A stretch of DNA of 64,000 nt, from assembly GCA_048887225.1 (NCBI GenBank), contig JBHLJY010000004.1:128001-192000 (forward strand), given 5' to 3'. Below the pieces are notes generated by a model. The model had not been told where the DNA came from. It saw only the letters and a program-made list of their open reading frames with translations, and searched no databases. Positions 1 to 64,000 of this stretch are shown piece after piece. This DNA is from Candidatus Hodarchaeota archaeon (GTDB lineage: Archaea; Asgardarchaeota; Lokiarchaeia; Sigyniarchaeales; SOKP01). Within the stretch, counting starts at the first letter, position 1, and every line of letters begins with the position of its first letter. The translations under genes and the position numbers were made by a program.

Positions 1-174
1 GTAAAGGCTTACGGAATGTCTTCTTTTGGACCAAGTGTTATTGGTATTACAGAAACAGATGCAGAAGCAGAAAAATTAAAAAGATCTGTAGAAGAGTTCA
101 CAAAAGATATTGGCGGTCATTATTATATCTGTAAGCCCAATAATACTGGAGCAAAAATAGAATATATTGAATGA
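1..174 (+). CDS. beta-ribofuranosylaminobenzene 5'-phosphate (RFAP) synthase, GHMP family, 3' end only
   Basis: Frame 1 reads VKAYGMSSFGPSVIG...KPNNTGAKIEYIE* (TGA 172-174). GxSSxGP and the terminal NxGA match RFAP synthases; directly upstream of mptD. Confidence 0.75.
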   Translation, partial: VKAYGMSSFGPSVIGITETDAEAEKLKRSVEEFTKDIGGHYYICKPNNTGAKIEYIE

Positions 175-180
175 GAATCA

Positions 181-576
181 ATGTCAAATAATAACCTTAA
201 AATCTATTTTTCACCTGATTTAAGTGATAGAGAACGAGCTTGTTTTGAAACGGGCATAAAACTAGGTGCTCTTTATCATATTTTAAGTGGCATTCCTATT
301 TCTTCTAATGATAAAATAATTAAATCTATTGAGGAAGGAATAGAAGCAGCAGTTTCTTGCCAACCTTATGTAAAGTCAATTAATATCAATTTAGATAAAG
401 AGAAAATTATAGGAGATAAGAATACTGAATTTGATTACGACGAAATAACTGGAAAAATAATCCGTGCAGAGCTCGTACTCGAATATGAATCAATAGAAAT
501 TTTAGCTAAAATCGATTGGGTTGAAGATCTACAATATCCATTAATGTTTATTGAAAAAATTCATACGAAAAAGTAG
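181..576 (+). CDS. mptD: archaeal dihydroneopterin aldolase
   Basis: YF..LSDRERACFETGIKLGALYH...G.P N-terminus, QPYV and YPLM motifs of the MptD/DUF381 family; pterin context. Confidence 0.85.
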   Translation: MSNNNLKIYFSPDLSDRERACFETGIKLGALYHILSGIPISSNDKIIKSIEEGIEAAVSCQPYVKSININLDKEKIIGDKNTEFDYDEITGKIIRAELVLEYESIEILAKIDWVEDLQYPLMFIEKIHTKK

Positions 577-613
577 ATATATCAATTTGGATTATGGTAA
601 TGACTTATTGTAA

Positions 614-1306
614 TTATGGAATTAAATAACTGATATATTTGCTTACAAGATCTATAGTTTTAAGCGCACGTTTATTTTTACCAAACCTTTTGATATTTCC
701 CATATGATCTATTATTTCATCGTGAATTACATTAAATAAAGCGAATTCATTTTTTTCTTTAGCAATTTTTAATCTAGTTGCTAACACGATAATTTCTAGT
801 GCTAAATTTTCAGCCCGGTTGAAGAATTTGAAAGAATCTTTTAACTTTTTGAAAGCTATTATATCTATTGTAAATTCACTAACTTCCGTTTCACCAAAAC
901 CATTTTTTTTGGTAGTTTGATCTTCTTTAACAACTTTACCGAATAAGATTAACCAAGCTTTAATAATGTAAGGAATTTTATCGCTAGGGATTTCATGATA
1001 TTCATAGTATTTAATAGGAAATTCTTTTATTCCTATTTGAGAGTTTGGCTCCTTTAAAGCTGCTAACGCGTACAAATACACATCATCAACAAAGTTTACA
1101 ACAATCCAGCCGTTTTTTTTTAAATTTCTTAGAGTTATTGTCTCTGGGTAAGGGCTGATCTTAAGAAGATTATCCTCACTAAATCTAATCCCCATGCATG
1201 CTGTATTAGGTTTGACGTTATCTTTTTTATCAGGTTTTGAAAAAGTTGTGGCTAAAATTTCATATAGATTACCTTTTTCCAGCCCGAAATCTCTGTAATT
1301 AAACAT
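614..1306 (-). CDS. DUF447 family protein (Orf22-like, associated with H4MPT biosynthesis)
   Basis: YEILATT...PNTACMGI, T.RNL, FNRA...LE..V.ATRL motifs. Confidence 0.75.
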   Translation of the reverse strand: MFNYRDFGLEKGNLYEILATTFSKPDKKDNVKPNTACMGIRFSEDNLLKISPYPETITLRNLKKNGWIVVNFVDDVYLYALAALKEPNSQIGIKEFPIKYYEYHEIPSDKIPYIIKAWLILFGKVVKEDQTTKKNGFGETEVSEFTIDIIAFKKLKDSFKFFNRAENLALEIIVLATRLKIAKEKNEFALFNVIHDEIIDHMGNIKRFGKNKRALKTIDLVSKYISYLIP

Positions 1307-1408
1307 TATATTTATAACTATAATTTATCAAATCAAAAAAGATATTCAAATCAAAATAATTATAAATTAAATTTAAAAAATTTTGGTAAAAATAAGAAAA
1401 AATCTTGT

Positions 1409-1879
1409 TTATTTTTTTCTTTGCCTTTTAAGAGTCTCCTCGATTTCAAGCAATATTCCTAAACTTTCCTCAGTATCAAAATATGCATATGCTTGTCTTC
1501 CTATTTGTCCAGACTGAATAACAGGATAATTAAGCTTTTCAAATAGTTCAATATACGATTGCATACCATCTACAAAAATAGCTACATGGTGAAGCCCTTC
1601 TCTTCCTTGATCTAAAAATTCTCTATAAATACACTCACCCTCTACCAATTGAATAAGCTCTATTTGTAAATTGAAATTGCGGCTGAACGCTATTTTATAA
1701 GTTACATCAGAATCTTTTCCCCTATACTTGATCGTACCGCTGATGCTTGGCATAATTGTAAATTTTGGTATATTAAATAAATTTTCCATAATTCTGGCTT
1801 GTTTTTCAACATCTTTATAAACATAACCAAATTGGTCAATTTTAAGATTACTTAAATCGATTTTTAAATTACTTTCCAT
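1409..1879 (-). CDS. VOC superfamily protein (methylmalonyl-CoA epimerase/glyoxalase-like)
   Basis: QFGYVYKDVE, QIELIQ, FL..GREGLHHVA, YAYFDT...LGILLEI. Confidence 0.8.
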   Translation of the reverse strand: MESNLKIDLSNLKIDQFGYVYKDVEKQARIMENLFNIPKFTIMPSISGTIKYRGKDSDVTYKIAFSRNFNLQIELIQLVEGECIYREFLDQGREGLHHVAIFVDGMQSYIELFEKLNYPVIQSGQIGRQAYAYFDTEESLGILLEIEETLKRQRKK

Positions 1880-1939
1880 TTTTTCTCAACAAGAAATTTA
1901 ATTTTATTAAATTATATTTCAAATTTAAAGTATAAAAAA

Positions 1940-2818
1940 CTATAATTCGAATTTTGTAACTTTCTGTCTCTTATCTATTTTAGGATAGATTTTACCAGTT
2001 ATAGGAGGAGAACTGTTATAAATTTCCTCGATTTCAATTAATCCAAACTCTATATCTTCAAGTTTTTGAACACCTGTGAAAGTTCCTTTTACTACCTGGC
2101 TTGCCATATCGAAATTTGCTGCAAAAACAGCAACTTTAGAGTCGATGGGAATCTGTAATAAATCCTCCTTTAAAGCAGTTAGAGGAAAATAGAGTCTATT
2201 GTGATCGACGGCTTGGAGTTGAAGATGTGGGATAATAATCGGATAATCATCCGAAGGATCAATATAAGCAATAGCTCTAACACCAATACCGGCCGTAAGA
2301 AGTTTATATCCAATAACATTTAATCGTTTTTCTTCAAGCCCGGTTTTCGCTGATTTTACAATCTGTTTGGCAATTTTTTTAGCAATACCTCCAAATGGCA
2401 ATTCTCTAATAGGAGTGGTTGCTACAATATAGTTGTAGTAGACTTTATAGATATTAATATATGTGAAATACCTCATAAAGTCTGACTTGTTAAAATATTC
2501 TATATCTTCTCCTTCAGTTTTCGTATGACTGAAATCTGCTTTTACTTGGATGAATTTAAAAGGGGCCTCCGCAGTCATGTAAAAAAGCCCTTGTTTTGGA
2601 TTCTTTTGGACATATTCTTTGCTTAAACCTTTAGCAAATTGCCCCCACACTATTTGATTTTTAGTTATTGCCCTGTTACTTGAAATTAAGGTTAAATGAG
2701 GCCAACCACGCGGATCTACAGTTGATATTAATTTTACCATGATTTCTGGTTGTGTAAAGTTAATAATTTCATCTGAAAGTTCGGAAATCCACTGAGGTAA
2801 TTTATCATCCTTATTCAT
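1940..2818 (-). CDS. pyridoxamine 5'-phosphate oxidase-like FMN-binding split-barrel protein (probably two barrels)
   Basis: KLISTVDPRGWPH, with a second copy AIAYIDPSDDYP. Confidence 0.6.
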   Translation of the reverse strand: MNKDDKLPQWISELSDEIINFTQPEIMVKLISTVDPRGWPHLTLISSNRAITKNQIVWGQFAKGLSKEYVQKNPKQGLFYMTAEAPFKFIQVKADFSHTKTEGEDIEYFNKSDFMRYFTYINIYKVYYNYIVATTPIRELPFGGIAKKIAKQIVKSAKTGLEEKRLNVIGYKLLTAGIGVRAIAYIDPSDDYPIIIPHLQLQAVDHNRLYFPLTALKEDLLQIPIDSKVAVFAANFDMASQVVKGTFTGVQKLEDIEFGLIEIEEIYNSSPPITGKIYPKIDKRQKVTKFEL

Positions 2819-2868
2819 TTTTTAATCATCCAAAATAAATATATTAGACCTTTATATTATTTAATTCT

Positions 2869-3885
2869 TTATTCGCAAGATGGTAATTTAATATCTTTCT
2901 TTTTTTGACCCTTATCATCGCTACGTTCAACTCTTTTAGTCATTCCGGACCATTTCACATTTTTAACGCCTGTGTTCTTAGCAAGTTCGTAAAAATGTTC
3001 CAATTTATCTTTAGTCATTAAAGGTTCTTCCTTTAAAACCCAATCAAGATCTAACCTTTCGTATTTCGCTGTACATAGATTGTTAAAACTTAAAAGATCC
3101 CATCTTTCGGGAATATTATTTAAATTATTCACTATGAACTCTCCTATGGCTCTAATATTATCATCAGTAGCAGTAAAGTGAGGTATAATCGGAGTCCTTA
3201 TCCACATTTTTTTACCATTTCTATCTATGTAATTCGAAATTAAAACTGCATTTTCTAAAATCCGTTCATTTGGAACCCCAGTATATTCTTTATGTTTTTC
3301 AGAATTTATTAGTTTTATGTCTAAAAGAATTAAATCTACATATGGGAGTAATTTTTCGTATATACTATAAGAAGCATATCCGCACGTATCTAGCGCAGTA
3401 GAAATCCCATTTTCCTTACATTTTTTCAAAAATTGTTCTATGAACTCTGGTTGCTGTGTAGGTTCACCTCCCGAAATTGTTATTCCTCCTTTAGATTTAG
3501 TATAATAGACTTTATCTTTTTCAACTTCGCGAAAAAGGTCGTCTATATTCCACCATTTACCTAACATATTTAATGCTGTGCTTGGACATGCTTCTGAACA
3601 TTCTCCACAGCTATTACATTTTTCTCTATCAATATTTAAACCATCTTCATCAAAAGATAAAGCAATTTGTTGGCATGTTTCAATGCAAGTCTTGCAACCG
3701 ATACATTTATGTTTTAACCATTCAAGCTGGGATTTTTTAAGGATTGATTCAGGGTTGTGGCACCATATACATCTTAAAGGACATTGCTTCATAAAAACTG
3801 TTGTTCGAATGCCTGGACCGTCCTCAGTCGACATTTTTTGAATCTGAAAAATTAGTCCATTTTCAGCTTCTACCATTTTTATCAA
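2869..3885 (-). CDS. glycyl-radical enzyme activating enzyme (radical SAM with 2x[4Fe-4S] insert)
   Basis: DGPGIRTTVF, CPLRCIWCHNPES, ferredoxin motifs CIGCKTCIETC and CNSCGECSEACP, GGITISGGEP, DTCG. Confidence 0.95.
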   Translation of the reverse strand: MIKMVEAENGLIFQIQKMSTEDGPGIRTTVFMKQCPLRCIWCHNPESILKKSQLEWLKHKCIGCKTCIETCQQIALSFDEDGLNIDREKCNSCGECSEACPSTALNMLGKWWNIDDLFREVEKDKVYYTKSKGGITISGGEPTQQPEFIEQFLKKCKENGISTALDTCGYASYSIYEKLLPYVDLILLDIKLINSEKHKEYTGVPNERILENAVLISNYIDRNGKKMWIRTPIIPHFTATDDNIRAIGEFIVNNLNNIPERWDLLSFNNLCTAKYERLDLDWVLKEEPLMTKDKLEHFYELAKNTGVKNVKWSGMTKRVERSDDKGQKKKDIKLPSCE

Positions 3886-4041
3886 TATTACTTTAATAAC
3901 AATATTATAGGTTTATATCTAATTTTCTCACTTAATTCATGTATATAATTATATGCCAGATAAAAAATATTGCGCTAATTTTTTGAAACAGTTGCTTTTT
4001 AACTAAAAAAAATAGAAATAGGATTTTTCCAGAAATATGCC

Positions 4042-5451
4042 CTAGAGATCAAGTTCTCTTAACTTCTTAGCATTTGCTTCTATTTGTTCTGAAGTAATAT
4101 TATAAAATTTCCAGAAGAGGAAGATTCCAATGAATACAATTAACAAAGGAAATAGTGCTATTTGAATTCTTAATCCCATAAGTTCAGCAGGACTTGTTGA
4201 TCCTGATTTGTAGCCTGTAAATGTTCTCACTATCCAAAATACTATTGCTGTATAGGCAATTCCTACCCGTGAGAAAAATAGATATGTTCCATTATATAAT
4301 CCCTCCTGACGTTTTCCAGTAGATACTGCTGCTTCATCAATTACACTAGAAAATAATGGCATTGTCATGCTTATTATAGCTCCATCAACACATCCTGCAA
4401 TAATAAAGATAATAATTGCCAATGGAAGACCACTCGGTCCAACTGGAACAAATAGGAGGGGGATACCCATACAACTTAACATGACGGCCCCGATTAATGC
4501 AACCCGTTTGATTCCAATCCTGAAAGATAGTTTATACCAGAGAGGTGCCGCGGCTATAACCGATATTACATAAAACAATAAAATAATTTCACCTATTTTT
4601 GACATTTGTAAAATATCTTCAACAAAAAAAGGCAATGAAGCCATAACAAGTCCCATAGCAGAAGTATAACAGACATATAAAGCCAAATAAGCAATAAAAT
4701 TTTTATCCTTCAAGGTAATTTTCATCCCTGTGAAGAAAGGCACTGCTTCTTCTTCTCCTAGGCGAGCTCGACGCTCTCTTATTTCTGGTCCTTCACGTAC
4801 ACCAGGTATCATTAATAAAAAGATACCAAAACTAACTCCCGCAACTACAAACGCTTGGATTGCCCATCCAGTTTCTCCACCAAGTATCTCGATAATTAAT
4901 ACAGGTATTAATATACCAAGTAAAATTCCAATCGTTTCAAGAACAGTTGTAATTGTACCAGCTATTCTTCGATCCTTACTATCACGAAATTTATCGGGAA
5001 AAAGAGCTACTCTATTGATATCAAAGAGTGAAAACACAGCATCATAAAGACACATGAAAAATAATAGCCAGAAAAACACTCCTAAATGTCCTATTTGGCT
5101 GATTGAGGGAGCCATAAAGAGAAAAATAACAACAAAGCACCAAGGTATCCCGCCCATAATAATAAATGGAAATCGTTTACCCCAACGTTTCGTTAAACGC
5201 TTTGATTTATCGCAGAGATAACCTAAGAGTGGATCATTAAACATGTTAAATACCATATAGATGATCATAGCAATAACATACAAAGTGATATCCAAACCGA
5301 CTACGGTTTGATAGTAATAAGGTAATTGTTGAGTATATAATTGAGACATCATTAATCCGATAAAATTTCCAAGCTGAAATGATGTAATTATCTTCTTTGG
5401 ATATCTATTTATGATGAGCTCATCGTTATCCTTTCGTACTACTTCCGTCAT
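4042..5451 (-). CDS. MFS transporter, GPH/MelB-like family
   Basis: About 12 hydrophobic segments; FNDPLLGYLCD..TKRWGKRFPF; GKRQEGLY. Confidence 0.9.
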   Translation of the reverse strand: MTEVVRKDNDELIINRYPKKIITSFQLGNFIGLMMSQLYTQQLPYYYQTVVGLDITLYVIAMIIYMVFNMFNDPLLGYLCDKSKRLTKRWGKRFPFIIMGGIPWCFVVIFLFMAPSISQIGHLGVFFWLLFFMCLYDAVFSLFDINRVALFPDKFRDSKDRRIAGTITTVLETIGILLGILIPVLIIEILGGETGWAIQAFVVAGVSFGIFLLMIPGVREGPEIRERRARLGEEEAVPFFTGMKITLKDKNFIAYLALYVCYTSAMGLVMASLPFFVEDILQMSKIGEIILLFYVISVIAAAPLWYKLSFRIGIKRVALIGAVMLSCMGIPLLFVPVGPSGLPLAIIIFIIAGCVDGAIISMTMPLFSSVIDEAAVSTGKRQEGLYNGTYLFFSRVGIAYTAIVFWIVRTFTGYKSGSTSPAELMGLRIQIALFPLLIVFIGIFLFWKFYNITSEQIEANAKKLRELDL

Positions 5452-5486
5452 AAATTTCCTCTCTAATTTTGATTGCTCCTAATTTT

Positions 5487-7121
5487 TTATAATCTTTTTC
5501 TTAAAGGCATTCCAGATAATGCTCTTGTAAAAACTCCTTTATTAAGCGCAAGGACACCATTTACAAAAACATACTCAATACCCTCGGAATACAACCTTGG
5601 ATTTTCGTAAGTAGCCTTATCAATTATCGTATTTTTATCAAAAATGGTGATATCTGCCCAATAACCTTCTTTAAGCAGACCTCGATCTCTTAATCCCAAT
5701 TTTTGAGCGGGATATGAGGTCATTCTTCTTATTGCATCGTGTAATGTAAGTAATTTCTCTTCTCGAACATATTTCCCTAATACTTGTGTAAAAGTACCAT
5801 TGGTATATGGATTTGGAAAATACTCAGAATCTTCTGGAAGGATCCTCCCATCTGAAGCGAACATTGTAAGCGGATGGGTAATTGTTATTATATTATCCTC
5901 TTCAGTTATCGAAAGATAAGTCCCTCCTACTGCACCTTCTTGTTCGATTAAAACATCAATTACAACCTGCCTTGGATCTATATTTTGTTCTATTGAATTT
6001 TGATAGACTGTTTTTCCATTGAATATTTTACTTTTTGGAGCATTTATGTATACTTTTTTCCAATCTTCTCTTTCTTCTATTTTCAGAAAACTCTTCACAA
6101 TTAAATCAATTTCTCCGTAAATTTTATTTTTTAGATCGCTGTCAGTTTTAGATTTCTTTAATATTTCAATTGCTCTCGGAATATCTACTTTTTCTTTAGA
6201 AAGGTAAACCCATGGTGGTGTTAATACAAATAAAAAAGTATGATTAGATGCTTGAGGAAAAACGTCAAATGTGATATCTAAATTTTCTTCACGAGCTTTC
6301 TCAACATATTTATAAGCCTTTCTTATATCTCCGCGCCAAAATCCAAATGGTTTAAAATGATTAATTTGAACAGGTATTCCTGATTTAGCGATTTTAATTG
6401 CCTCTTTAGTAGCTTTAACTAATCCAATCGCAAATCCTCGAAAATGAGTGGCATAAATTCCATCATATTTATTTACTACCTTGCAAAGTTCAATAATTTC
6501 GTCGGTTTTAGCAAAAGAACCTGGTGGATAATCTAACCCTGTAGACATACCGAAAGCACCATTTTTCATCTCTCCCTCAAGGATCTCTTTCATCTCCTCT
6601 AATTCTTCGGAAGTTGGTGCTTTATTATTCAAACCTAAAACGTTAGCCCTTATCATTGAATGACCAATTAATGGAATCACATTAATAGGTATTTTTCTTT
6701 GTTTTAACGCCTCTAAATATTCATTCAAATTTTGATAAGCAAATTCTTTTTCAAAATCTTCACTCGCACCAAGAATTGCTCCGAACATTTCAATATCATC
6801 TTTTTCAATTTTATCAGAATTTATTGGTGGTATCATAGAAAAACCACAGTTCCCTATAACGTGAGTTGTAACCCCCTGTGTTAATACATTTTCACCACGG
6901 CTTAATAGAATAGTTTGATCAGAATGAGTATGAATATCAATAAAACCAGGTGAAACTATAAGTCCTGAGGCATCAATCACATCTTCAGCGTCATCTTCTC
7001 TTATCTTCGTTTCGATATTTTGAATTTTACCATTATCAACTAACAAATCTGTTTTAAACCACGGATTACCCGTTCCATCAACAACTCTTCCATTCTTGAT
7101 TAAATAAGATTTTGGCGTAAT
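5487..7121 (-). CDS. N-acyl-D-amino-acid deacylase-like amidohydrolase (start extended to ATT)
   Basis: PGFIDIHTHSD, GNCG, GMSTGLDYPPG, ADITIFD. The open frame continues upstream of the tracked ORF as ITPKSYLIKNGRVVDGTGNPWFKTD, the conserved family N-terminus. No ATG/GTG/TTG occurs before the in-frame TAA; SD-like AAGGGGA precedes ATT. Confidence 0.85.
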   Translation of the reverse strand: MTPKSYLIKNGRVVDGTGNPWFKTDLLVDNGKIQNIETKIREDDAEDVIDASGLIVSPGFIDIHTHSDQTILLSRGENVLTQGVTTHVIGNCGFSMIPPINSDKIEKDDIEMFGAILGASEDFEKEFAYQNLNEYLEALKQRKIPINVIPLIGHSMIRANVLGLNNKAPTSEELEEMKEILEGEMKNGAFGMSTGLDYPPGSFAKTDEIIELCKVVNKYDGIYATHFRGFAIGLVKATKEAIKIAKSGIPVQINHFKPFGFWRGDIRKAYKYVEKAREENLDITFDVFPQASNHTFLFVLTPPWVYLSKEKVDIPRAIEILKKSKTDSDLKNKIYGEIDLIVKSFLKIEEREDWKKVYINAPKSKIFNGKTVYQNSIEQNIDPRQVVIDVLIEQEGAVGGTYLSITEEDNIITITHPLTMFASDGRILPEDSEYFPNPYTNGTFTQVLGKYVREEKLLTLHDAIRRMTSYPAQKLGLRDRGLLKEGYWADITIFDKNTIIDKATYENPRLYSEGIEYVFVNGVLALNKGVFTRALSGMPLRKRL

Positions 7122-7308
7122 TTTAATCCCCTTTATTAATTTTTATTTATAACTTCCTTTTTATCCATATATAAATGTTGTATTTTTAGTAAAACTGATG
7201 AATTTTTAAAATGAGATATCGAATTAAAAAACAATGAATAAAACTAAAATCAAAAAATACAACTCAATCAGAAATTAAAAAAAGAATTTCTTGCTGATTT
7301 AAAATTAT

Positions 7309-9801
7309 TCATATCTTATGAGACTCTCGTGCGATTATCTCGTTTTGCAATTCTCTCCCGATCGCAGTAAAGTAAGCGTTGTACCCTGTAACTCTTACTA
7401 GTAGATTTTTGTAATTCTGTGGATGCTTTTGAGCATCTTTTAACATTTCAGCATCTAACATATTTACTTGTAAGCAAGTACCTCCATTCTCAACATAGCT
7501 CCTTAGATAGGATTTGAATTTTTCCTTATGTTCGGGATCTACAAGAATACTTGGATTAAATGTTATTGTATGGGAAGCACCATTTGGTAAATAATTAATG
7601 TATTCTCCTGTGGCAGTTTTACCACCCAACGCTATTCCAATAGAATTAGCAACAGAAGTGGGACCTTTTGTATCTGCTCCGTTTGTAGGGCAAATCGCGT
7701 TTGATAAGAATGTGCCACTATTCCGACCATTTGGAGTTGCCACTGTAAAATGAGCGTCCGCTCCAGCCCAATAATTCCACGATAACATTCCTGGACGATA
7801 TTGAAAATTAGTTGGTGTTTTATATTTCCAGCATTCGTCTGTCCATGTTTTCATAATCACTCTTGCTAGTTCATCAGCATCATTTTCGTCATTTCCGTAT
7901 TTCGGAGCTTTATTCTTTAAGATTGTTTGCATAACTTCAAATCCTTTGAAATCATTCATTAATGCTTCTTTAATTTGAGATATTGTATATTTTTTATCTT
8001 CATAAACCAGCTTTTTAATTGCTAATAATGAATCAACCGTAGTAGCAAATCCAACTCCCTCAACCGTCACAAAACTTAATTCTGGGCCACCATTTCTAAC
8101 ATCTAATCCCTTTTCTATACAACCTTGAACGAAAGCTGATAAATATGGTGTAGGGAGATATTCTCCGCGAAGTTCTTCACATAAATTGTTCGTATCCACT
8201 GTGTATTTTATGATGAATTTTATTTGTTCTTTCCAAGCGTTCCAAAACTCTTCCCATGTTTTAAAATTTTCAGGTTCACCAGTTTCTGGACCAATTTTTT
8301 CCCCAGGTTTTGTAGCTCTATCGTTTCCTAACATATTTCTTCCGTTCCAAAGCGTTAATTCTATGCTTTTGGCCAAATTAGGATTACAATTAACCGTTCC
8401 TGAACGATCATTTCCTTGCATAGTGTTTTCTAAGCACCCTACACAAGCATAATTCCAAGCTTCTTCTTTGGGTATTCCTTCTTTAACCATACCGGCAATA
8501 CTCCTCTCGTCAAAATTTATTAGAAAAGGAGCTCCTTGAGACCTTGATATCATTTCAATTATTACATCAAGCAATCTATCTGGAGAATTTCTATGTAACC
8601 TTACGTTTGGTTTTGGCTCCAAGATAGGCGACCACTCGTCAATAACCTCTAAAATTATATAAGTTAGGTCATTCGTTAAGTCTTCTCCACTAGAGCCGCA
8701 TCCAGATAAAGTCATTAGCTGACCAAACGCAGACGTAATGCCCTGCTTGCCGGTTCTTATCATGGCATCATACACAGTATTACAATGGAACCAGAAGCTT
8801 CCTAATATATCTTTGGCAAATTCTTTTGTAATGTTTTTCTGGTCTATCACATCTTTTTTATATAAAGACCATAAATGTTGATCTGTTCTACCAAAAGAAA
8901 GTCCAGGTCCGGGATAAGACTCTTCCGCCATTACTAGCATATGTGTAAGCCATATCGCTTGAAGTCCTTGCCAAAAGGTTTCAGCAGGTTCCCATGGGAC
9001 CGTTTCTAAATTTTTTGCCATTTGTTCAAGTTCTTCAACTCTTTCAGGAGTAGAAGCTTCAATTTTTAATCTTCTACATTCCTCTGCATACTTTTTTGCC
9101 AGTTTTCTTGGAATTTCAGAAGCTATTATTATTGCTCTAAGTTCCGCTCCTTTTGGACCACTTTTATCTTCTTCACTTAATTTAAAGTATCTTTCCCTTG
9201 CTTTTTCATAATAAAATTTAAATCCTTTCTTAACAATAGTCTCGTAATCGGGAATAATATGACCTGCGACAGCACCGAGATTTCCAAAGCCTGATTGATG
9301 ATATTTAAAAACTTCGTCTCTATTTCTTATATTTTTTTTCCAATACTCTTTTGCTTCTTTTTGATTAAAACATTTCGATAATTGCGTGTTAAAACGTCCC
9401 CCCGCAATTAAATCATTTTCAGAAATAATTTCTTGAGGAATATAATTAAGCATAACGTCTTCAAAAAACATTATTCTACGTTCTGGCAAGGATAATTCCC
9501 AAAAATCTTCTGGTAATTTAACTGGTAAAGCCATCGATCTAAAAGAAGAAGCAAAAACTCCTTTGTCGTTTTTTCCCAATATTTGAATATAATAAAGCAC
9601 TTCCGGTGATATATAATAATCTCCTTCGAACCATATTATATCCCAATCAGTGCCAGTCGTGAATGGCATAAATTCGTTATTCCATTCCCGTTCTACACCC
9701 TTAAAATAATAATCTCTTAACCATTTTGATCTTGCAGATAAATCGTGAGGTTCAGCAATAGGATATTTTGGTCCTTCTTTTAATTTTTCAGTATCGCTCA
9801 A
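7309..9801 (-). CDS. glycyl radical enzyme (PFL2/dehydratase-like class), substrate unknown
   Basis: 830 aa; Gly loop LLVRVTGYNAYF, Cys loop ACVGCLENT, SFGRTDQHL, PKYGND, ATPNGR. Confidence 0.95.
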   Translation of the reverse strand: MSDTEKLKEGPKYPIAEPHDLSARSKWLRDYYFKGVEREWNNEFMPFTTGTDWDIIWFEGDYYISPEVLYYIQILGKNDKGVFASSFRSMALPVKLPEDFWELSLPERRIMFFEDVMLNYIPQEIISENDLIAGGRFNTQLSKCFNQKEAKEYWKKNIRNRDEVFKYHQSGFGNLGAVAGHIIPDYETIVKKGFKFYYEKARERYFKLSEEDKSGPKGAELRAIIIASEIPRKLAKKYAEECRRLKIEASTPERVEELEQMAKNLETVPWEPAETFWQGLQAIWLTHMLVMAEESYPGPGLSFGRTDQHLWSLYKKDVIDQKNITKEFAKDILGSFWFHCNTVYDAMIRTGKQGITSAFGQLMTLSGCGSSGEDLTNDLTYIILEVIDEWSPILEPKPNVRLHRNSPDRLLDVIIEMISRSQGAPFLINFDERSIAGMVKEGIPKEEAWNYACVGCLENTMQGNDRSGTVNCNPNLAKSIELTLWNGRNMLGNDRATKPGEKIGPETGEPENFKTWEEFWNAWKEQIKFIIKYTVDTNNLCEELRGEYLPTPYLSAFVQGCIEKGLDVRNGGPELSFVTVEGVGFATTVDSLLAIKKLVYEDKKYTISQIKEALMNDFKGFEVMQTILKNKAPKYGNDENDADELARVIMKTWTDECWKYKTPTNFQYRPGMLSWNYWAGADAHFTVATPNGRNSGTFLSNAICPTNGADTKGPTSVANSIGIALGGKTATGEYINYLPNGASHTITFNPSILVDPEHKEKFKSYLRSYVENGGTCLQVNMLDAEMLKDAQKHPQNYKNLLVRVTGYNAYFTAIGRELQNEIIARESHKI

Positions 9802-9936
9802 TTTTTTATCTCCTTAAACTTTTAGTCTGTTATTTAAGATGAAATTATATGATTGATTATTTATAAATTGTTTTTACAGAATATAAGAATCTATTATATT
9901 AGAAAAAAAAAATTAATAAATAAAAAAAAGTAGTGA

Positions 9937-10467
9937 TTATTTTAACCTTTCTTCGGAAAGCTTTAAATGATCTGTCTCTACTTCGACAAATGCTTGAAAT
10001 ATCTCTTTAACACGAGCATTTTCGGCTTCTGCTGCTGCTTGACCGTAAAATTTAATAGCTCTATCTTCACGACTATGAGATTCTTCGAGGTTTGGCTTAT
10101 ATTCTGGTGCACATTTATCGTATTTGGGGAATTCCACTTTATCTAATTTTAGGATTTTTTTCCAAACTGAAGCATGCTCGCCTTCTACTTTAGCAAGAAT
10201 TTTAAATAATTTCTGACCATCTAATTCTGGGGTTTTCTTACTAGCACATTTATAGAAGATATTATTAGAAATTTCGACTTCTAACGCTTTTTCAGAGTTG
10301 GCTTTATCTTTTTCATTTAAGTCAACATCCCATGCTCCTGTATCATCGTATTCCTTTGAGTTTATAAAGTACTTTTCATATGCACCACAGAAAGGGCAAC
10401 GAGAGGGCGCTTCTTCTCCTATATAGGCTTCACCACATATTTTGCATACAAATATTTGAACAGAAAT
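9937..10467 (-). CDS. reverse rubrerythrin-like protein (N-terminal rubredoxin + ferritin-like di-iron domain), ATT start
   Basis: Frame open from ATT at 10467: ISVQIFVCKICGEAYIGEEAPSRCPFCGA...ALEVE...FY...VEGEH...SRE..AIKFY...VETDH (176 aa). SD AGGGTGA lies 6 nt upstream, with an in-frame TGA just before. The track shows only the last 66 aa. Confidence 0.9.
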   Translation of the reverse strand: MSVQIFVCKICGEAYIGEEAPSRCPFCGAYEKYFINSKEYDDTGAWDVDLNEKDKANSEKALEVEISNNIFYKCASKKTPELDGQKLFKILAKVEGEHASVWKKILKLDKVEFPKYDKCAPEYKPNLEESHSREDRAIKFYGQAAAEAENARVKEIFQAFVEVETDHLKLSEERLK

Positions 10468-10691
10468 TTTATTTCACCCTATTTTCTTTTTAAATCTTAA
10501 TTTTAAAAAATTACATTTGTGTATGATTTTTGATATAAGGTTTTAGATCTTAAAAATTTTGAGAATATATATAGTTTTGACTTAAAAATTAAAAGTACAA
10601 TCATTCTTAAAAGCAATTATTAAAAACAAATAAAAATAAAAAGAATTATAAGACCTTTAATTGAGTATTAACAATATTAATTTGATATTTC

Positions 10692-11789
10692 TTGTATAGA
10701 GTTATTGGAATTGACCCAGGCAGCTTAACATGGGATTTTTTTGGATTAGAAGATAATAATATAATATTAGATACTTCAATACCCTCCAAAGAAATAATGA
10801 AAGATCCCCAAAAAGCTATTACTGTCATAAAATCTGTTGAAAATATTGATTTAATGGTCGCACCGAGCGGATTTGGTCTTCCATTAAAAAATGTAAGTGA
10901 TTTGACGGAAAAAGATATTTTTTTCACATTGTTAAAATTTGAACAAAAGGATAAAGAAAAACTAGTAGGACTCGGAGAAATTTTACGGCTAATAAAATCA
11001 GCAAAAATCCCGGGTATTATTGTTCCAGGAGTTAAACATTTACCAACTGTTCCAAGATATCGAAAAATTAATAAAATTGATATGGGAACCGCCGATAAAT
11101 TATGCACTTCTGTTGTCGGAATTAGAGATCAAATCGAAAGATTTGAGGTAAAACCTGAAAATGTTAATTTCATTCTGGTCGAAGTAGGTTATGGATTTAC
11201 CGCTGTACTTGCAATAGAAAATGGTCAAGTAATTGATGGTATTGGAGGTTCAAACATTATGGGATTTAGAGCCTGTGGCAGTTTAGATGGGGAATTAGCA
11301 TATTTAATTAAAGAGATAAAAAAAAACAATATTTATAAAGGCGGTGTTGCGTCGATTGCTGGCTATTTAGATTTAAGTTTAAAAGAAATAACATTATTAG
11401 CTGAAAAAGACATTCAAATAAAAACTGCCCTTAAAGCTTATATTTCAAGCGTTAAAAAAGCTGTCTTTGGAATCTCTTCCTCTTTTTCAAGTAAAGAAAA
11501 AATATCGGAAATATTATTAGCTGGACGAGGTGCTGAGTTAAATTATTTAAGAGATCGATTCATTCGAGGATTAAAAGATGTTGCACCCGTAAGAGTAATG
11601 AAATCTTATAGTCAAATTGCAAAACGTGCCGCACAAGGCGCTGCTTTTATAGCCAAAGGAATTTTAGGCGAAAACGATCTATTTGAATCAATTATTAATA
11701 ATTTAAAAATCAAAGAAGCTTCCGGTACTATTTTAGACGATATTTTTATACCATTTAATAAAGAAAAATTGATAAGTGATTTAGATTAA
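10692..11789 (+). CDS. DUF1464 family ASKHA-fold (butyrate kinase-like) protein
   Basis: VIGIDPGS, APSGFGLP, PGVKHLPTVP.YRKINKIDMGTADK, DGIGG, LDGELAY. Confidence 0.85.
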   Translation: MYRVIGIDPGSLTWDFFGLEDNNIILDTSIPSKEIMKDPQKAITVIKSVENIDLMVAPSGFGLPLKNVSDLTEKDIFFTLLKFEQKDKEKLVGLGEILRLIKSAKIPGIIVPGVKHLPTVPRYRKINKIDMGTADKLCTSVVGIRDQIERFEVKPENVNFILVEVGYGFTAVLAIENGQVIDGIGGSNIMGFRACGSLDGELAYLIKEIKKNNIYKGGVASIAGYLDLSLKEITLLAEKDIQIKTALKAYISSVKKAVFGISSSFSSKEKISEILLAGRGAELNYLRDRFIRGLKDVAPVRVMKSYSQIAKRAAQGAAFIAKGILGENDLFESIINNLKIKEASGTILDDIFIPFNKEKLISDLD

Positions 11790-13359
11790 TATTCTCATCA
11801 TTACTGGATTAAGAAGTTATCCAACAATTAAGAAAGTAATAAAGCATATTAAGGAGCATAAAATTACCGTAGAAAAAGCTCCTGTATCTATATCTGCCTT
11901 TCTCTCAGAGGAATTAACAGAGACCATCTTAAAAAATAAATCGCTTTCTGAATACATTTTAGTTTTACTTCCAGGATTTGTTCAATGGGATACAACTAAC
12001 TTGGAAAAAAAATTTTCACTAGATATTAGAAAAGGACCTGAATTTGCTTCAGATCTCCCTATCATTATTAAAAATCTTGATAAAATTAATTTATCTAATA
12101 AAATCCCGGCAAACAAATTGTTTGAGATTTCTGGAGAAAAAGAATATGAAAGAATTGTTAAAGAACAGATTGAACGAGCTAAAAATAATATTGGACATCA
12201 TACTTTTTATATCAACGAACAAAAGTCAGATCTTATAATTGGTCGTAATCTCCCTCCACCTATTATAGCAGAAATCGTAAATTGTACGGAAAAAAGCGAT
12301 ACAAACATTATTAGAAAAGCGAAACATTATGTCGGTTCTGGAGCGGACATTATTGATATTGGTTGCGTGTCAAATAAACCAAACCCAGAAAGAGTAAAGC
12401 AAATTCTCAACCTTATAAGAAATAATTTTAATGTCTTAATTAGTATAGATTCGATGGAAACTAATGAAATTATGGCCGCCGTTGATGAGGGAATTGATTT
12501 AATTCTGAGCTTAGATTTAGGGAGTTATAAAAATTTTTTGAACCTTCCCAAAGATATTCCTATTGTTATACTCCCTACAAATGTTAATGCTGGCTATTTC
12601 CCTAAAGATCCCGAAACTCGAGTAAAAAACTTATTTAAATTAACTGAAGAACTACAAAAAAGCGATTTTAAGAAGTTAATTGCTGATCCTTTGTTGGAAA
12701 CACCAATTGCTCCGGGAATTTGTAATTCGTTAGAAACTTATTTTCTTTATAGAAAAAAAATTAAGGAGAAAAAGTACCTATCGATGGAATTACCACAATT
12801 TTTTGGAATTTCTAATGTTATTGAGTTAATGGATATTGATTCTGTTGGAATAAATGGTTTATTAGCAAGCATAGCGGTTGAATTAGATATGGGAATATTA
12901 TTTACAGTTGAACATAGCACAAAATTAATGGGGGGTGTTTCTGAATTAAAAGAAAGCGTTAAGCTAAATTATATCTCTAAATATAAGAAAACACCCCCAA
13001 TCAATCAAGGAATATCTGGAGTTTTTAAGGCAAAGGGCAAGACCGCCCAAGAAACACCAAAAATCTACGAAAAAGATGCGATTATAGTAGATCAATTGAA
13101 TCCAGAATATATACCAGACGAAAAAGGATACTTTAAAATTTATATTAATCATTACGTAGGCAATATTTATGTATTGCATTTTTCTAATGATCATAAATTA
13201 CTTCATACTTTAATTGGGACAAATGCGGAAGCATTAAGTAAAAAGGCAATCGAAATGAACATTACTAACAATATTCAGCATTTAAACTATTTAGGTAGAG
13301 AACTCAGTAAAGCGGAATTTTCTCTATTCTTGGGTAAACCTTATATTCAAGATGTATAA
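11785..13359 (+). CDS. dihydropteroate synthase-like protein with N-terminal Orf20-type domain and C-terminal DUF4346 domain; ATT start
   Basis: Open frame from ATT 11785: INILIITG...ISAFL...VLLPG..QWD..LEKK...KGP.FASDLP; pterin barrel GADIIDIG, ISIDS, LIADP, N..ELMDIDSVGINGLL; C-terminal D.KGYFKI...HLNYLGRELSKAE...Y.QD. Confidence 0.85.
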   Translation: MNILIITGLRSYPTIKKVIKHIKEHKITVEKAPVSISAFLSEELTETILKNKSLSEYILVLLPGFVQWDTTNLEKKFSLDIRKGPEFASDLPIIIKNLDKINLSNKIPANKLFEISGEKEYERIVKEQIERAKNNIGHHTFYINEQKSDLIIGRNLPPPIIAEIVNCTEKSDTNIIRKAKHYVGSGADIIDIGCVSNKPNPERVKQILNLIRNNFNVLISIDSMETNEIMAAVDEGIDLILSLDLGSYKNFLNLPKDIPIVILPTNVNAGYFPKDPETRVKNLFKLTEELQKSDFKKLIADPLLETPIAPGICNSLETYFLYRKKIKEKKYLSMELPQFFGISNVIELMDIDSVGINGLLASIAVELDMGILFTVEHSTKLMGGVSELKESVKLNYISKYKKTPPINQGISGVFKAKGKTAQETPKIYEKDAIIVDQLNPEYIPDEKGYFKIYINHYVGNIYVLHFSNDHKLLHTLIGTNAEALSKKAIEMNITNNIQHLNYLGRELSKAEFSLFLGKPYIQDV

Positions 13360-13381
13360 ATATGAAAAAATAAAAAAAAAA

Positions 13382-13672
13382 TTATATTATTTCAAAACAA
13401 GTTTTCATATCCAATCCTGGCTCCAAAAGTGGTGTAAATTTTTCCATCGTTTTTCCTAAATTTGCCATATGTAATTTTAAAGCGGTATCGTCAGCGTACT
13501 TTTCGTAAAAAATTATTGTTCTCTTCTCTTTTACTCCCTTTACGGTATGTGCAACATATTCTAAGGTTCCTTGCTCAGTTTCTTTTACTTTTGGGATAAT
13601 TTCTTTCAAAACCTCAATGGCTTCTTCCATTTTTCCTTCTTTTACTTTTACGGAGGCAATTACAGTCACCAT
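13382..13672 (-). CDS. ABM-fold putative quinol monooxygenase
   Basis: VIASVKVKEGK..EA...E.GTLEY...FYEKYAD..AL..H; SD GGTGA upstream. Confidence 0.85.
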   Translation of the reverse strand: MVTVIASVKVKEGKMEEAIEVLKEIIPKVKETEQGTLEYVAHTVKGVKEKRTIIFYEKYADDTALKLHMANLGKTMEKFTPLLEPGLDMKTCFEII

Positions 13673-13735
13673 TTAATTAATCACCTTTTTTATGATATAA
13701 ATTATTAATTATTATTATTAATTTAAATAATTTTA

Positions 13736-15106
13736 ATGGGTAAGAAAAAAAAATTAATTTCTGTAATTTTCATAATCCTTTTAATTATAGGGATCGGAGT
13801 CCTTCTCAGATATATAACACTTTTCTACGATTCCTTCTGTTTTAAGAATTTTAATTGCGATCCCAACTGGGAAGAACCTGAATATTATAAAGATGGTATA
13901 GCTGATAGCTTGGTTGAGGAATGTGCTCGATACGCGGCTGATTATCTCGTTTTTAATCAATATTGTAATGGTAAATTTAGATATCTTTATGATGCAGAAG
14001 ATGACGAGTACGACGATTCAGAATATAATATTGTGAGACATGCTGGAACGTGTTATGCTCTATTAGATCTATATAAAGAATTAGACGAGGAGCGATATTT
14101 GCAAGCTGGAGTTGCTGGTTTGGATTATTTATGTTCATTTACTCATATGATCTCATGGGATAAATGGGCAATTGATTGGGGTGATAAAATAAAAGTTGGA
14201 ACTACCTCACTTGCTATATTAGGAATGGTCCGTTATTGGGAGGCTACGGGAAATGAAAATTATAATATCTATGTCGAGAATTTCGCGAATTTTATCGTTT
14301 CTCAGCAAAGAGATGATGGAGCGTTTGCTGGAATTTACGGAGAGCGCAAAGAAAACAAATACTATTCGGGAGAAGCATTTTTTGCTCTCGCTATGGCCTA
14401 TGATATGCTTGAGGATAGAAGCTATCGTAGAGCAATGAAAGATGCTCTTAATTATTATTGGTCAGAAGATTATGAATACAACGATGCTGCTTTTATCCCT
14501 TGGGCTTCGTCAGGTTGCGCAAAATGGTATGAATTAACTGATTATCCTAAATTTCGAGATTTCTGCTTTAATATGACTGATACTCAAGTTTCTAGACAAA
14601 ATTTAGTATATGAATTGGATGAGCTTGGAAATGAACTCTATGGTTATATTCTAGGCCCTACAGTAAACACAGGAGTGTATTTAGAAGGTATAGGAGACGC
14701 TTTAAGAATTGCAAAATTAGTAGATGATTATAAACGAATTGCGAAATACACCAATAGCCTAAAATCGGGAATAGAATGGGTGTTATCACTTCAATTTCGA
14801 AAAAAATCGCAATTAGCTTGTCCGAATAGAGGATTTGGTGGATTTCATAATGGTTTTACTATAAAACATGCCAATCACATTCGTATAGATTATAATCAAC
14901 ACGCAATATCTGCCATATTAAGAGTTTTAAGAGAATTTAGCGACGCAGAAATCGAAGCAATTCAAATTCGAGATGGTATTGTTGATTTTGATCCTGAACG
15001 CAGTGATCAACCATTCAATTTGATAGAAATTATACCTCTAATCGTTGTATTGGTAATCATACCACTCTTATTTATATATTGTTATATGAATAAATACTTA
15101 TTTTAA
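13736..15106 (+). CDS. membrane-anchored extracellular alpha/alpha-toroid (six-hairpin glycosidase/prenyltransferase-like) protein
   Basis: N- and C-terminal TM helices; aromatic helical repeats; YNIVRHAGT, SQQRDDGAF, YYSGEA, IRIDYNQH. Confidence 0.55.
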   Translation: MGKKKKLISVIFIILLIIGIGVLLRYITLFYDSFCFKNFNCDPNWEEPEYYKDGIADSLVEECARYAADYLVFNQYCNGKFRYLYDAEDDEYDDSEYNIVRHAGTCYALLDLYKELDEERYLQAGVAGLDYLCSFTHMISWDKWAIDWGDKIKVGTTSLAILGMVRYWEATGNENYNIYVENFANFIVSQQRDDGAFAGIYGERKENKYYSGEAFFALAMAYDMLEDRSYRRAMKDALNYYWSEDYEYNDAAFIPWASSGCAKWYELTDYPKFRDFCFNMTDTQVSRQNLVYELDELGNELYGYILGPTVNTGVYLEGIGDALRIAKLVDDYKRIAKYTNSLKSGIEWVLSLQFRKKSQLACPNRGFGGFHNGFTIKHANHIRIDYNQHAISAILRVLREFSDAEIEAIQIRDGIVDFDPERSDQPFNLIEIIPLIVVLVIIPLLFIYCYMNKYLF

Positions 15107-15148
15107 AAATTATTAAATTAAACTTTTTTAAAGAAAAAAGTGAGTTAT

Positions 15149-16276
15149 TTAATAATATTTTATGATATTATAAACAGTATCTCTTTGAGCAGGACGTTTA
15201 CCAGCGGATTTAATAATATTTATAATTTCATTAGGAGACAAATATTCTCCATATTTCGCACCGGCGCTTTTCGATATATTTTCTTCCATGATAGTGCCTG
15301 AAAAATCGTTAACACCGTAATTTAAAGAAACTTGAGCAAATTTCGGACCTAATTTTACCCATGAAGTTTGGATGTTATCAATATAGTTGTTTAAAAACAA
15401 TCGGGAAACACAGAACAGCTTTAAATCTGCTATTCCATAACTATGCTTAATCGGATACTCTTGTTTTAGTAATACTGAATTTTCTTTGACAAAAGGTAAT
15501 GGAACAAATTCGGTAAAACCTTGAGTTTCTCGTTGGATATTCCTCAATATTTCTAAATGTGCAATTCTATCTTTTAAATCTTCGATATGACCGTACATAA
15601 TAGTTGATGTAGTTGGAATACCTAAATTATGAGCTGTTGTAATAATCTCTTTCCATTGAGATATGGACACTTTATTTGGACAGACAATTTTTCTTATTTT
15701 TTCAACTAATATTTCTGCGGCCGTTCCTGGTATTGAATCTAAACCAGCGTTCTGCAATTCCTTTAATGTATTTTCAATCGTATCACCATACAATTGAGCC
15801 ATATAAAATATTTCTTGAGGCGAAAAAGCGTGGGTATGAATCCTTCTATCAACATTTTTGACGGTTTTCAAAATATCCAAATAGAATTCAAAATCTACTT
15901 CAGGGTTTATCCCCCCTTGAATACATACTTCAGTGCAATTATTATTTTTTGCTTCGATGACTTTATCTTTAATTTCATCAATCGTTAATAAAAATCCTAA
16001 ATTTTTATCGGGAACGCTAAAACAACAAAATTTACAACCTTGAAAACAGATATCTGTAAAATTTATGTTTCGATTTATTACAAAAGTTACTAAGTTTTTC
16101 TTTTTCTTAAAACAAAGTGTATCAGCGATATTTTGTAAGGCAATGAATTCCTTTCCAGTAACTTTAAGTAACTCAAAGCCTTCTTCTGCCGTTAAATCTT
16201 CTTCTGAATTGAGAGCTTTCTTTAGAATTAATTTAATTTTAGGTTTGATATGCTTAAAAAGCTCAGATTTTAGCAT
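15149..16276 (-). CDS. cofH: FO synthase subunit CofH
   Basis: VINRNINFTDICFQGCKFC, EVCIQGG, PGTAAEIL, TIMYGH, FTEFVPLPF, NIQTSWVKLG. Confidence 0.93.
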   Translation of the reverse strand: MLKSELFKHIKPKIKLILKKALNSEEDLTAEEGFELLKVTGKEFIALQNIADTLCFKKKKNLVTFVINRNINFTDICFQGCKFCCFSVPDKNLGFLLTIDEIKDKVIEAKNNNCTEVCIQGGINPEVDFEFYLDILKTVKNVDRRIHTHAFSPQEIFYMAQLYGDTIENTLKELQNAGLDSIPGTAAEILVEKIRKIVCPNKVSISQWKEIITTAHNLGIPTTSTIMYGHIEDLKDRIAHLEILRNIQRETQGFTEFVPLPFVKENSVLLKQEYPIKHSYGIADLKLFCVSRLFLNNYIDNIQTSWVKLGPKFAQVSLNYGVNDFSGTIMEENISKSAGAKYGEYLSPNEIINIIKSAGKRPAQRDTVYNIIKYY

Positions 16277-17377
16277 TTAAACTAGACTCTCAATTCTTTT
16301 TTTAATACTTAAGGCACAAAATTCGCTCTTTTTTATAAATTTATTGTAGATAGGAAGTCTTTCTTTAAGTATATAATCTAATTTTTTACAAATTTGATTT
16401 ATATCATCAATTTGCGGCCAAGGCATATTAGGATTAATATAATCTATAGTGAATGGCGATATTCCTCCAAAATCATCAATGCCCATTTCAATAAAATCCT
16501 TTTCAAACCCAGAGATTAAATTTGGTGGAACTTGAACAGCAATTTCGTTTTCAAAAATTACTTTTGCTATACCAGTTATTTTCAACAAATCTTCAATCGA
16601 AAGTGTATTTTCTGGATGATATTTAATCCCCTTTTTATATACAAAATTTTGAAGTATAACTTCTTGGATATGGCCATAGTTCTCGTGTATTTTTTTAATT
16701 AAATATAGATCATTAACTCTATTTTCAAATGTTTCTCCAATTCCTAGTAATAATCCAGTAGTAAACGGAATTTTTAACTTGCCAGCATCTTCAATATGTC
16801 TTATTCTATTTTGAGGTAGCTTACCAAGAGAAAATTCGTGAACTCCTCCTTTCTTGAAAAGTTCCATACTCGTACTTTCCAACATTAATCCCATACTAGC
16901 GCTACAATTTTTTAAATCTTTTAAATCCTCGTAAGTAAGTAAACCTATATTAACATGTGGTAAAAGATTCAAATTCAATAACTTTTTACATATATCTTTA
17001 ATAAATTCTATATAATCGCTGCAATTTCTTTTATCTAATTCTTTTTTAACTTCTTCAAAACTATCAGGACGTTCTCCAGACATCAAAAGAGCTTCTTTAC
17101 AATTATACCTTAAAGCTTTCTGGATTAATTTTGTCAGTTGATCGTTATTCAATAATATTATATTTTCATTACTGTTTATTTTAGGCACTTTGTAGTTATA
17201 AAAACAATATCCGCAAAAGTTTTGACAATAATTAGAAAGAGAAATAGTAAAGTTCTTAGAGAAGGTGATTATGTTTTTCTCTTCTTTAGGGAGTTGTTCT
17301 TTAATCTCCTTTACTTTTTCTTTTAATTTTTTAATTGATAAACTGTTAAAATCATTTATATCTATTATTTTATTCAC
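16277..17377 (-). CDS. cofG: FO synthase subunit CofG
   Basis: ITFSKN, CQNFCGYC, LLPHVNIG, SMGLMLE, IPFTTGLLLGIGE, QEVILQNF, QVPPNL, DDFGGISP. Confidence 0.93.
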   Translation of the reverse strand: MNKIIDINDFNSLSIKKLKEKVKEIKEQLPKEEKNIITFSKNFTISLSNYCQNFCGYCFYNYKVPKINSNENIILLNNDQLTKLIQKALRYNCKEALLMSGERPDSFEEVKKELDKRNCSDYIEFIKDICKKLLNLNLLPHVNIGLLTYEDLKDLKNCSASMGLMLESTSMELFKKGGVHEFSLGKLPQNRIRHIEDAGKLKIPFTTGLLLGIGETFENRVNDLYLIKKIHENYGHIQEVILQNFVYKKGIKYHPENTLSIEDLLKITGIAKVIFENEIAVQVPPNLISGFEKDFIEMGIDDFGGISPFTIDYINPNMPWPQIDDINQICKKLDYILKERLPIYNKFIKKSEFCALSIKKRIESLV

Positions 17378-18045
17378 TATTCGTATTTTTTATATTTTAA
17401 AATAACATAATTATCCCTATTAATAACACCAATTAAATTAAATCGTGGAGCGTGAACCATTTTATCGAAACCATCACCTTCAGCTAAACTGATAGCATTT
17501 TTTCCTCCTATAATCCAAGGCGCAATAGTTATTCTCATTTCATCTACTAAATTATTCTTAATAAAACTCCAATTTAAATTCCCTCCTCCTTCTAATAAAA
17601 TCGATTTTATACCTAAATCATATAAGAGGGGCATAAGGTTTACTATATCAACTTTGTTTCCTTTTCCTGATTGAATTATTTTTACGTTTTTGCCTTCAAA
17701 TTCTTTAATTTTTTCGGCAGGGGTATTTTCAGTTGTACATATAATTGTTGGATAGATTTCAGGTTGAAAATTAATTACATTTGAATCAATTGGTATAGAT
17801 AAATTGCTATCTATTACAATCCGATAATATCCGCTATGCTCGTAAAATTTAATATGGAGTTTTGGATTATCCTTCAATATAGTTCCCTTTCCAACCATAA
17901 TTGCATCTACATTCGCACGAATTTTATGGACTTCTCGCCAATCTTTTTCATCGGATAGTTCAGGATCACCCGTCTTTGAAGCAATTTTACCATCAATCGT
18001 CATTGCTGCGCTTAAAATTACATAAGGTTTATTAACTTCTTTCAA
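17377..18045 (-). CDS. arfC: 2,5-diamino-6-(ribosylamino)-4(3H)-pyrimidinone 5'-phosphate reductase (stand-alone RibD-C domain)
   Basis: PYVILSAAMTIDGKIA, DAIMVGKGT..DNP.L, LLEGGG, LVDE; no deaminase domain. Confidence 0.9.
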   Translation of the reverse strand: MKEVNKPYVILSAAMTIDGKIASKTGDPELSDEKDWREVHKIRANVDAIMVGKGTILKDNPKLHIKFYEHSGYYRIVIDSNLSIPIDSNVINFQPEIYPTIICTTENTPAEKIKEFEGKNVKIIQSGKGNKVDIVNLMPLLYDLGIKSILLEGGGNLNWSFIKNNLVDEMRITIAPWIIGGKNAISLAEGDGFDKMVHAPRFNLIGVINRDNYVILKYKKYE

Positions 18046-19201
18046 ATACTAATTCTCCCTTTATATATGTTTTTTTTATATTTTCGGATTTTGTTCTTTG
18101 AGTGATTAAGTTAAAGATCTTATCATTATCTAAATTATATGAATAGAGATTAGGGTCATTCAGGTCAATCATAAAAAGATCGGCTGACTTACCTTCTGAG
18201 ATCGAGCCAAATTTATTTTCAATGTTGAAATTTTTTGCAGCGTTAATAGTTACCATTTTTAATAAATCTTTAGAGGTTAATTGGATATTTTTATCATAGC
18301 TACATAAGACTCTCGAAATTCTGTATAAATATCGCAATTCTTCAAATAAATCAGAATTATTAACCATTAAGTTATCTGTTCCTAGTGATATAGGAATTTC
18401 CAATCGCAAAATTTCTGTAATAGGAGGAAACCCCGATCCAAAATATCCATTACATCGGGGACATAGAATTAATGACTTTTTTCTCTTTTTTATTTTTTCT
18501 AAATCTTCTTTTATGAATTTAGTTCCATGGACTATTACATCAACAAGATCATCGCTAACCATACTTTTTATTAAATTAATATTACGATTGTTTTCAGCAC
18601 AATGACAAGCAATTATTTTTTTGAATTTGCGTTTAGAATCTATTATCCATTTTTTATTTGTTTCTGTTATTTGGTGATAACTTGCTAATCCAACTCCATC
18701 TGCTAGATCAAAAATAGATTCTATTTCACTCTCATCCTCGAATCGTCCTAAGATTAAATAATTTATGGGACTTTGCTTTAAAGCATTTTTCAAAACATTT
18801 ACACCATCAATCCCTCCTTCTCTAAAATCAATAAAATAAATGATTCCATTTGAGAGCATTTCTAAAGCAGCATTTTGAATACCTTTAATTTTAATATCTT
18901 CTGGAGTTTGTCTAAGTAGTTTATGCTTAAGACCAAAAGGAGGTGCTACAATCTCATGTAAATCTTTATTAAATCCCATTTCTTTAGCAAAATTGTCAGC
19001 AATATGGATATGAGAATTAATCAAGCCCGGTATCATTAAAAAATTTTTATTTTCAGGTGTAATATCTAATATTTTTCCCGGATTTTCAAAATCTATATTT
19101 AAAATTTTTCCTTCTTTATCGAATTCCAAATATACATTCTCTTTTAAGTCTAAATTTTCTCCTATGAGACCAAATTTGCTAAAAATTTGAGAACTAGGCA
19201 T
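18032..19201 (-). CDS. metal-dependent amidohydrolase (deaminase-like)
   Basis: PGLINSHIHIAD, DFREGG, HCAE, VHGT, CPRCN, LGTDN, TINAA, G.SADL. Confidence 0.85.
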   Translation of the reverse strand: MPSSQIFSKFGLIGENLDLKENVYLEFDKEGKILNIDFENPGKILDITPENKNFLMIPGLINSHIHIADNFAKEMGFNKDLHEIVAPPFGLKHKLLRQTPEDIKIKGIQNAALEMLSNGIIYFIDFREGGIDGVNVLKNALKQSPINYLILGRFEDESEIESIFDLADGVGLASYHQITETNKKWIIDSKRKFKKIIACHCAENNRNINLIKSMVSDDLVDVIVHGTKFIKEDLEKIKKRKKSLILCPRCNGYFGSGFPPITEILRLEIPISLGTDNLMVNNSDLFEELRYLYRISRVLCSYDKNIQLTSKDLLKMVTINAAKNFNIENKFGSISEGKSADLFMIDLNDPNLYSYNLDNDKIFNLITQRTKSENIKKTYIKGELVFERS

Positions 19202-19325
19202 TTATTACTTGAAGTTTTAAAGAGTGTATTAAAAAATAATATAATTTAATATTAAATTATAATTAATTAGAGCAAAAAAAAAATTAACTTATCTATATCG
19301 GTGGCACATTATTCCTGATTTCAAG

Positions 19326-20273
19326 ATGGATTTACAAAGTTCAAAACCTTCATCGATAGATTTACCACTTGATAAAGTTGGTATTGTAGGTCTAGAAAAA
19401 AAAGTTGAAATTGTACAAGAAAATAAAAAATATTCATTTTATCCTAGAATTTCTGCTTTAATTTCTCTTCCAGGGCAACAACGTGGAATCCATATGTCTA
19501 GAACCTCAGAGACTATCGAAGAAGTTATAAATGAAGTTATTTTTGATCCTACTCCTACTATTGAGTTTGTAGCCTATAGAATTGTAAAGAAATTGTTAGA
19601 GTATCATCACTACTCTAAAAAAGCAGAAGTGAAATTAGAAGGAAAAATCATTGTCCAACTCAGGGAAAGCGAAAAAAGAAATATCCAGAAAGCTTACAAT
19701 ATTAGTTCTTATGTAAGAGCAGAAAGAAAAGATTCTGGAGAAATTGACTATAATTATTATATCGGAGCAAGCGCTGTTGGCATAACTGTCTGTCCATGCG
19801 CTAAAGAAATGTCTCAAGAATATTCTGCAGAATTTATTAAAACTAGAAAAGATATCAACATTTCTGACGAAGACATTAAAAAATTGATTAACATTTTACC
19901 TTTTTCCTCACACAATCAGCGTTCTAGGGGAACCATTACTGTCCAAATTAAAGATTTAGAAAGTCATAAGATTGATGTTTTAGACATTATCGATATTATT
20001 GAAGAGAGTATGAGTGGTAAAATACAAAGTGTTTTAAAAAGACCAGAAGAAGCTGAATTAGTTAGAACTGCTCATCTTAAGCCATTGTTTTCTGAAGATG
20101 TTGTAAGAGAAATGGCTAAAAATTTTGTAGCGAAAAATTTTCCGAATTTAGAAGACGATTTTGAAATTGTATTCAAAATAGAATCAGAAGAATCAATCCA
20201 TCCTCATAATGTTTACGCTGAACTAAAAACTACCATAGGAAAGCTAAAAAGAAAAATTAAAAGCATAATTTAG
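19326..20273 (+). CDS. mptA: GTP cyclohydrolase IV (FolE2 family)
   Basis: DLQ, VGIVGL, QRGIHMSR, TVCPCA, SHNQR, LKRPEE, FSEDVVRE, ESIHPHN. Confidence 0.92.
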   Translation: MDLQSSKPSSIDLPLDKVGIVGLEKKVEIVQENKKYSFYPRISALISLPGQQRGIHMSRTSETIEEVINEVIFDPTPTIEFVAYRIVKKLLEYHHYSKKAEVKLEGKIIVQLRESEKRNIQKAYNISSYVRAERKDSGEIDYNYYIGASAVGITVCPCAKEMSQEYSAEFIKTRKDINISDEDIKKLINILPFSSHNQRSRGTITVQIKDLESHKIDVLDIIDIIEESMSGKIQSVLKRPEEAELVRTAHLKPLFSEDVVREMAKNFVAKNFPNLEDDFEIVFKIESEESIHPHNVYAELKTTIGKLKRKIKSII

Positions 20274-20280
20274 AATTCTC

Positions 20281-21321
20281 ATGGATATTCTTAAAGGGAT
20301 TGAAGGGGATTATATTGAAACAAAAGATAATTTATTTTTTGATGTAAAAGGTATTCTTCATCCAAAGGATCGAAAAATTTGCTTTATAAGATTTTATCCT
20401 CATTCAGATGGAGATAGAGTAAAAAATAAAAAAAGATATAAAAAAATCTATGATTTAAAAGAAAGATATGAGTTTTTAAAAAAAGAATATCCTAAATATC
20501 TCTTTTTCTCTCAACAACTTGATTTAGAATTACAAGGAGTGAAAAGTGAAGATATTAAAAAAATCTATGAGCCTAGGGAATATTTTAAGAAAATATCTGG
20601 TAAAACCAATTTATCTGTCATAGAAAAATGTTCAAAAGAGTTATGTGAATTATTTATTTCTAAAGGAGAAGTACCTAATAATTCAATAGGAATAACTGGC
20701 TCACCCATGATTGGTTTAAGTAAAGATAATTCTGATATTGATTTGATTATTTACGGCACGGATGTAAGCTTGAAATTCCAAGACAGATTGAAAGGTATAT
20801 TGAATTTACATGGAAATTGCCGGAAATATAATATGCAAGAATTTTATTCTCATTATAAATGGAGAGTTGGAGGTTCTGATATATCGTTTGACAATTTTAT
20901 ACAATATGAACAAAGAAAACTTCATCAAGGAATTTTTAAAGGTTTTGAATTTTTTATCCGATATATAAAAAGCCCTGAACACTGGCAAGGAAGTTTTTAT
21001 GACTATAAATATAAGAATTGCGGCAGAATTAAACTTAAGGCAAAAATCATAGATGATAGAGATTCGATATTTACTCCATGTTCATATATGATTAAAGTTA
21101 TTAAAATTCTTGAAACCGATTTCCCATTTAGCGAGTTAAAACCAGATGATATTTGCGAAATTAATTCTTTCAGAGGTAGATTCTGCGAACAAGCAAAAAA
21201 AGGAGAACAAGTGTTCGTACAAGGAAAATTAGAGAACGTCAATTTTCAAGATAAAAAGAATTATTTTCGAGTATTATTAAACGATCAAATCCAAGATAAG
21301 ATGCTTCTTTCAGATATATAA
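20281..21321 (+). CDS. archaeal predicted nucleotidyltransferase (COG1665-like)
   Basis: FFDVKG..HP, IGITGS...GL....SDIDLIIYG, C-terminal OB-like F.PC.Y...SFRGRF.EQA..GE.V...G.LE. Confidence 0.75.
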   Translation: MDILKGIEGDYIETKDNLFFDVKGILHPKDRKICFIRFYPHSDGDRVKNKKRYKKIYDLKERYEFLKKEYPKYLFFSQQLDLELQGVKSEDIKKIYEPREYFKKISGKTNLSVIEKCSKELCELFISKGEVPNNSIGITGSPMIGLSKDNSDIDLIIYGTDVSLKFQDRLKGILNLHGNCRKYNMQEFYSHYKWRVGGSDISFDNFIQYEQRKLHQGIFKGFEFFIRYIKSPEHWQGSFYDYKYKNCGRIKLKAKIIDDRDSIFTPCSYMIKVIKILETDFPFSELKPDDICEINSFRGRFCEQAKKGEQVFVQGKLENVNFQDKKNYFRVLLNDQIQDKMLLSDI

Positions 21322-21409
21322 TTTTCTTCCCCTTTTAATTGACACTTTTGATAATTTTATTCAATTATACTTATTTTTTATAATTCTTTTATAATTATTA
21401 GAGCTACTA

Positions 21410-22486
21410 ATGAAGAAGATTGATCGTTATAAAGAACTAGTTGATATCGATCCCGATGATGTTGATGCGTGGATCAATTTGGGTGATAGTTATTACGATG
21501 ATGCTAATTATACCAAAGCTTTAGAATGCTATGAAAAAGTAGTAGAACTTAATCCCTATTCAAGCGAGGCATGGAATAATATAGGACTTTCTCATTCTTA
21601 TAATGGAGATTATAAGAATGCCATTGAATCCTACAAAAAAGCTATAAAGCTTGAACCTGATGATGCGATAGCATATTATAATTTGGGATTCTCTTACGAA
21701 GATTTGGAAGAGTTCGATAAAGCAATTAAATATTACAATAAAGCTTTAGAATTAGATCCGAGTTATACCGATGTTTTGAATAATATTGCCTTGATATACT
21801 GGAATAGAAATATGCACGATGAGGCAATTCAATGTTATAAGAAGGCGCTAAAAATTGATCCTGACAATGTTCTTATTTTAAAGAATTTAGCACAAATTTA
21901 TTACGATAAAAATGATTACGATAATGTTATATTCTACTATAATTTAGCTCTTGAGTTAGACACTGATAATGCTGTGATCTGGAATGATCTTGGTAATGTA
22001 TATTACGAAATAAACGAGTTTAACGAGGCCATTAAATGCTATAAAAAAGCTCTGAAAAGTAATCCATACTATATCGAGGCGTGGAATGGTCTTGGGCTCT
22101 CTTATACTTTTAGTGAAAAATACGAAAAATCAATAGAGTGTTATAAAGAAGCCCTTAAACTTGACTCTAACGACGACGTTCTATATGATAACATTGGTTT
22201 TAGTTATAACAAACTAAAAATGTACGATAAGGCTATAAAATATTATAAAAAGTCTTTAGGACTAAATCCAGATTCTTCTACGGTTTGGAAAAGTTTAGCA
22301 ATCGTATATCATAACAGAGATGATTATGATAACGCGATTAGATGTTATAAAAAAGCTTTAGATTATCTACCTCATGATTACGAAATTTGGAACAAACTTG
22401 GCTATATATATGATTCTAGAAAAGAATTTAAAAAAGCTGAAGAGGCTTATAATGAAGCTTCGAAATGGAAATCCAAAGTTTCTTAA
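21410..22486 (+). CDS. tetratricopeptide repeat protein (~10 TPRs)
   Basis: 34-aa repeats AWxNLG..Y...Y.KAI.CY.KAL.LDP throughout. Confidence 0.92.
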   Translation: MKKIDRYKELVDIDPDDVDAWINLGDSYYDDANYTKALECYEKVVELNPYSSEAWNNIGLSHSYNGDYKNAIESYKKAIKLEPDDAIAYYNLGFSYEDLEEFDKAIKYYNKALELDPSYTDVLNNIALIYWNRNMHDEAIQCYKKALKIDPDNVLILKNLAQIYYDKNDYDNVIFYYNLALELDTDNAVIWNDLGNVYYEINEFNEAIKCYKKALKSNPYYIEAWNGLGLSYTFSEKYEKSIECYKEALKLDSNDDVLYDNIGFSYNKLKMYDKAIKYYKKSLGLNPDSSTVWKSLAIVYHNRDDYDNAIRCYKKALDYLPHDYEIWNKLGYIYDSRKEFKKAEEAYNEASKWKSKVS

Positions 22487-22542
22487 ATTATTAATAAAAT
22501 TTGAATTAAACTTTTTATTATATCAAGATCTTTTACTAACTA

Positions 22543-23841
22543 ATGGACATTTTCAACGCTGATTTACATATTCACTCACCCAAATCAATTGCTGTGTCTA
22601 AGTCGTTAAATTTAGACACTATGTATAAAACCTGCAAAAAGAAAGGATTAAATATTCTAGGTACCGGTGATATATTACAACCACAATGGCTAAAATACAT
22701 GGAAAATAACCTTGAAAAAGATAAATATGGAGCTTTTCATTATAAAGATATTTATTTTATTTTACAGACTGAAATTGAAGATAAAGAAAGCATTCATGAA
22801 GTAGTTTTTTTTCCTGATTTTGATACGGTAAGAGAAATCCAAACAAAATTAAAACCCTATTCAAAAAATATACTAAATAAATGGGGTGGTCGACCAAGAG
22901 TAAATTTATCTCCTGCTGAGTTAGTTAATCTAACAATTGATTCAAATTGTTTAATAGGTCCCGCACATGCTTTCACACCTTTCAAAGCCATATTTAGACA
23001 AAATAAATTTAAAACTCTCAAGGATTGTTATCAGGATGCCGCTAAAAAGGTATCATTTATAGAATTAGGATTATCTGCAAATACTCCTCTTGCCGACCGA
23101 TTAGAATGTTTGAAAAATATTTCATTTTTGAGTAATTCTGACGCACATTCGGAAAATCCCCGTTCTTTAGGAAGAGAATTTAATAAATTTGATATTGATA
23201 ATCCATCACTTGAAGAAATTCGATTAGCACTTCAGAGAAAAAACAATAGAAAAATAACATTAAATGTAGGACTCCATCCTAAACTCGGTAAATATTACAA
23301 CATGTTCTGTAATAAATGCAGAAGAAGAATATTGTTTAATAAAGCGGATACAATTTTCAATCAATATTCTATTACTGAGAATTTTATCCTCTTTTTCACT
23401 AATGATCCTCAAAAAGCTAAAGAGGACTATATTATTCAGGTAGCAAAAGAAAAAATGATGTGTCCTGCTTGTAAAGTAACTTTAAAAAAAAATTCTAAAA
23501 TTAAATTGGGTGTAAGTGAAAGAATTGACATCATCTCATCTTACCAAAAGCCTCGACATCCTAACCATAGACCTCCTTATATTAATGCTATACCCCTTAT
23601 CGATATTATTCGTTCAGTAAAAAGCATTAAAAGTACTAATAGCAAAACAGTTTCAGATCTCTATGATAGAATTATAAAAGAACTTGGTACAGAATTTGAA
23701 ATATTACTTAATGTACCAATAAGTAGGATCGAAAAATTTGACGCAAAGATATCCTCTGTAATAAATGCCCTTAGAATTAAAGAGATTGAATACACTCCAG
23801 GGGGGGGAGGAAAATACGGACGTATAAAATTAGATTTATAA
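22543..23841 (+). CDS. endonuclease Q-like PHP-domain protein
   Basis: ADLHIHS, GTGD, GPAHAFTP, ELGLSA, LSNSDAHS, LGREFN, LGKY, CxxC/CPxC, GVSER, PGGGGKYG. Confidence 0.85.
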   Translation: MDIFNADLHIHSPKSIAVSKSLNLDTMYKTCKKKGLNILGTGDILQPQWLKYMENNLEKDKYGAFHYKDIYFILQTEIEDKESIHEVVFFPDFDTVREIQTKLKPYSKNILNKWGGRPRVNLSPAELVNLTIDSNCLIGPAHAFTPFKAIFRQNKFKTLKDCYQDAAKKVSFIELGLSANTPLADRLECLKNISFLSNSDAHSENPRSLGREFNKFDIDNPSLEEIRLALQRKNNRKITLNVGLHPKLGKYYNMFCNKCRRRILFNKADTIFNQYSITENFILFFTNDPQKAKEDYIIQVAKEKMMCPACKVTLKKNSKIKLGVSERIDIISSYQKPRHPNHRPPYINAIPLIDIIRSVKSIKSTNSKTVSDLYDRIIKELGTEFEILLNVPISRIEKFDAKISSVINALRIKEIEYTPGGGGKYGRIKLDL

Positions 23842-23879
23842 AAATTATACCTAAGAAGAAAATATTTTAGTAGTTACAC

Positions 23880-24122
23880 TTAAATTTCAAAATCTAAATT
23901 TAAATTTAGTAGTTCGCCACACGAACAAACCATCCAATCAAATATCTTTAGCGAAACAATCATTTGCTCAATGTTTTTTTGATAAAATTGATTTTTAAAC
24001 GTTTTCTTATAATTACAATTAGGACAACTAAGGGTAGCTTTCACTTTAATTATGTTTTTTTCAAACTTCGATTTATTCTGAGACTCTTTGGTGTTTCCGG
24101 CTTGATTATAATCAATTTCCAA
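23880..24122 (-). CDS. small zinc-ribbon protein
   Basis: CPNC...CSCG; SD-like AAGGGG upstream of TTG; divergent from ftsZ. Confidence 0.65.
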   Translation of the reverse strand: MEIDYNQAGNTKESQNKSKFEKNIIKVKATLSCPNCNYKKTFKNQFYQKNIEQMIVSLKIFDWMVCSCGELLNLNLDFEI

Positions 24123-24280
24123 AATACCGACCCCTTAGTAGTTAATATAATAGAGAAAACTTTGATTTATAAATCTATCTTCATTAAAGTTATAATTTGT
24201 TTAAGACAAAGACTTTGAATATTTAAAAATTTTCAACTTGGAAATAGAAAAAGTTTTCTGATTTTTCCTTCGCTAAATCG

Positions 24281-24332
24281 ATAATATTTGCATATTACAT
24301 TCAAATATTATTCCAATATGATTTGCGTATTA
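24281..24332. promoter_or_regulatory. inverted and direct repeat array upstream of ftsZ (candidate operator)
   Basis: Perfect 10-bp IR ATAATATTTG (24281-90) / CAAATATTAT (24302-11); direct repeat ATTTGCRTATTA at 24286 and 24321. Confidence 0.4.
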
Positions 24333-24363
24333 TGAGTATAAAATAATATTAGAGATAACAAAA

Positions 24364-25506
24364 TTGAAAGAAATTGATTTAAAAGATATATCAAACTTGT
24401 TCGAATTTTCAAGATCAGAACCAGCAATAAGCTCAAGATTTAAACAACTCCCTTATATAAAAGGGAATGTGATTTCGAATCAAATTTACGATAATGATGA
24501 TTACTTATCGAATTTATTAAAAATCTTAAAGGTTAAAACGCTAGTTGTTGGCGTTGGTGGAGCAGGTAATAATACCATTTCAAGGTTACAAGAAATGGGC
24601 TTAATGGGCACTGAAACTTTAAATATAAATACTGATGCTCACGATTTATATTATTCAAACGCAGAAAAAAAAATATTAATAGGCAAAGAACAATGTAATG
24701 GTCTGGGTTCGGGAAACAATCCTATTATTGGTTCGGAAGCTGCAGAAGAGGATGTTGATAGGCTCAATAAAATATTAAACGCAGATATAGTATTTTTAAC
24801 ATGTGGATTAGGCGGCGGTACAGGAACTGGAGCAGCACCTATTATTGCGAGAGAAGCAAAAAAGAATAATGCTTTGGTGGTGACATTTTGTTCAATGCCT
24901 TTCATGAGCGAAGGATCTCAAAGAAGACTAAGAGCAAAAATAGGTCTTAAAAAACTTGCTGAATATTCCGATTCTATTATTCCTTTACCCAACGATAATC
25001 TTCTTAAATTAATTCCTAATGCTCCTATTTTGACATGCTTCAAAGTAATGGACGAAGTTTTAGTAAGAAGCATAAGAGAGATTGTTAATCTCATTAATAC
25101 TTGCGGAATAATAAATATAGATTTTGCTGACGTAAGAAAAATATTTGAAAAAAGTAATGACTATCCTTCAGGATTAATTGGAATAACGGAAACTCTAGGA
25201 AAAGAAAAAGATATTATTCAAAAGTCAAAATTAGCCATACATAATCCCCTTTTAAAACCAGATACTAACGAGGTCGATCGTTGTTTGATATCAGTTTCAA
25301 GCGATCATAAATTATCATTGTCAAATATAGACAAAATAGTATCTACAATAACCAATGAGGTTCCTGAGGAAGCGAAAATAAAGTTTGGCGCAAATATGGA
25401 TCCTAATTTAGATGCTAAAATTAGAATTATGGTCTTAGGAAAAGGCCCAATCTCTCCCTATGTAAGGGCAGCTGTAAATTTAGAAGAAGATCTTCCATTT
25501 CAATGA
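24364..25506 (+). CDS. ftsZ: cell division GTPase FtsZ
   Basis: VVGVGGAGNN, INTD, GLGSGNNP.IG, GLGGGTGTGAAP, PF..EG..R, T7 loop GIINIDFADV. Confidence 0.95.
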   Translation: MKEIDLKDISNLFEFSRSEPAISSRFKQLPYIKGNVISNQIYDNDDYLSNLLKILKVKTLVVGVGGAGNNTISRLQEMGLMGTETLNINTDAHDLYYSNAEKKILIGKEQCNGLGSGNNPIIGSEAAEEDVDRLNKILNADIVFLTCGLGGGTGTGAAPIIAREAKKNNALVVTFCSMPFMSEGSQRRLRAKIGLKKLAEYSDSIIPLPNDNLLKLIPNAPILTCFKVMDEVLVRSIREIVNLINTCGIINIDFADVRKIFEKSNDYPSGLIGITETLGKEKDIIQKSKLAIHNPLLKPDTNEVDRCLISVSSDHKLSLSNIDKIVSTITNEVPEEAKIKFGANMDPNLDAKIRIMVLGKGPISPYVRAAVNLEEDLPFQ

Positions 25507-25592
25507 AGATAAAGTTTTTAAGATAAACTTTTTTTCATTTACGCATTATTAAGAAATATATTTTAATGAAATAATTTAATGGAAGAAAAGAA

Positions 25593-26051
25593 ATGAATAA
25601 AAACCTAAAGAAAATGCCCGAAGAAGAGTTAAAAAAGGAAATTCGCGATTTTTTAAATAAAAGAAAAGTGTTAGTATTATGTACTTGTGCTAATAATATA
25701 CCACGTGCCACACCGATGGATTTTTATGTTGATAAAAAATCTGATGATTTTATTATTTATGTAGGTCCCGCTCCAGGCAGAAAGGTTCAAAATATCGAGG
25801 AAAATCCAATTGTGAGTATAGGTATTTATACACCATTGGACACTGGAAAGATACAAGGGATGCAAATTACGGCATCTAGTAAAGATAGATTGATTTTTTT
25901 AAGAAAAGGTGATAATGGATTCGATCACGCGCAAAAAATAGTCCGAGGGAAAAGAAAATTGTTATTAAAGATTATTCCAGAGAAAATCGAGTTGCTTGAT
26001 TATGATTTTATTAAAAACGGATACGCACGACTTCAATCTTTAGAATTATAA
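25593..26051 (+). CDS. pyridoxamine 5'-phosphate oxidase family protein
   Basis: LVLCT..NNIPRATPM, RKVQNIEENP.VSI, LLKIIPEKIE. Confidence 0.75.
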   Translation: MNKNLKKMPEEELKKEIRDFLNKRKVLVLCTCANNIPRATPMDFYVDKKSDDFIIYVGPAPGRKVQNIEENPIVSIGIYTPLDTGKIQGMQITASSKDRLIFLRKGDNGFDHAQKIVRGKRKLLLKIIPEKIELLDYDFIKNGYARLQSLEL

Positions 26052-26102
26052 TATCATAAATAAATAAGAAAAATAAATATGGAACTTTTATAGCAAAAAT
26101 AA

Positions 26103-26681
26103 TTACGCAAAGGCTCCGTATATCGAATGTAATTTTTCAGCTAGTGTTGTAAATGCTTCGTTTACGCCTGCTCCTGACAAGGCACTAGTTAAATAATAAC
26201 CAAGAAAATTCCATCCTCTGACCATTTTTTCAATATTGTAGTTTGATTTAGGGTAATCTTTGTTTTGAACTAAATTATCGATATCTTGAATTAAATCGAT
26301 TTTATTTCCAAATAGAATTATAGGCAGAAAGCCGCAATGTTTCTTGATATCTACTAACCATTTAGATATATTTTGAAAACTTAAATTTCCCTGCTCATTT
26401 GCTTCGTGAGAGAAAACTATAATACATGCTCTACTCCCTCTATAGAAACCCGCACGAAGCTGGGCAAAAGATTCTTGACCTGCAATGTCCCAAAAAACTA
26501 ATTCTATGGGAGTTCCTTGAACTACTGTTTCATGTTTGGTGAACTGCGCACCAAGCGTCATAATGTATTCTTCTTTAAACTCGCCTTTGGTATATTTTCT
26601 AATCAGAGATGTTTTTCCTACAGCCCCATCACCTATTACAGTCACTTTAAAAACAAATCCTCTCTTGTCTTCATCATTCAT
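26103..26681 (-). CDS. Rab-like small GTPase (no CAAX)
   Basis: FKVTVIGDGAVGKTS, Y.MTLG, WDIAGQ, FYRG, GNKID, TSA. Confidence 0.93.
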   Translation of the reverse strand: MNDEDKRGFVFKVTVIGDGAVGKTSLIRKYTKGEFKEEYIMTLGAQFTKHETVVQGTPIELVFWDIAGQESFAQLRAGFYRGSRACIIVFSHEANEQGNLSFQNISKWLVDIKKHCGFLPIILFGNKIDLIQDIDNLVQNKDYPKSNYNIEKMVRGWNFLGYYLTSALSGAGVNEAFTTLAEKLHSIYGAFA

Positions 26682-26835
26682 GATAAAATTTCTTATTTTT
26701 TTTTTATATTCTTGCCTAAATAGTAATAAAAAAATATTTTAAATCTTTACAAAAAGATAGATACAATGAGTTGTTAAAAATAAAATACGGAGAATGTTTA
26801 TTTTAATATATATCGTCAAATGATAATTTACTAAC

Positions 26836-29778
26836 TTGATTCAAGTGTTAAGTGATAAGGAACAAAAAAAAATTTTTAAGGAAATTGCTTCAAAAGATCC
26901 AGATAATTATTTTCCTACTAAGGAACTTAGAGAATTAGGCTATATACGAAAACATTGTAGTTGTTGTGAAAATTATTTCTGGACGACTCATGAAGACCGT
27001 GAAGTTTGTGGAGATCCAGCATGCTCAGGTGGATTTCAGGTTGTAATAGATAATCCCTCTCCAGTTAAATTATCTTTTATCGATGTATGGAATAAAATAG
27101 TTGAGATTTTGGAGCCAAGAGGCTATAAACCAATAAATAGGTATCCTTGTGTCTCAAGATGGAATCCCACCTCAGAATTTACAATTGCTTCCATTTCTGC
27201 ATTTCAACCTTATGTTATAACTGGAGAAGTGGAACCTCCAGCTAAAAAACTTCTAATACCCCAATTCTGTTTGCGGTTTAATGACATAGAGAATGTAGGT
27301 TTGACGGGTTCACATTGCTGTGGCTTCGTGATGATAGGTCAGCATACGTTTGTTTCTCAGGAAGAATGGGATCAAGGGCAGCTTTTCATGGATATGCATG
27401 ATTTTATCCATAAAGGGGTAGGTCTTGCAAAAGAAGAGATCACCATTCACGAAGATAGTTGGGCTGGTGGAGGATCATTTGGTTGTTGTCTCGAGTTTTT
27501 TAGTAGAGGTGTCGAGCTCTTTAATCAAGTTTATACTATGTTTGAACAAACACCAGAAGGCCCACGTGAATTACAACTTAAAGTCTTAGATATGGGGCTT
27601 GGTCAAGAGCGTGTTGCGTGGTTTTCTCAAGGGACCCCTAATATGTATGAAGCTATTTTTCCCTATGTATTGTCAAAATTAAGAAAAATAACAAGGATCA
27701 AATTAGACTTAGACCTTTATAATAGATTTTCACAATATTCAGCTTATCTAAATATTGATGAAGTTGAAGATATGGATGCTGCTTGGCAAAAAGTAGCTAA
27801 CGAATTAAAGATAGGCGTAGATGAGTTAAAAGAAAAAATTTTACCTATGACGGGATTGTATTCAATCGCAGAACATGCCCGTAGCTTGCTTTTTGCGATT
27901 AACGATGGAAAGCTTCCTTCAAATGTGGGGGGAGGATATAATTTAAGGGTTATTTTTAGGCGTGCTATTAGTTTTATTGATAGTTTCAATTGGAATATTG
28001 ATATGGCAGATGTGTGTGTTTGGCATGCTGAAGAATTAAAAGGACTTTTTCCAGAAGTTTCGGAACATCTAGATGAAATTAGAGAAATTCTCGATGTCGA
28101 GAAAGAGAAATTTTATGCAACTAAGAAAAAAGCTAGAAAAATTTTAGAGAAGGTTATGAAAAAAGGTAAAATTTCCACAGAAACTTTAATTGAATTGTAT
28201 GATTCAAACGGAATTAGTCCCGATATGGTAAAAGAAGCGGCAAAGAAATACAATGTTATAGTAAAAATACCTGATGACTTCTATTCATTAGTTGTTGAAA
28301 AACACGAAAAAATTGAACAAATTCATGCTACAGAAAGAAGAATGGAATTAGATTTGAAAGGAATTCCTGAGACTGAATCTCTATATTATTATGATTATAC
28401 TAAGATTTCCAATGAAGCAAAAATTCTGAAAATAATTGATAGTATGGTAGTATTAGATAAATCAGTTGCGTATCCAACTTCAGGAGGTCAGCTACACGAT
28501 ATTGGAACAATCAACGGCCAAAAATTCAGTGATGTTTTCAAACAAGGCAACTACATTATTCATGTATTAGATGAAACACCTAATTTTAAGGAAGGCGACA
28601 AAGTTAAAATTGAAGTAGATAAATCTTGGCGTACTCAACTTTCCCAACACCATACAGCAACTCACATTGTTAATGCTGCTGCTCGAGAGGTGTTAGGCAG
28701 CCATATAAATCAAGCAGGTGCTAAAAAAACGCTTAAAAGTTCACATCTGGATATTACCCATTTTGAACAAATTCCGCGTGAAAAGCTCAAAGAAATTGAG
28801 AAAAGAGCAAATGATATCGTAAAACAAGAAATTGACTTATACTTAGATTTTTTACCTAGAACAGAGGCAGAACAAAAATATGGAATGACAATTTATCAGG
28901 GCGGAGCAGTACCTGGTAAGAGGGTTAGGATTGTAGAGGTCCCTGGTATAGATGTAGAGGCGTGTGGTGGAACCCACCTTAACAATACAGCAGAAACTGG
29001 AAATATAAAACTTATAAAATCGCAAAAAATACAAGATGGCGTAGTGCGATTAAAATTTACAGCCGGTAAAGCAACTCACCGAATGCAGAAAAAGGATGAG
29101 CAAATTTTGGATGATTTACAGTCCATAATAAATGTTGATTCTAAACTACTTGTTGGAAGGATTAAAGAACTTTTAGAAAAAAGAAATAAACTCGCATATA
29201 AAGCACCAAAAGCAACAAAAGATGATTTAGAACTAACATCCGAAGAGGTATTTGAAGGAGATATTTTACATGAACTAACAAATTACCTAAATGTGAAAAA
29301 AGACGACTTAATTTCCAAAATTAAAAAAATATTAGATGAATGGGAAAACGCAAAACAAAATTTATCCCAAAAAGCCTATTATTTTAGTAATGAATTTAGG
29401 AGCGATTTAAATAAAAATGCATATTATTATCTTGGTGCTAAAGTTGTTACTTCAAGAATTTGGGGTGTTGATCAAAAATCTGTTCAAGATATAAGTTCCA
29501 ATGTTATGAAATATTCTGATAATACTATCGCAATGTTTTACAATGAAGACAACAAAGGTACTTATGTTACTGGGATGGTTAGTGCTGATCTCGCCAAAAA
29601 AGCACATATAAATATGGGCAACATTGTCAAGCAAGTGACCAGTACTTATCATGGGAGGGGTGGTGGGAGTAGAGATTATGGATCTGGTTTTGTACCTAAA
29701 ACTTATGCAACTACTGATCAACTTATGAAATATACACAGAAGCATTTCTTTAGTGAGGAAATGGAAGATGATGAATGA
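26836..29778 (+). CDS. alaS: alanine--tRNA ligase, archaeal type
   Basis: N-terminal Zn motif CSCC..FW...CGDPAC, FTIASI..FQP, CLRFNDIENVG.TG.H, DMGLGQER, editing HHTATH and ACGGTH, C-Ala GRGGG. Confidence 0.96.
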   Translation: MIQVLSDKEQKKIFKEIASKDPDNYFPTKELRELGYIRKHCSCCENYFWTTHEDREVCGDPACSGGFQVVIDNPSPVKLSFIDVWNKIVEILEPRGYKPINRYPCVSRWNPTSEFTIASISAFQPYVITGEVEPPAKKLLIPQFCLRFNDIENVGLTGSHCCGFVMIGQHTFVSQEEWDQGQLFMDMHDFIHKGVGLAKEEITIHEDSWAGGGSFGCCLEFFSRGVELFNQVYTMFEQTPEGPRELQLKVLDMGLGQERVAWFSQGTPNMYEAIFPYVLSKLRKITRIKLDLDLYNRFSQYSAYLNIDEVEDMDAAWQKVANELKIGVDELKEKILPMTGLYSIAEHARSLLFAINDGKLPSNVGGGYNLRVIFRRAISFIDSFNWNIDMADVCVWHAEELKGLFPEVSEHLDEIREILDVEKEKFYATKKKARKILEKVMKKGKISTETLIELYDSNGISPDMVKEAAKKYNVIVKIPDDFYSLVVEKHEKIEQIHATERRMELDLKGIPETESLYYYDYTKISNEAKILKIIDSMVVLDKSVAYPTSGGQLHDIGTINGQKFSDVFKQGNYIIHVLDETPNFKEGDKVKIEVDKSWRTQLSQHHTATHIVNAAAREVLGSHINQAGAKKTLKSSHLDITHFEQIPREKLKEIEKRANDIVKQEIDLYLDFLPRTEAEQKYGMTIYQGGAVPGKRVRIVEVPGIDVEACGGTHLNNTAETGNIKLIKSQKIQDGVVRLKFTAGKATHRMQKKDEQILDDLQSIINVDSKLLVGRIKELLEKRNKLAYKAPKATKDDLELTSEEVFEGDILHELTNYLNVKKDDLISKIKKILDEWENAKQNLSQKAYYFSNEFRSDLNKNAYYYLGAKVVTSRIWGVDQKSVQDISSNVMKYSDNTIAMFYNEDNKGTYVTGMVSADLAKKAHINMGNIVKQVTSTYHGRGGGSRDYGSGFVPKTYATTDQLMKYTQKHFFSEEMEDDE

Positions 29779-29791
29779 TTATATTTCCAAT

Positions 29792-31117
29792 TTAGCTTTC
29801 ATAAAAAAATGAATCACAATATTCTAAACGATTTGGAATCCATTGTAAAAGATCGTCAAGTGACTCATTAAAATCATTCTCCCATCTTTCTTTGATTTCT
29901 TTAGGATTCCACATCTCAGTATCAGCTTTTATGGCATTTTCGAGTTCATCAAAATCCTCAAGTAACATATTTAAAATAAATTCTTCTGTCCAAAGATTTT
30001 CTCTCAAATAGAACCATCGATTCTTACATTCTTTCATAAAGAGATCGTTATTAACTAGACGGTTAAATAATTCATTATTTCTTTCAATAAACTCTATATA
30101 ATTTTCTTGAGAACTGTGTCTGTTATGCATAACTTGACCGAAACTATCATCGTAATCCCAAGGGATTAAAAAAAATTTGCTTGGATAAGTATTTCTAACA
30201 ACATAAAAATTATTCCTCCAAAAATCTTTATGTAAAATGAAATAATTATATACAAAAAAATCAATTAGATTCAATTTATCAAAAATAGTATAAATCCCAT
30301 CTGATTCACTAAAAAAAACCTCATCAGACGTATTATTAATAAAGGAAATTAAATCTGGGATAATTAATTCCTTTATATAACATCCCTCATATTCGTTTGG
30401 CCAATCCTGTTCCCATCTATCTAAAGCATTGTATCTTAACTCTGTATTTCCCATTGATTGAAAAATTAGACTTGAACCATTGTTATTCTGAGCATCATCA
30501 AGCCCATATAACTTTCTATCTGATCTTTCAGCTAATAAATATAAACCACGAAATTCACCATTTAAATAAAGAATTACATATTTAGAATTTGGTGTGATTG
30601 CTGTAGGATTTGTTTCCTTGAGACTTCCCCATAGATCAAAACCTAATTTAATTCTTAATCTAGTATAATCCATATATAAAGCATATAAATCCCAATCATC
30701 ATCACGTCTCATCCCAAGAAGAGCTTTAGCTTTAGAAAGCTCAATGCGATAATTCTTTTTAGGCCAACGTCTTGATCCTCTTTCTTCTTCAGATCCTTTA
30801 ATTTTTATCCTACAATCCATTTTTTCAACACATTTACGCTCCTCTTTATCATCTAATTGGAATGTCCCATAAATAAACTCTTCATGATTAATTTCATCAT
30901 CAAAAGTAATATTTATTACAGTCTCATCTGTTAAATGGAAAGGCTCTTTAATATAATAATAAAATAGAATTATTGACCCTAAAATGATGCTGATTACGAC
31001 TATGGTATAGAATTCGTGTTTTCTTTTTTTTTTTCTAAATTTATTGGGAGGAACTTTATGAATTGTATTACCTAATTCATTCTTCGAATTGTTATTTTTA
31101 GATCGGATTTTGATCAT
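29792..31117 (-). CDS. CotH-family kinase, membrane anchored
   Basis: TM near N-terminus; KKNYRIEL, LYLNGEFRGLYLL.E, NNFYV, LIPWDYD.SFG. Confidence 0.85.
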   Translation of the reverse strand: MIKIRSKNNNSKNELGNTIHKVPPNKFRKKKRKHEFYTIVVISIILGSIILFYYYIKEPFHLTDETVINITFDDEINHEEFIYGTFQLDDKEERKCVEKMDCRIKIKGSEEERGSRRWPKKNYRIELSKAKALLGMRRDDDWDLYALYMDYTRLRIKLGFDLWGSLKETNPTAITPNSKYVILYLNGEFRGLYLLAERSDRKLYGLDDAQNNNGSSLIFQSMGNTELRYNALDRWEQDWPNEYEGCYIKELIIPDLISFINNTSDEVFFSESDGIYTIFDKLNLIDFFVYNYFILHKDFWRNNFYVVRNTYPSKFFLIPWDYDDSFGQVMHNRHSSQENYIEFIERNNELFNRLVNNDLFMKECKNRWFYLRENLWTEEFILNMLLEDFDELENAIKADTEMWNPKEIKERWENDFNESLDDLLQWIPNRLEYCDSFFYES

Positions 31118-31148
31118 TAGAAAATTTACAATAGATTATTTAATAGTA

Positions 31149-31185
31149 TGATATTTGATATCTAAATTTTAGATAATCAATATCA
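31149..31185. promoter_or_regulatory. imperfect palindrome in divergent CotH/NUDIX intergenic region
   Basis: TGATATTTGATATCTAAA-T-TTTAGATAATCAATATCA. Confidence 0.35.
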
Positions 31186-31299
31186 ATCATAAAATTTAGT
31201 AATATTTGACTTTAGAAAATATTTTTCATTTAATATTAATCTCTGATTTTTCTTAAAAAAAACCTAAAAGATTTATTCAGGGAACTCTATTAGTAGCTT

Positions 31300-31731
31300 A
31301 TGCCTAAGCTTGTTACCCCATTATTAACTGTCGATGCTGTCATTCTTTTTGATAAAGATAAATTAATTCTTATTCGACGAAAAAATCCACCCTTTCAAGG
31401 TCAATATGCGTTGCCAGGCGGATTTGTAGATGTGGGAGAAACTATAGAGAATGCTTGCATTAGAGAAACTTTAGAAGAAACGAATGTTAATGTAAAAATT
31501 GAAAGGCTCATTGGAATTTATTCTGATCCTAAACGTGACCCAAGAGGGCACGTCGTTACCATAGCTTATTTATGCGAAACGCTTACTGATAATGAAAAAC
31601 CAAGAGCTCAAGACGATGCATCTGTTTTAGAAATAGTTCCAATATCAAAAATTCCATCCCTCAAGTTAGCTTTTGATCATATGGAGATTATAAAAGATTC
31701 AGGAATTTTAAGTAAAACAGATAAAATCTAA
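31300..31731 (+). CDS. NUDIX hydrolase (ADP-ribose pyrophosphatase-like)
   Basis: LPGGFVDVGETIENACIRETLEET Nudix box; RDPRGH; LAFDH. Confidence 0.92.
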   Translation: MPKLVTPLLTVDAVILFDKDKLILIRRKNPPFQGQYALPGGFVDVGETIENACIRETLEETNVNVKIERLIGIYSDPKRDPRGHVVTIAYLCETLTDNEKPRAQDDASVLEIVPISKIPSLKLAFDHMEIIKDSGILSKTDKI

Positions 31732-31735
31732 AGAT

Positions 31736-32530
31736 TCACTTAAAGTATTTTGAAAAACAAGTACAACAAGGAATTCCTACATTAATTTTATTATAATAAA
31801 TATCATCAAAATCTTTTGATTCATCAACTAATTCTGACAATCTTTCTCTTAATTTTATTATATCGGGTTCTCGACTGAAATAAAAATTTTTTAAACTCTC
31901 AAAATGATTATTTCTTTTACAAATAGGGCAAGTCGAGAATTGTTTAGCAAATTCTTTGAATGATTCGTCCTCTCTCGGAATAAAAATGGAGCATTCATGA
32001 ACATGGCAAAATGGTTCTATTTTTTCTATTAAACATTTAAAAATTGCACCTCTTTTTTCTTTGCTGTCAATATCATAAATAGAAGTATAAAATACTCCAT
32101 CTATATCATATTTTTTAATCAATTTATTAATCTCATCATCAGAAACTTCCCGATGATGTAAATCCATTTTTGTTCCTATTAAAATAATAGGTATTTTTAC
32201 TTCAATACCTTTTTTATTATGTCTGAAAACATTAATCCAGAATGGTATCTCGAAAAGGGAATCTCGATCATTCACATCAAAACAGATAAATGCACCTGCC
32301 GCACCCCTACAAAAGATAGGATATAAAAAGTTGAATCTTTCTTTCACCTTTAAATCCCAAACTATAAATTTATAAGAGTCTCCTTCATTTATTACGCATT
32401 CTATTGGTTTAAAAGAGACGCCTAAATGATTAAATTCGGGATCTGCTTGAGCCTTCCCAAGCAAAAATGAAGTTTTCCCAGACCTAGACGAACCTCCGAC
32501 CACGATTTTTAATTTGTACGATCTGGGCAT
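31736..32530 (-). CDS. degenerate Rab-like GTPase with C-terminal Cys/Zn domain
   Basis: KIVVGGSSRSGKTS, WDLKVKERF, CRGAAGAFICFDV..RDS, IGTKMD; tail CPIC...CCTC. Confidence 0.8.
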   Translation of the reverse strand: MPRSYKLKIVVGGSSRSGKTSFLLGKAQADPEFNHLGVSFKPIECVINEGDSYKFIVWDLKVKERFNFLYPIFCRGAAGAFICFDVNDRDSLFEIPFWINVFRHNKKGIEVKIPIILIGTKMDLHHREVSDDEINKLIKKYDIDGVFYTSIYDIDSKEKRGAIFKCLIEKIEPFCHVHECSIFIPREDESFKEFAKQFSTCPICKRNNHFESLKNFYFSREPDIIKLRERLSELVDESKDFDDIYYNKINVGIPCCTCFSKYFK

Positions 32531-32713
32531 TTTTTTGGAGTGCCTCCTATCCCTAAAAATATAAGATTTATATCAAATTTTGCAAGAAAATACTAGTTAA
32601 AAAATTTATCTTATCCTTTTTGTGTCAAATATATAATTGAATCGATTCAATTTAAAAATATTTTATTTACATTTTTTTACATTTATCGCAAAGATATAAA
32701 TTATTTATACTTT

Positions 32714-33094
32714 CTATTTGACTTCATATAAGTTTCCAAACGAATCTTTAACAAATAAATAATATCCCTCGCTTTCTTTTCGGGGGACCTTTATCGTTGT
32801 ATATCCCATTGATGATGATATCTTCACGAATTCATCGCGATTATCGACTGTTAAGCATGAGTGAGTAAAATTATCAATAGATTTACTATTATCGTTTGTT
32901 ATAATCACCTCTACTCCTATATTATCGTTTTGGTATCTTAAAAAAACAAACTCTTTATTTATACTAAAGAATTTTTCCATTAATTCTGCTGATACTGAGA
33001 AAGTTTTAATCTTTTTTAATCCTAATAACTCAGTAAAAAATCTATCGCTATCTTCAATCGAATTTGAAGCGACTGCTATATGTTCAATTTTCAT
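32714..33094 (-). CDS. VOC/glyoxalase family protein
   Basis: IEHIAV, FF..LLGL, H.CL.V, FVKD.FGNLYE. Confidence 0.85.
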   Translation of the reverse strand: MKIEHIAVASNSIEDSDRFFTELLGLKKIKTFSVSAELMEKFFSINKEFVFLRYQNDNIGVEVIITNDNSKSIDNFTHSCLTVDNRDEFVKISSSMGYTTIKVPRKESEGYYLFVKDSFGNLYEVK

Positions 33095-33281
33095 TTTTTC
33101 CTAAAACACCTATTAGTTTTCTAAATTAAGTTAATAAATATGATTGAAAATATGAATTTTTTAATTATGATAATAGATCAACGATTTCCAAAAAGAAATT
33201 GATTTATTACAATTATAAAAATTTTTAATCTTTCAACAATTTAGAAAAAAAACCCTCCTTATATTGTAAGGTGATTAAATT

Positions 33282-34391
33282 ATTAGTCTAAACAAAGAAA
33301 TTGAAAAAATGTTAATTGAGCGTGGAGCAATAAGAGTTGGATTTGCAACGCTTGAAACCATGGCTGGAGGACCGCCTGGAGCCGATATTACTTATTTACT
33401 TCCAGAAGCTCAATCCGCAATTGGGTTTGCAATTCCCATGGATAAGGATTTAATTCGTCCTCATTTAGGAAAAGAACTTCCAAATGGTCGTGCCGATCAC
33501 GAGGAGGACAACATCGCTACTAATATTAGAGCATGGCATCTAGCTAAAGATATTAGAGATTTTTTAATTAAAAAGGATTATAAAGCAATAAGTGTTATTC
33601 CTAATAACCATTATAGAGAAGATTATCCTGGATGGCAAGCATCATTGCCTCCCGAACTTTCATTAAGATATCTCGCTGTCCGTTCTGGAATTGCTTCTTT
33701 TGGTTGGTCGGGTAATGTTGGAATAAAAGGTTATGGTACACCTATAATTTTAGGGGGAATAGTTACTGACGCCAAATTACAGCCAACTGATCCACTTCCT
33801 CCCGAAGAATCGTTTTGTAACAAATGTAAACTCTGTACTAAAGTGTGTGGCTTTCAAATGTTTTCTGACAATGAAGAAACCTCCATTACTCTCGGTGGAT
33901 ATACTTTTAAATACGCAAAAAGGATTAATAAACTAAGATGTGTACTTGTATGTGGGGGGTGTACTGGGTTACACAAATCAGGAAAATTTTCGACCTGGAG
34001 TCCTGGTCGATATGATTATCCAGAAGATAAGTTTGAAGTATCCCGTCTTATGACTCTTGCCATGACAGCTCAGAAAAAAAGGCCAATAATTAAAGATCAT
34101 TCGAAGGGATATGTTCCAGCATCTTATGGCGGGAAGGGAGTAGTACAGCTCACCTGCGGAAATTGCCAGCTAATTTGTTGGGGTGATCCTAAGGAAACTG
34201 CAAAGAATTATAAGATACTGGTTAACTCTGGATGCGTAATCCAGAAAGAGGATGGAGAGCTCATCGTCCTCCCTCCTGAAAAAGCTAAAATTGAATTTGA
34301 AAAAATGGCTCCAAAACGCAAGCGTTTGTATTATAAGGATTACAAGAAAAGTGTAAGGAGAAAAGCAGAAATTGTGCAATTGATGCCTTAA
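33282..34391 (+). CDS. cobalamin/2x[4Fe-4S] QueG/reductive dehalogenase-like protein (probable ATT start 9 codons before the tracked ATG)
   Basis: GAIRVGFA, LLPEAQSAI, LSLRYLAVRSGIASFG, YGTPIILGGIVTDA.L.P, CNKCKLCTKVC, CGNCQLIC; SD AAGGTGA precedes ATT ATT AGT CTA AAC. Confidence 0.8.
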   Translation: MSLNKEIEKMLIERGAIRVGFATLETMAGGPPGADITYLLPEAQSAIGFAIPMDKDLIRPHLGKELPNGRADHEEDNIATNIRAWHLAKDIRDFLIKKDYKAISVIPNNHYREDYPGWQASLPPELSLRYLAVRSGIASFGWSGNVGIKGYGTPIILGGIVTDAKLQPTDPLPPEESFCNKCKLCTKVCGFQMFSDNEETSITLGGYTFKYAKRINKLRCVLVCGGCTGLHKSGKFSTWSPGRYDYPEDKFEVSRLMTLAMTAQKKRPIIKDHSKGYVPASYGGKGVVQLTCGNCQLICWGDPKETAKNYKILVNSGCVIQKEDGELIVLPPEKAKIEFEKMAPKRKRLYYKDYKKSVRRKAEIVQLMP

Positions 34392-34432
34392 AATAATAAA
34401 AAATTTCAAGCATTAGAAAATCGATTTCCTTG

Positions 34433-35551
34433 TTAGATACTTCGATTTTCTCTAAAAATTTTACTCATTAGTTCTAATGGATTTTCACAAATTAGTGATC
34501 GCTCGGTTCTATGTAGTTTTATAGCTTCAGTAGGACATGCTACAGCACAAATACCGCAACCATAGCATTTATTTTGGTCTACAAAAGATTTTTCATTATG
34601 AATTTTAATGGCATTAAAAGGACATCTCTTCATACAAAGTCCGCATCCTTTGCATAAATCTTGGTTGACTTGAGATATGTAGTTGGATTTGGCTGTGCAA
34701 AATTCGTTTTTTTCCTCAAAGCGAGTCATACCTCTTAATATAGCGCAACAACAATCACAACAACAACAAACAACTACATGATTGGGATTTTTAATATTTT
34801 CTGTTGTAAAAACTAAACCTAATTTTGCATATTTGTCTACTAATTTGTGTGCTTCTTCACGCGATATTTCCTTTCCTTCACCTCTCCTGAGAAAATATTT
34901 TCCGAATAATCCTAACTGAAAGCAAGATTCATGTATGGGATATTTATCTTTACATTCTCTAATTCCTAAAATTTCCAACCGATTTCTACAAGGGCAATCA
35001 GTAATCACAATTGGAAGCATGCAATCTTCAATTATTCCATGAATTTCCTCCACATTTGAAATTTCAGACTGATGATCAACTGATTTATCTATTGGAATTA
35101 TTCTCGTTAGCGGAGTCCCAGCATCTGAAGATTCATATCGTTTGTAATATTTTTCTTTAATGAAAAATTGTTGATATAATTCTGCTCCTTTTTTTCCAAG
35201 TCTCTCTAATGCCTTTGAATATTTAAATCCAATATTAAAAAGATGTGCTACAGCTATAAAATATGAATAACCGCCAATATCTTGAATAGCTCCATTTTCA
35301 GTCATATCTTCTAGGATTTTTTTGGTTTCCCTTCTATCTTTGCCAATACGCTTGGCAATTTGACCTACTGACAGAGGTCTAACCTCTAAATGTTGAGCTA
35401 CTTTTGCTTCTTCTGGAGTGAATAAAAGTTTTATATATTCTCTAAAGGCGTCTGAAATTTTTCCTTCCGTTATCGGAATATCGTTTGGATATTCCCTCAT
35501 TTTTTCTAATATTACTTCATATGGATCTCTAGCTTCCGTTGAGTTCATCAA
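34433..35551 (-). CDS. wHTH + Cys-rich + 4Fe-4S dicluster protein
   Basis: LFTPEEA...helix-turn-helix, CPCR, CFQ, CCCCDCCC, CKGCGLCMKRCP, CYGCGICAVACP. Confidence 0.85.
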   Translation of the reverse strand: MMNSTEARDPYEVILEKMREYPNDIPITEGKISDAFREYIKLLFTPEEAKVAQHLEVRPLSVGQIAKRIGKDRRETKKILEDMTENGAIQDIGGYSYFIAVAHLFNIGFKYSKALERLGKKGAELYQQFFIKEKYYKRYESSDAGTPLTRIIPIDKSVDHQSEISNVEEIHGIIEDCMLPIVITDCPCRNRLEILGIRECKDKYPIHESCFQLGLFGKYFLRRGEGKEISREEAHKLVDKYAKLGLVFTTENIKNPNHVVVCCCCDCCCAILRGMTRFEEKNEFCTAKSNYISQVNQDLCKGCGLCMKRCPFNAIKIHNEKSFVDQNKCYGCGICAVACPTEAIKLHRTERSLICENPLELMSKIFRENRSI

Positions 35552-35600
35552 TTATCATTTTTTAATATTTTTTCATTTTTAATAATTTTTTTATTATAAT

Positions 35601-36407
35601 TTATATTGGTGGTTTATCTTCCTCTTGTTTAATTAGCCCTAATAAGTAAGGAATTGCTAAGAAAGGCATATAAATGAGAGCAATCTCAACTAAAGCATTA
35701 TAAAAGATTACCATAAACTCTATAATTGGAGGTGCTCTTCGCAAATTAGAATAGGTTCCGTCGGGATTTTTTGTACCAATTTCGACCCATCTTTGACCTG
35801 ATAACCAATATAGAAGATACCATATGCACCCTAAAACAAACATTACTAAAAACATATATAATCCTCTTTTTCTAGATTCTTTATCTGTTTTCATTATCCA
35901 GTATATGGCAGGAGAAACAAGTGGAATTATTAGCAATTCCCAGATAGGAAAAACTTCTCTTCGAGATGGTACATCCCCTCCAACATTAGGAATATAAATT
36001 CCATGACTAAACATTACTAAAGTTATCGCAACTACAACAATCGCTAATGTAATTAAGCTATAAATTCTTGTTTCTTTAACTATATACAAATCAGTTATAA
36101 ACAAGCCGATAATACCAACAGTTACCCCTTCAGATAAACCTTGTAAGGGAATTGAAAGCCACAAAGGAATTTTCATTCCAAAAAGATATCGATTCGGCAT
36201 ATCTCGAATTCCCGTAAGTTGTAGTGCTAATTCAACTGAGCTCCAAAAAATAAAACCTGTTAAAAAAACCCAAAAATAATCTTTCCTCTCTTTCCATTTC
36301 CAATCTGTAATACAAATGCATACTGCGGCAATCGCAAATAATAATTTGAAATCCCATTCTTCACCCCAAAAACCGCCCCTTGTGATAAATATACTTTCAA
36401 ATAGCAT
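35601..36407 (-). CDS. multi-pass membrane protein, unknown function
   Basis: About 7 hydrophobic segments; 49 nt upstream of the Fe-S gene on the same strand. Confidence 0.75.
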   Translation of the reverse strand: MLFESIFITRGGFWGEEWDFKLLFAIAAVCICITDWKWKERKDYFWVFLTGFIFWSSVELALQLTGIRDMPNRYLFGMKIPLWLSIPLQGLSEGVTVGIIGLFITDLYIVKETRIYSLITLAIVVVAITLVMFSHGIYIPNVGGDVPSRREVFPIWELLIIPLVSPAIYWIMKTDKESRKRGLYMFLVMFVLGCIWYLLYWLSGQRWVEIGTKNPDGTYSNLRRAPPIIEFMVIFYNALVEIALIYMPFLAIPYLLGLIKQEEDKPPI

Positions 36408-36479
36408 TTTTATTATTATTTTATAGTTAATTTATAAAAACATTGGATATTTATATAGTAATTAATAAAAATTTATTGG

Positions 36480-37403
36480 ATGAAGATAATGACGAAGAAT
36501 CAGAATTTAACAAGGGATGTTAAGGAATTTTTGCTTGAAAAAGGAGCGGATCGTGTGGGAATTGCCTCAATTTCCCGATTTGCTGAATGTCCTGAGGAAA
36601 CACATCCTCAACACTATATACCTGATGCTACTTGTGTTATCTCCTATGGAATTAAAATTATTGATGAAATATGCGATATTTGGGGGGAACATAATCAATC
36701 TCATAAAAGTGCAGCTCCATATCTATATTATGGGTATGGATTAGTAAATTGGGAACTTTCTCGGATAGGACACCTTACAGCAAAACGGATTTTAGAATTT
36801 CATGGTTATAAAGCTCTTATGTTTCCTCCAACCTTCGTTTTAGGGCAATATAGATTTCTTCATAGAATTGTGGAAGAAGATCCTATTTTTTTAGCAGATT
36901 TTTCCCATCGTCACGCAGCGGTGGCAGCTGGTCTTGGTGAATTTGGATTGAGTGGATTAGTTTTAGTACCAAAGTATGGTTCTCGAATACGTTTTAATTC
37001 AATTATAACCAATGCACCATTGGTGGCAGATCCGATGTATAACGGACCAAAATTGTGCCAACCTGAAAAATGCAATCATAAATGTGTATGTGATTGTCCA
37101 ACGGAAGCGTTGACTCTCGATGAGACCTTCACAGTGAAAATTGGTGAAAATTTATATAAATATTGTAAAGCAGAAAAAATGCGATGTAATATGGCTGTTT
37201 TTGGCTTAGTGGGAGGCACAGGTGCTAGAACGAGGAGAAAATTACCCAAACGAGCAAAAAAGAAAATCACGATTGATGATTTCTTTAAAGCACGCCAAAG
37301 GCAGAATGCATTTGATAAATTTTTCATAAATGAACGTCCTCTCGTAATGGGGGATTTTTGTGGAAAATGCCTTCATGGCTGTATTTCCCACAAATTATTA
37401 TGA
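36480..37403 (+). CDS. cobalamin/[4Fe-4S] QueG/reductive dehalogenase-like protein, second paralog
   Basis: GADRVGIA, FSHRHAAVAAGLGEFG..GLVL.PKYG.RIRF.SIIT.APL.ADP, C....C...C...CP, CGKCLHGC. Confidence 0.85.
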   Translation: MKIMTKNQNLTRDVKEFLLEKGADRVGIASISRFAECPEETHPQHYIPDATCVISYGIKIIDEICDIWGEHNQSHKSAAPYLYYGYGLVNWELSRIGHLTAKRILEFHGYKALMFPPTFVLGQYRFLHRIVEEDPIFLADFSHRHAAVAAGLGEFGLSGLVLVPKYGSRIRFNSIITNAPLVADPMYNGPKLCQPEKCNHKCVCDCPTEALTLDETFTVKIGENLYKYCKAEKMRCNMAVFGLVGGTGARTRRKLPKRAKKKITIDDFFKARQRQNAFDKFFINERPLVMGDFCGKCLHGCISHKLL

Positions 37404-37458
37404 TTAAACTTAATTAAATCTGAAAATTAGAGAAAAATTTCCCAAAAATTATTATTGT

Positions 37459-37478
37459 ATTGAACAATATAGTTCAAT
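37459..37478. promoter_or_regulatory. palindromic candidate operator upstream of the aminotransferase
   Basis: ATTGAAC-N6-GTTCAAT, about 10 nt before TATA-like TTTATAAA (37489-96). Confidence 0.4.
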
Positions 37479-37516
37479 TATAATTTTATTTATAAATTAT
37501 TTAATTAAAGAAATAC

Positions 37517-38707
37517 ATGTCAGATTACTATTCCAAATTAGTTGAATTAGAGAAGTACCATCATACTAAGTTATTTCCAAAACGAGATTACGTCATAACA
37601 AAAGGAAAAGGTGCCCTTCTTTATGACGAGAAGGGAAACGAATATATTGACTGTATTGGGGGGCATGGTGTATTGAATATAGGTCATAGCCATCCAAAAT
37701 ATATTGAGGCTATGAAACAACAACTTGAAAAGATAGCAATGATACCCCCAGGATTTCCAGTAGAAGAGAGAGCTAAGTTACTCCAAAAATTAGCAGATAT
37801 CACTCCAAAAAATCTAACGCAAACTTTTCTCTCAAATAGCGGTACTGAATCAGTTGAAGCAGCTATTAAATTAGTATTAGCTAATAATAGAGAAAAAAAA
37901 ACCCCAGAGGTTATAGCCTTTAAAAGAGGTTTTCATGGTCGAACGTTAGGTTCTTTATCAATGACGCATAATATGAAGTACAGAAAAGCTTTCTTATCTT
38001 GGTTATCCCCTTACATTAAATACGCATCATATGGCAATATTGATTCTGTAAAAGAATCAGTTAACGAAAATACTGTGGCAATATTCTGTGAATTAATTCA
38101 AGGTGAAGGAGGAGTACATCCCGCTCCAGAAGATTTTCCTAAGGAATTGAGAGAGTTATGTTATGAAAAAGATTTAATTTTAGTTGATGACGAGGTGCAG
38201 ACTGGATTTGGAAGAACCGGGAAAATGTTTGCTTTTGAACATTATAGTATTATTCCAGATGTTATATGTATGGCTAAAGCTCTTGCGGGGGGATTACCAA
38301 TTGGAGCAACCATAGCTTCCGAAGACTTATATAATAAATTTGATATCGGAGAACATAATACGACTTTTGGTGGAAATCCTTTAGTATGTGCAGCTGCAAA
38401 TGCAACATTAAATATAATAAGAGAAGAAAATCTTATAGATAACGCAGCCAAACAAGGAAAGAAAATAATATCTGATATTAGTGAATTTTCAAAAGAGTGT
38501 GAGATTATTAGAGATGTAAGGGGCAAAGGATTAATAATTGGAGTTGAGTATAGGAAAAAAGTTAAAGATTTAATTAAAGATGCTGAAAATAAGCGGGTAT
38601 TGTTTTTGAATGCAGGTCTGACAGTAATTCGACTTCTTCCACCACTTGTTATTACCGATAGCCAAGTAGAAAAAGTAATAGAAGTTATTCATAAAATTTC
38701 AGAGTAA
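37517..38707 (+). CDS. class-III aminotransferase, ArgD/LysJ type
   Basis: YIDC.GG.GV...GHSHP, NSGTESVEAAIK, FHGRTLG, E.IQGEGG, DEVQTGFGRTG, AKALAGGLPIG, H.TTFGGNP, RLLPPL. Confidence 0.92.
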   Translation: MSDYYSKLVELEKYHHTKLFPKRDYVITKGKGALLYDEKGNEYIDCIGGHGVLNIGHSHPKYIEAMKQQLEKIAMIPPGFPVEERAKLLQKLADITPKNLTQTFLSNSGTESVEAAIKLVLANNREKKTPEVIAFKRGFHGRTLGSLSMTHNMKYRKAFLSWLSPYIKYASYGNIDSVKESVNENTVAIFCELIQGEGGVHPAPEDFPKELRELCYEKDLILVDDEVQTGFGRTGKMFAFEHYSIIPDVICMAKALAGGLPIGATIASEDLYNKFDIGEHNTTFGGNPLVCAAANATLNIIREENLIDNAAKQGKKIISDISEFSKECEIIRDVRGKGLIIGVEYRKKVKDLIKDAENKRVLFLNAGLTVIRLLPPLVITDSQVEKVIEVIHKISE

Positions 38708-38754
38708 TCTGTAGGATATATTAATTTTAGAGTTAATACTAAGGTGTTTTAAAA

Positions 38755-39624
38755 ATTACCTCAGTAAGCGAAAAAGAATTTTTAAATAAACTCTTAGAAG
38801 TAGTCGCCAAACTCTCAAGTATAGCAAGAGCCCAAGGATCTCGTTTTGAAAAATTATGGGACGATTATTTAAAACCTATTAACGAAAATCCTCACAAAAT
38901 CCGTAATATACCTCTAGACAAAAAGAAATTTATTGAAGACATCAATTATAGAATTGGTATTCTGAAAATCGTAGAACAGTCTATGGTTGACGGATTTTAT
39001 TGCATTAAATCTCTATTAGAAACATTATACAATTCATATTTGAATGATTCAGAATTATTTAATAAGGATTTTAAAAAAGAAGATCAATTAATCCTCAAAT
39101 ATATGATAGCTAGAGAAATTTTAGGAAATCTAGTTCAGTATAATAGAATGGAACATGAAACTGTTCCAATAAAATACAATATTATGGCACGAAATTACTT
39201 ATTATTAAAACTTCAAGGACAAAAAGATACTGAAATTCTTGAAAACATGAAAAAATTAAACATCGATATTGATTTGGCAAATATACAAAATATCATGAAT
39301 GAGATTGAAGTAGAGGGTCTAATAAGTAAATCACTAGAAGGTGAAAATTATTATTATAGTTTAAGGAAAGAATTAGAATTAAGCGAAGATGGTACAGAGC
39401 AATATGATCTTCACTTATATCCTTTAATTGCTTGGCCCACGCAATTTTGGAGAAGTTATTATAATATCAGGGAATTAAACGTTACTATAGACGAAAATAT
39501 TAAGTATCGTGATTTCCTTCATAAAGTTTTGTCCAAATCAGCTACTCAAGGATTCGGTTCTGCTAATTTTGTGTTTAAAAATTTAGTGAAGTATTACGAA
39601 AAGATTAAGGAAGAGGGGACTTAG
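38755..39624 (+). CDS. hypothetical helical protein with possible winged-helix segment; ATT start
   Basis: Frame open for 76 codons upstream of the tracked ATG (ITSVSEKEFLNKLLEVV...). SD AAGGTG precedes ATT 38755, with an in-frame TAA at 38740. Segment IQNIMNEIEVEGLISK...YYYSL is wHTH-like. Confidence 0.7.
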   Translation: MTSVSEKEFLNKLLEVVAKLSSIARAQGSRFEKLWDDYLKPINENPHKIRNIPLDKKKFIEDINYRIGILKIVEQSMVDGFYCIKSLLETLYNSYLNDSELFNKDFKKEDQLILKYMIAREILGNLVQYNRMEHETVPIKYNIMARNYLLLKLQGQKDTEILENMKKLNIDIDLANIQNIMNEIEVEGLISKSLEGENYYYSLRKELELSEDGTEQYDLHLYPLIAWPTQFWRSYYNIRELNVTIDENIKYRDFLHKVLSKSATQGFGSANFVFKNLVKYYEKIKEEGT

Positions 39625-40526
39625 AACTCCTTTGTCTTTTTTAATGGAATGTCGAATTCTTCTAATAAAGGAATAAGATGCTGTTTATCAGCAGAGTTAG
39701 TGCCTTTCCAGTCGATAATAAAGCAATCAATGGATTCTAAATTATTAGATATCATCATCTGAATCATTTCTTTATTTAACTCTTGAATATAATACTTAGG
39801 GCAGATAAATGATACTGCTACGTTTTTAAGAGTTATGAGTTTTCTGAATTGAGGGGCATAATGAGTACCGCCAAAACCAATACCAATCTCGGGGAACTTT
39901 CTCTTTTGTGCCTCGGTATATTCTAAGCATGTTTGAAGAATCGCATGAGCTACCACTTGACCTGCTTTTTCAATCTCCCATTCTGCCTCATGACTCCCTA
40001 ACTCCATAAATATTAATGGTTTTTCTAAAGTTGTTGGACCATGATGAGTTACTTCGATATCTAAGGAAAAATCTGTCATTTCTTTAACGTAAATCTGCTC
40101 TTGTAAGGATATATAAGAAGCTTTTAGTAAAATAGCACTTGTTTTACATAATTCGTAAGGATTTCCTCCAAAATCTGCATTGGCTCCCCAGTTTCCCGTT
40201 GTATGAGTCAAAAAAGCGGGTCTGGCAGCTTCAGACCGATGACGACTGGCAAAAATTAGTAAATCAGGGTTAATTATTGTGTCTTCTAACTTTAAATCAT
40301 TGAATTGGATTAAAGGATCATCAGTTAAGCCAATAAATATTTGATTTTCAGAGAAAAAAGGATTCCAATCCCTTTTGGAGATAACTATTTCTAATTCCAA
40401 TAATGGATGTTCATGCCATTTTGTACCGACTTCCTTGAACTTAAAAAGATTATCTCCTATAAAATTTTCTCGAATATTCATAGAGGCCTTGTCTTCAGTA
40501 GAAGTTATTATTAAAAATTGTGTCAA
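39621..40526 (-). CDS. dtdA: archaeal D-aminoacyl-tRNA deacylase (DTD2)
   Basis: S..D.ASMNI, FASRHRS, LT.H.TGN, FGG, EVTHHGPT, FMELGS...EW, GFGGTHYAP.F, DWKG. Confidence 0.93.
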   Translation of the reverse strand: MTQFLIITSTEDKASMNIRENFIGDNLFKFKEVGTKWHEHPLLELEIVISKRDWNPFFSENQIFIGLTDDPLIQFNDLKLEDTIINPDLLIFASRHRSEAARPAFLTHTTGNWGANADFGGNPYELCKTSAILLKASYISLQEQIYVKEMTDFSLDIEVTHHGPTTLEKPLIFMELGSHEAEWEIEKAGQVVAHAILQTCLEYTEAQKRKFPEIGIGFGGTHYAPQFRKLITLKNVAVSFICPKYYIQELNKEMIQMMISNNLESIDCFIIDWKGTNSADKQHLIPLLEEFDIPLKKTKEF

Positions 40527-40760
40527 ATATACGTCACCGAAAACTTGTATTTCTTTAATTAAATAATTTCTCTTCTAATACACAAAAAAGATATATACCT
40601 TACAATTATTATCCTCATTTTAAAAATTTTTACAAGTTTAATATAAATTTAAAAAACAATATTTTTATATAATATTAAAAAATAAAGCCCTAATTTTTTT
40701 TAAAAGTATTCTATAAAAAGATTCTTTTAAACAGAATTAAATAGATTAAAGGAGAAATAA

Positions 40761-41153
40761 TTGGCCAAAATTATTCAAGACCTCTGGATTTTAACACAAA
40801 CTGGTACCGTTGTGTTTAAACGAGTTTTTAATGCAAAAGTTGACGCTCAATTATTTGGAGGGCTTATGAGTGCGTTAACAATTTTTGCAAACGAACTTAC
40901 GAGTGGTGGTCTTAGTAATTTTGAATTAAGTTCTATAAAATTTACTATTTTTAAAAGCAAGGATTTCTTATTTGTCATTAATACGACAAAAAAATATAAA
41001 GAAAAACAACTTCAAAAAGAATTGGATAAATTAGCTGAGAAATTTTTTGATAAATATCCTTTAAATTGGTTCAACTCTAGATGGGATGGCGATATTACTA
41101 TATTCGATGATTTTGAAAAAGATATCGAAGACGTATTGCAACCAATCAAATAA
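40761..41153 (+). CDS. longin/roadblock-like small protein
   Basis: IQDLWILTQTG..VF, QLFGGLMSAL..FA.EL, L..L...F...Y, WDGD...F..F pattern typical of Asgard longin-like proteins. Confidence 0.65.
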   Translation: MAKIIQDLWILTQTGTVVFKRVFNAKVDAQLFGGLMSALTIFANELTSGGLSNFELSSIKFTIFKSKDFLFVINTTKKYKEKQLQKELDKLAEKFFDKYPLNWFNSRWDGDITIFDDFEKDIEDVLQPIK

Positions 41154-41315
41154 AGAAAAACATTAATAGATCTTTTTCTTAATTCTTAAATTCCGACTTT
41201 TTACATTTAGTTATTTTAAAAAAACAAATTTTTAATTTATCTAATATAATCCTTAACATACTTATTTAAAATGTTCAAAAGAAAAAAATAAGAAAAATAA
41301 ATTGGAGAATTCAAA

Positions 41316-42761
41316 ATGGCTAGGCCCAGTCCACTAGACATATATGCCTTACTCGATAAGAGTAATTGCAAAGATTGCGGTTATGATACTTGTATGGCCT
41401 TTGCGACCGATTTATTAGAAAGAAAAATCACTTTAGACGATTGTAGTCATCTCAAAAAAGATCCTAAGCAAGCAAAAAAGCTCGAAAAATTAAGGGAAAT
41501 AACAACTCCTCCACAAAAGTCTGTTATAATTGGAGTTGGTGAGCGTGCTACTATTGTAGGTGGAGAAGAAGTATTAATGCGTCATCAGCTTACATACTAT
41601 AACGAAACTGCACTTTTTATTGAAATTGCTGACGACGATCCCGACTTAGAAGAAATTGCTAAATATTTAACTGATTTAAAAATTGAAAGAATTGGCGATG
41701 TTCTTAGAATTAATGGTATCGCTCTAAGATGTGTATCAGGGGATATTGATCAATTTAAATTAGCCACGAAAAAAATTGCAGAGGTTTCGGATCTTCCCCT
41801 TATGTTATGCTGCTTTAATCCAGAAATATTATTAGCAGCCGCCACAGAAATAAAAAATAAAAGGCCTTTATTATACGCGGCAACTAAAGATTCTTGGGAA
41901 CAAGTTGGAACTTTTGCCATACAAAACAATTTACCTATTGCCGCGGTATCGAGTGATTTAAATGAATTAGTTTCTTTAAGTGCCACCTTAAAAAAATTAG
42001 GCGCAAAGGAGATCATATTAGATCCGGGAACTTTCTTTGGGCCCGGAAAGTTAACATTTACATACGATAATATAATGCAATTAAGAAATGCTGCCATTGA
42101 TAAAGAGGATCCTAACGCTGGTTGGCCAATAATGGGTGTTCCAGCTGCCTATTGGGCTCAAATAGATACCAGTCAAGGGGATTTATGGACTCATCAATAC
42201 CAAGAAGTAATTATGGGAGCTATCTTAGAGTCAATTGATATTTCTTTGATAGTACTGCACACTGGTCAAAAGAAAGACGAGATCTGGGCATTATTGGCCT
42301 TAATGACCCTACGGCAAAGTGTGTTTTCTGATCCAAGAATCTACCCAGCAGTTGACCCTGGACTGTATCAAATTGGAGAGCCTGGGGATATGGCACCAAT
42401 ATTTGTAACCTCAAATTATAGATTAACAAAGATTCCAGTAGAAATAGACATTAAAGGTGCTAACCTTGATTGTTGGCTCCTAGTTGTAGATAGTGAAGGA
42501 ATTGGAATTGAATCTGCCGTAGCTGGAGGACAGTTTAATGCAACTGCCATTGCTGAAGCTGTAAAAGAATATAATGCATTTGACAAAGTAAAACACAGAA
42601 TTTTAATAATTCCTGGTATGGCAGCCAGATTAAGCGGAGCATTAGAAGATGAAGCTGATGCTTTTGTCGTAGTTGGTCCGCGAGACAGCTCTGGCATCAA
42701 AAAATTCTACGATACTCAATGGGATCCAGAAGGGTTCATGAAGGAATACGCAGAACGCTGA
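41316..42761 (+). CDS. cdhE: acetyl-CoA decarbonylase/synthase gamma subunit (corrinoid Fe-S protein large subunit)
   Basis: NCKDCG..TCMAFA...C, GGEEVL.RH, RPLLYAAT, FSDP, VTSNY.LT, AVAGG, IIPGMAA, VGPRDSSGI. Confidence 0.95.
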   Translation: MARPSPLDIYALLDKSNCKDCGYDTCMAFATDLLERKITLDDCSHLKKDPKQAKKLEKLREITTPPQKSVIIGVGERATIVGGEEVLMRHQLTYYNETALFIEIADDDPDLEEIAKYLTDLKIERIGDVLRINGIALRCVSGDIDQFKLATKKIAEVSDLPLMLCCFNPEILLAAATEIKNKRPLLYAATKDSWEQVGTFAIQNNLPIAAVSSDLNELVSLSATLKKLGAKEIILDPGTFFGPGKLTFTYDNIMQLRNAAIDKEDPNAGWPIMGVPAAYWAQIDTSQGDLWTHQYQEVIMGAILESIDISLIVLHTGQKKDEIWALLALMTLRQSVFSDPRIYPAVDPGLYQIGEPGDMAPIFVTSNYRLTKIPVEIDIKGANLDCWLLVVDSEGIGIESAVAGGQFNATAIAEAVKEYNAFDKVKHRILIIPGMAARLSGALEDEADAFVVVGPRDSSGIKKFYDTQWDPEGFMKEYAER

Positions 42762-42797
42762 GTTTAAACATATTTATTACTTTTTTTATATTTTCAT

Positions 42798-43454
42798 TTA
42801 AAATAAGGAATATATTTTTTCTGTTGTTATTTCTTTAATACTCTTCAAAATTATAGTTTTAGAAGTCCCTGAATGTTTTAATTGTTCGGCTGTATGATTT
42901 CCAGATAATAAACCTATAAAAGGACAACCTAACATTTCAGCAAACTCTTTGTCGTTAGGGTGATCTCCAATAACAACAAATTTATAATCTGGATATTTAT
43001 TAAAAAGAATTTCCTTCAATCTATAATCAATTTTACTCTTTCGTTCGTTAGTTTCTCCTAAAATAAAATCGAAGTATTTATCAATTTCCAGATATCTTAA
43101 CAATTTCAATGCCATTTCTTGTTTTTTTGATGTAACCACCCCTAAAATAAATCCTCGTGTTTTAAATTCCTCCAATTTTTTTATTACATCAGGGAATAGA
43201 TTCACTTGATAAATTCCCTTAGAACCATAATAATCCCTAAACATAGATGTAAGTAATGACGTCTCGAAATCTGTAACTCTAGCAAACATAATATCCAACG
43301 GAATTCCAATCAGTTCTTCTATTTTGAGATTATTTAAAGGTGGGATATTATATCTTTCTAGAGCATAGTTAAATGAGTTTACAATGCCTTTCTTATTATC
43401 AATAAGAGTAAAATCTAAATCGAAACTTAGAATAATTTTATTTTTAGGTTTCAT
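42798..43454 (-). CDS. HAD hydrolase (phosphoglycolate phosphatase-like)
   Basis: FDLDFTLID, GVVTSK, IGD..ND. Confidence 0.88.
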   Translation of the reverse strand: MKPKNKIILSFDLDFTLIDNKKGIVNSFNYALERYNIPPLNNLKIEELIGIPLDIMFARVTDFETSLLTSMFRDYYGSKGIYQVNLFPDVIKKLEEFKTRGFILGVVTSKKQEMALKLLRYLEIDKYFDFILGETNERKSKIDYRLKEILFNKYPDYKFVVIGDHPNDKEFAEMLGCPFIGLLSGNHTAEQLKHSGTSKTIILKSIKEITTEKIYSLF

Positions 43455-43536
43455 CAGTTAAATTAATTGAAGGTATTTTTTACAATAAAAATAATCGCTT
43501 TAAATTTAAAAATAAATAGAAAAAGAATTTTAAGAT

Positions 43537-44925
43537 TTATTTACTTTTTGTAATAAACGCTTTTCTCTTAATTATTAGAATCAATGAAATTAGGGGAATG
43601 ATTATAAATATTACATAGTAATTTCCAAATGATATTACTGCTCTCTCATCGTCATCATCGTCATCATCATCACCAGTAGGGATACCTCCAGGTGGACTTG
43701 TTACCGTTAATAGGGGATCTCCAAGTATAGTCATTCCGTGCCAAATTCTTTGAGTTAATTTAGTGGGTGTCCATACATCATTATTATTAAACCAACTAAC
43801 GAATGAATCGCCAATTGATTTACCATTTTTTAAAGGATCATAAAAATATTTATATAAATCCATTCCTCCTGATTTTGAACTACATAATACAGTCAAAGTG
43901 TTATTGGAAAAAAGGTATTGTGTACCCAAGCTATCTTTATGTGTATAATTACCATTGTAACATGCATAGAGATTATAGAATAGAGGTTGGGTATTTAGAG
44001 CATTTAATGTTACGGTATCAAACGTGCCTTCAACAGGATTTGGTTGTACTCCAGTTATCATACCAAATAGATGATCAGATTCATTAGAATGACATAAGAG
44101 ATGAACCCATTCATAGTCTAAGGTCAAATTATTCTTATAATTTGTTGGGTTTGTAGTTGCATTGGTACTATGAACAATTCGCTCAGCTCCAGTATAAGTA
44201 CTGAAGCTACTTGTCCATCCTGGAATCCAACTTGGTCTCGCCCATTCATCATCTATATATAGCATACCTTTATGTGGTCTTGAAAGTTTTCCAGTTCTAT
44301 ACTCATGGTTTCGTTTAAAATATTCTCGAAGTGCCTTAGACTGGTTAATACCACTTAAAGGGAGTGGATTAATACGTGCAACCCATATTTCAGGTTGTAC
44401 ATCACTCCCAGGTAGCGCGGGTGGGTTAGTATTATGATCATCATAGATACCATCTGGTATAGTATCACACCAAAAAGCATCTAAATCCATAAGATATAAG
44501 TCACATGGATATATTCCCCACGGATCTGGAAAATTCAAATCATTATACCATACATATGGAAATTCTCCAATAAGTATCGCACCTTTTAGACCTAAAGCAT
44601 ATTCAGCAGTTAGATTAATTTTCAGTAATTGTGCGGTAGGAAACATAGTATTATTGATAATTTTGACGGTATAACTATTATTATTTATTATATCTTGCTT
44701 ATATTGATCTACTTCGTTAGTAATGTTAGCATAGATTGTAGAATTAACATAAATTATAACACGCCCTTTAGCACTCGTTATTGGCACAAAAGCACTATCA
44801 TTGCCATCATCTTCTTTACTAAGCCCTTCAGATTGTAAAACATCAGAAAACCATATATTTGAAACCCCCGCTAAAACTAAGGTAAATGCAATTAATATGA
44901 TTACTGTTATATTCGAGTTTCGCAT
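43537..44925 (-). CDS. secreted/anchored peptidase C25 (gingipain-like) with C-terminal poly-Asp + TM + basic tail
   Basis: Signal-like N-terminus; GAILIG..P, CDLY.MDLD, PEIWVARI, putative His (LCHS) and Cys (YACYNG), LGDP.L; tail DDDDDDD-ERAVISFGNYY-TM-KRK. Confidence 0.75.
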   Translation of the reverse strand: MRNSNITVIILIAFTLVLAGVSNIWFSDVLQSEGLSKEDDGNDSAFVPITSAKGRVIIYVNSTIYANITNEVDQYKQDIINNNSYTVKIINNTMFPTAQLLKINLTAEYALGLKGAILIGEFPYVWYNDLNFPDPWGIYPCDLYLMDLDAFWCDTIPDGIYDDHNTNPPALPGSDVQPEIWVARINPLPLSGINQSKALREYFKRNHEYRTGKLSRPHKGMLYIDDEWARPSWIPGWTSSFSTYTGAERIVHSTNATTNPTNYKNNLTLDYEWVHLLCHSNESDHLFGMITGVQPNPVEGTFDTVTLNALNTQPLFYNLYACYNGNYTHKDSLGTQYLFSNNTLTVLCSSKSGGMDLYKYFYDPLKNGKSIGDSFVSWFNNNDVWTPTKLTQRIWHGMTILGDPLLTVTSPPGGIPTGDDDDDDDDERAVISFGNYYVIFIIIPLISLILIIKRKAFITKSK

Positions 44926-45053
44926 AATTTAATCATTTTGGTTTTTTTATATTATTGAAAATAGTATTATAGTAAGAATATTAAGGAATAATATGATGTC
45001 TTTAATATTTAAAATTATTTCGCAATTATGGAAATTTTTGTCCAAACTTATAA

Positions 45054-46736
45054 TTAAGAAAGCAAATTAGTGGGCGGTTGAAGACCTTTAAACAAGGAAA
45101 GGGTATACATAATTTCTTCTGAGCCCTCAATTAACCTCCTTAAGTTATAAGGAAAGTTTTGAAACTCAACCTTTCTGCCCTCGTAGACCCAATCTATGAT
45201 CATTTTTATCATTTCTTTATATTTTTTGATCGTATTACCTTCTGAATCTATTTCCGATATGATTTTCCACGCTTTTTTTAATTTCCCATTAAGAATAAGG
45301 GATAAAGAGGCTAATACGTAAGAATGGACTATATGTGAATAGCCGATTTTTTTCAAATTTGCTGCTCGATAATAATATCTATAAACAGACCTTACAGCTT
45401 GCCTTAAAAAATAATCTTGTGCAATATCTAATTGCTCATAAAATTTTATGCTTTCTAGAAGGAGTGTAGCTGCTGTGTAAAATTGCTTATTTTTTATACC
45501 TTCTTTGGCGATTTTCTTTAATCCACTGATAATTTGGTTAAATATTCCATATCGGTTAAATTCTAAGTTTCCTTCAACTGCTATATCATAAGCATTTAAA
45601 TACCATTCGGTAGATTGATAAAAATCCCCAATTTTCCAAAAATTATCTCCTGCTTTGATGCAATGCTTATAAGACATTTCAAAATTGTTTAAATCCTGAA
45701 ATATATCCGCCGCATCAAGAAAATTTATTGCTGCTTGAGAATAATCTTCATCCTTTTCAATATAATTTCCAGCTAAAATAAAGCAAGAAGCAGATTCAAT
45801 TAGGTTATCAGTACTTTCTTTATAACACAAACCAGCAGCACGGTAATATCTAGCTATTTTCTGAAAATTTTCTGCATTTTTTTCTAAACTCTCTGCTAAA
45901 TTAATATATGCCCCTGCCTCCTTTCTTGAATAATTAAGATATTGTTCCTCATCGTCTAAGGTCTTATAGAGATTTTTTAATATTTGACATATTTGAGCTA
46001 ATTCTAAGTTTTCGTTCTTTTCTTCAAATTCATGAAATAAATTTGAGAAAAAATCTATTCCATCTAAAACAATATTTTTAGATGTATTATAATCGTCTAA
46101 TTCTTCGAAGCAAAGAGCAATTTGTTGATAAGAAAACGATAAAATATCATAATACTTATAAATTTTTGCGATCTCGATTACATCCTGGTAAGATTTAGTA
46201 GCTTTTTTAAAATTAGACGCCTTTACGTATAATTCGGCTATATTTTGATAATTTTGAGTTAGTTTTCTCGTTTCAACGTTACTCCCATTGTTAAAGCCCT
46301 TCAAAAGTTTGTTTTCTTGCTCCAAATATTTAATACTTTTTAAAATATTATCTTTTTTTGATTTATCGTCTTGAAATTTTTCACCATAGATCTCAGCGAT
46401 TTTTAAATAAATTTCAGCAATTTCGTGTAATTTAGCTTGAATAGTAAAATTCTCAATTAATTTTTCCCATAACTTTATGTTATGCTTATATAATTCAAGG
46501 GCATATGAAAAATCAAGATCCTCTAAAATTTCAGCTGCAGAATAAATAAATTCTCCTGCTTCCCAAATTTCTCCTGATTCGGCAAGCTCGTTTGAAAACC
46601 TAATTGATATTTTAACAATTAGTTGAATTGAATTTTTCTTTTTATTTTTATCGATGATTTTTTGTACATATCCTACAGAATCTCTTAGTCTCTCTAAAAA
46701 ATCTGTGTAATCACTGTAATCCTCTTCTTCAAGAAT
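45054..46736 (-). CDS. alpha-SNAP-like/TPR helical repeat protein; ATT start
   Basis: Frame open for 137 more codons upstream of the tracked TTG (ILEEEDYSDYTDFLERL...) back to an in-frame TGA; repeats of the A..Y..AA.CY type (ARYYRAAGLCY, AAINFLDAADIF). Confidence 0.7.
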   Translation of the reverse strand: MLEEEDYSDYTDFLERLRDSVGYVQKIIDKNKKKNSIQLIVKISIRFSNELAESGEIWEAGEFIYSAAEILEDLDFSYALELYKHNIKLWEKLIENFTIQAKLHEIAEIYLKIAEIYGEKFQDDKSKKDNILKSIKYLEQENKLLKGFNNGSNVETRKLTQNYQNIAELYVKASNFKKATKSYQDVIEIAKIYKYYDILSFSYQQIALCFEELDDYNTSKNIVLDGIDFFSNLFHEFEEKNENLELAQICQILKNLYKTLDDEEQYLNYSRKEAGAYINLAESLEKNAENFQKIARYYRAAGLCYKESTDNLIESASCFILAGNYIEKDEDYSQAAINFLDAADIFQDLNNFEMSYKHCIKAGDNFWKIGDFYQSTEWYLNAYDIAVEGNLEFNRYGIFNQIISGLKKIAKEGIKNKQFYTAATLLLESIKFYEQLDIAQDYFLRQAVRSVYRYYYRAANLKKIGYSHIVHSYVLASLSLILNGKLKKAWKIISEIDSEGNTIKKYKEMIKMIIDWVYEGRKVEFQNFPYNLRRLIEGSEEIMYTLSLFKGLQPPTNLLS

Positions 46737-47012
46737 CTTACGATCAACTCATTAAAACTAAGTAAAGATCACTTATTGAAATTAATTGAAAAATAAAAAG
46801 AAATGGTTTTTCAGAATCAGCTGTAGACTTTTAAAAACAACAATCCATAATTCTAAGAAAATTAATCGATTTTACAATAAAGTAAATACCTCAAACTTAT
46901 AAATCTAAACAATAACTATAAAATATGAGTAATGTAAATAATTATTTAAATGAAAATTATCTTAATATAATTATAAAATATAAATTAAATTATCAAGGAT
47001 GGTAAAAAAAGA

Positions 47013-47222
47013 ATGAAACAAGTTTCAGAACTGTTAGAAACCGGGATATATGAGACATTTACTCCAGACAGATCGATGACAGTCAGAGATTTGCTCAAAG
47101 AGCTGAATCTCGAAGGAAAATACTTCGGAATCCTTATAAATGGAAAGAAAGCAACCGAAGATATGACTATAAAAGAAACCGACGAAATAGTGATCCTACC
47201 ACACATAGCTGGTGGATTGTAA
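47013..47222 (+). CDS. ThiS/MoaD/SAMP ubiquitin-like protein
   Basis: MTVRDLL.EL.L.....ILING......I...DEIVILPHIAGG-L. Confidence 0.88.
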   Translation: MKQVSELLETGIYETFTPDRSMTVRDLLKELNLEGKYFGILINGKKATEDMTIKETDEIVILPHIAGGL

Positions 47223-47371
47223 AGAATTAAATAACTTTTTTTTATCTCACTTTTTTTAAAGGATTTAATGCAAAGATAATACAATTAATTTTAAAATTTT
47301 ATACGATTCTTTAAAATTAATAACTTAAATTTTGCTAGAATTTCTAAAAAATTCTTAAGGATTAGCTAATA

Positions 47372-48232
47372 ATGGAAATTTTTAATGAAATGGAAGAGAG
47401 ATATGTAGAAACTAATGGAATAACACTTCACACTGTTATAATTGGTTCTGGAGAACCTTTAATGTTATTGCATGGTTTTCCAGATTTTTGGTATGGATGG
47501 AGAGATATTATTTTAGGTCTAAAGGATACATATCAGTTAATCGTTCCTGATATGCGAGGGTATAACACTTCTGACAAGCCAGAGGGAGTAGAAAATTATA
47601 CGTTAGAGATTTTGGTTGAAGATATCAGAGGATTAAGCGAAAAATTAAATTTGGGTAGATTTTCACTAGCAGGACATGATTGGGGCGGACCTGTAGCGTG
47701 GGGATTTGCGGAGAAATATCCAGAATCATTGAAAAAATTGATACTTTGCAATGGACCTCACCCAATAGTAATGAGAGAATCCCTTGGTAAATCTAAAGCT
47801 CAACAGAAAGCAAGTTCCTACATATTAAAATTTATAAAGCCTAATAGTGCGGGTGAATTAATGGCTAATGATTTTCAATTTTTAAAGCTTGTAGTATTTG
47901 GAATGCCAAAAAAAAAGAATGCTTTAAGTGAGTTTGATAAGGAAAAATATATAGAAGCTTGGTCCCAACCAGGAGCTATAAATGCAGGATTAAATTATTA
48001 TCGTGCGGCAGTTAAATCAATGTTCGGAGGAGGAGATTGGACTGGAATAATAAATGTTCCAACTTTGGTTATTCACGGTATGAAAGATATTGCTTTAACA
48101 CCTAAAATATTAGAAGGTTTATCAGATTACGTAAAAGATTTAAAAATCGTGCGAATTGAGAATGCCTCTCATTGGGTAATGGTAGACGAGCCAGAAGTGG
48201 TTATTTCAAGCATAAAAAAGTTTATAAATTAA
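47372..48232 (+). CDS. alpha/beta hydrolase, epoxide hydrolase-like
   Basis: LLHGFP, PDMRGY..SDKP, GHDWGG, NYYRA, HG..D..L, SHW. Confidence 0.92.
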   Translation: MEIFNEMEERYVETNGITLHTVIIGSGEPLMLLHGFPDFWYGWRDIILGLKDTYQLIVPDMRGYNTSDKPEGVENYTLEILVEDIRGLSEKLNLGRFSLAGHDWGGPVAWGFAEKYPESLKKLILCNGPHPIVMRESLGKSKAQQKASSYILKFIKPNSAGELMANDFQFLKLVVFGMPKKKNALSEFDKEKYIEAWSQPGAINAGLNYYRAAVKSMFGGGDWTGIINVPTLVIHGMKDIALTPKILEGLSDYVKDLKIVRIENASHWVMVDEPEVVISSIKKFIN

Positions 48233-48278
48233 AAGCTTATATTTCAAATTTTTTTTGTATTTCCATTGAAGGCTTCTG

Positions 48279-49259
48279 TTATTTTAGAGTTATTCTTAAC
48301 AAGTCTTTAGCTAAAATAGTGTTTGGAAATATTTTTTTTGCCTCTTCAAGTAATTTTAATGCTTCTTCTTGATATCTCGAAGAAATATGAGTTAGTATCA
48401 ATTGTTTGGCGTTCATATTTTTAGCGTCATTTGCGGCATCCACGGAAGTTGAATGTTTTCTTTCATCTGCTATATCCTTTAATTTAGAGCTAAAGGTTGC
48501 TTCGTGTATTACAATGTCAGAATTTTTTCCTAAATCGATTAATGCTTGGCATGGGCTTGTGTCTGCTGAATATATTATTTTTCGTCCAATTCTTTGAGGT
48601 CCTACGACTCTTTCTTTTACGGGATCAATGATTTTATCATTAAAATTAATAGATTCCCCTTTTTGGAGTTTTTTCCACAATCTACTTTCAGGGATTCCTA
48701 ATTCCCTGGCCCTATCAGGATTAAACTTTCCATAGCGCGGCTTTTCATTAAAAGAATAAGCGAATGTTATTACAGAATGATCAACGAGCGCATATTTTAT
48801 AAGGTATCTATTAGTTTCGTAAACAACATCTTTAATTATTTGGGTAGAATTAGTAGAATTTTCAGTATCTAATCCATTAAACTCAATTAAAGCATTATTC
48901 ACGTGATCAATTTCGATAATTTTTATAGAGTAATTTGCTTTAAGTCCGAGAATTTTTCTATGAAGAAATAAGTAAAGAAAAAGATTTTTTGGTCCAATTA
49001 TCGTGAGTGGAGCAGTTCTATCGATTAAACCAAATCTAAACAATAAACCAGGAAGTCCGATTATGTGATCTCCATGAAAATGGGATATTAAAATAATCAA
49101 TGGTTTATTGAATTTTAATCCAGCACCGTTAAAATTGCGTTGAATGTCTTCTCCACAATCGAATAAAATAATGTGGTTTCGAAATTTTAAAGCGGTTGCT
49201 GGTAAATTTCGATTCTTAACAGGAATAGCGGCAGATGAGCCAAGGATAATAAGTTCCAT
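48279..49259 (-). CDS. rnz: ribonuclease Z
   Basis: LGSSAAIP..RN, FDCGE, SHFHGDHIIGLPG, exosite GKF...A.ELGIP, YSADT, HEATF, HST, LTHISSRY. Confidence 0.96.
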   Translation of the reverse strand: MELIILGSSAAIPVKNRNLPATALKFRNHIILFDCGEDIQRNFNGAGLKFNKPLIILISHFHGDHIIGLPGLLFRFGLIDRTAPLTIIGPKNLFLYLFLHRKILGLKANYSIKIIEIDHVNNALIEFNGLDTENSTNSTQIIKDVVYETNRYLIKYALVDHSVITFAYSFNEKPRYGKFNPDRARELGIPESRLWKKLQKGESINFNDKIIDPVKERVVGPQRIGRKIIYSADTSPCQALIDLGKNSDIVIHEATFSSKLKDIADERKHSTSVDAANDAKNMNAKQLILTHISSRYQEEALKLLEEAKKIFPNTILAKDLLRITLK

Positions 49260-49268
49260 TGATTTTCA

Positions 49269-50354
49269 TTAAGCTATTTTTTTTCTTAACTGAGAGATCT
49301 CTAATCTCTGTTGTTCGTTTTGTTTTTCTAAATCTTCTACTAAATTTTTAAGTTCTCTCACTCTCAAAGCTAAGTTAATGTCATCTTCGGCAACTATTTG
49401 AACTTGACTGATACCACTCTCTATTTCTCCTTTCACTTGTGCCTTCTCGGTGTTATATTCTTTAAGCTGTTCTTGAAGATTTTGAATTTGTTTTTTTGCA
49501 GTGTTCAATTTACGCTGTAATTCCTCTGATAATGCCTTAAAAGTATCTTCAGAAGATTTAATCTCTTCTCTTGGGGGTATTCTTTCTTTAGTAGCTTCTA
49601 AAATAGAAGTAGATTTTTTTAAATCTTGAATTTCGAGATTCTTATTGTTTAATTCTACTCTCAAATCGTCAATCTTTTTCTGTAAGTGGGCGGTCGAACG
49701 TTCACCTTTTTTCTTACCTTCCTTGGTTTGGTACTTATCACCTATACTTTTTAACTTTTTTACTTTCTTCTCACTCGTGGAGCTTTTTAATTTTTTTTGA
49801 AGTCTTTTTATCTCTTTTGACAAATCTTCGTTTTTAATTCTTGCATTTGACTTAGTATGTTCTAATTCTTTTCTTAAATCAGCGATTTTTGAATTTAACT
49901 CATTAATTTCTTCCTTTTTGCTTTCTTCTTTTAGCTTATCTATTAAATTTTGTTGTTTGTTAATTTTTAACGTTAATTCCTTTACTAAAGCCTCTAGTGG
50001 TTCTTTTTTCTCCTCAATTCTTATTACTGTACTTTCATTATTTTTTTTCGTATGTTTTTCAAGTTCTTGTTGAAATTGTATCTTTTCTTTTCTTAAAAAA
50101 CCCATTTTATCCTTTAAATCTCTAATCTGTTTTTCTTTTTCTTCGAGTTCAATAGCTAATTTAGAATCCCCTTTTACTTTTTTCCCTTTCTTTTTTGAGT
50201 CTTTTATACCACTATCTGGTATTAAGGCCTCCAATTTCATAATAGTATCTTCTAATTGCTCGATTTTTTGGAGATATCCTATAATTTCTCTGTCTTTGGA
50301 TTCCAATTGATGTTCTAATTCGCTTAATTTATCTATTAAAGCATCTTCAGTCAT
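49269..50354 (-). CDS. long coiled-coil protein
   Basis: Heptad K/E/L/I-rich along the whole length with Lys-rich linkers. Confidence 0.75.
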   Translation of the reverse strand: MTEDALIDKLSELEHQLESKDREIIGYLQKIEQLEDTIMKLEALIPDSGIKDSKKKGKKVKGDSKLAIELEEKEKQIRDLKDKMGFLRKEKIQFQQELEKHTKKNNESTVIRIEEKKEPLEALVKELTLKINKQQNLIDKLKEESKKEEINELNSKIADLRKELEHTKSNARIKNEDLSKEIKRLQKKLKSSTSEKKVKKLKSIGDKYQTKEGKKKGERSTAHLQKKIDDLRVELNNKNLEIQDLKKSTSILEATKERIPPREEIKSSEDTFKALSEELQRKLNTAKKQIQNLQEQLKEYNTEKAQVKGEIESGISQVQIVAEDDINLALRVRELKNLVEDLEKQNEQQRLEISQLRKKIA

Positions 50355-50480
50355 CTTTGAATCTCATTTTTTAATTGAATTTTTTTTTTATATTTTGCAT
50401 TTAAAACATTTTCATAATTAAATATTAAGTCTTTAATTATAAATTATCAGATCCTCCTTCTTAGTAATAGTTTTATTCTA

Positions 50481-52427
50481 TTAATATATATCGAAATCTT
50501 TGATGGAAAATTTTTCAATCTTCTTCATAATAGGGATTAAACTTAGATAATTTAAAAGAACCATTGCACTAAAAAGAATAGAAATTCCAACAAAAGGAAC
50601 ATATAACGGGGGTAAGTACGCACGATCAATTAAAAATATTGAGTTTATAATCATTCCTAATCCTAAACTTAGTAAAAGAGACGGGATAATAACAAATAAA
50701 GCTTCTAAAAATAAGACTCTCTTCAAAGATTTTTTCTTAGCACCGACAGCCCTCATTATTAAGAAGTCTTTTGCTTTTTCTAATAACCCTGCTTTTTGAT
50801 AATTATATAGTGTAAGTATGGAAATTACTCCCATAACAATTATTAAAATTATAGGGTATAATGTCAAATTTGAAAGATAAGTTAGATTTTCTTCAAAAAT
50901 AGGATCCAACAATAGACATGTAAAATCATTTCCTAATTTTCCTTCTATAATTTCTTCAAGTTCTTCTTCTATATCTTCATAGGAACCACTCTCGAGTTTC
51001 ATTAAAACGATATTAATCTCATTATTAGTAAAATTCAATTCTTCTCGAAATATATCTAAGCCTATATATCCAACATTTCCACTGTAAAAACTATCTATTA
51101 TGACGCCTGAAATGTGAAATCTATGTCCTAAATCTTTGATTCTCAAACTCTGATCAAGAGCATAATCGAAAAAATTATAGGCTAATCCATCTCCAATGGT
51201 CATATTATCATATGAGTCGTCATCATCGAAAAATCTCCCTTCAATTTCAAAATCTTGGATCTTATCGTCTGGATTTACTCCAATAATAGGATAATTTCCT
51301 TTTCTTCCTTGACCCACAGTTTGATATCCCCCTCTACCCTCCTCTTCTCCATAATAATAATGATATCCATCTAACTCTTCGACATCGCAGAATTTTATCA
51401 AGCGCGGGTCTACTTCTTCGATTTCGTCTATTGAATTAATTTCTACAATATCGCTAAGGTTAAATAAATATTTTGGTTCCATAAAATCTATATCGTCTTC
51501 ATCGACAGAAACTGAAGGATCTGAAAACATTTTATACATATCCGCGTAAGAATCAACAGCTTCTTCGTGGCCTATTACGACAATATTGTCCTCTTGAGAT
51601 TTTTTTATCCACTCTTGTGAAGAAGTATTTAACACAATAGTTCCCAATCCCAATGTAAAAATAATAAGGAAGATAAAGGAAAAGATAAATAGAAATCTAA
51701 AAAATTCACCTTTTCTTCTGATTGTATTTATAATCGCAATTTTTAAATTAAAACCTAAATTCGAAAGCCATCTTGGAATCAATATTAATTTTTTTGAAGC
51801 GTCATAATTGTAGGGGATCTCTTTTGAAAATGTTTTTGTAATTTTCTGGTTTCCTATTTTTCTTAGGGCAAAACCAGATATAAAAAAAATGCCAAGTAAA
51901 CATGAAAAAAACAAAATTAATGTATAAAACAAATCAATATAAAACAGAATTTTTAATCCTACCAAGAGCATAACAAGAGCAAATATACCGTACGCAACCA
52001 AACCAAGAATTAATCCTAGTACAAATCCCAACAAGTAAATGATATACGCTTCGAGAAGATAAAAACTATATAATCTATTAGGCAGCGTTCCTAATGCTTT
52101 CATTATAGCAATATCTCTTTTTTTACTAATAATTAAAGAAGTAGTGATTGCTACGACAACTATGAAAGCAAGAAAAAGAACTAATACTAGAATTAATGTA
52201 TTAAACTGAGAATAGATTGAATTAATAGCTCCCGAAAAATAAAGATCATTACTATTTAAATCGTCTTCGATTGTAGTAAAACTTTGGATAATCAGGTTTA
52301 AGCCTAATGAAGATGAAAAATAAATCATAAATATTGCCAAAGAAATTACCAAAGCTATTGTTAAAACATATGGATATGTTTGAGATTTCTTTCTCATAAA
52401 ATCCTTTATTGCGAAATCTAAAGACAT
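50481..52427 (-). CDS. FtsX/MacB-like ABC permease (two permease repeats)
   Basis: KKRDIAIMKALG and KDFLIMRAVGA...LFLEA repeats; large extracytoplasmic loop. Confidence 0.88.
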   Translation of the reverse strand: MSLDFAIKDFMRKKSQTYPYVLTIALVISLAIFMIYFSSSLGLNLIIQSFTTIEDDLNSNDLYFSGAINSIYSQFNTLILVLVLFLAFIVVVAITTSLIISKKRDIAIMKALGTLPNRLYSFYLLEAYIIYLLGFVLGLILGLVAYGIFALVMLLVGLKILFYIDLFYTLILFFSCLLGIFFISGFALRKIGNQKITKTFSKEIPYNYDASKKLILIPRWLSNLGFNLKIAIINTIRRKGEFFRFLFIFSFIFLIIFTLGLGTIVLNTSSQEWIKKSQEDNIVVIGHEEAVDSYADMYKMFSDPSVSVDEDDIDFMEPKYLFNLSDIVEINSIDEIEEVDPRLIKFCDVEELDGYHYYYGEEEGRGGYQTVGQGRKGNYPIIGVNPDDKIQDFEIEGRFFDDDDSYDNMTIGDGLAYNFFDYALDQSLRIKDLGHRFHISGVIIDSFYSGNVGYIGLDIFREELNFTNNEINIVLMKLESGSYEDIEEELEEIIEGKLGNDFTCLLLDPIFEENLTYLSNLTLYPIILIIVMGVISILTLYNYQKAGLLEKAKDFLIMRAVGAKKKSLKRVLFLEALFVIIPSLLLSLGLGMIINSIFLIDRAYLPPLYVPFVGISILFSAMVLLNYLSLIPIMKKIEKFSIKDFDIY

Positions 52428-52448
52428 ATCTATTTTACCTCACACAAT

Positions 52449-53234
52449 TTACCTATTAATTGTAGAATTCACTTCTTTTATTATCCTTCCATCATCAAAA
52501 GTAATAACCCGATCTGCTAAATCAATTAATTTATCATCATGAGTAGCCAGAATTATTGTTTTTCTGAGATCTTTAAGATCTTTAAATAAATCTCTTATGA
52601 ATTCGCTCGTTTTTTTATCTAAATTTGCTGTGATTTCATCTCCAAATATTACAGGTGGATCATTAGCTAATGCCCGTGCAATTGCTACACGTTGTTGTTC
52701 TCCAGCTGAAAGTTGAAAGGGTAAATGTTCTCTTCGCTCATCTAAACTAACTTTCTTTAATAAATTTACGGCTCGTTTTCTTGCCTCTTTAAATGGTACT
52801 CCTGCAGTCCTTAAAATAAAAAGTATGTTTTCTTCTGCCGTCAAAGTCGAGATGAGATTATAATTTTGAAAAATAAATCCTGAATTGATTAATCTAAAAG
52901 TTGCTAGTGCTTCTTCTTCCAAATTACTAATTTTGATCCCATGAGCATATATAATTCCTTTGTTTGGAGAATCTAATCCACTAAGTAAATTTAATAGCGT
53001 GGTTTTTCCGGCTCCAGAAGGTCCTTTTATTACAACAAATTCTCCTTCCTCAATCTTTAAAGATACACCATCAACAGCTCTAACAATAAAATCTCCTATC
53101 TCGTAATCTTTAACCAAGTTTTCAGCAAAAATTATTACATTATCTTTTAATATCTCTATGATTTTATCTGCTTCAATATCTTCTTCTATTGATTCGTCAT
53201 CTTCAGTCTTCTTCAGCGAATCTTTCTTAGACAC
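52449..53234 (-). CDS. LolD/MacB-like ABC ATPase
   Basis: GPSGAGKTT, GFIFQNYNLI, LSAGEQQRVAIARAL, DEITANLD, ATHD. Confidence 0.93.
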   Translation of the reverse strand: MSKKDSLKKTEDDESIEEDIEADKIIEILKDNVIIFAENLVKDYEIGDFIVRAVDGVSLKIEEGEFVVIKGPSGAGKTTLLNLLSGLDSPNKGIIYAHGIKISNLEEEALATFRLINSGFIFQNYNLISTLTAEENILFILRTAGVPFKEARKRAVNLLKKVSLDERREHLPFQLSAGEQQRVAIARALANDPPVIFGDEITANLDKKTSEFIRDLFKDLKDLRKTIILATHDDKLIDLADRVITFDDGRIIKEVNSTINR

Positions 53235-53368
53235 AATTTATACAATTTTTTTAAGATTTTATCTCTTATGCATTTTTTAAGAGGTTTTAAATTCGGTTTT
53301 TTAAGGTTAGAATTATTGCTTTATGTAATAATTGCTTTATTAAAGAAAGATAAAATTTCAACGTTCGA

Positions 53369-53385
53369 GAAAATAGATTTAAATA
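53369..53385 (+). promoter_or_regulatory. BRE/TATA promoter of the candidate ncRNA
   Basis: GAAAATAGA-TTTAAATA ends 24 nt before the first base of the closing stem (53410). Confidence 0.5.
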
Positions 53386-53409
53386 TCATCTTGTTTTAAT
53401 AATTTATTA

Positions 53410-53538
53410 GAGGGAATTCGTGAGACGAGCAAAATATAATATCCCCTAATTTCCTAATATTTTAAATGGTAACTAAATTTTATCCCAAATCTAAAGCCAC
53501 AATTGTTAGTTTTAGATTAAGCTTCTCCCGGATCCCTC
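53410..53538 (+). ncRNA. candidate structured small RNA (closing stem + three hairpins)
   Basis: GAGGGAATTCGTGAGACGAGC (53410-30) pairs with GCTTCTCCCGGATCCCTC (53521-38). Internal hairpins: AAAATAT/ATATTTT, TGG..TAA/TTA..CCA, AATCTAAAGC/GTTTTAGATT. G-U pairs are valid only on the + strand. GC-rich ends in an AT-rich spacer. Confidence 0.55.
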
Positions 53539-53544
53539 AATCTC

Positions 53545-53551
53545 TTTTTTT
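53545..53551 (+). terminator. oligo-T tract after the candidate ncRNA
   Basis: T7 run 6 nt after the closing stem. Confidence 0.4.
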
Positions 53552-53709
53552 CAAAAGCTACAAAATAAAAAATATATCAAGTTACACTTAGAGGCACTAT
53601 ATTTTACGTGATTTATAAATTATAAAAGTCTTTTTAAGCTTGTTTTATAGTAATTTTCCAATTAGCGATTATTTTCACTAAATTATAAGAATAACATTTT
53701 TCTTTTAGA

Positions 53710-53723
53710 GAAAAGATTTATAT
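53710..53723 (+). promoter_or_regulatory. BRE/TATA promoter of the tusA-dsrE-iscS-iscU cluster
   Basis: GAAAAGATTTATAT, canonical archaeal arrangement. Confidence 0.55.
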
Positions 53724-53800
53724 CACAATATTAAATTTAATAAAAGATATCCTTTCTAATTAACGAAATCATTAAGATTTCTTATTAATAGAAAAAGAGG

Positions 53801-54064
53801 TTGAAAAAATTGAGTGAAAAGGAAAATAACGAATTTGAAATTGATAAGGAATTAGATACAACCGGATTATATTGTCCAGAACCCTTGTTTGAAGTACGAA
53901 ATCTATCTGAAACTCTTGAAATTGGCCAGTGTTTTAAAATAATTGCTGATGATCCGGCCGCTGAAGAAGATTTATCGAGGTGGGCTAAAAGAACTGGCAC
54001 AGAAATTCTCGATTTTAGAAAGGAGGATAATATTTTAACATTTATTTTTAAGAAAAACAAATGA
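53801..54064 (+). CDS. tusA: TusA/SirA sulfur carrier
   Basis: LDTTGLYCPEP, ADDPAA.EDL.RWA. Confidence 0.9.
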   Translation: MKKLSEKENNEFEIDKELDTTGLYCPEPLFEVRNLSETLEIGQCFKIIADDPAAEEDLSRWAKRTGTEILDFRKEDNILTFIFKKNK

Positions 54065-54081
54065 AAAAAGGGTGATGTGAA

Positions 54082-54438
54082 ATGGGAAAAAGTATATTAT
54101 ATGTACAAACAAGTGATAATCCTGAACGCCAGTATTCCCCCTTAGTGTTAGCGCAAACAGCGAAAGCTATGGATATTGATGCAACAGTTTATTATTTGGG
54201 GGCAGGCTTAAGAATATTAAAACCAGGCGAAGCTGAAAGAATAAAGCTAGGCGATTTTCCATCTGTTAAAGAAATGATTGATAAGACCTTAGAAGCGGGG
54301 GTTGAAATTTTAGTTTGTGAAGCTTCAAAAAGAATGTTAGGATGGGAGAAAGTTGAACTAATTCCAGGTGTAAAAATTGTAGGAGCAGCTACTCTAAACG
54401 ATTTAGTATTGGAGCATGATGCAACCCAATGGTTTTAA
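54082..54438 (+). CDS. DsrE/DsrF-like sulfur relay protein
   Basis: LA.TA.AMD...VYYLG.G, GV.ILVC..S, ELIPGV.IVGAA; SD GGGTGA. Confidence 0.85.
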   Translation: MGKSILYVQTSDNPERQYSPLVLAQTAKAMDIDATVYYLGAGLRILKPGEAERIKLGDFPSVKEMIDKTLEAGVEILVCEASKRMLGWEKVELIPGVKIVGAATLNDLVLEHDATQWF

Positions 54439-54498
54439 CAAAATTTTTTTTATTTATTTATATTAAAATAATTGATTTAATGAAAGAAGGATGAAACA

Positions 54499-55689
54499 AT
54501 GAGCATCTATTTAGATTATCAGGCTGCGAAACCCATAGATGATAGAGTTTTATCAGAGATGTTACCGTATTTTAAACAAAAATTCGCAAATCCTTCTTCT
54601 TTACACAATGATGGTGATATTGCAACCGATATTTTAGATATATCACGTAAAAAGGTTGCTAAATTTATTAATGCACCGAACGCATCTGATATCATTTTTA
54701 CTGCGAGTGCCACAGAATCAAATAATCTAGCTCTTATCGGTGCTTCAATGAATCGGAAAAACAAAGGAAATCATATCATTATTTCTGAAACTGAGCATAT
54801 TTCAATATTGAACTTAGCAAAATATTTAGAAAGACAAGGATTTGAAATTAGTAGAGTTCCTGTGGATCAATATGGAATCATAAGACTTGATAAATTAGAA
54901 CGCTTAATTAAAGATAAAACCATTTTAATATCAATCGCTTCGGCTAGCAACGAAGTAGGTTCTCTTCAACCATTAAAAGAAATAAGTGAAATCGCTTCTG
55001 ATAAAAAAATTTTATTTCATACTGACGCCGTAGCTAGCGAATCTACTATTCCGATTGATGTTCAGAGGATTCCAATTGATTTAATTACATTATCTTCAAA
55101 TGACATTTACGGCCCTAGAGGTGTAGGTGCCCTATACTTGAAAAAAGGAGTTCGAGTAAATCCAGTAATAATAGGTGGAGGTCAAGAAAGGGGTATTAGA
55201 TCAGGTTCTGAAAATATACCAGGAATAGTAGGTTTTGCTAAAGCAGCTGAGATTATGATGGAGGAAATGGAGATTGAGGCAGAACGCCTTAAAAAATTGA
55301 GAGACAAAATTATAAAAGAAATATTAGAAACGATTCCAAAATCTTATTTAAATGGACATCCCGAAAAAAGACTTCCAAATAACGTACATTTTAGATTTGA
55401 TTATATTGAGGGAGAGTCCTTAATACTCGGTTTAAAAGACGAAAATATTGCGGCTGCGACAGGTTCTGCGTGTACTTCAAAAACATTAGAACCTTCTCAC
55501 ACATTAATAGCAATGGGTTTGTTGCATAAAGAAGCTCACGGAAGTTTATTACTTTCATTGGGACGATTCACAAAAAACTCAGATGTCAATAAAGTCATAG
55601 AAGTTTTACCTGGAGTTGTCAAAAGATTAAGGATTATATCACCACTAACACCTCCTGATTTATTAGAACAATATAATGAGGTGAAATAA
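54499..55689 (+). CDS. iscS: cysteine desulfurase, class I
   Basis: IYLDYQA, FANPSS.H, TASATESNN, EH.S, HTDAV, GGGQERG.RSGSEN, ATGSACTS. The usual SxHK PLP-lysine motif reads SSNDIYGPRG. Confidence 0.9.
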   Translation: MSIYLDYQAAKPIDDRVLSEMLPYFKQKFANPSSLHNDGDIATDILDISRKKVAKFINAPNASDIIFTASATESNNLALIGASMNRKNKGNHIIISETEHISILNLAKYLERQGFEISRVPVDQYGIIRLDKLERLIKDKTILISIASASNEVGSLQPLKEISEIASDKKILFHTDAVASESTIPIDVQRIPIDLITLSSNDIYGPRGVGALYLKKGVRVNPVIIGGGQERGIRSGSENIPGIVGFAKAAEIMMEEMEIEAERLKKLRDKIIKEILETIPKSYLNGHPEKRLPNNVHFRFDYIEGESLILGLKDENIAAATGSACTSKTLEPSHTLIAMGLLHKEAHGSLLLSLGRFTKNSDVNKVIEVLPGVVKRLRIISPLTPPDLLEQYNEVK

Positions 55690-55694
55690 TATCA

Positions 55695-56498
55695 ATGAAA
55701 TCTACAAATTATAGTGAAAAAGTTCTGGATCATTTTAGAAATCCTAGAAATATGGGTGAAATTGAAAATCCAGATGGTTTCGGTCGCGTTGGAAATCCTG
55801 TTTGCGGTGATCTAATGTTTATGTATATAAAAGTAGGAAAAAATGAGAATGATGAAGAAATTATTGATGAGATCAAATTTAAAACATTTGGATGTGGTTC
55901 AGCAGTGGCAACATCATCAATGATTACTGAGATGGCAAAAGGTAAAACACTTGATGAGGCTTTTAAAATAACAAGACAGGATGTGGCAGATGAACTAGAA
56001 GGCCTGCCACCTATCAAAATGCATTGTTCCAATTTAGCTGCTGATGCATTACAGGCTGCCATCCGAAATTATCGTGAAGGGACAGAACCAGAGGTTAGTG
56101 TAGCAACATCATGTCAAATAGAGATAGAAGTTATTCTCGGATTTGATAAATTTTTAGGAAAAGGAGTTTATAAACAAAAACCTGATAATTTGGAAGAATT
56201 AAGAGATAAAAGAATATTAATCATAGATTCTGGTGATGATTCTTTAGAACTTGCTATGAACTTAAGTAAATATACAGGAAGAGTTATCCTGGTTACTTCT
56301 TCTAAAGAGGTTCCTGGAAGAGATCAGTTGGCGAAAGATATAAAAAAGTCCGATGTAAAAATATTGTTTCAATCTGAGCTGATTGAAATTAAAGGAGAGT
56401 TAGATGAGGTCGAAAAAGTAGTAATTCATGATTTTGATGAGGATGAGAATTATGAATTATTCGTGGATGTTGTAATCCATTTAGATTATAGAGGTTAG
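55695..56498 (+). CDS. iscU: IscU/NifU-N scaffold fused to a degenerate TrxB-type NAD(P)-binding domain
   Basis: YSEKVLDHF.NPRN.G, GNPVCGD, FGCGSA, LPPIKMHCS; C-terminal FLGKGV...LRDKRILIIDSGDDSLELA..LSK...V.LV...EIKG...VEKV......VD.V. Confidence 0.9.
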   Translation: MKSTNYSEKVLDHFRNPRNMGEIENPDGFGRVGNPVCGDLMFMYIKVGKNENDEEIIDEIKFKTFGCGSAVATSSMITEMAKGKTLDEAFKITRQDVADELEGLPPIKMHCSNLAADALQAAIRNYREGTEPEVSVATSCQIEIEVILGFDKFLGKGVYKQKPDNLEELRDKRILIIDSGDDSLELAMNLSKYTGRVILVTSSKEVPGRDQLAKDIKKSDVKILFQSELIEIKGELDEVEKVVIHDFDEDENYELFVDVVIHLDYRG

Positions 56499-56634
56499 GC
56501 GTCCAAATTTTCTTTTTTTATATTTCAATTAGACCTATAACTTTTTTTATTAAAAGTCTATATTTAACCTTTAATTTACAAATAATTAATCACTCTATTT
56601 TATATAATTAATAATTATTCATTAGGATGAAATT

Positions 56635-59010
56635 ATGAGTAAAGTACTAATTGTAGGTGGAGTAGCCGGGGGGGCATCTGCTGCAGCCCGCCTTCGAAGA
56701 ATGAAGGAGGATTTCGAGATAATTGTATTGGATAAGGGACCTTATGTTTCTTTCGCCAATTGTGGTTTACCTTATTATGTTGGAGATGTAATAAAGGAAC
56801 GGAAATCTTTAGAATTAGTTTCACCTCGTCTTTTTAAATTATGGTTTAAAATTGATGTAAGGGTAAATAATGAAGTATTATCAATCGAACGAGAGAAAAA
56901 GAGAGTAAAAGTAAGAGATTTAATAAAGTCAGAGGATTACACATTAGAATATGACTATCTTTTATTAGCTACAGGATCAACTCCAAATATTCCTCCTTTT
57001 CAGGGGCTTGATTCTGTTCCATATCATTCAATTTGGACAATCCCCGATGCAGTAAAAATAAGAGATTTTATTGATAAATATAAAATAAATAAAGCAGTGA
57101 TTGTTGGAGGAGGATTCATAGGATTAGAAATGGCAGAAAATTTAGCTAAGAAAGGGATAAAAGTAAAAATAGTGGAAATGTTTGACCAAGTAATGCCTCC
57201 AATTGACAAGGAAATGGCTCAATTTATTCATCAAGAATTAATTTTAAATGGTGTGTGCTTAGTTTTAGAAGATCCAGTTGATTCCTTTGGACGATCGGAT
57301 AATGATAAACCGTTTGTAAAAACAAAAGGCGGTCGTATAATTGAAACAGATCTGATTATTTTATCTATTGGGATAAGGCCTCAAAGCAAATTGGCTAAAT
57401 TAGCAGGACTCGAATTGAGTCAGGGAGGATATATTATTGTCAATGATGAGATGCGGACATCTGATCCTAATATTTATGCTGTTGGAGATGTCGTTCAAGT
57501 TCTCCATTATCAAACCAAGGAACCAATTTCGATAGCTTTAGCTGGACCTGCAAATAAACAAGGAAGAATTGCAGCAGATAATATTTCAGGAAGAAAAATG
57601 CAATATAAGGGGATTTTAGGCGCTTCAGTAGTAAAAGTTTTTGATTTAACTATAGCTTCTGTAGGACTTACAGAGAAACAACTTAAAAACATTGACATTA
57701 AGTATGAAAAAGTATATGTCCATCCAAATAATCATGCTGGTTATTATCCGGGAGCCACACCACTCGCTATTAAATTAATTTTCGAGGTGCCATCTGGAAA
57801 AGTTCTTGGGGCTCAAATTGTAGGCGGAATGGGAACCGATAAAAGAACTGATGTTATTTCAACGATTATAAAAATGAATGGTAGTGTTTTTGATTTAGAG
57901 GAACTCGAACTTACTTATGCTCCTCCTTATAGTTCTGCTAAAGATCCAGTCAATATGGCGGGTTTTGTAGCATCTAATTTTTTAAGAGGAGATATTTCAA
58001 TTAAACAATGGCATGACATTGATAAGTTTAAAGAAAATGAGGGATTCATTTTAGATGTTAGAACAACTGCTGAATATGAGGCGAGTAGGATTGAAGGCTC
58101 AACTAACATCCCCTTGCATGAGTTAAGAACAAGATTAAATGATTTACCAAGTAAAAAACCTATAATAGTATACTGTGAAGTCGGCTATAGAAGCTATTTA
58201 GCAACTCGAATACTATTACAGTCTGGTTTTAAAGAAGTTTATGAACTAACTGGAGGTTTTAATTTATATGAGATGGCTAATGCTAAAACAGAGGATATTA
58301 TTGCTGCATGTGGTGGTTCTGCACCTATTATGGAGGAATATATTAAACAGAAATCTACTGAGAGTGATAAATACATAATAGTTGATTGTAGCGGTTTAGC
58401 ATGCCCAGGACCTTTAAATGCAATGATAAAATCTCTTGAAACCTTGCCTCAGAATAAGAAGTTAAAGGTCTATGCAACAGATCCAGGATATAAATCAAGT
58501 GTCGAGGCCTATGCGAAATTGAATGAAGCAGTTCAATTAATATATTTAGGAAAAGAAGAAGGTAAATTAGTTGCTACACTAGAAAAAGGAACAACACCAT
58601 TCATTGAAGTTGAAGTACCAACTAAGGTAAGAAAAAAGTCTAGAAAAGAAATACGGGGTCCAAATGCACCTGCTTTATCGGATATCTCACCAGAGGAACT
58701 ATACGAAAGAGTTGATTCAGATGATCCACCTGCGATCCTTATCGACGTACGCACACCTGAAGAATATTATGGCCCTCATGGACGTATAAAAAGTGCTAAA
58801 TTAATCCCTTTAGGTGAATTAATGAATAATATAGATCAATTAGGGGATTTTAAAGAAGAAGAAATAGTGACAATTTGTCATAGTGGCGCACGCTCGATGA
58901 TGGCAGCACAATTTTTAGCGCAAGCAGGATTCAAGGATATTAGAAACCTTACGGGAGGAATGATGATGTGGCATAGAAAAAATTTTCCAGTTGCGAGAGG
59001 GAAACATTAA
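56635..59010 (+). CDS. CoA-disulfide/persulfide reductase + rhodanese + TusA + rhodanese fusion
   Basis: GGVAGGASAA, SFANCGLPY, GGGFIGLE, HAGYYPGA, YAPPYS; rhodanese YCEVGYRS; TusA DCSGLACPGP; rhodanese ICHSGARS. Confidence 0.92.
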   Translation: MSKVLIVGGVAGGASAAARLRRMKEDFEIIVLDKGPYVSFANCGLPYYVGDVIKERKSLELVSPRLFKLWFKIDVRVNNEVLSIEREKKRVKVRDLIKSEDYTLEYDYLLLATGSTPNIPPFQGLDSVPYHSIWTIPDAVKIRDFIDKYKINKAVIVGGGFIGLEMAENLAKKGIKVKIVEMFDQVMPPIDKEMAQFIHQELILNGVCLVLEDPVDSFGRSDNDKPFVKTKGGRIIETDLIILSIGIRPQSKLAKLAGLELSQGGYIIVNDEMRTSDPNIYAVGDVVQVLHYQTKEPISIALAGPANKQGRIAADNISGRKMQYKGILGASVVKVFDLTIASVGLTEKQLKNIDIKYEKVYVHPNNHAGYYPGATPLAIKLIFEVPSGKVLGAQIVGGMGTDKRTDVISTIIKMNGSVFDLEELELTYAPPYSSAKDPVNMAGFVASNFLRGDISIKQWHDIDKFKENEGFILDVRTTAEYEASRIEGSTNIPLHELRTRLNDLPSKKPIIVYCEVGYRSYLATRILLQSGFKEVYELTGGFNLYEMANAKTEDIIAACGGSAPIMEEYIKQKSTESDKYIIVDCSGLACPGPLNAMIKSLETLPQNKKLKVYATDPGYKSSVEAYAKLNEAVQLIYLGKEEGKLVATLEKGTTPFIEVEVPTKVRKKSRKEIRGPNAPALSDISPEELYERVDSDDPPAILIDVRTPEEYYGPHGRIKSAKLIPLGELMNNIDQLGDFKEEEIVTICHSGARSMMAAQFLAQAGFKDIRNLTGGMMMWHRKNFPVARGKH

Positions 59011-59206
59011 TAAATCAGCAACATCGTATTGAAATCGAGATTAAAGAATTTTAAAAGATTGCATCATTTTTATAGCATTCATCAGATATATTTCATATTT
59101 AGCTATTTCTGCAGTATATATTCTTATTTATATGGATTGTTTTTTACTAAATATAATGATATCTATTAATTTATTTTTTTAAAAAAAAAAGAAAAGTGAT
59201 AAATTT

Positions 59207-60484
59207 ATGGAATTGAAAGAAGTATGGCTAATTGACTATGCTCGTACTGCTTTTTCTCGTTCTAGACCAAAACAACCTGAAAGAGATGTTTTTGGTGAAA
59301 TAAGGGGCGATGAATTACTCGCAGAATTATTAATAAAATTTTTTGATCAGAAATTGGCAGATAAAGGATTAGAAAGAAGTGATATTGATGAAGTTTCTGT
59401 AGGTGTTGCTGCGGGTGTGCTTGAAAATTGGACTTATGGAGGTAGAATTCCTATCTTTTTGGCAGGTTTTCCAGTAGACGTTCCAGCTTTCTCAATAGAT
59501 CGACAATGTGGTTCGGCAGGATCTGGTATGCATGTAGGGATCATGGAGATTATGACAGGTAATAGTAAATGTATATTAGCAACGGGTTTTGAGCATATGA
59601 CGCGTGTTCGAGGCAGGGGTGCAACTCCCAACTTAAAATTAATGGATAAGAAAAGCAAATATTATCGTCCTGCATTAGATATGCCTACATCATTTAATAT
59701 GCTTCAAACAGCTCAAAAATTATATGAAGAAGAAGTACCAAAATTTATTAAAGAAGATTTAGATAAGTTTGGTGTGCGAAGTCACAATTTAACAATCAAA
59801 AATCATGAGGCAGGATGGTTTAAAGGCGAAATACTTCCTATTGAAGGGCATATGGAAGGAAATATTGAAGTCCCAATGATGGTTGATAGAGACATGAACG
59901 CTAGAAAATCAAATTTAGAAACAGTTTCGAAACTTCCCAGATTATCTAAACCGTTCTATCTAAAGAAAAATGGAGGTAAAAAAGGTTATATTGAAAGGGA
60001 AGGTACTGCAGAAGGAGTTATAACTGTTGGGAACTCATCCCCTTTAAATGCTGGCGCTACGGCCGCTATTCTTATGGAGGCTGAAGAAGCAAAAAAAAGA
60101 GGAATTGAACCGATGGCTAGAATTCTATCAATTGGATGGGCAGGTGTTCATCCAGCTACGATGGGTCGTGGACCTGTTCCCGCAACTCGTAAGGCTTTAG
60201 AATACGCAAATTTAATTGCTGAAGATATTGAATTTTGGGAAATTAATGAAGCATTTTGTATCGTTGCATTGAATTGCATGGATAAGTTTGGTATTCCCGA
60301 AAAAAAAATTAATGTTATGGGGGGTTCGACTGCGATCGGTCATCCGTTAGGATCAACTATGATTCGGCTTACAGGAACTTTAGCGAGAATTCTCAAGAAT
60401 AAAAAAGCTAAATATGGTGTTGCTAATGCTTGTGTCGGTGGTGGTCAAGGAGTTGCTACAATAATAGAAAATCTTGATGCATAA
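59207..60484 (+). CDS. acetyl-CoA C-acyltransferase (thiolase)
   Basis: DRQCGS, GNSSPLNAGA, EINEAF, GHPLG, CVGGGQG. Confidence 0.95.
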   Translation: MELKEVWLIDYARTAFSRSRPKQPERDVFGEIRGDELLAELLIKFFDQKLADKGLERSDIDEVSVGVAAGVLENWTYGGRIPIFLAGFPVDVPAFSIDRQCGSAGSGMHVGIMEIMTGNSKCILATGFEHMTRVRGRGATPNLKLMDKKSKYYRPALDMPTSFNMLQTAQKLYEEEVPKFIKEDLDKFGVRSHNLTIKNHEAGWFKGEILPIEGHMEGNIEVPMMVDRDMNARKSNLETVSKLPRLSKPFYLKKNGGKKGYIEREGTAEGVITVGNSSPLNAGATAAILMEAEEAKKRGIEPMARILSIGWAGVHPATMGRGPVPATRKALEYANLIAEDIEFWEINEAFCIVALNCMDKFGIPEKKINVMGGSTAIGHPLGSTMIRLTGTLARILKNKKAKYGVANACVGGGQGVATIIENLDA

Positions 60485-60580
60485 CTCAATGTTATGAAAA
60501 AATAAGCAATTATTTTATAAATTAATCACAAATTTAATGAGTTCATAAAAAATAAAAGATTTCAATTTTTTTCTTAACTA

Positions 60581-62032
60581 ATGGAGAAGATTGAGTTAGA
60601 AGAATTCAAAAAATTTGATACGCTTTTTAATCCAAAACATATTGCTTTTATTGGCGCTTCTGAGAGCTCAACTTTTGGTGCTATGCTCTATCTTAGGGCG
60701 TTTAAAAGATCAAAATGGTCTGAAACATTTTATCCTATTAATCCAAAACGAGAAGAAATTATGGGATGGAAATGTTATCCTTCAGTTCTGGAGGTTCCAT
60801 ATCCCATTGATACTGCTTATGTTTCTTTAAAGACACAATTCATTCCTCAAGTAATAAAAGAATGTGTAGAAAAGAAAATTCGTTGGGTAATTATATTTGC
60901 TTCAGGATTTTCTGAAACAGGAGATCCAGAAGGAAAAAAAATGGAACAAGAGCTCATAGAAATAATCAAAGATTCAGAAACAAGAATTATTGGACCAAAC
61001 TGTTTAGGTCCTTATTCTCCTGGAAATGGGATGATGTTCTCCTCATCTTTTGCCCGACCTGGGAGTTTAGGCTCCGTTTCTTTTATGTCGCAAAGCGGTG
61101 GGCATCTGACTCAACTTTTAGACGTTGGTTTTAAAAGAGATATTAGATTCAGATATGGCGTCTCATTTGGGAACCAGATTGATTTAAGTTGTTTAGATTT
61201 TTTAAGACATTTTCACAAAGATTCAAAGACTAAAGTGATTGCGGCTTATTTAGAATCCTTTGGGTCCGCCCACGGCTATGATTTCTTTTTAGAACTTAAA
61301 AAAACAACTCGGATTAAACCAGTAATTATTTGGAAAGGTGGTTACACCGATGATGGTACTCGTGCAGCGTTTTCACATACAGGTGCTATGGCTTCAAACT
61401 TAAGCTTATGGAAAACAATGGCAAAACAAACTGGAACGATATTAGTTAAAGATAACGAGGAATGGTGGAATACAACGAAAACTTTTGAATTGCTTTTTCC
61501 TAAATATTTGCCTAAAGGAAGAAATGTGGCAATTATTACTCCTGGTGGAGGTAATAGTGTTAACGTAACTGATTTATTTGCAGCACATAATTTAAAAATC
61601 CCTGATTTAACAATTAACTCTCAAGAAAAGGTCTCTAAAATTTTACCAAATGTAAATGTCAATATCAAAAATCCAATAGATTTAGGTGCCTCTGGATTTG
61701 TAATAGATCTTTTTGTCGAATGTATAGAGATCTGCTTGAACGATCCTAATATTGACATTGTGATTGTTCCATTTTGGCCCCATCATTTGTTTAACTGGGT
61801 ATTTAAAAGAATGCTTAAAATCCAGCAGAGGACTGAGAAACCAATAATCTTTTGTATACCCAGTGTTGCTGATTCTATAGACATAGCGAAAAAATTCAAT
61901 CGTGTGCAAAAAATTCTCAACAAGAAAAGGGCGCTTTATTTCTTATCGTTTAGAGACGCTGCGAATAGCATCTCATTGTTTTGCGATTATGCCGATTATC
62001 TAAGATCTCGTAAAATTGAAATTAAGAGATAA
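60581..62032 (+). CDS. ADP-forming acyl-CoA synthetase alpha subunit (CoA-binding)
   Basis: FNPK.IA.IGAS, GFSE.G, IIGPNCLG, SQSGG, S.GNQ.D, YLE, AFSHTG phospho-His, NP.D. Confidence 0.92.
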   Translation: MEKIELEEFKKFDTLFNPKHIAFIGASESSTFGAMLYLRAFKRSKWSETFYPINPKREEIMGWKCYPSVLEVPYPIDTAYVSLKTQFIPQVIKECVEKKIRWVIIFASGFSETGDPEGKKMEQELIEIIKDSETRIIGPNCLGPYSPGNGMMFSSSFARPGSLGSVSFMSQSGGHLTQLLDVGFKRDIRFRYGVSFGNQIDLSCLDFLRHFHKDSKTKVIAAYLESFGSAHGYDFFLELKKTTRIKPVIIWKGGYTDDGTRAAFSHTGAMASNLSLWKTMAKQTGTILVKDNEEWWNTTKTFELLFPKYLPKGRNVAIITPGGGNSVNVTDLFAAHNLKIPDLTINSQEKVSKILPNVNVNIKNPIDLGASGFVIDLFVECIEICLNDPNIDIVIVPFWPHHLFNWVFKRMLKIQQRTEKPIIFCIPSVADSIDIAKKFNRVQKILNKKRALYFLSFRDAANSISLFCDYADYLRSRKIEIKR

Positions 62033-62066
62033 TTATAAAAATTTATTTTTAAAGTTGAATTGTAAA

Positions 62067-62753
62067 ATGAAAAAAGAAGGAATTTTGAAAGGTGGAGATC
62101 GTAAAGAACATAATTGGAATAAAACAAAATTAGGAGAACCGTTCAAAAAGGCTTTAGACAGATTTCGTGAAGAAGTGCTTGAGCGAGAAGATTTCGATCC
62201 AACCTCGCTATTACAATTTGGATTATTTATGGCAAAGGCAGTTATTAATATATTAAAAGAAGCTGAAGCCGAATTTGGAGTAGAAGGCCAGAAAATGGTT
62301 AATAACGCTTTGATTAAAACTGGGTACGATATGGGTAAACAAATATTAAAGGATATTGAAATACCACCAGAAATCTCAGACATAGAATTAATTAGTTTTT
62401 TAGCAACAATTATTAATACTCAGGCTTGGACATCGATTGAAGACCCTCGGATTGATAACGATGAACAATGCTCGTTCGATATTATTTGGTGTCCGCTTCA
62501 AGATGTTTACTCTGCCTTTGACTGTCGAGTTCAACGTTATTTAGTACAAGGAATTATTGATGCTTTTAGAGATTCTAATATTTTAGATTCTGAATTTCAA
62601 ATAGAATTCAAGAAAACTATCCCTGCTGGAGCAAATACATGCTTATTTGTCCTTAATAAAAAGAAACTAGGAGAACCAGATAAATGGGAAGCATACTCTA
62701 GGTTATTAGAAAAGAAAGCTCTGAATAGAATGAAAGAACGAAAAAAGAAATAA
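62067..62753 (+). CDS. V4R/ATC-hydrolase-like protein (start uncertain)
   Basis: FG.E......A....G, F.I.WCP, C......G, F.KTIP.G..TC.F pattern. Confidence 0.55.
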   Translation: MKKEGILKGGDRKEHNWNKTKLGEPFKKALDRFREEVLEREDFDPTSLLQFGLFMAKAVINILKEAEAEFGVEGQKMVNNALIKTGYDMGKQILKDIEIPPEISDIELISFLATIINTQAWTSIEDPRIDNDEQCSFDIIWCPLQDVYSAFDCRVQRYLVQGIIDAFRDSNILDSEFQIEFKKTIPAGANTCLFVLNKKKLGEPDKWEAYSRLLEKKALNRMKERKKK

Positions 62754-62795
62754 TTATTTTTTTTTAACTTAAGTTATCATTTCATAAAAATGAAA

Positions 62796-62809
62796 GAAAA
62801 GCTTTATAT
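62796..62809 (+). promoter_or_regulatory. BRE/TATA promoter
   Basis: GAAAAGCTTTATAT, about 48 nt before the MFS start. Confidence 0.55.
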
Positions 62810-62856
62810 TAGGAATCAGAAAATATTAAATTAAAACTTCTGAAAAAGGTTATATA

Positions 62857-64000
62857 ATGGTTGAAAATCATATTATTCCGAAATTTTCTACTTCTGATAA
62901 GTTTATATGGGGATTAGCTAGTTTTGGCACTTCTCTAATTGCTGGAGTATATGCTGCAATGTTAGTAATGTTCTTTCACGTATATCTCGAGTTGGATCCC
63001 GTTCTTATTGCCATTGCCGCAGTTTTATACGCCATATGGAACGCTGTAAACGATCCTCTTTTCGGATTTCTTTCTGATAAAACAAAAGGAAAGAGAGGAC
63101 GCCGCATTCCTTATATGCAATTTACTGCTCCTTTTTTGGCTTTGTTTTTTACCGTGATTTGGTTCGTTCCACCAAAATGGGACGATTTTGGTATTTTTTG
63201 GTGGATGCTAATTACGATGTTATTATACGATACTGCTTATACGATTATAGGTTTAGTCTACTCAGCTTTACTTCCTGAGATTACCGAAGATGATAGTGAA
63301 CGAGGAGAACTTCAAAAATATAATTCTTTATTCTATTTGTTTGGGGCGATGTTTGGATTTCTTATACCTGATTTACTCCGGCCAAAGGCAGGTGAAACTA
63401 ATTTATTTCCACTCTACATAGGAATGATTGTAGTAGGTATTGCCTCCGCTATATGTGTTGTAGTTACCTCCTTAAGATTTAAGGAGCGTCCCGAATTTAC
63501 ACAAATAGACGAACCACTTGGTCTTGTCGATTCGGTTAAATATACCTTTAAAAGTAAAGCTTTTTTAATATTAACCGCTGCCAATTTTATGTCGATTCTT
63601 TTTCAGCAAATCCTTTTGTCTTACTTGTTTTATTTAGCGGATTACGTCATGCGGGTATCGACAGTTATTTTAATTTTGTCAATATTTCTAGGTTTAATCA
63701 TTGGTGTGTTTTTTGCAAATGTATTTGCTAATAAATTTGGTGTTGTTAAAGCAAATCAAATTCTTTTAATAATTGGAGCTATACCATTGATAATGCTGCC
63801 ATTTATCCCTCTAATACTTATATATTTATGTTTATTTCTTGGTGGATTTGGCTTATCTGGACCGTTAGTTTTAACAAACGTACTTTATGCTCAAGTGGCT
63901 GATGAGGACGAGACAAAATCAGGTGTTAGGAGGGAAGCATCGTTTTTTGGAACAAACGCAATGATTACCAAACCTGCTCAATCTATTGCTATTGCAATAG
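62857..64000 (+). CDS. MFS transporter, GPH/MelB-like, runs off the window
   Basis: ATG 62857: MVENHIIPKFSTSDKFIWGLASFG...WNAVNDPLFGFLSD...GRRIPY...DEDETKSGVRREASFFG; not in the ORF track. Confidence 0.9.
   Translation, partial: MVENHIIPKFSTSDKFIWGLASFGTSLIAGVYAAMLVMFFHVYLELDPVLIAIAAVLYAIWNAVNDPLFGFLSDKTKGKRGRRIPYMQFTAPFLALFFTVIWFVPPKWDDFGIFWWMLITMLLYDTAYTIIGLVYSALLPEITEDDSERGELQKYNSLFYLFGAMFGFLIPDLLRPKAGETNLFPLYIGMIVVGIASAICVVVTSLRFKERPEFTQIDEPLGLVDSVKYTFKSKAFLILTAANFMSILFQQILLSYLFYLADYVMRVSTVILILSIFLGLIIGVFFANVFANKFGVVKANQILLIIGAIPLIMLPFIPLILIYLCLFLGGFGLSGPLVLTNVLYAQVADEDETKSGVRREASFFGTNAMITKPAQSIAIAI

Follow-up and report, generated by a model that had tools for sequence, protein, structure and literature searches.

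The minimal archaeal ISC (MIS) system consists of IscS and IscU only, and its ability to work on its own has been described as unvalidated (PMC13066941). In the type of IscS known from Archaeoglobus fulgidus, the PLP-binding Lys is replaced by Asp. This substitution is reported to abolish the cysteine desulfurase activity of IscS, and the A. fulgidus protein may do no more than lend a Cys ligand to the cluster held by IscU (PMC8918507, PMC7585200). How a cluster is assembled with a desulfurase-dead IscS is an open question (PMC8918507). Here, we analyzed a stretch of 64,000 nucleotides of Asgard archaeal DNA (the window), in which an operon with an IscS of this type encodes an IscU fused to the remnant of a thioredoxin reductase (TrxR).

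The gene is an open reading frame on the forward strand (55695-56498) that encodes 267 amino acids without an internal stop. The analysis confirmed three parts in its product: an intact IscU, a disordered linker, and a vestigial TrxR central domain of ~120 amino acids. The IscU scaffold domain takes up residues 1-131 (55695..56087, +). Pfam places NifU_N over residues 6-128 (E 3e-46), and phmmer against the PDB matched this N-terminal half of the protein to archaeal IscU, with 7c8m and 4eb5_C as the best chains. The first-pass annotation had read an intact IscU domain with three Cys, and this reading holds: the ligands are Cys37, Cys67, and Cys111, which, along with Asp39 and His110, are invariant in a 37-sequence alignment (A1). 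The gene product is most likely a working IscU-type Fe–S scaffold. An additional Cys had been pointed out in the linker motif ATSCQ. It is residue 140 (56112-56114), within a flexible linker (residues 132-146; 56088..56132, +), and is the only one of the four Cys in the protein that is not a cluster ligand. The TrxR-type central domain, of the NAD(P)H-binding type, occupies residues 147-267 (56133..56495, +) and is referred to below as the tail. Although its presence was called correctly, its start was placed too early, as position 56080 falls in the last IscU helix and the TrxR-like part runs from ~56133 (residue 147).

That the tail follows the middle domain of TrxB, as originally proposed, is borne out by both its sequence and its predicted fold, with Pfam, phmmer, and Foldseek in agreement. 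In Pfam, residues 173-245 match the small Pyr_redox domain PF00070 with 25.5 bits (gathering score 22). Against the PDB, phmmer aligned residues 133-249 with residues 112-231 of the Entamoeba TrxR (E 2e-5), followed by further chains of TrxRs and TrxR-like FNRs. When the tail alone was compared exhaustively by phmmer with 1.8 billion representatives, the first matches were to its own small family (29 below 1e-10), and the next were to ordinary TrxRs of ~310 amino acids, aligned at their residues ~120-240. A search of the ESM Atlas returned generic Pyr_redox clusters only. The AF2 model of the full protein, built from 37 homologues, has a mean pLDDT of 83.6 and consists of two confidently modeled domains with a disordered linker between them (pLDDT <50 over residues 132-144); with a pTM of 0.49 for this monomer, the position of the tail relative to IscU is not confidently placed. 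In a Foldseek search with this model, IscU structures rank first, with 7c8m and 4eb5_C at E 1e-17 and a TM to target of 0.84-0.93, and TrxR-type central domains come next. The latter belong to TrxRs and TrxR-like proteins of S. solfataricus, T. thermophilus, Entamoeba, M. mazei, and Thermosipho (3f8d, 2zbw, 4a5l, 4zn0, and 7jyp), which align with the tail over ~127 columns (E 2e-9 to 7e-9, probability 1.0). The concern that the tail might not be TrxB-like in structure is thus answered.

The tail was also described at the outset as stripped of its catalytic and cofactor motifs, and the three substitutions named then are exact in our alignments. Where canonical TrxRs have GVSYCA(T/V)CD, with the redox-active CxxC, the tail has GVYKQKPDN in place of GVSYCATCD (residues 157-165; 56163..56189, +; alignment A2). 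The dinucleotide-binding loop GGGDSA has degenerated to DSGDDS (residues 178-183; 56226..56243, +), that is, from GxGxxA to DxGxxS, and HRR, which binds the 2'-phosphate of NADPH, has been replaced by TSS (residues 201-203; 56295..56303, +). These losses extend to the family as a whole. In a set of 143 full-length members, a CxxC was absent from every tail (0/143), and 138 of the tails are entirely free of Cys. The first position of GxGxxA is D in 129 members and H, Y, F, A, or E in the others, with G in none. At the HRR position, Thr201 is invariant and the two residues that follow are variable, and the alignment has no acidic residue at the end of strand 2 of the tail. The FAD domain is gone as well: IscU runs straight into the linker, the protein ends directly after the central domain, and neither Pfam nor the alignment detected the N- or C-terminal parts of Pyr_redox_2 in the 267 residues. 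Because three defining features are lacking, namely the FAD domain, the CxxC, and the NADPH site (GxGxxA/HRR), the protein is, as judged from its sequence, not a TrxR enzyme. We infer that its remnant neither holds a flavin nor binds NAD(P)H in the canonical manner.

The Cys of the linker is found in 138 of the 143 members, and one family accounts for most of these. In the full-length Jordarchaeia proteins discussed below, the strand LACGIPGE is its counterpart in the alignment. A role for Cys140 as an essential fourth cluster ligand was considered and is unlikely, as the residue is missing in 5/143 members across several families.

The fusion is not unique to this assembly, an outcome that the first-pass annotation had named as a sign of a chimera. 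Near-identical architectures number >300 and occur in nearly all Loki- and Thor-type genomes searched. With the tail as the query, a word-indexed search returned 322 proteins, nearly all of 256-273 amino acids with NifU_N, and wherever a source name is attached it is Promethearchaeota or Thorarchaeota. We also searched 301 genomes of the window's phylum, which the source names of the matches mark as Asgard, and counted strong tail matches in open frames of ~260-270 amino acids. Among families with more than one genome searched, such matches were present in 65/68 genomes of the window's family and in 71/76 genomes of a second large family, and several smaller families within that order and class had them too. 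An assembly chimera is therefore ruled out by an architecture common to >300 clusters and dozens of genomes. No split form of IscU and tail was found among the shorter database entries. Apparent split or stand-alone tails (P0094, P0010, P0054, P0093, P0108, and fragments that start with MHCSN) are truncated gene calls and not decayed genes, because the C-terminal helix of IscU is still present in them.

While the tail has lost its enzymatic motifs, it shows signs of being maintained. Pairwise comparisons within the window's family (NG86) gave dN/dS values of ~0.10 (tail) and 0.06 (IscU domain), which are rough because dS is near saturation (~1.5). A ratio of ~0.1 argues that the tail retains a function; on this evidence, it is under selection and hence functional, yet incapable of TrxR chemistry. 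The same data disfavor the reading of the tail as a functionless relic en route to loss. Such a relic would be expected to have lost every catalytic motif, as the tail has, and a plain IscU does occupy the same operon in two other Asgard families. However, a decaying domain is difficult to reconcile with this level of constraint, with a length and many residues conserved across at least two classes and >300 clusters, or with shorter entries that, when checked, proved to be gene-calling errors. We consider this reading highly improbable.

Conservation within the tail bears on what it might do. In A1, G157, R173, L190, R196, V197, T201, G234, and D258 are invariant, and some 16 more positions are nearly so. 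Gly180, Asp181, and Ser183 in the loop and Ala187 in the helix are nearly invariant. The first three could form a residual ligand site. If so, the tail may be a sensor that binds a nucleotide (NAD(P)H, ADP, or one akin to them) in a non-canonical way and couples the assembly or release of clusters on IscU to the redox or energy state of the cell. A Rossmann-type fold kept with high confidence and strongly purifying selection are compatible with such a role. However, the Gly at the first GxGxxA position has been replaced in all 143 members, the HRR site and an acidic residue at the end of strand 2 are both absent, and the conserved loop and helix positions also belong to the core structure of the central domain in ordinary TrxRs. 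A sensor is, in our estimation, an unlikely explanation for the tail.

A clue to the origin of the tail came from one family in which it was matched inside open frames of ~450 amino acids. One of these (L029 6197-7540, G038:C1) encodes 448 amino acids, with IscU followed by a complete TrxR-like flavoprotein that has no CxxC. Pfam identifies NifU_N and Pyr_redox_2 in this protein, the latter along its entire profile (positions 1-291 of 291). The protein has two FAD motifs, GGGPAG and GIYAAGD, and its GNGDQA loop is intact; the site of the redox disulfide reads GIYYYVTYPE, hence no CxxC, and there is no HRR. The AF2 model has a pLDDT of 87.4, and its match to complete TrxRs spans ~310 columns (E 1e-34). 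From these motifs, the 448-residue fusion is probably an active flavin reductase. The source names attached to the full-length fusions are Candidatus Freyarchaeum, Jordarchaeum, and Jordarchaeaceae. One public annotation of a full-length fusion starts at an internal Met (326 amino acids, P0221), which hides the fusion. In Jordarchaeia, a 136-residue ORF without a Pfam match lies between IscS and the full-length fusion, and an FmdE-family protein with a C-terminal zinc ribbon is encoded directly downstream of the fusion (L029 7752-8348). Stand-alone TrxR-like relatives of 308-327 amino acids, from sources with Thor-, Hod-, and Pyrohabitans-type names, also have no CxxC; in these, GGGDxA and HRR are kept.

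In a tree of the central domain (IQ-TREE, LG+C20, 115 columns, 64 rows), the short tails are united in a single clade (100/100) with a long stem (0.93), which is sister to the full-length fusions of Jordarchaeia (94/91). Both groups fall inside a CxxC-less clade (100/99) that itself lies among canonical TrxRs. Because the short tails are sister to the full-length fusions, the tail would be the relic of a TrxR-like reductase that was tethered to the scaffold. The direction of this change is suggested by the way that TrxRs are built. Their central domain is an insertion within the FAD domain, and since regaining both FAD flanks is for that reason implausible, the series is read as leading from TrxR to truncated tail. 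A TrxR would first have lost its CxxC, and the resulting flavoprotein would have been fused to IscU in an Asgard ancestor. Jordarchaeia would have retained the whole fusion, with IscU, FAD domain, and NAD(P)H domain, and in the Loki and Thor lineages both halves of the FAD domain would have been deleted and the nucleotide loop would have decayed. The tree of the IscU domain is poorly resolved. In it, the fused IscUs and the plain IscUs of three other Asgard families (f5, f6, and f20) fall into one supported clade (99/97), to which the plain paralogues of Loki genomes do not belong. A topology in which the fused forms are held together was not rejected (AU p 0.33), and a single fusion event is neither supported nor rejected by this tree.

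The genes around the fusion form an operon that is conserved across families, as seen when the proteins of the window were compared by tblastn with 30 related loci. In the window, it begins with a gene for a TusA sulfur carrier (53801..54064, +; Pfam TusA, E 6.5e-19) and continues with a DsrE-like gene (54082..54438, +; Pfam DsrE/DrsE_2) and with IscS (54499..55689, +), which ends 5 nt upstream of the fusion. TusA lies upstream of IscS in most of the related loci, the pairing of IscS with IscU is conserved in most of those examined, and the DsrE-like gene has been kept in families f1, f2, f4, f5, f6, and f9. Two of the three other Asgard families whose plain IscUs group with the fused forms have the operon with a plain IscU. 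In one Asgard family with a plain IscU in the operon (L061 3356-4195, G002:C10), three tandem TusA-like genes are located upstream of DsrE-IscS-IscU.

The IscS of this operon is of the lysine-less Archaeoglobus IscS2 type. It matches PDB 4eb5_A by phmmer (E 1e-139), and its SSNDIYGP matches the A. fulgidus motif. Asp202 (55102-55104) takes the place of the PLP-binding Lys, and the loop with Cys325 (GSAC) is kept. SND is nearly invariant among the operon IscS proteins (alignment A3), and Asp replaces Lys in Jordarchaeia as well. By analogy with what has been reported for this type (PMC8918507, PMC7585200), the operon IscS would be desulfurase-dead. The window's genome also has a second ISC-like locus (G000:C10), with a Lys-containing IscS of 408 amino acids (L043 1616-2842) and two tandem plain IscU paralogues of 126 and 132 amino acids (L043 6001-6381 and 6453-6851). 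Consequently, the fused IscU is one of several IscU paralogues in this genome. In the second of the plain paralogues, the motif around the first ligand Cys is divergent. Genes near this locus include one for a cation-diffusion-facilitator-like membrane protein and one for a P-type ATPase.

The first-pass annotation had viewed the tail as a non-enzymatic docking module that might recruit a reductase or the persulfide reductase encoded next door. The neighbor lies directly downstream (56635..59010, +) and encodes 791 amino acids, which combine, according to Pfam, a CoA-disulfide-reductase-like (CoADR) part with rhodanese, TusA, and a further rhodanese. Docking of a separate reductase in trans, whether a TrxR-like flavoprotein or this CoA-disulfide or persulfide reductase, would provide IscU with electrons, and it would suit a tail that descends from a reductase tethered to IscU. 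In the window, the CoADR-rhodanese-TusA-rhodanese gene does come after the fusion, and one Thor-type genome with a truncated fusion (G245, L015) also has a stand-alone CxxC-less TrxR-like protein (P0241). However, the 791-residue neighbor adjoins the fusion only in f1 loci, f1 being the window's own family, which led us to reject it as a universal partner and leaves its recruitment by the tail without backing. Nor did a search of the window's genome with P0241 recover a close CxxC-less stand-alone partner: the two best matches are canonical CxxC TrxRs, the only kind found, and the best of them is 28% identical. Recruitment of a reductase in trans is therefore an improbable role for the tail. 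Two other observations on TrxR-like sequences in this genome are worth recording. A protein of 327 amino acids (G000:C25; L036 1486-2469, minus strand) keeps a CxxC (CALC), has GNDEEA in place of GGGDSA, and has no HRR; from its sequence, it may be a thioredoxin reductase of the NADPH-independent type. A weak Pyr_redox-like match (G000:C5:75016-75234; L003, minus strand) lies in a frame of 1180 amino acids with a single in-frame TGA, which could be a selenocysteine codon, a frameshift, or the boundary of two genes.

IscS had been put forward for a multimer prediction in the first-pass annotation. In a three-chain model of IscS, the IscU domain, and the tail, scored with the tail as partner, the ipSAE was 0.54 (0.57, 0.54, and 0.50 in individual runs), and the best of three controls, one of which had only IscS replaced, reached 0.00. 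The pLDDT of the partner did not fall below 86, and 66% or more of the contacts were common to the runs. In the calibration of this tool, its mark was reached by 58/80 solved complexes and 2/110 mismatched pairs; scores of 0.60 or below account for 7 of the 80 solved complexes and for both passing mismatches, and such scores are rated by the tool as wrong in most cases, except where the pairing was already likely a priori. The prediction thus lends weak support to a contact of the tail with IscS. It also speaks to the docking module as first conceived. A non-enzymatic docking function is consistent with the purifying selection and with this weakly predicted contact, but the part of the proposal that concerned a reductase is not, as the contact depends on IscS.

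The dependence of the signal on IscS also matters for another possible role, in which the tail drives the association of IscU with IscU or the hand-over of clusters to clients or carriers. For example, it might join two [2Fe-2S] scaffolds to form a [4Fe-4S] cluster or replace missing HscAB or carrier factors. Minimal archaeal ISC systems have no chaperones or carriers (PMC13066941), and the tail is acidic (pI 4.7, net charge -9) and attached by a flexible linker. The acidity says little in itself, because the pI of the IscU domain is similarly low (5.0). However, the complex signal vanished on replacement of IscS, although the IscU domain remained, and we regard this role as quite unlikely.

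The reading that we favor, to which we give about an even chance of being correct, is that the tail is the relic of a flavoprotein once tethered to IscU and now serves, in the scaffold of a lysine-less-IscS operon, as a cofactor-less module that packs on IscS. The remnant would have been kept by purifying selection and would reach its partner by way of the flexible linker. By packing against IscS, it may stabilize or tune the IscS–IscU assembly complex. Any such contribution would be dispensable in principle, given that a plain IscU serves the same operon in two other Asgard families.

We found no published description of an IscU–TrxR-like fusion, vestigial or full-length, in the literature searched. 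What is new here is the full-length IscU–TrxR-like fusion of Jordarchaeia at the same operon position, with the tail, its sister in the domain tree, as the relic of a scaffold-tethered reductase. A more ambitious synthesis would see an Asgard series at one operon position, running across a plain IscU, the IscU–flavin reductase of Jordarchaeia, and the IscU with an exapted middle domain of Loki and Thor lineages, in which the tail regulates IscS–IscU through IscS. We put this forward tentatively and think it rather doubtful as a whole. If it were true, the Jordarchaeia protein would combine scaffold and reductase in a self-contained unit and deliver electrons straight to cluster assembly in minimal ISC systems that have no ferredoxin, and the vestigial tail would represent an accessory factor of a new kind, one that binds IscS and thereby regulates the lysine-less IscS–IscU complex. 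The Jordarchaeia fusion is a direct and testable electron-donor candidate for minimal ISC systems, and the tail of Loki and Thor lineages is a clear example of an enzyme domain turned non-catalytic. No known group is more closely related to eukaryotes than the Asgard archaea. With Asgard associations also reported for ISCU and NFS1 (PMC12872458), the Fe–S machinery of this group is of wider evolutionary interest.

Set against known systems, the operon resembles the minimal ISC (MIS) pair IscS2–IscU of A. fulgidus (PDB 4EB5/4EB7), with which it shares the Lys-to-Asp change in SSNDIYGP and the adjacency of the two genes. The IscU domains are 63-65% identical in Foldseek and have the same ligand set. 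However, the A. fulgidus IscU chain in the PDB has 153 residues and no TrxR-like tail, whereas the IscU of the window carries an additional domain of 120 amino acids, and its operon has TusA and DsrE genes as well. The modular NifU/Nfu scaffolds offer a parallel of another sort, as they also join extra C-terminal modules to an IscU-like N-terminal domain. In NifU, one module is ferredoxin-like and the other is an Nfu domain, with Cys that bind clusters. The window's protein, in contrast, has no Pfam match to a ferredoxin-like or Nfu domain, and Cys140 is its only Cys beyond the ligands.

For the tail itself, the counterpart is the central NADPH domain of low-Mr TrxB, to which it is homologous and colinear in both sequence and fold (TrxR residues ~112-240), although it comes without the FAD domain, CxxC, GxGxxA, or HRR. 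The TrxR-like ferredoxin/flavodoxin:NADP+ oxidoreductases (2zbw, 3ab1, and 6gas) have, like the tail, a TrxR fold without the redox disulfide, and the stand-alone CxxC-less homologues of Asgard archaea (P0235-P0243) belong to the same CxxC-less clade. Unlike the window's protein, both are full-length, with FAD, GGGDxA, and HRR, and neither is fused to IscU. The layout of a TrxR-like ferredoxin:NADP+ reductase, with FAD and NAD(P)H domains, is missing from the window's protein but is found in its relatives from Jordarchaeia (448 residues; for example, L029 6197-7540 and P0222-P0234). These relatives likewise follow TusA and the lysine-less IscS in the operon and have an IscU domain that is ~70% identical, a central domain that is the closest relative of the tail, and the loss of CxxC in common. 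The Jordarchaeia fusion keeps both halves of the FAD domain and the GNGDQA loop, all of which the window's protein has lost.
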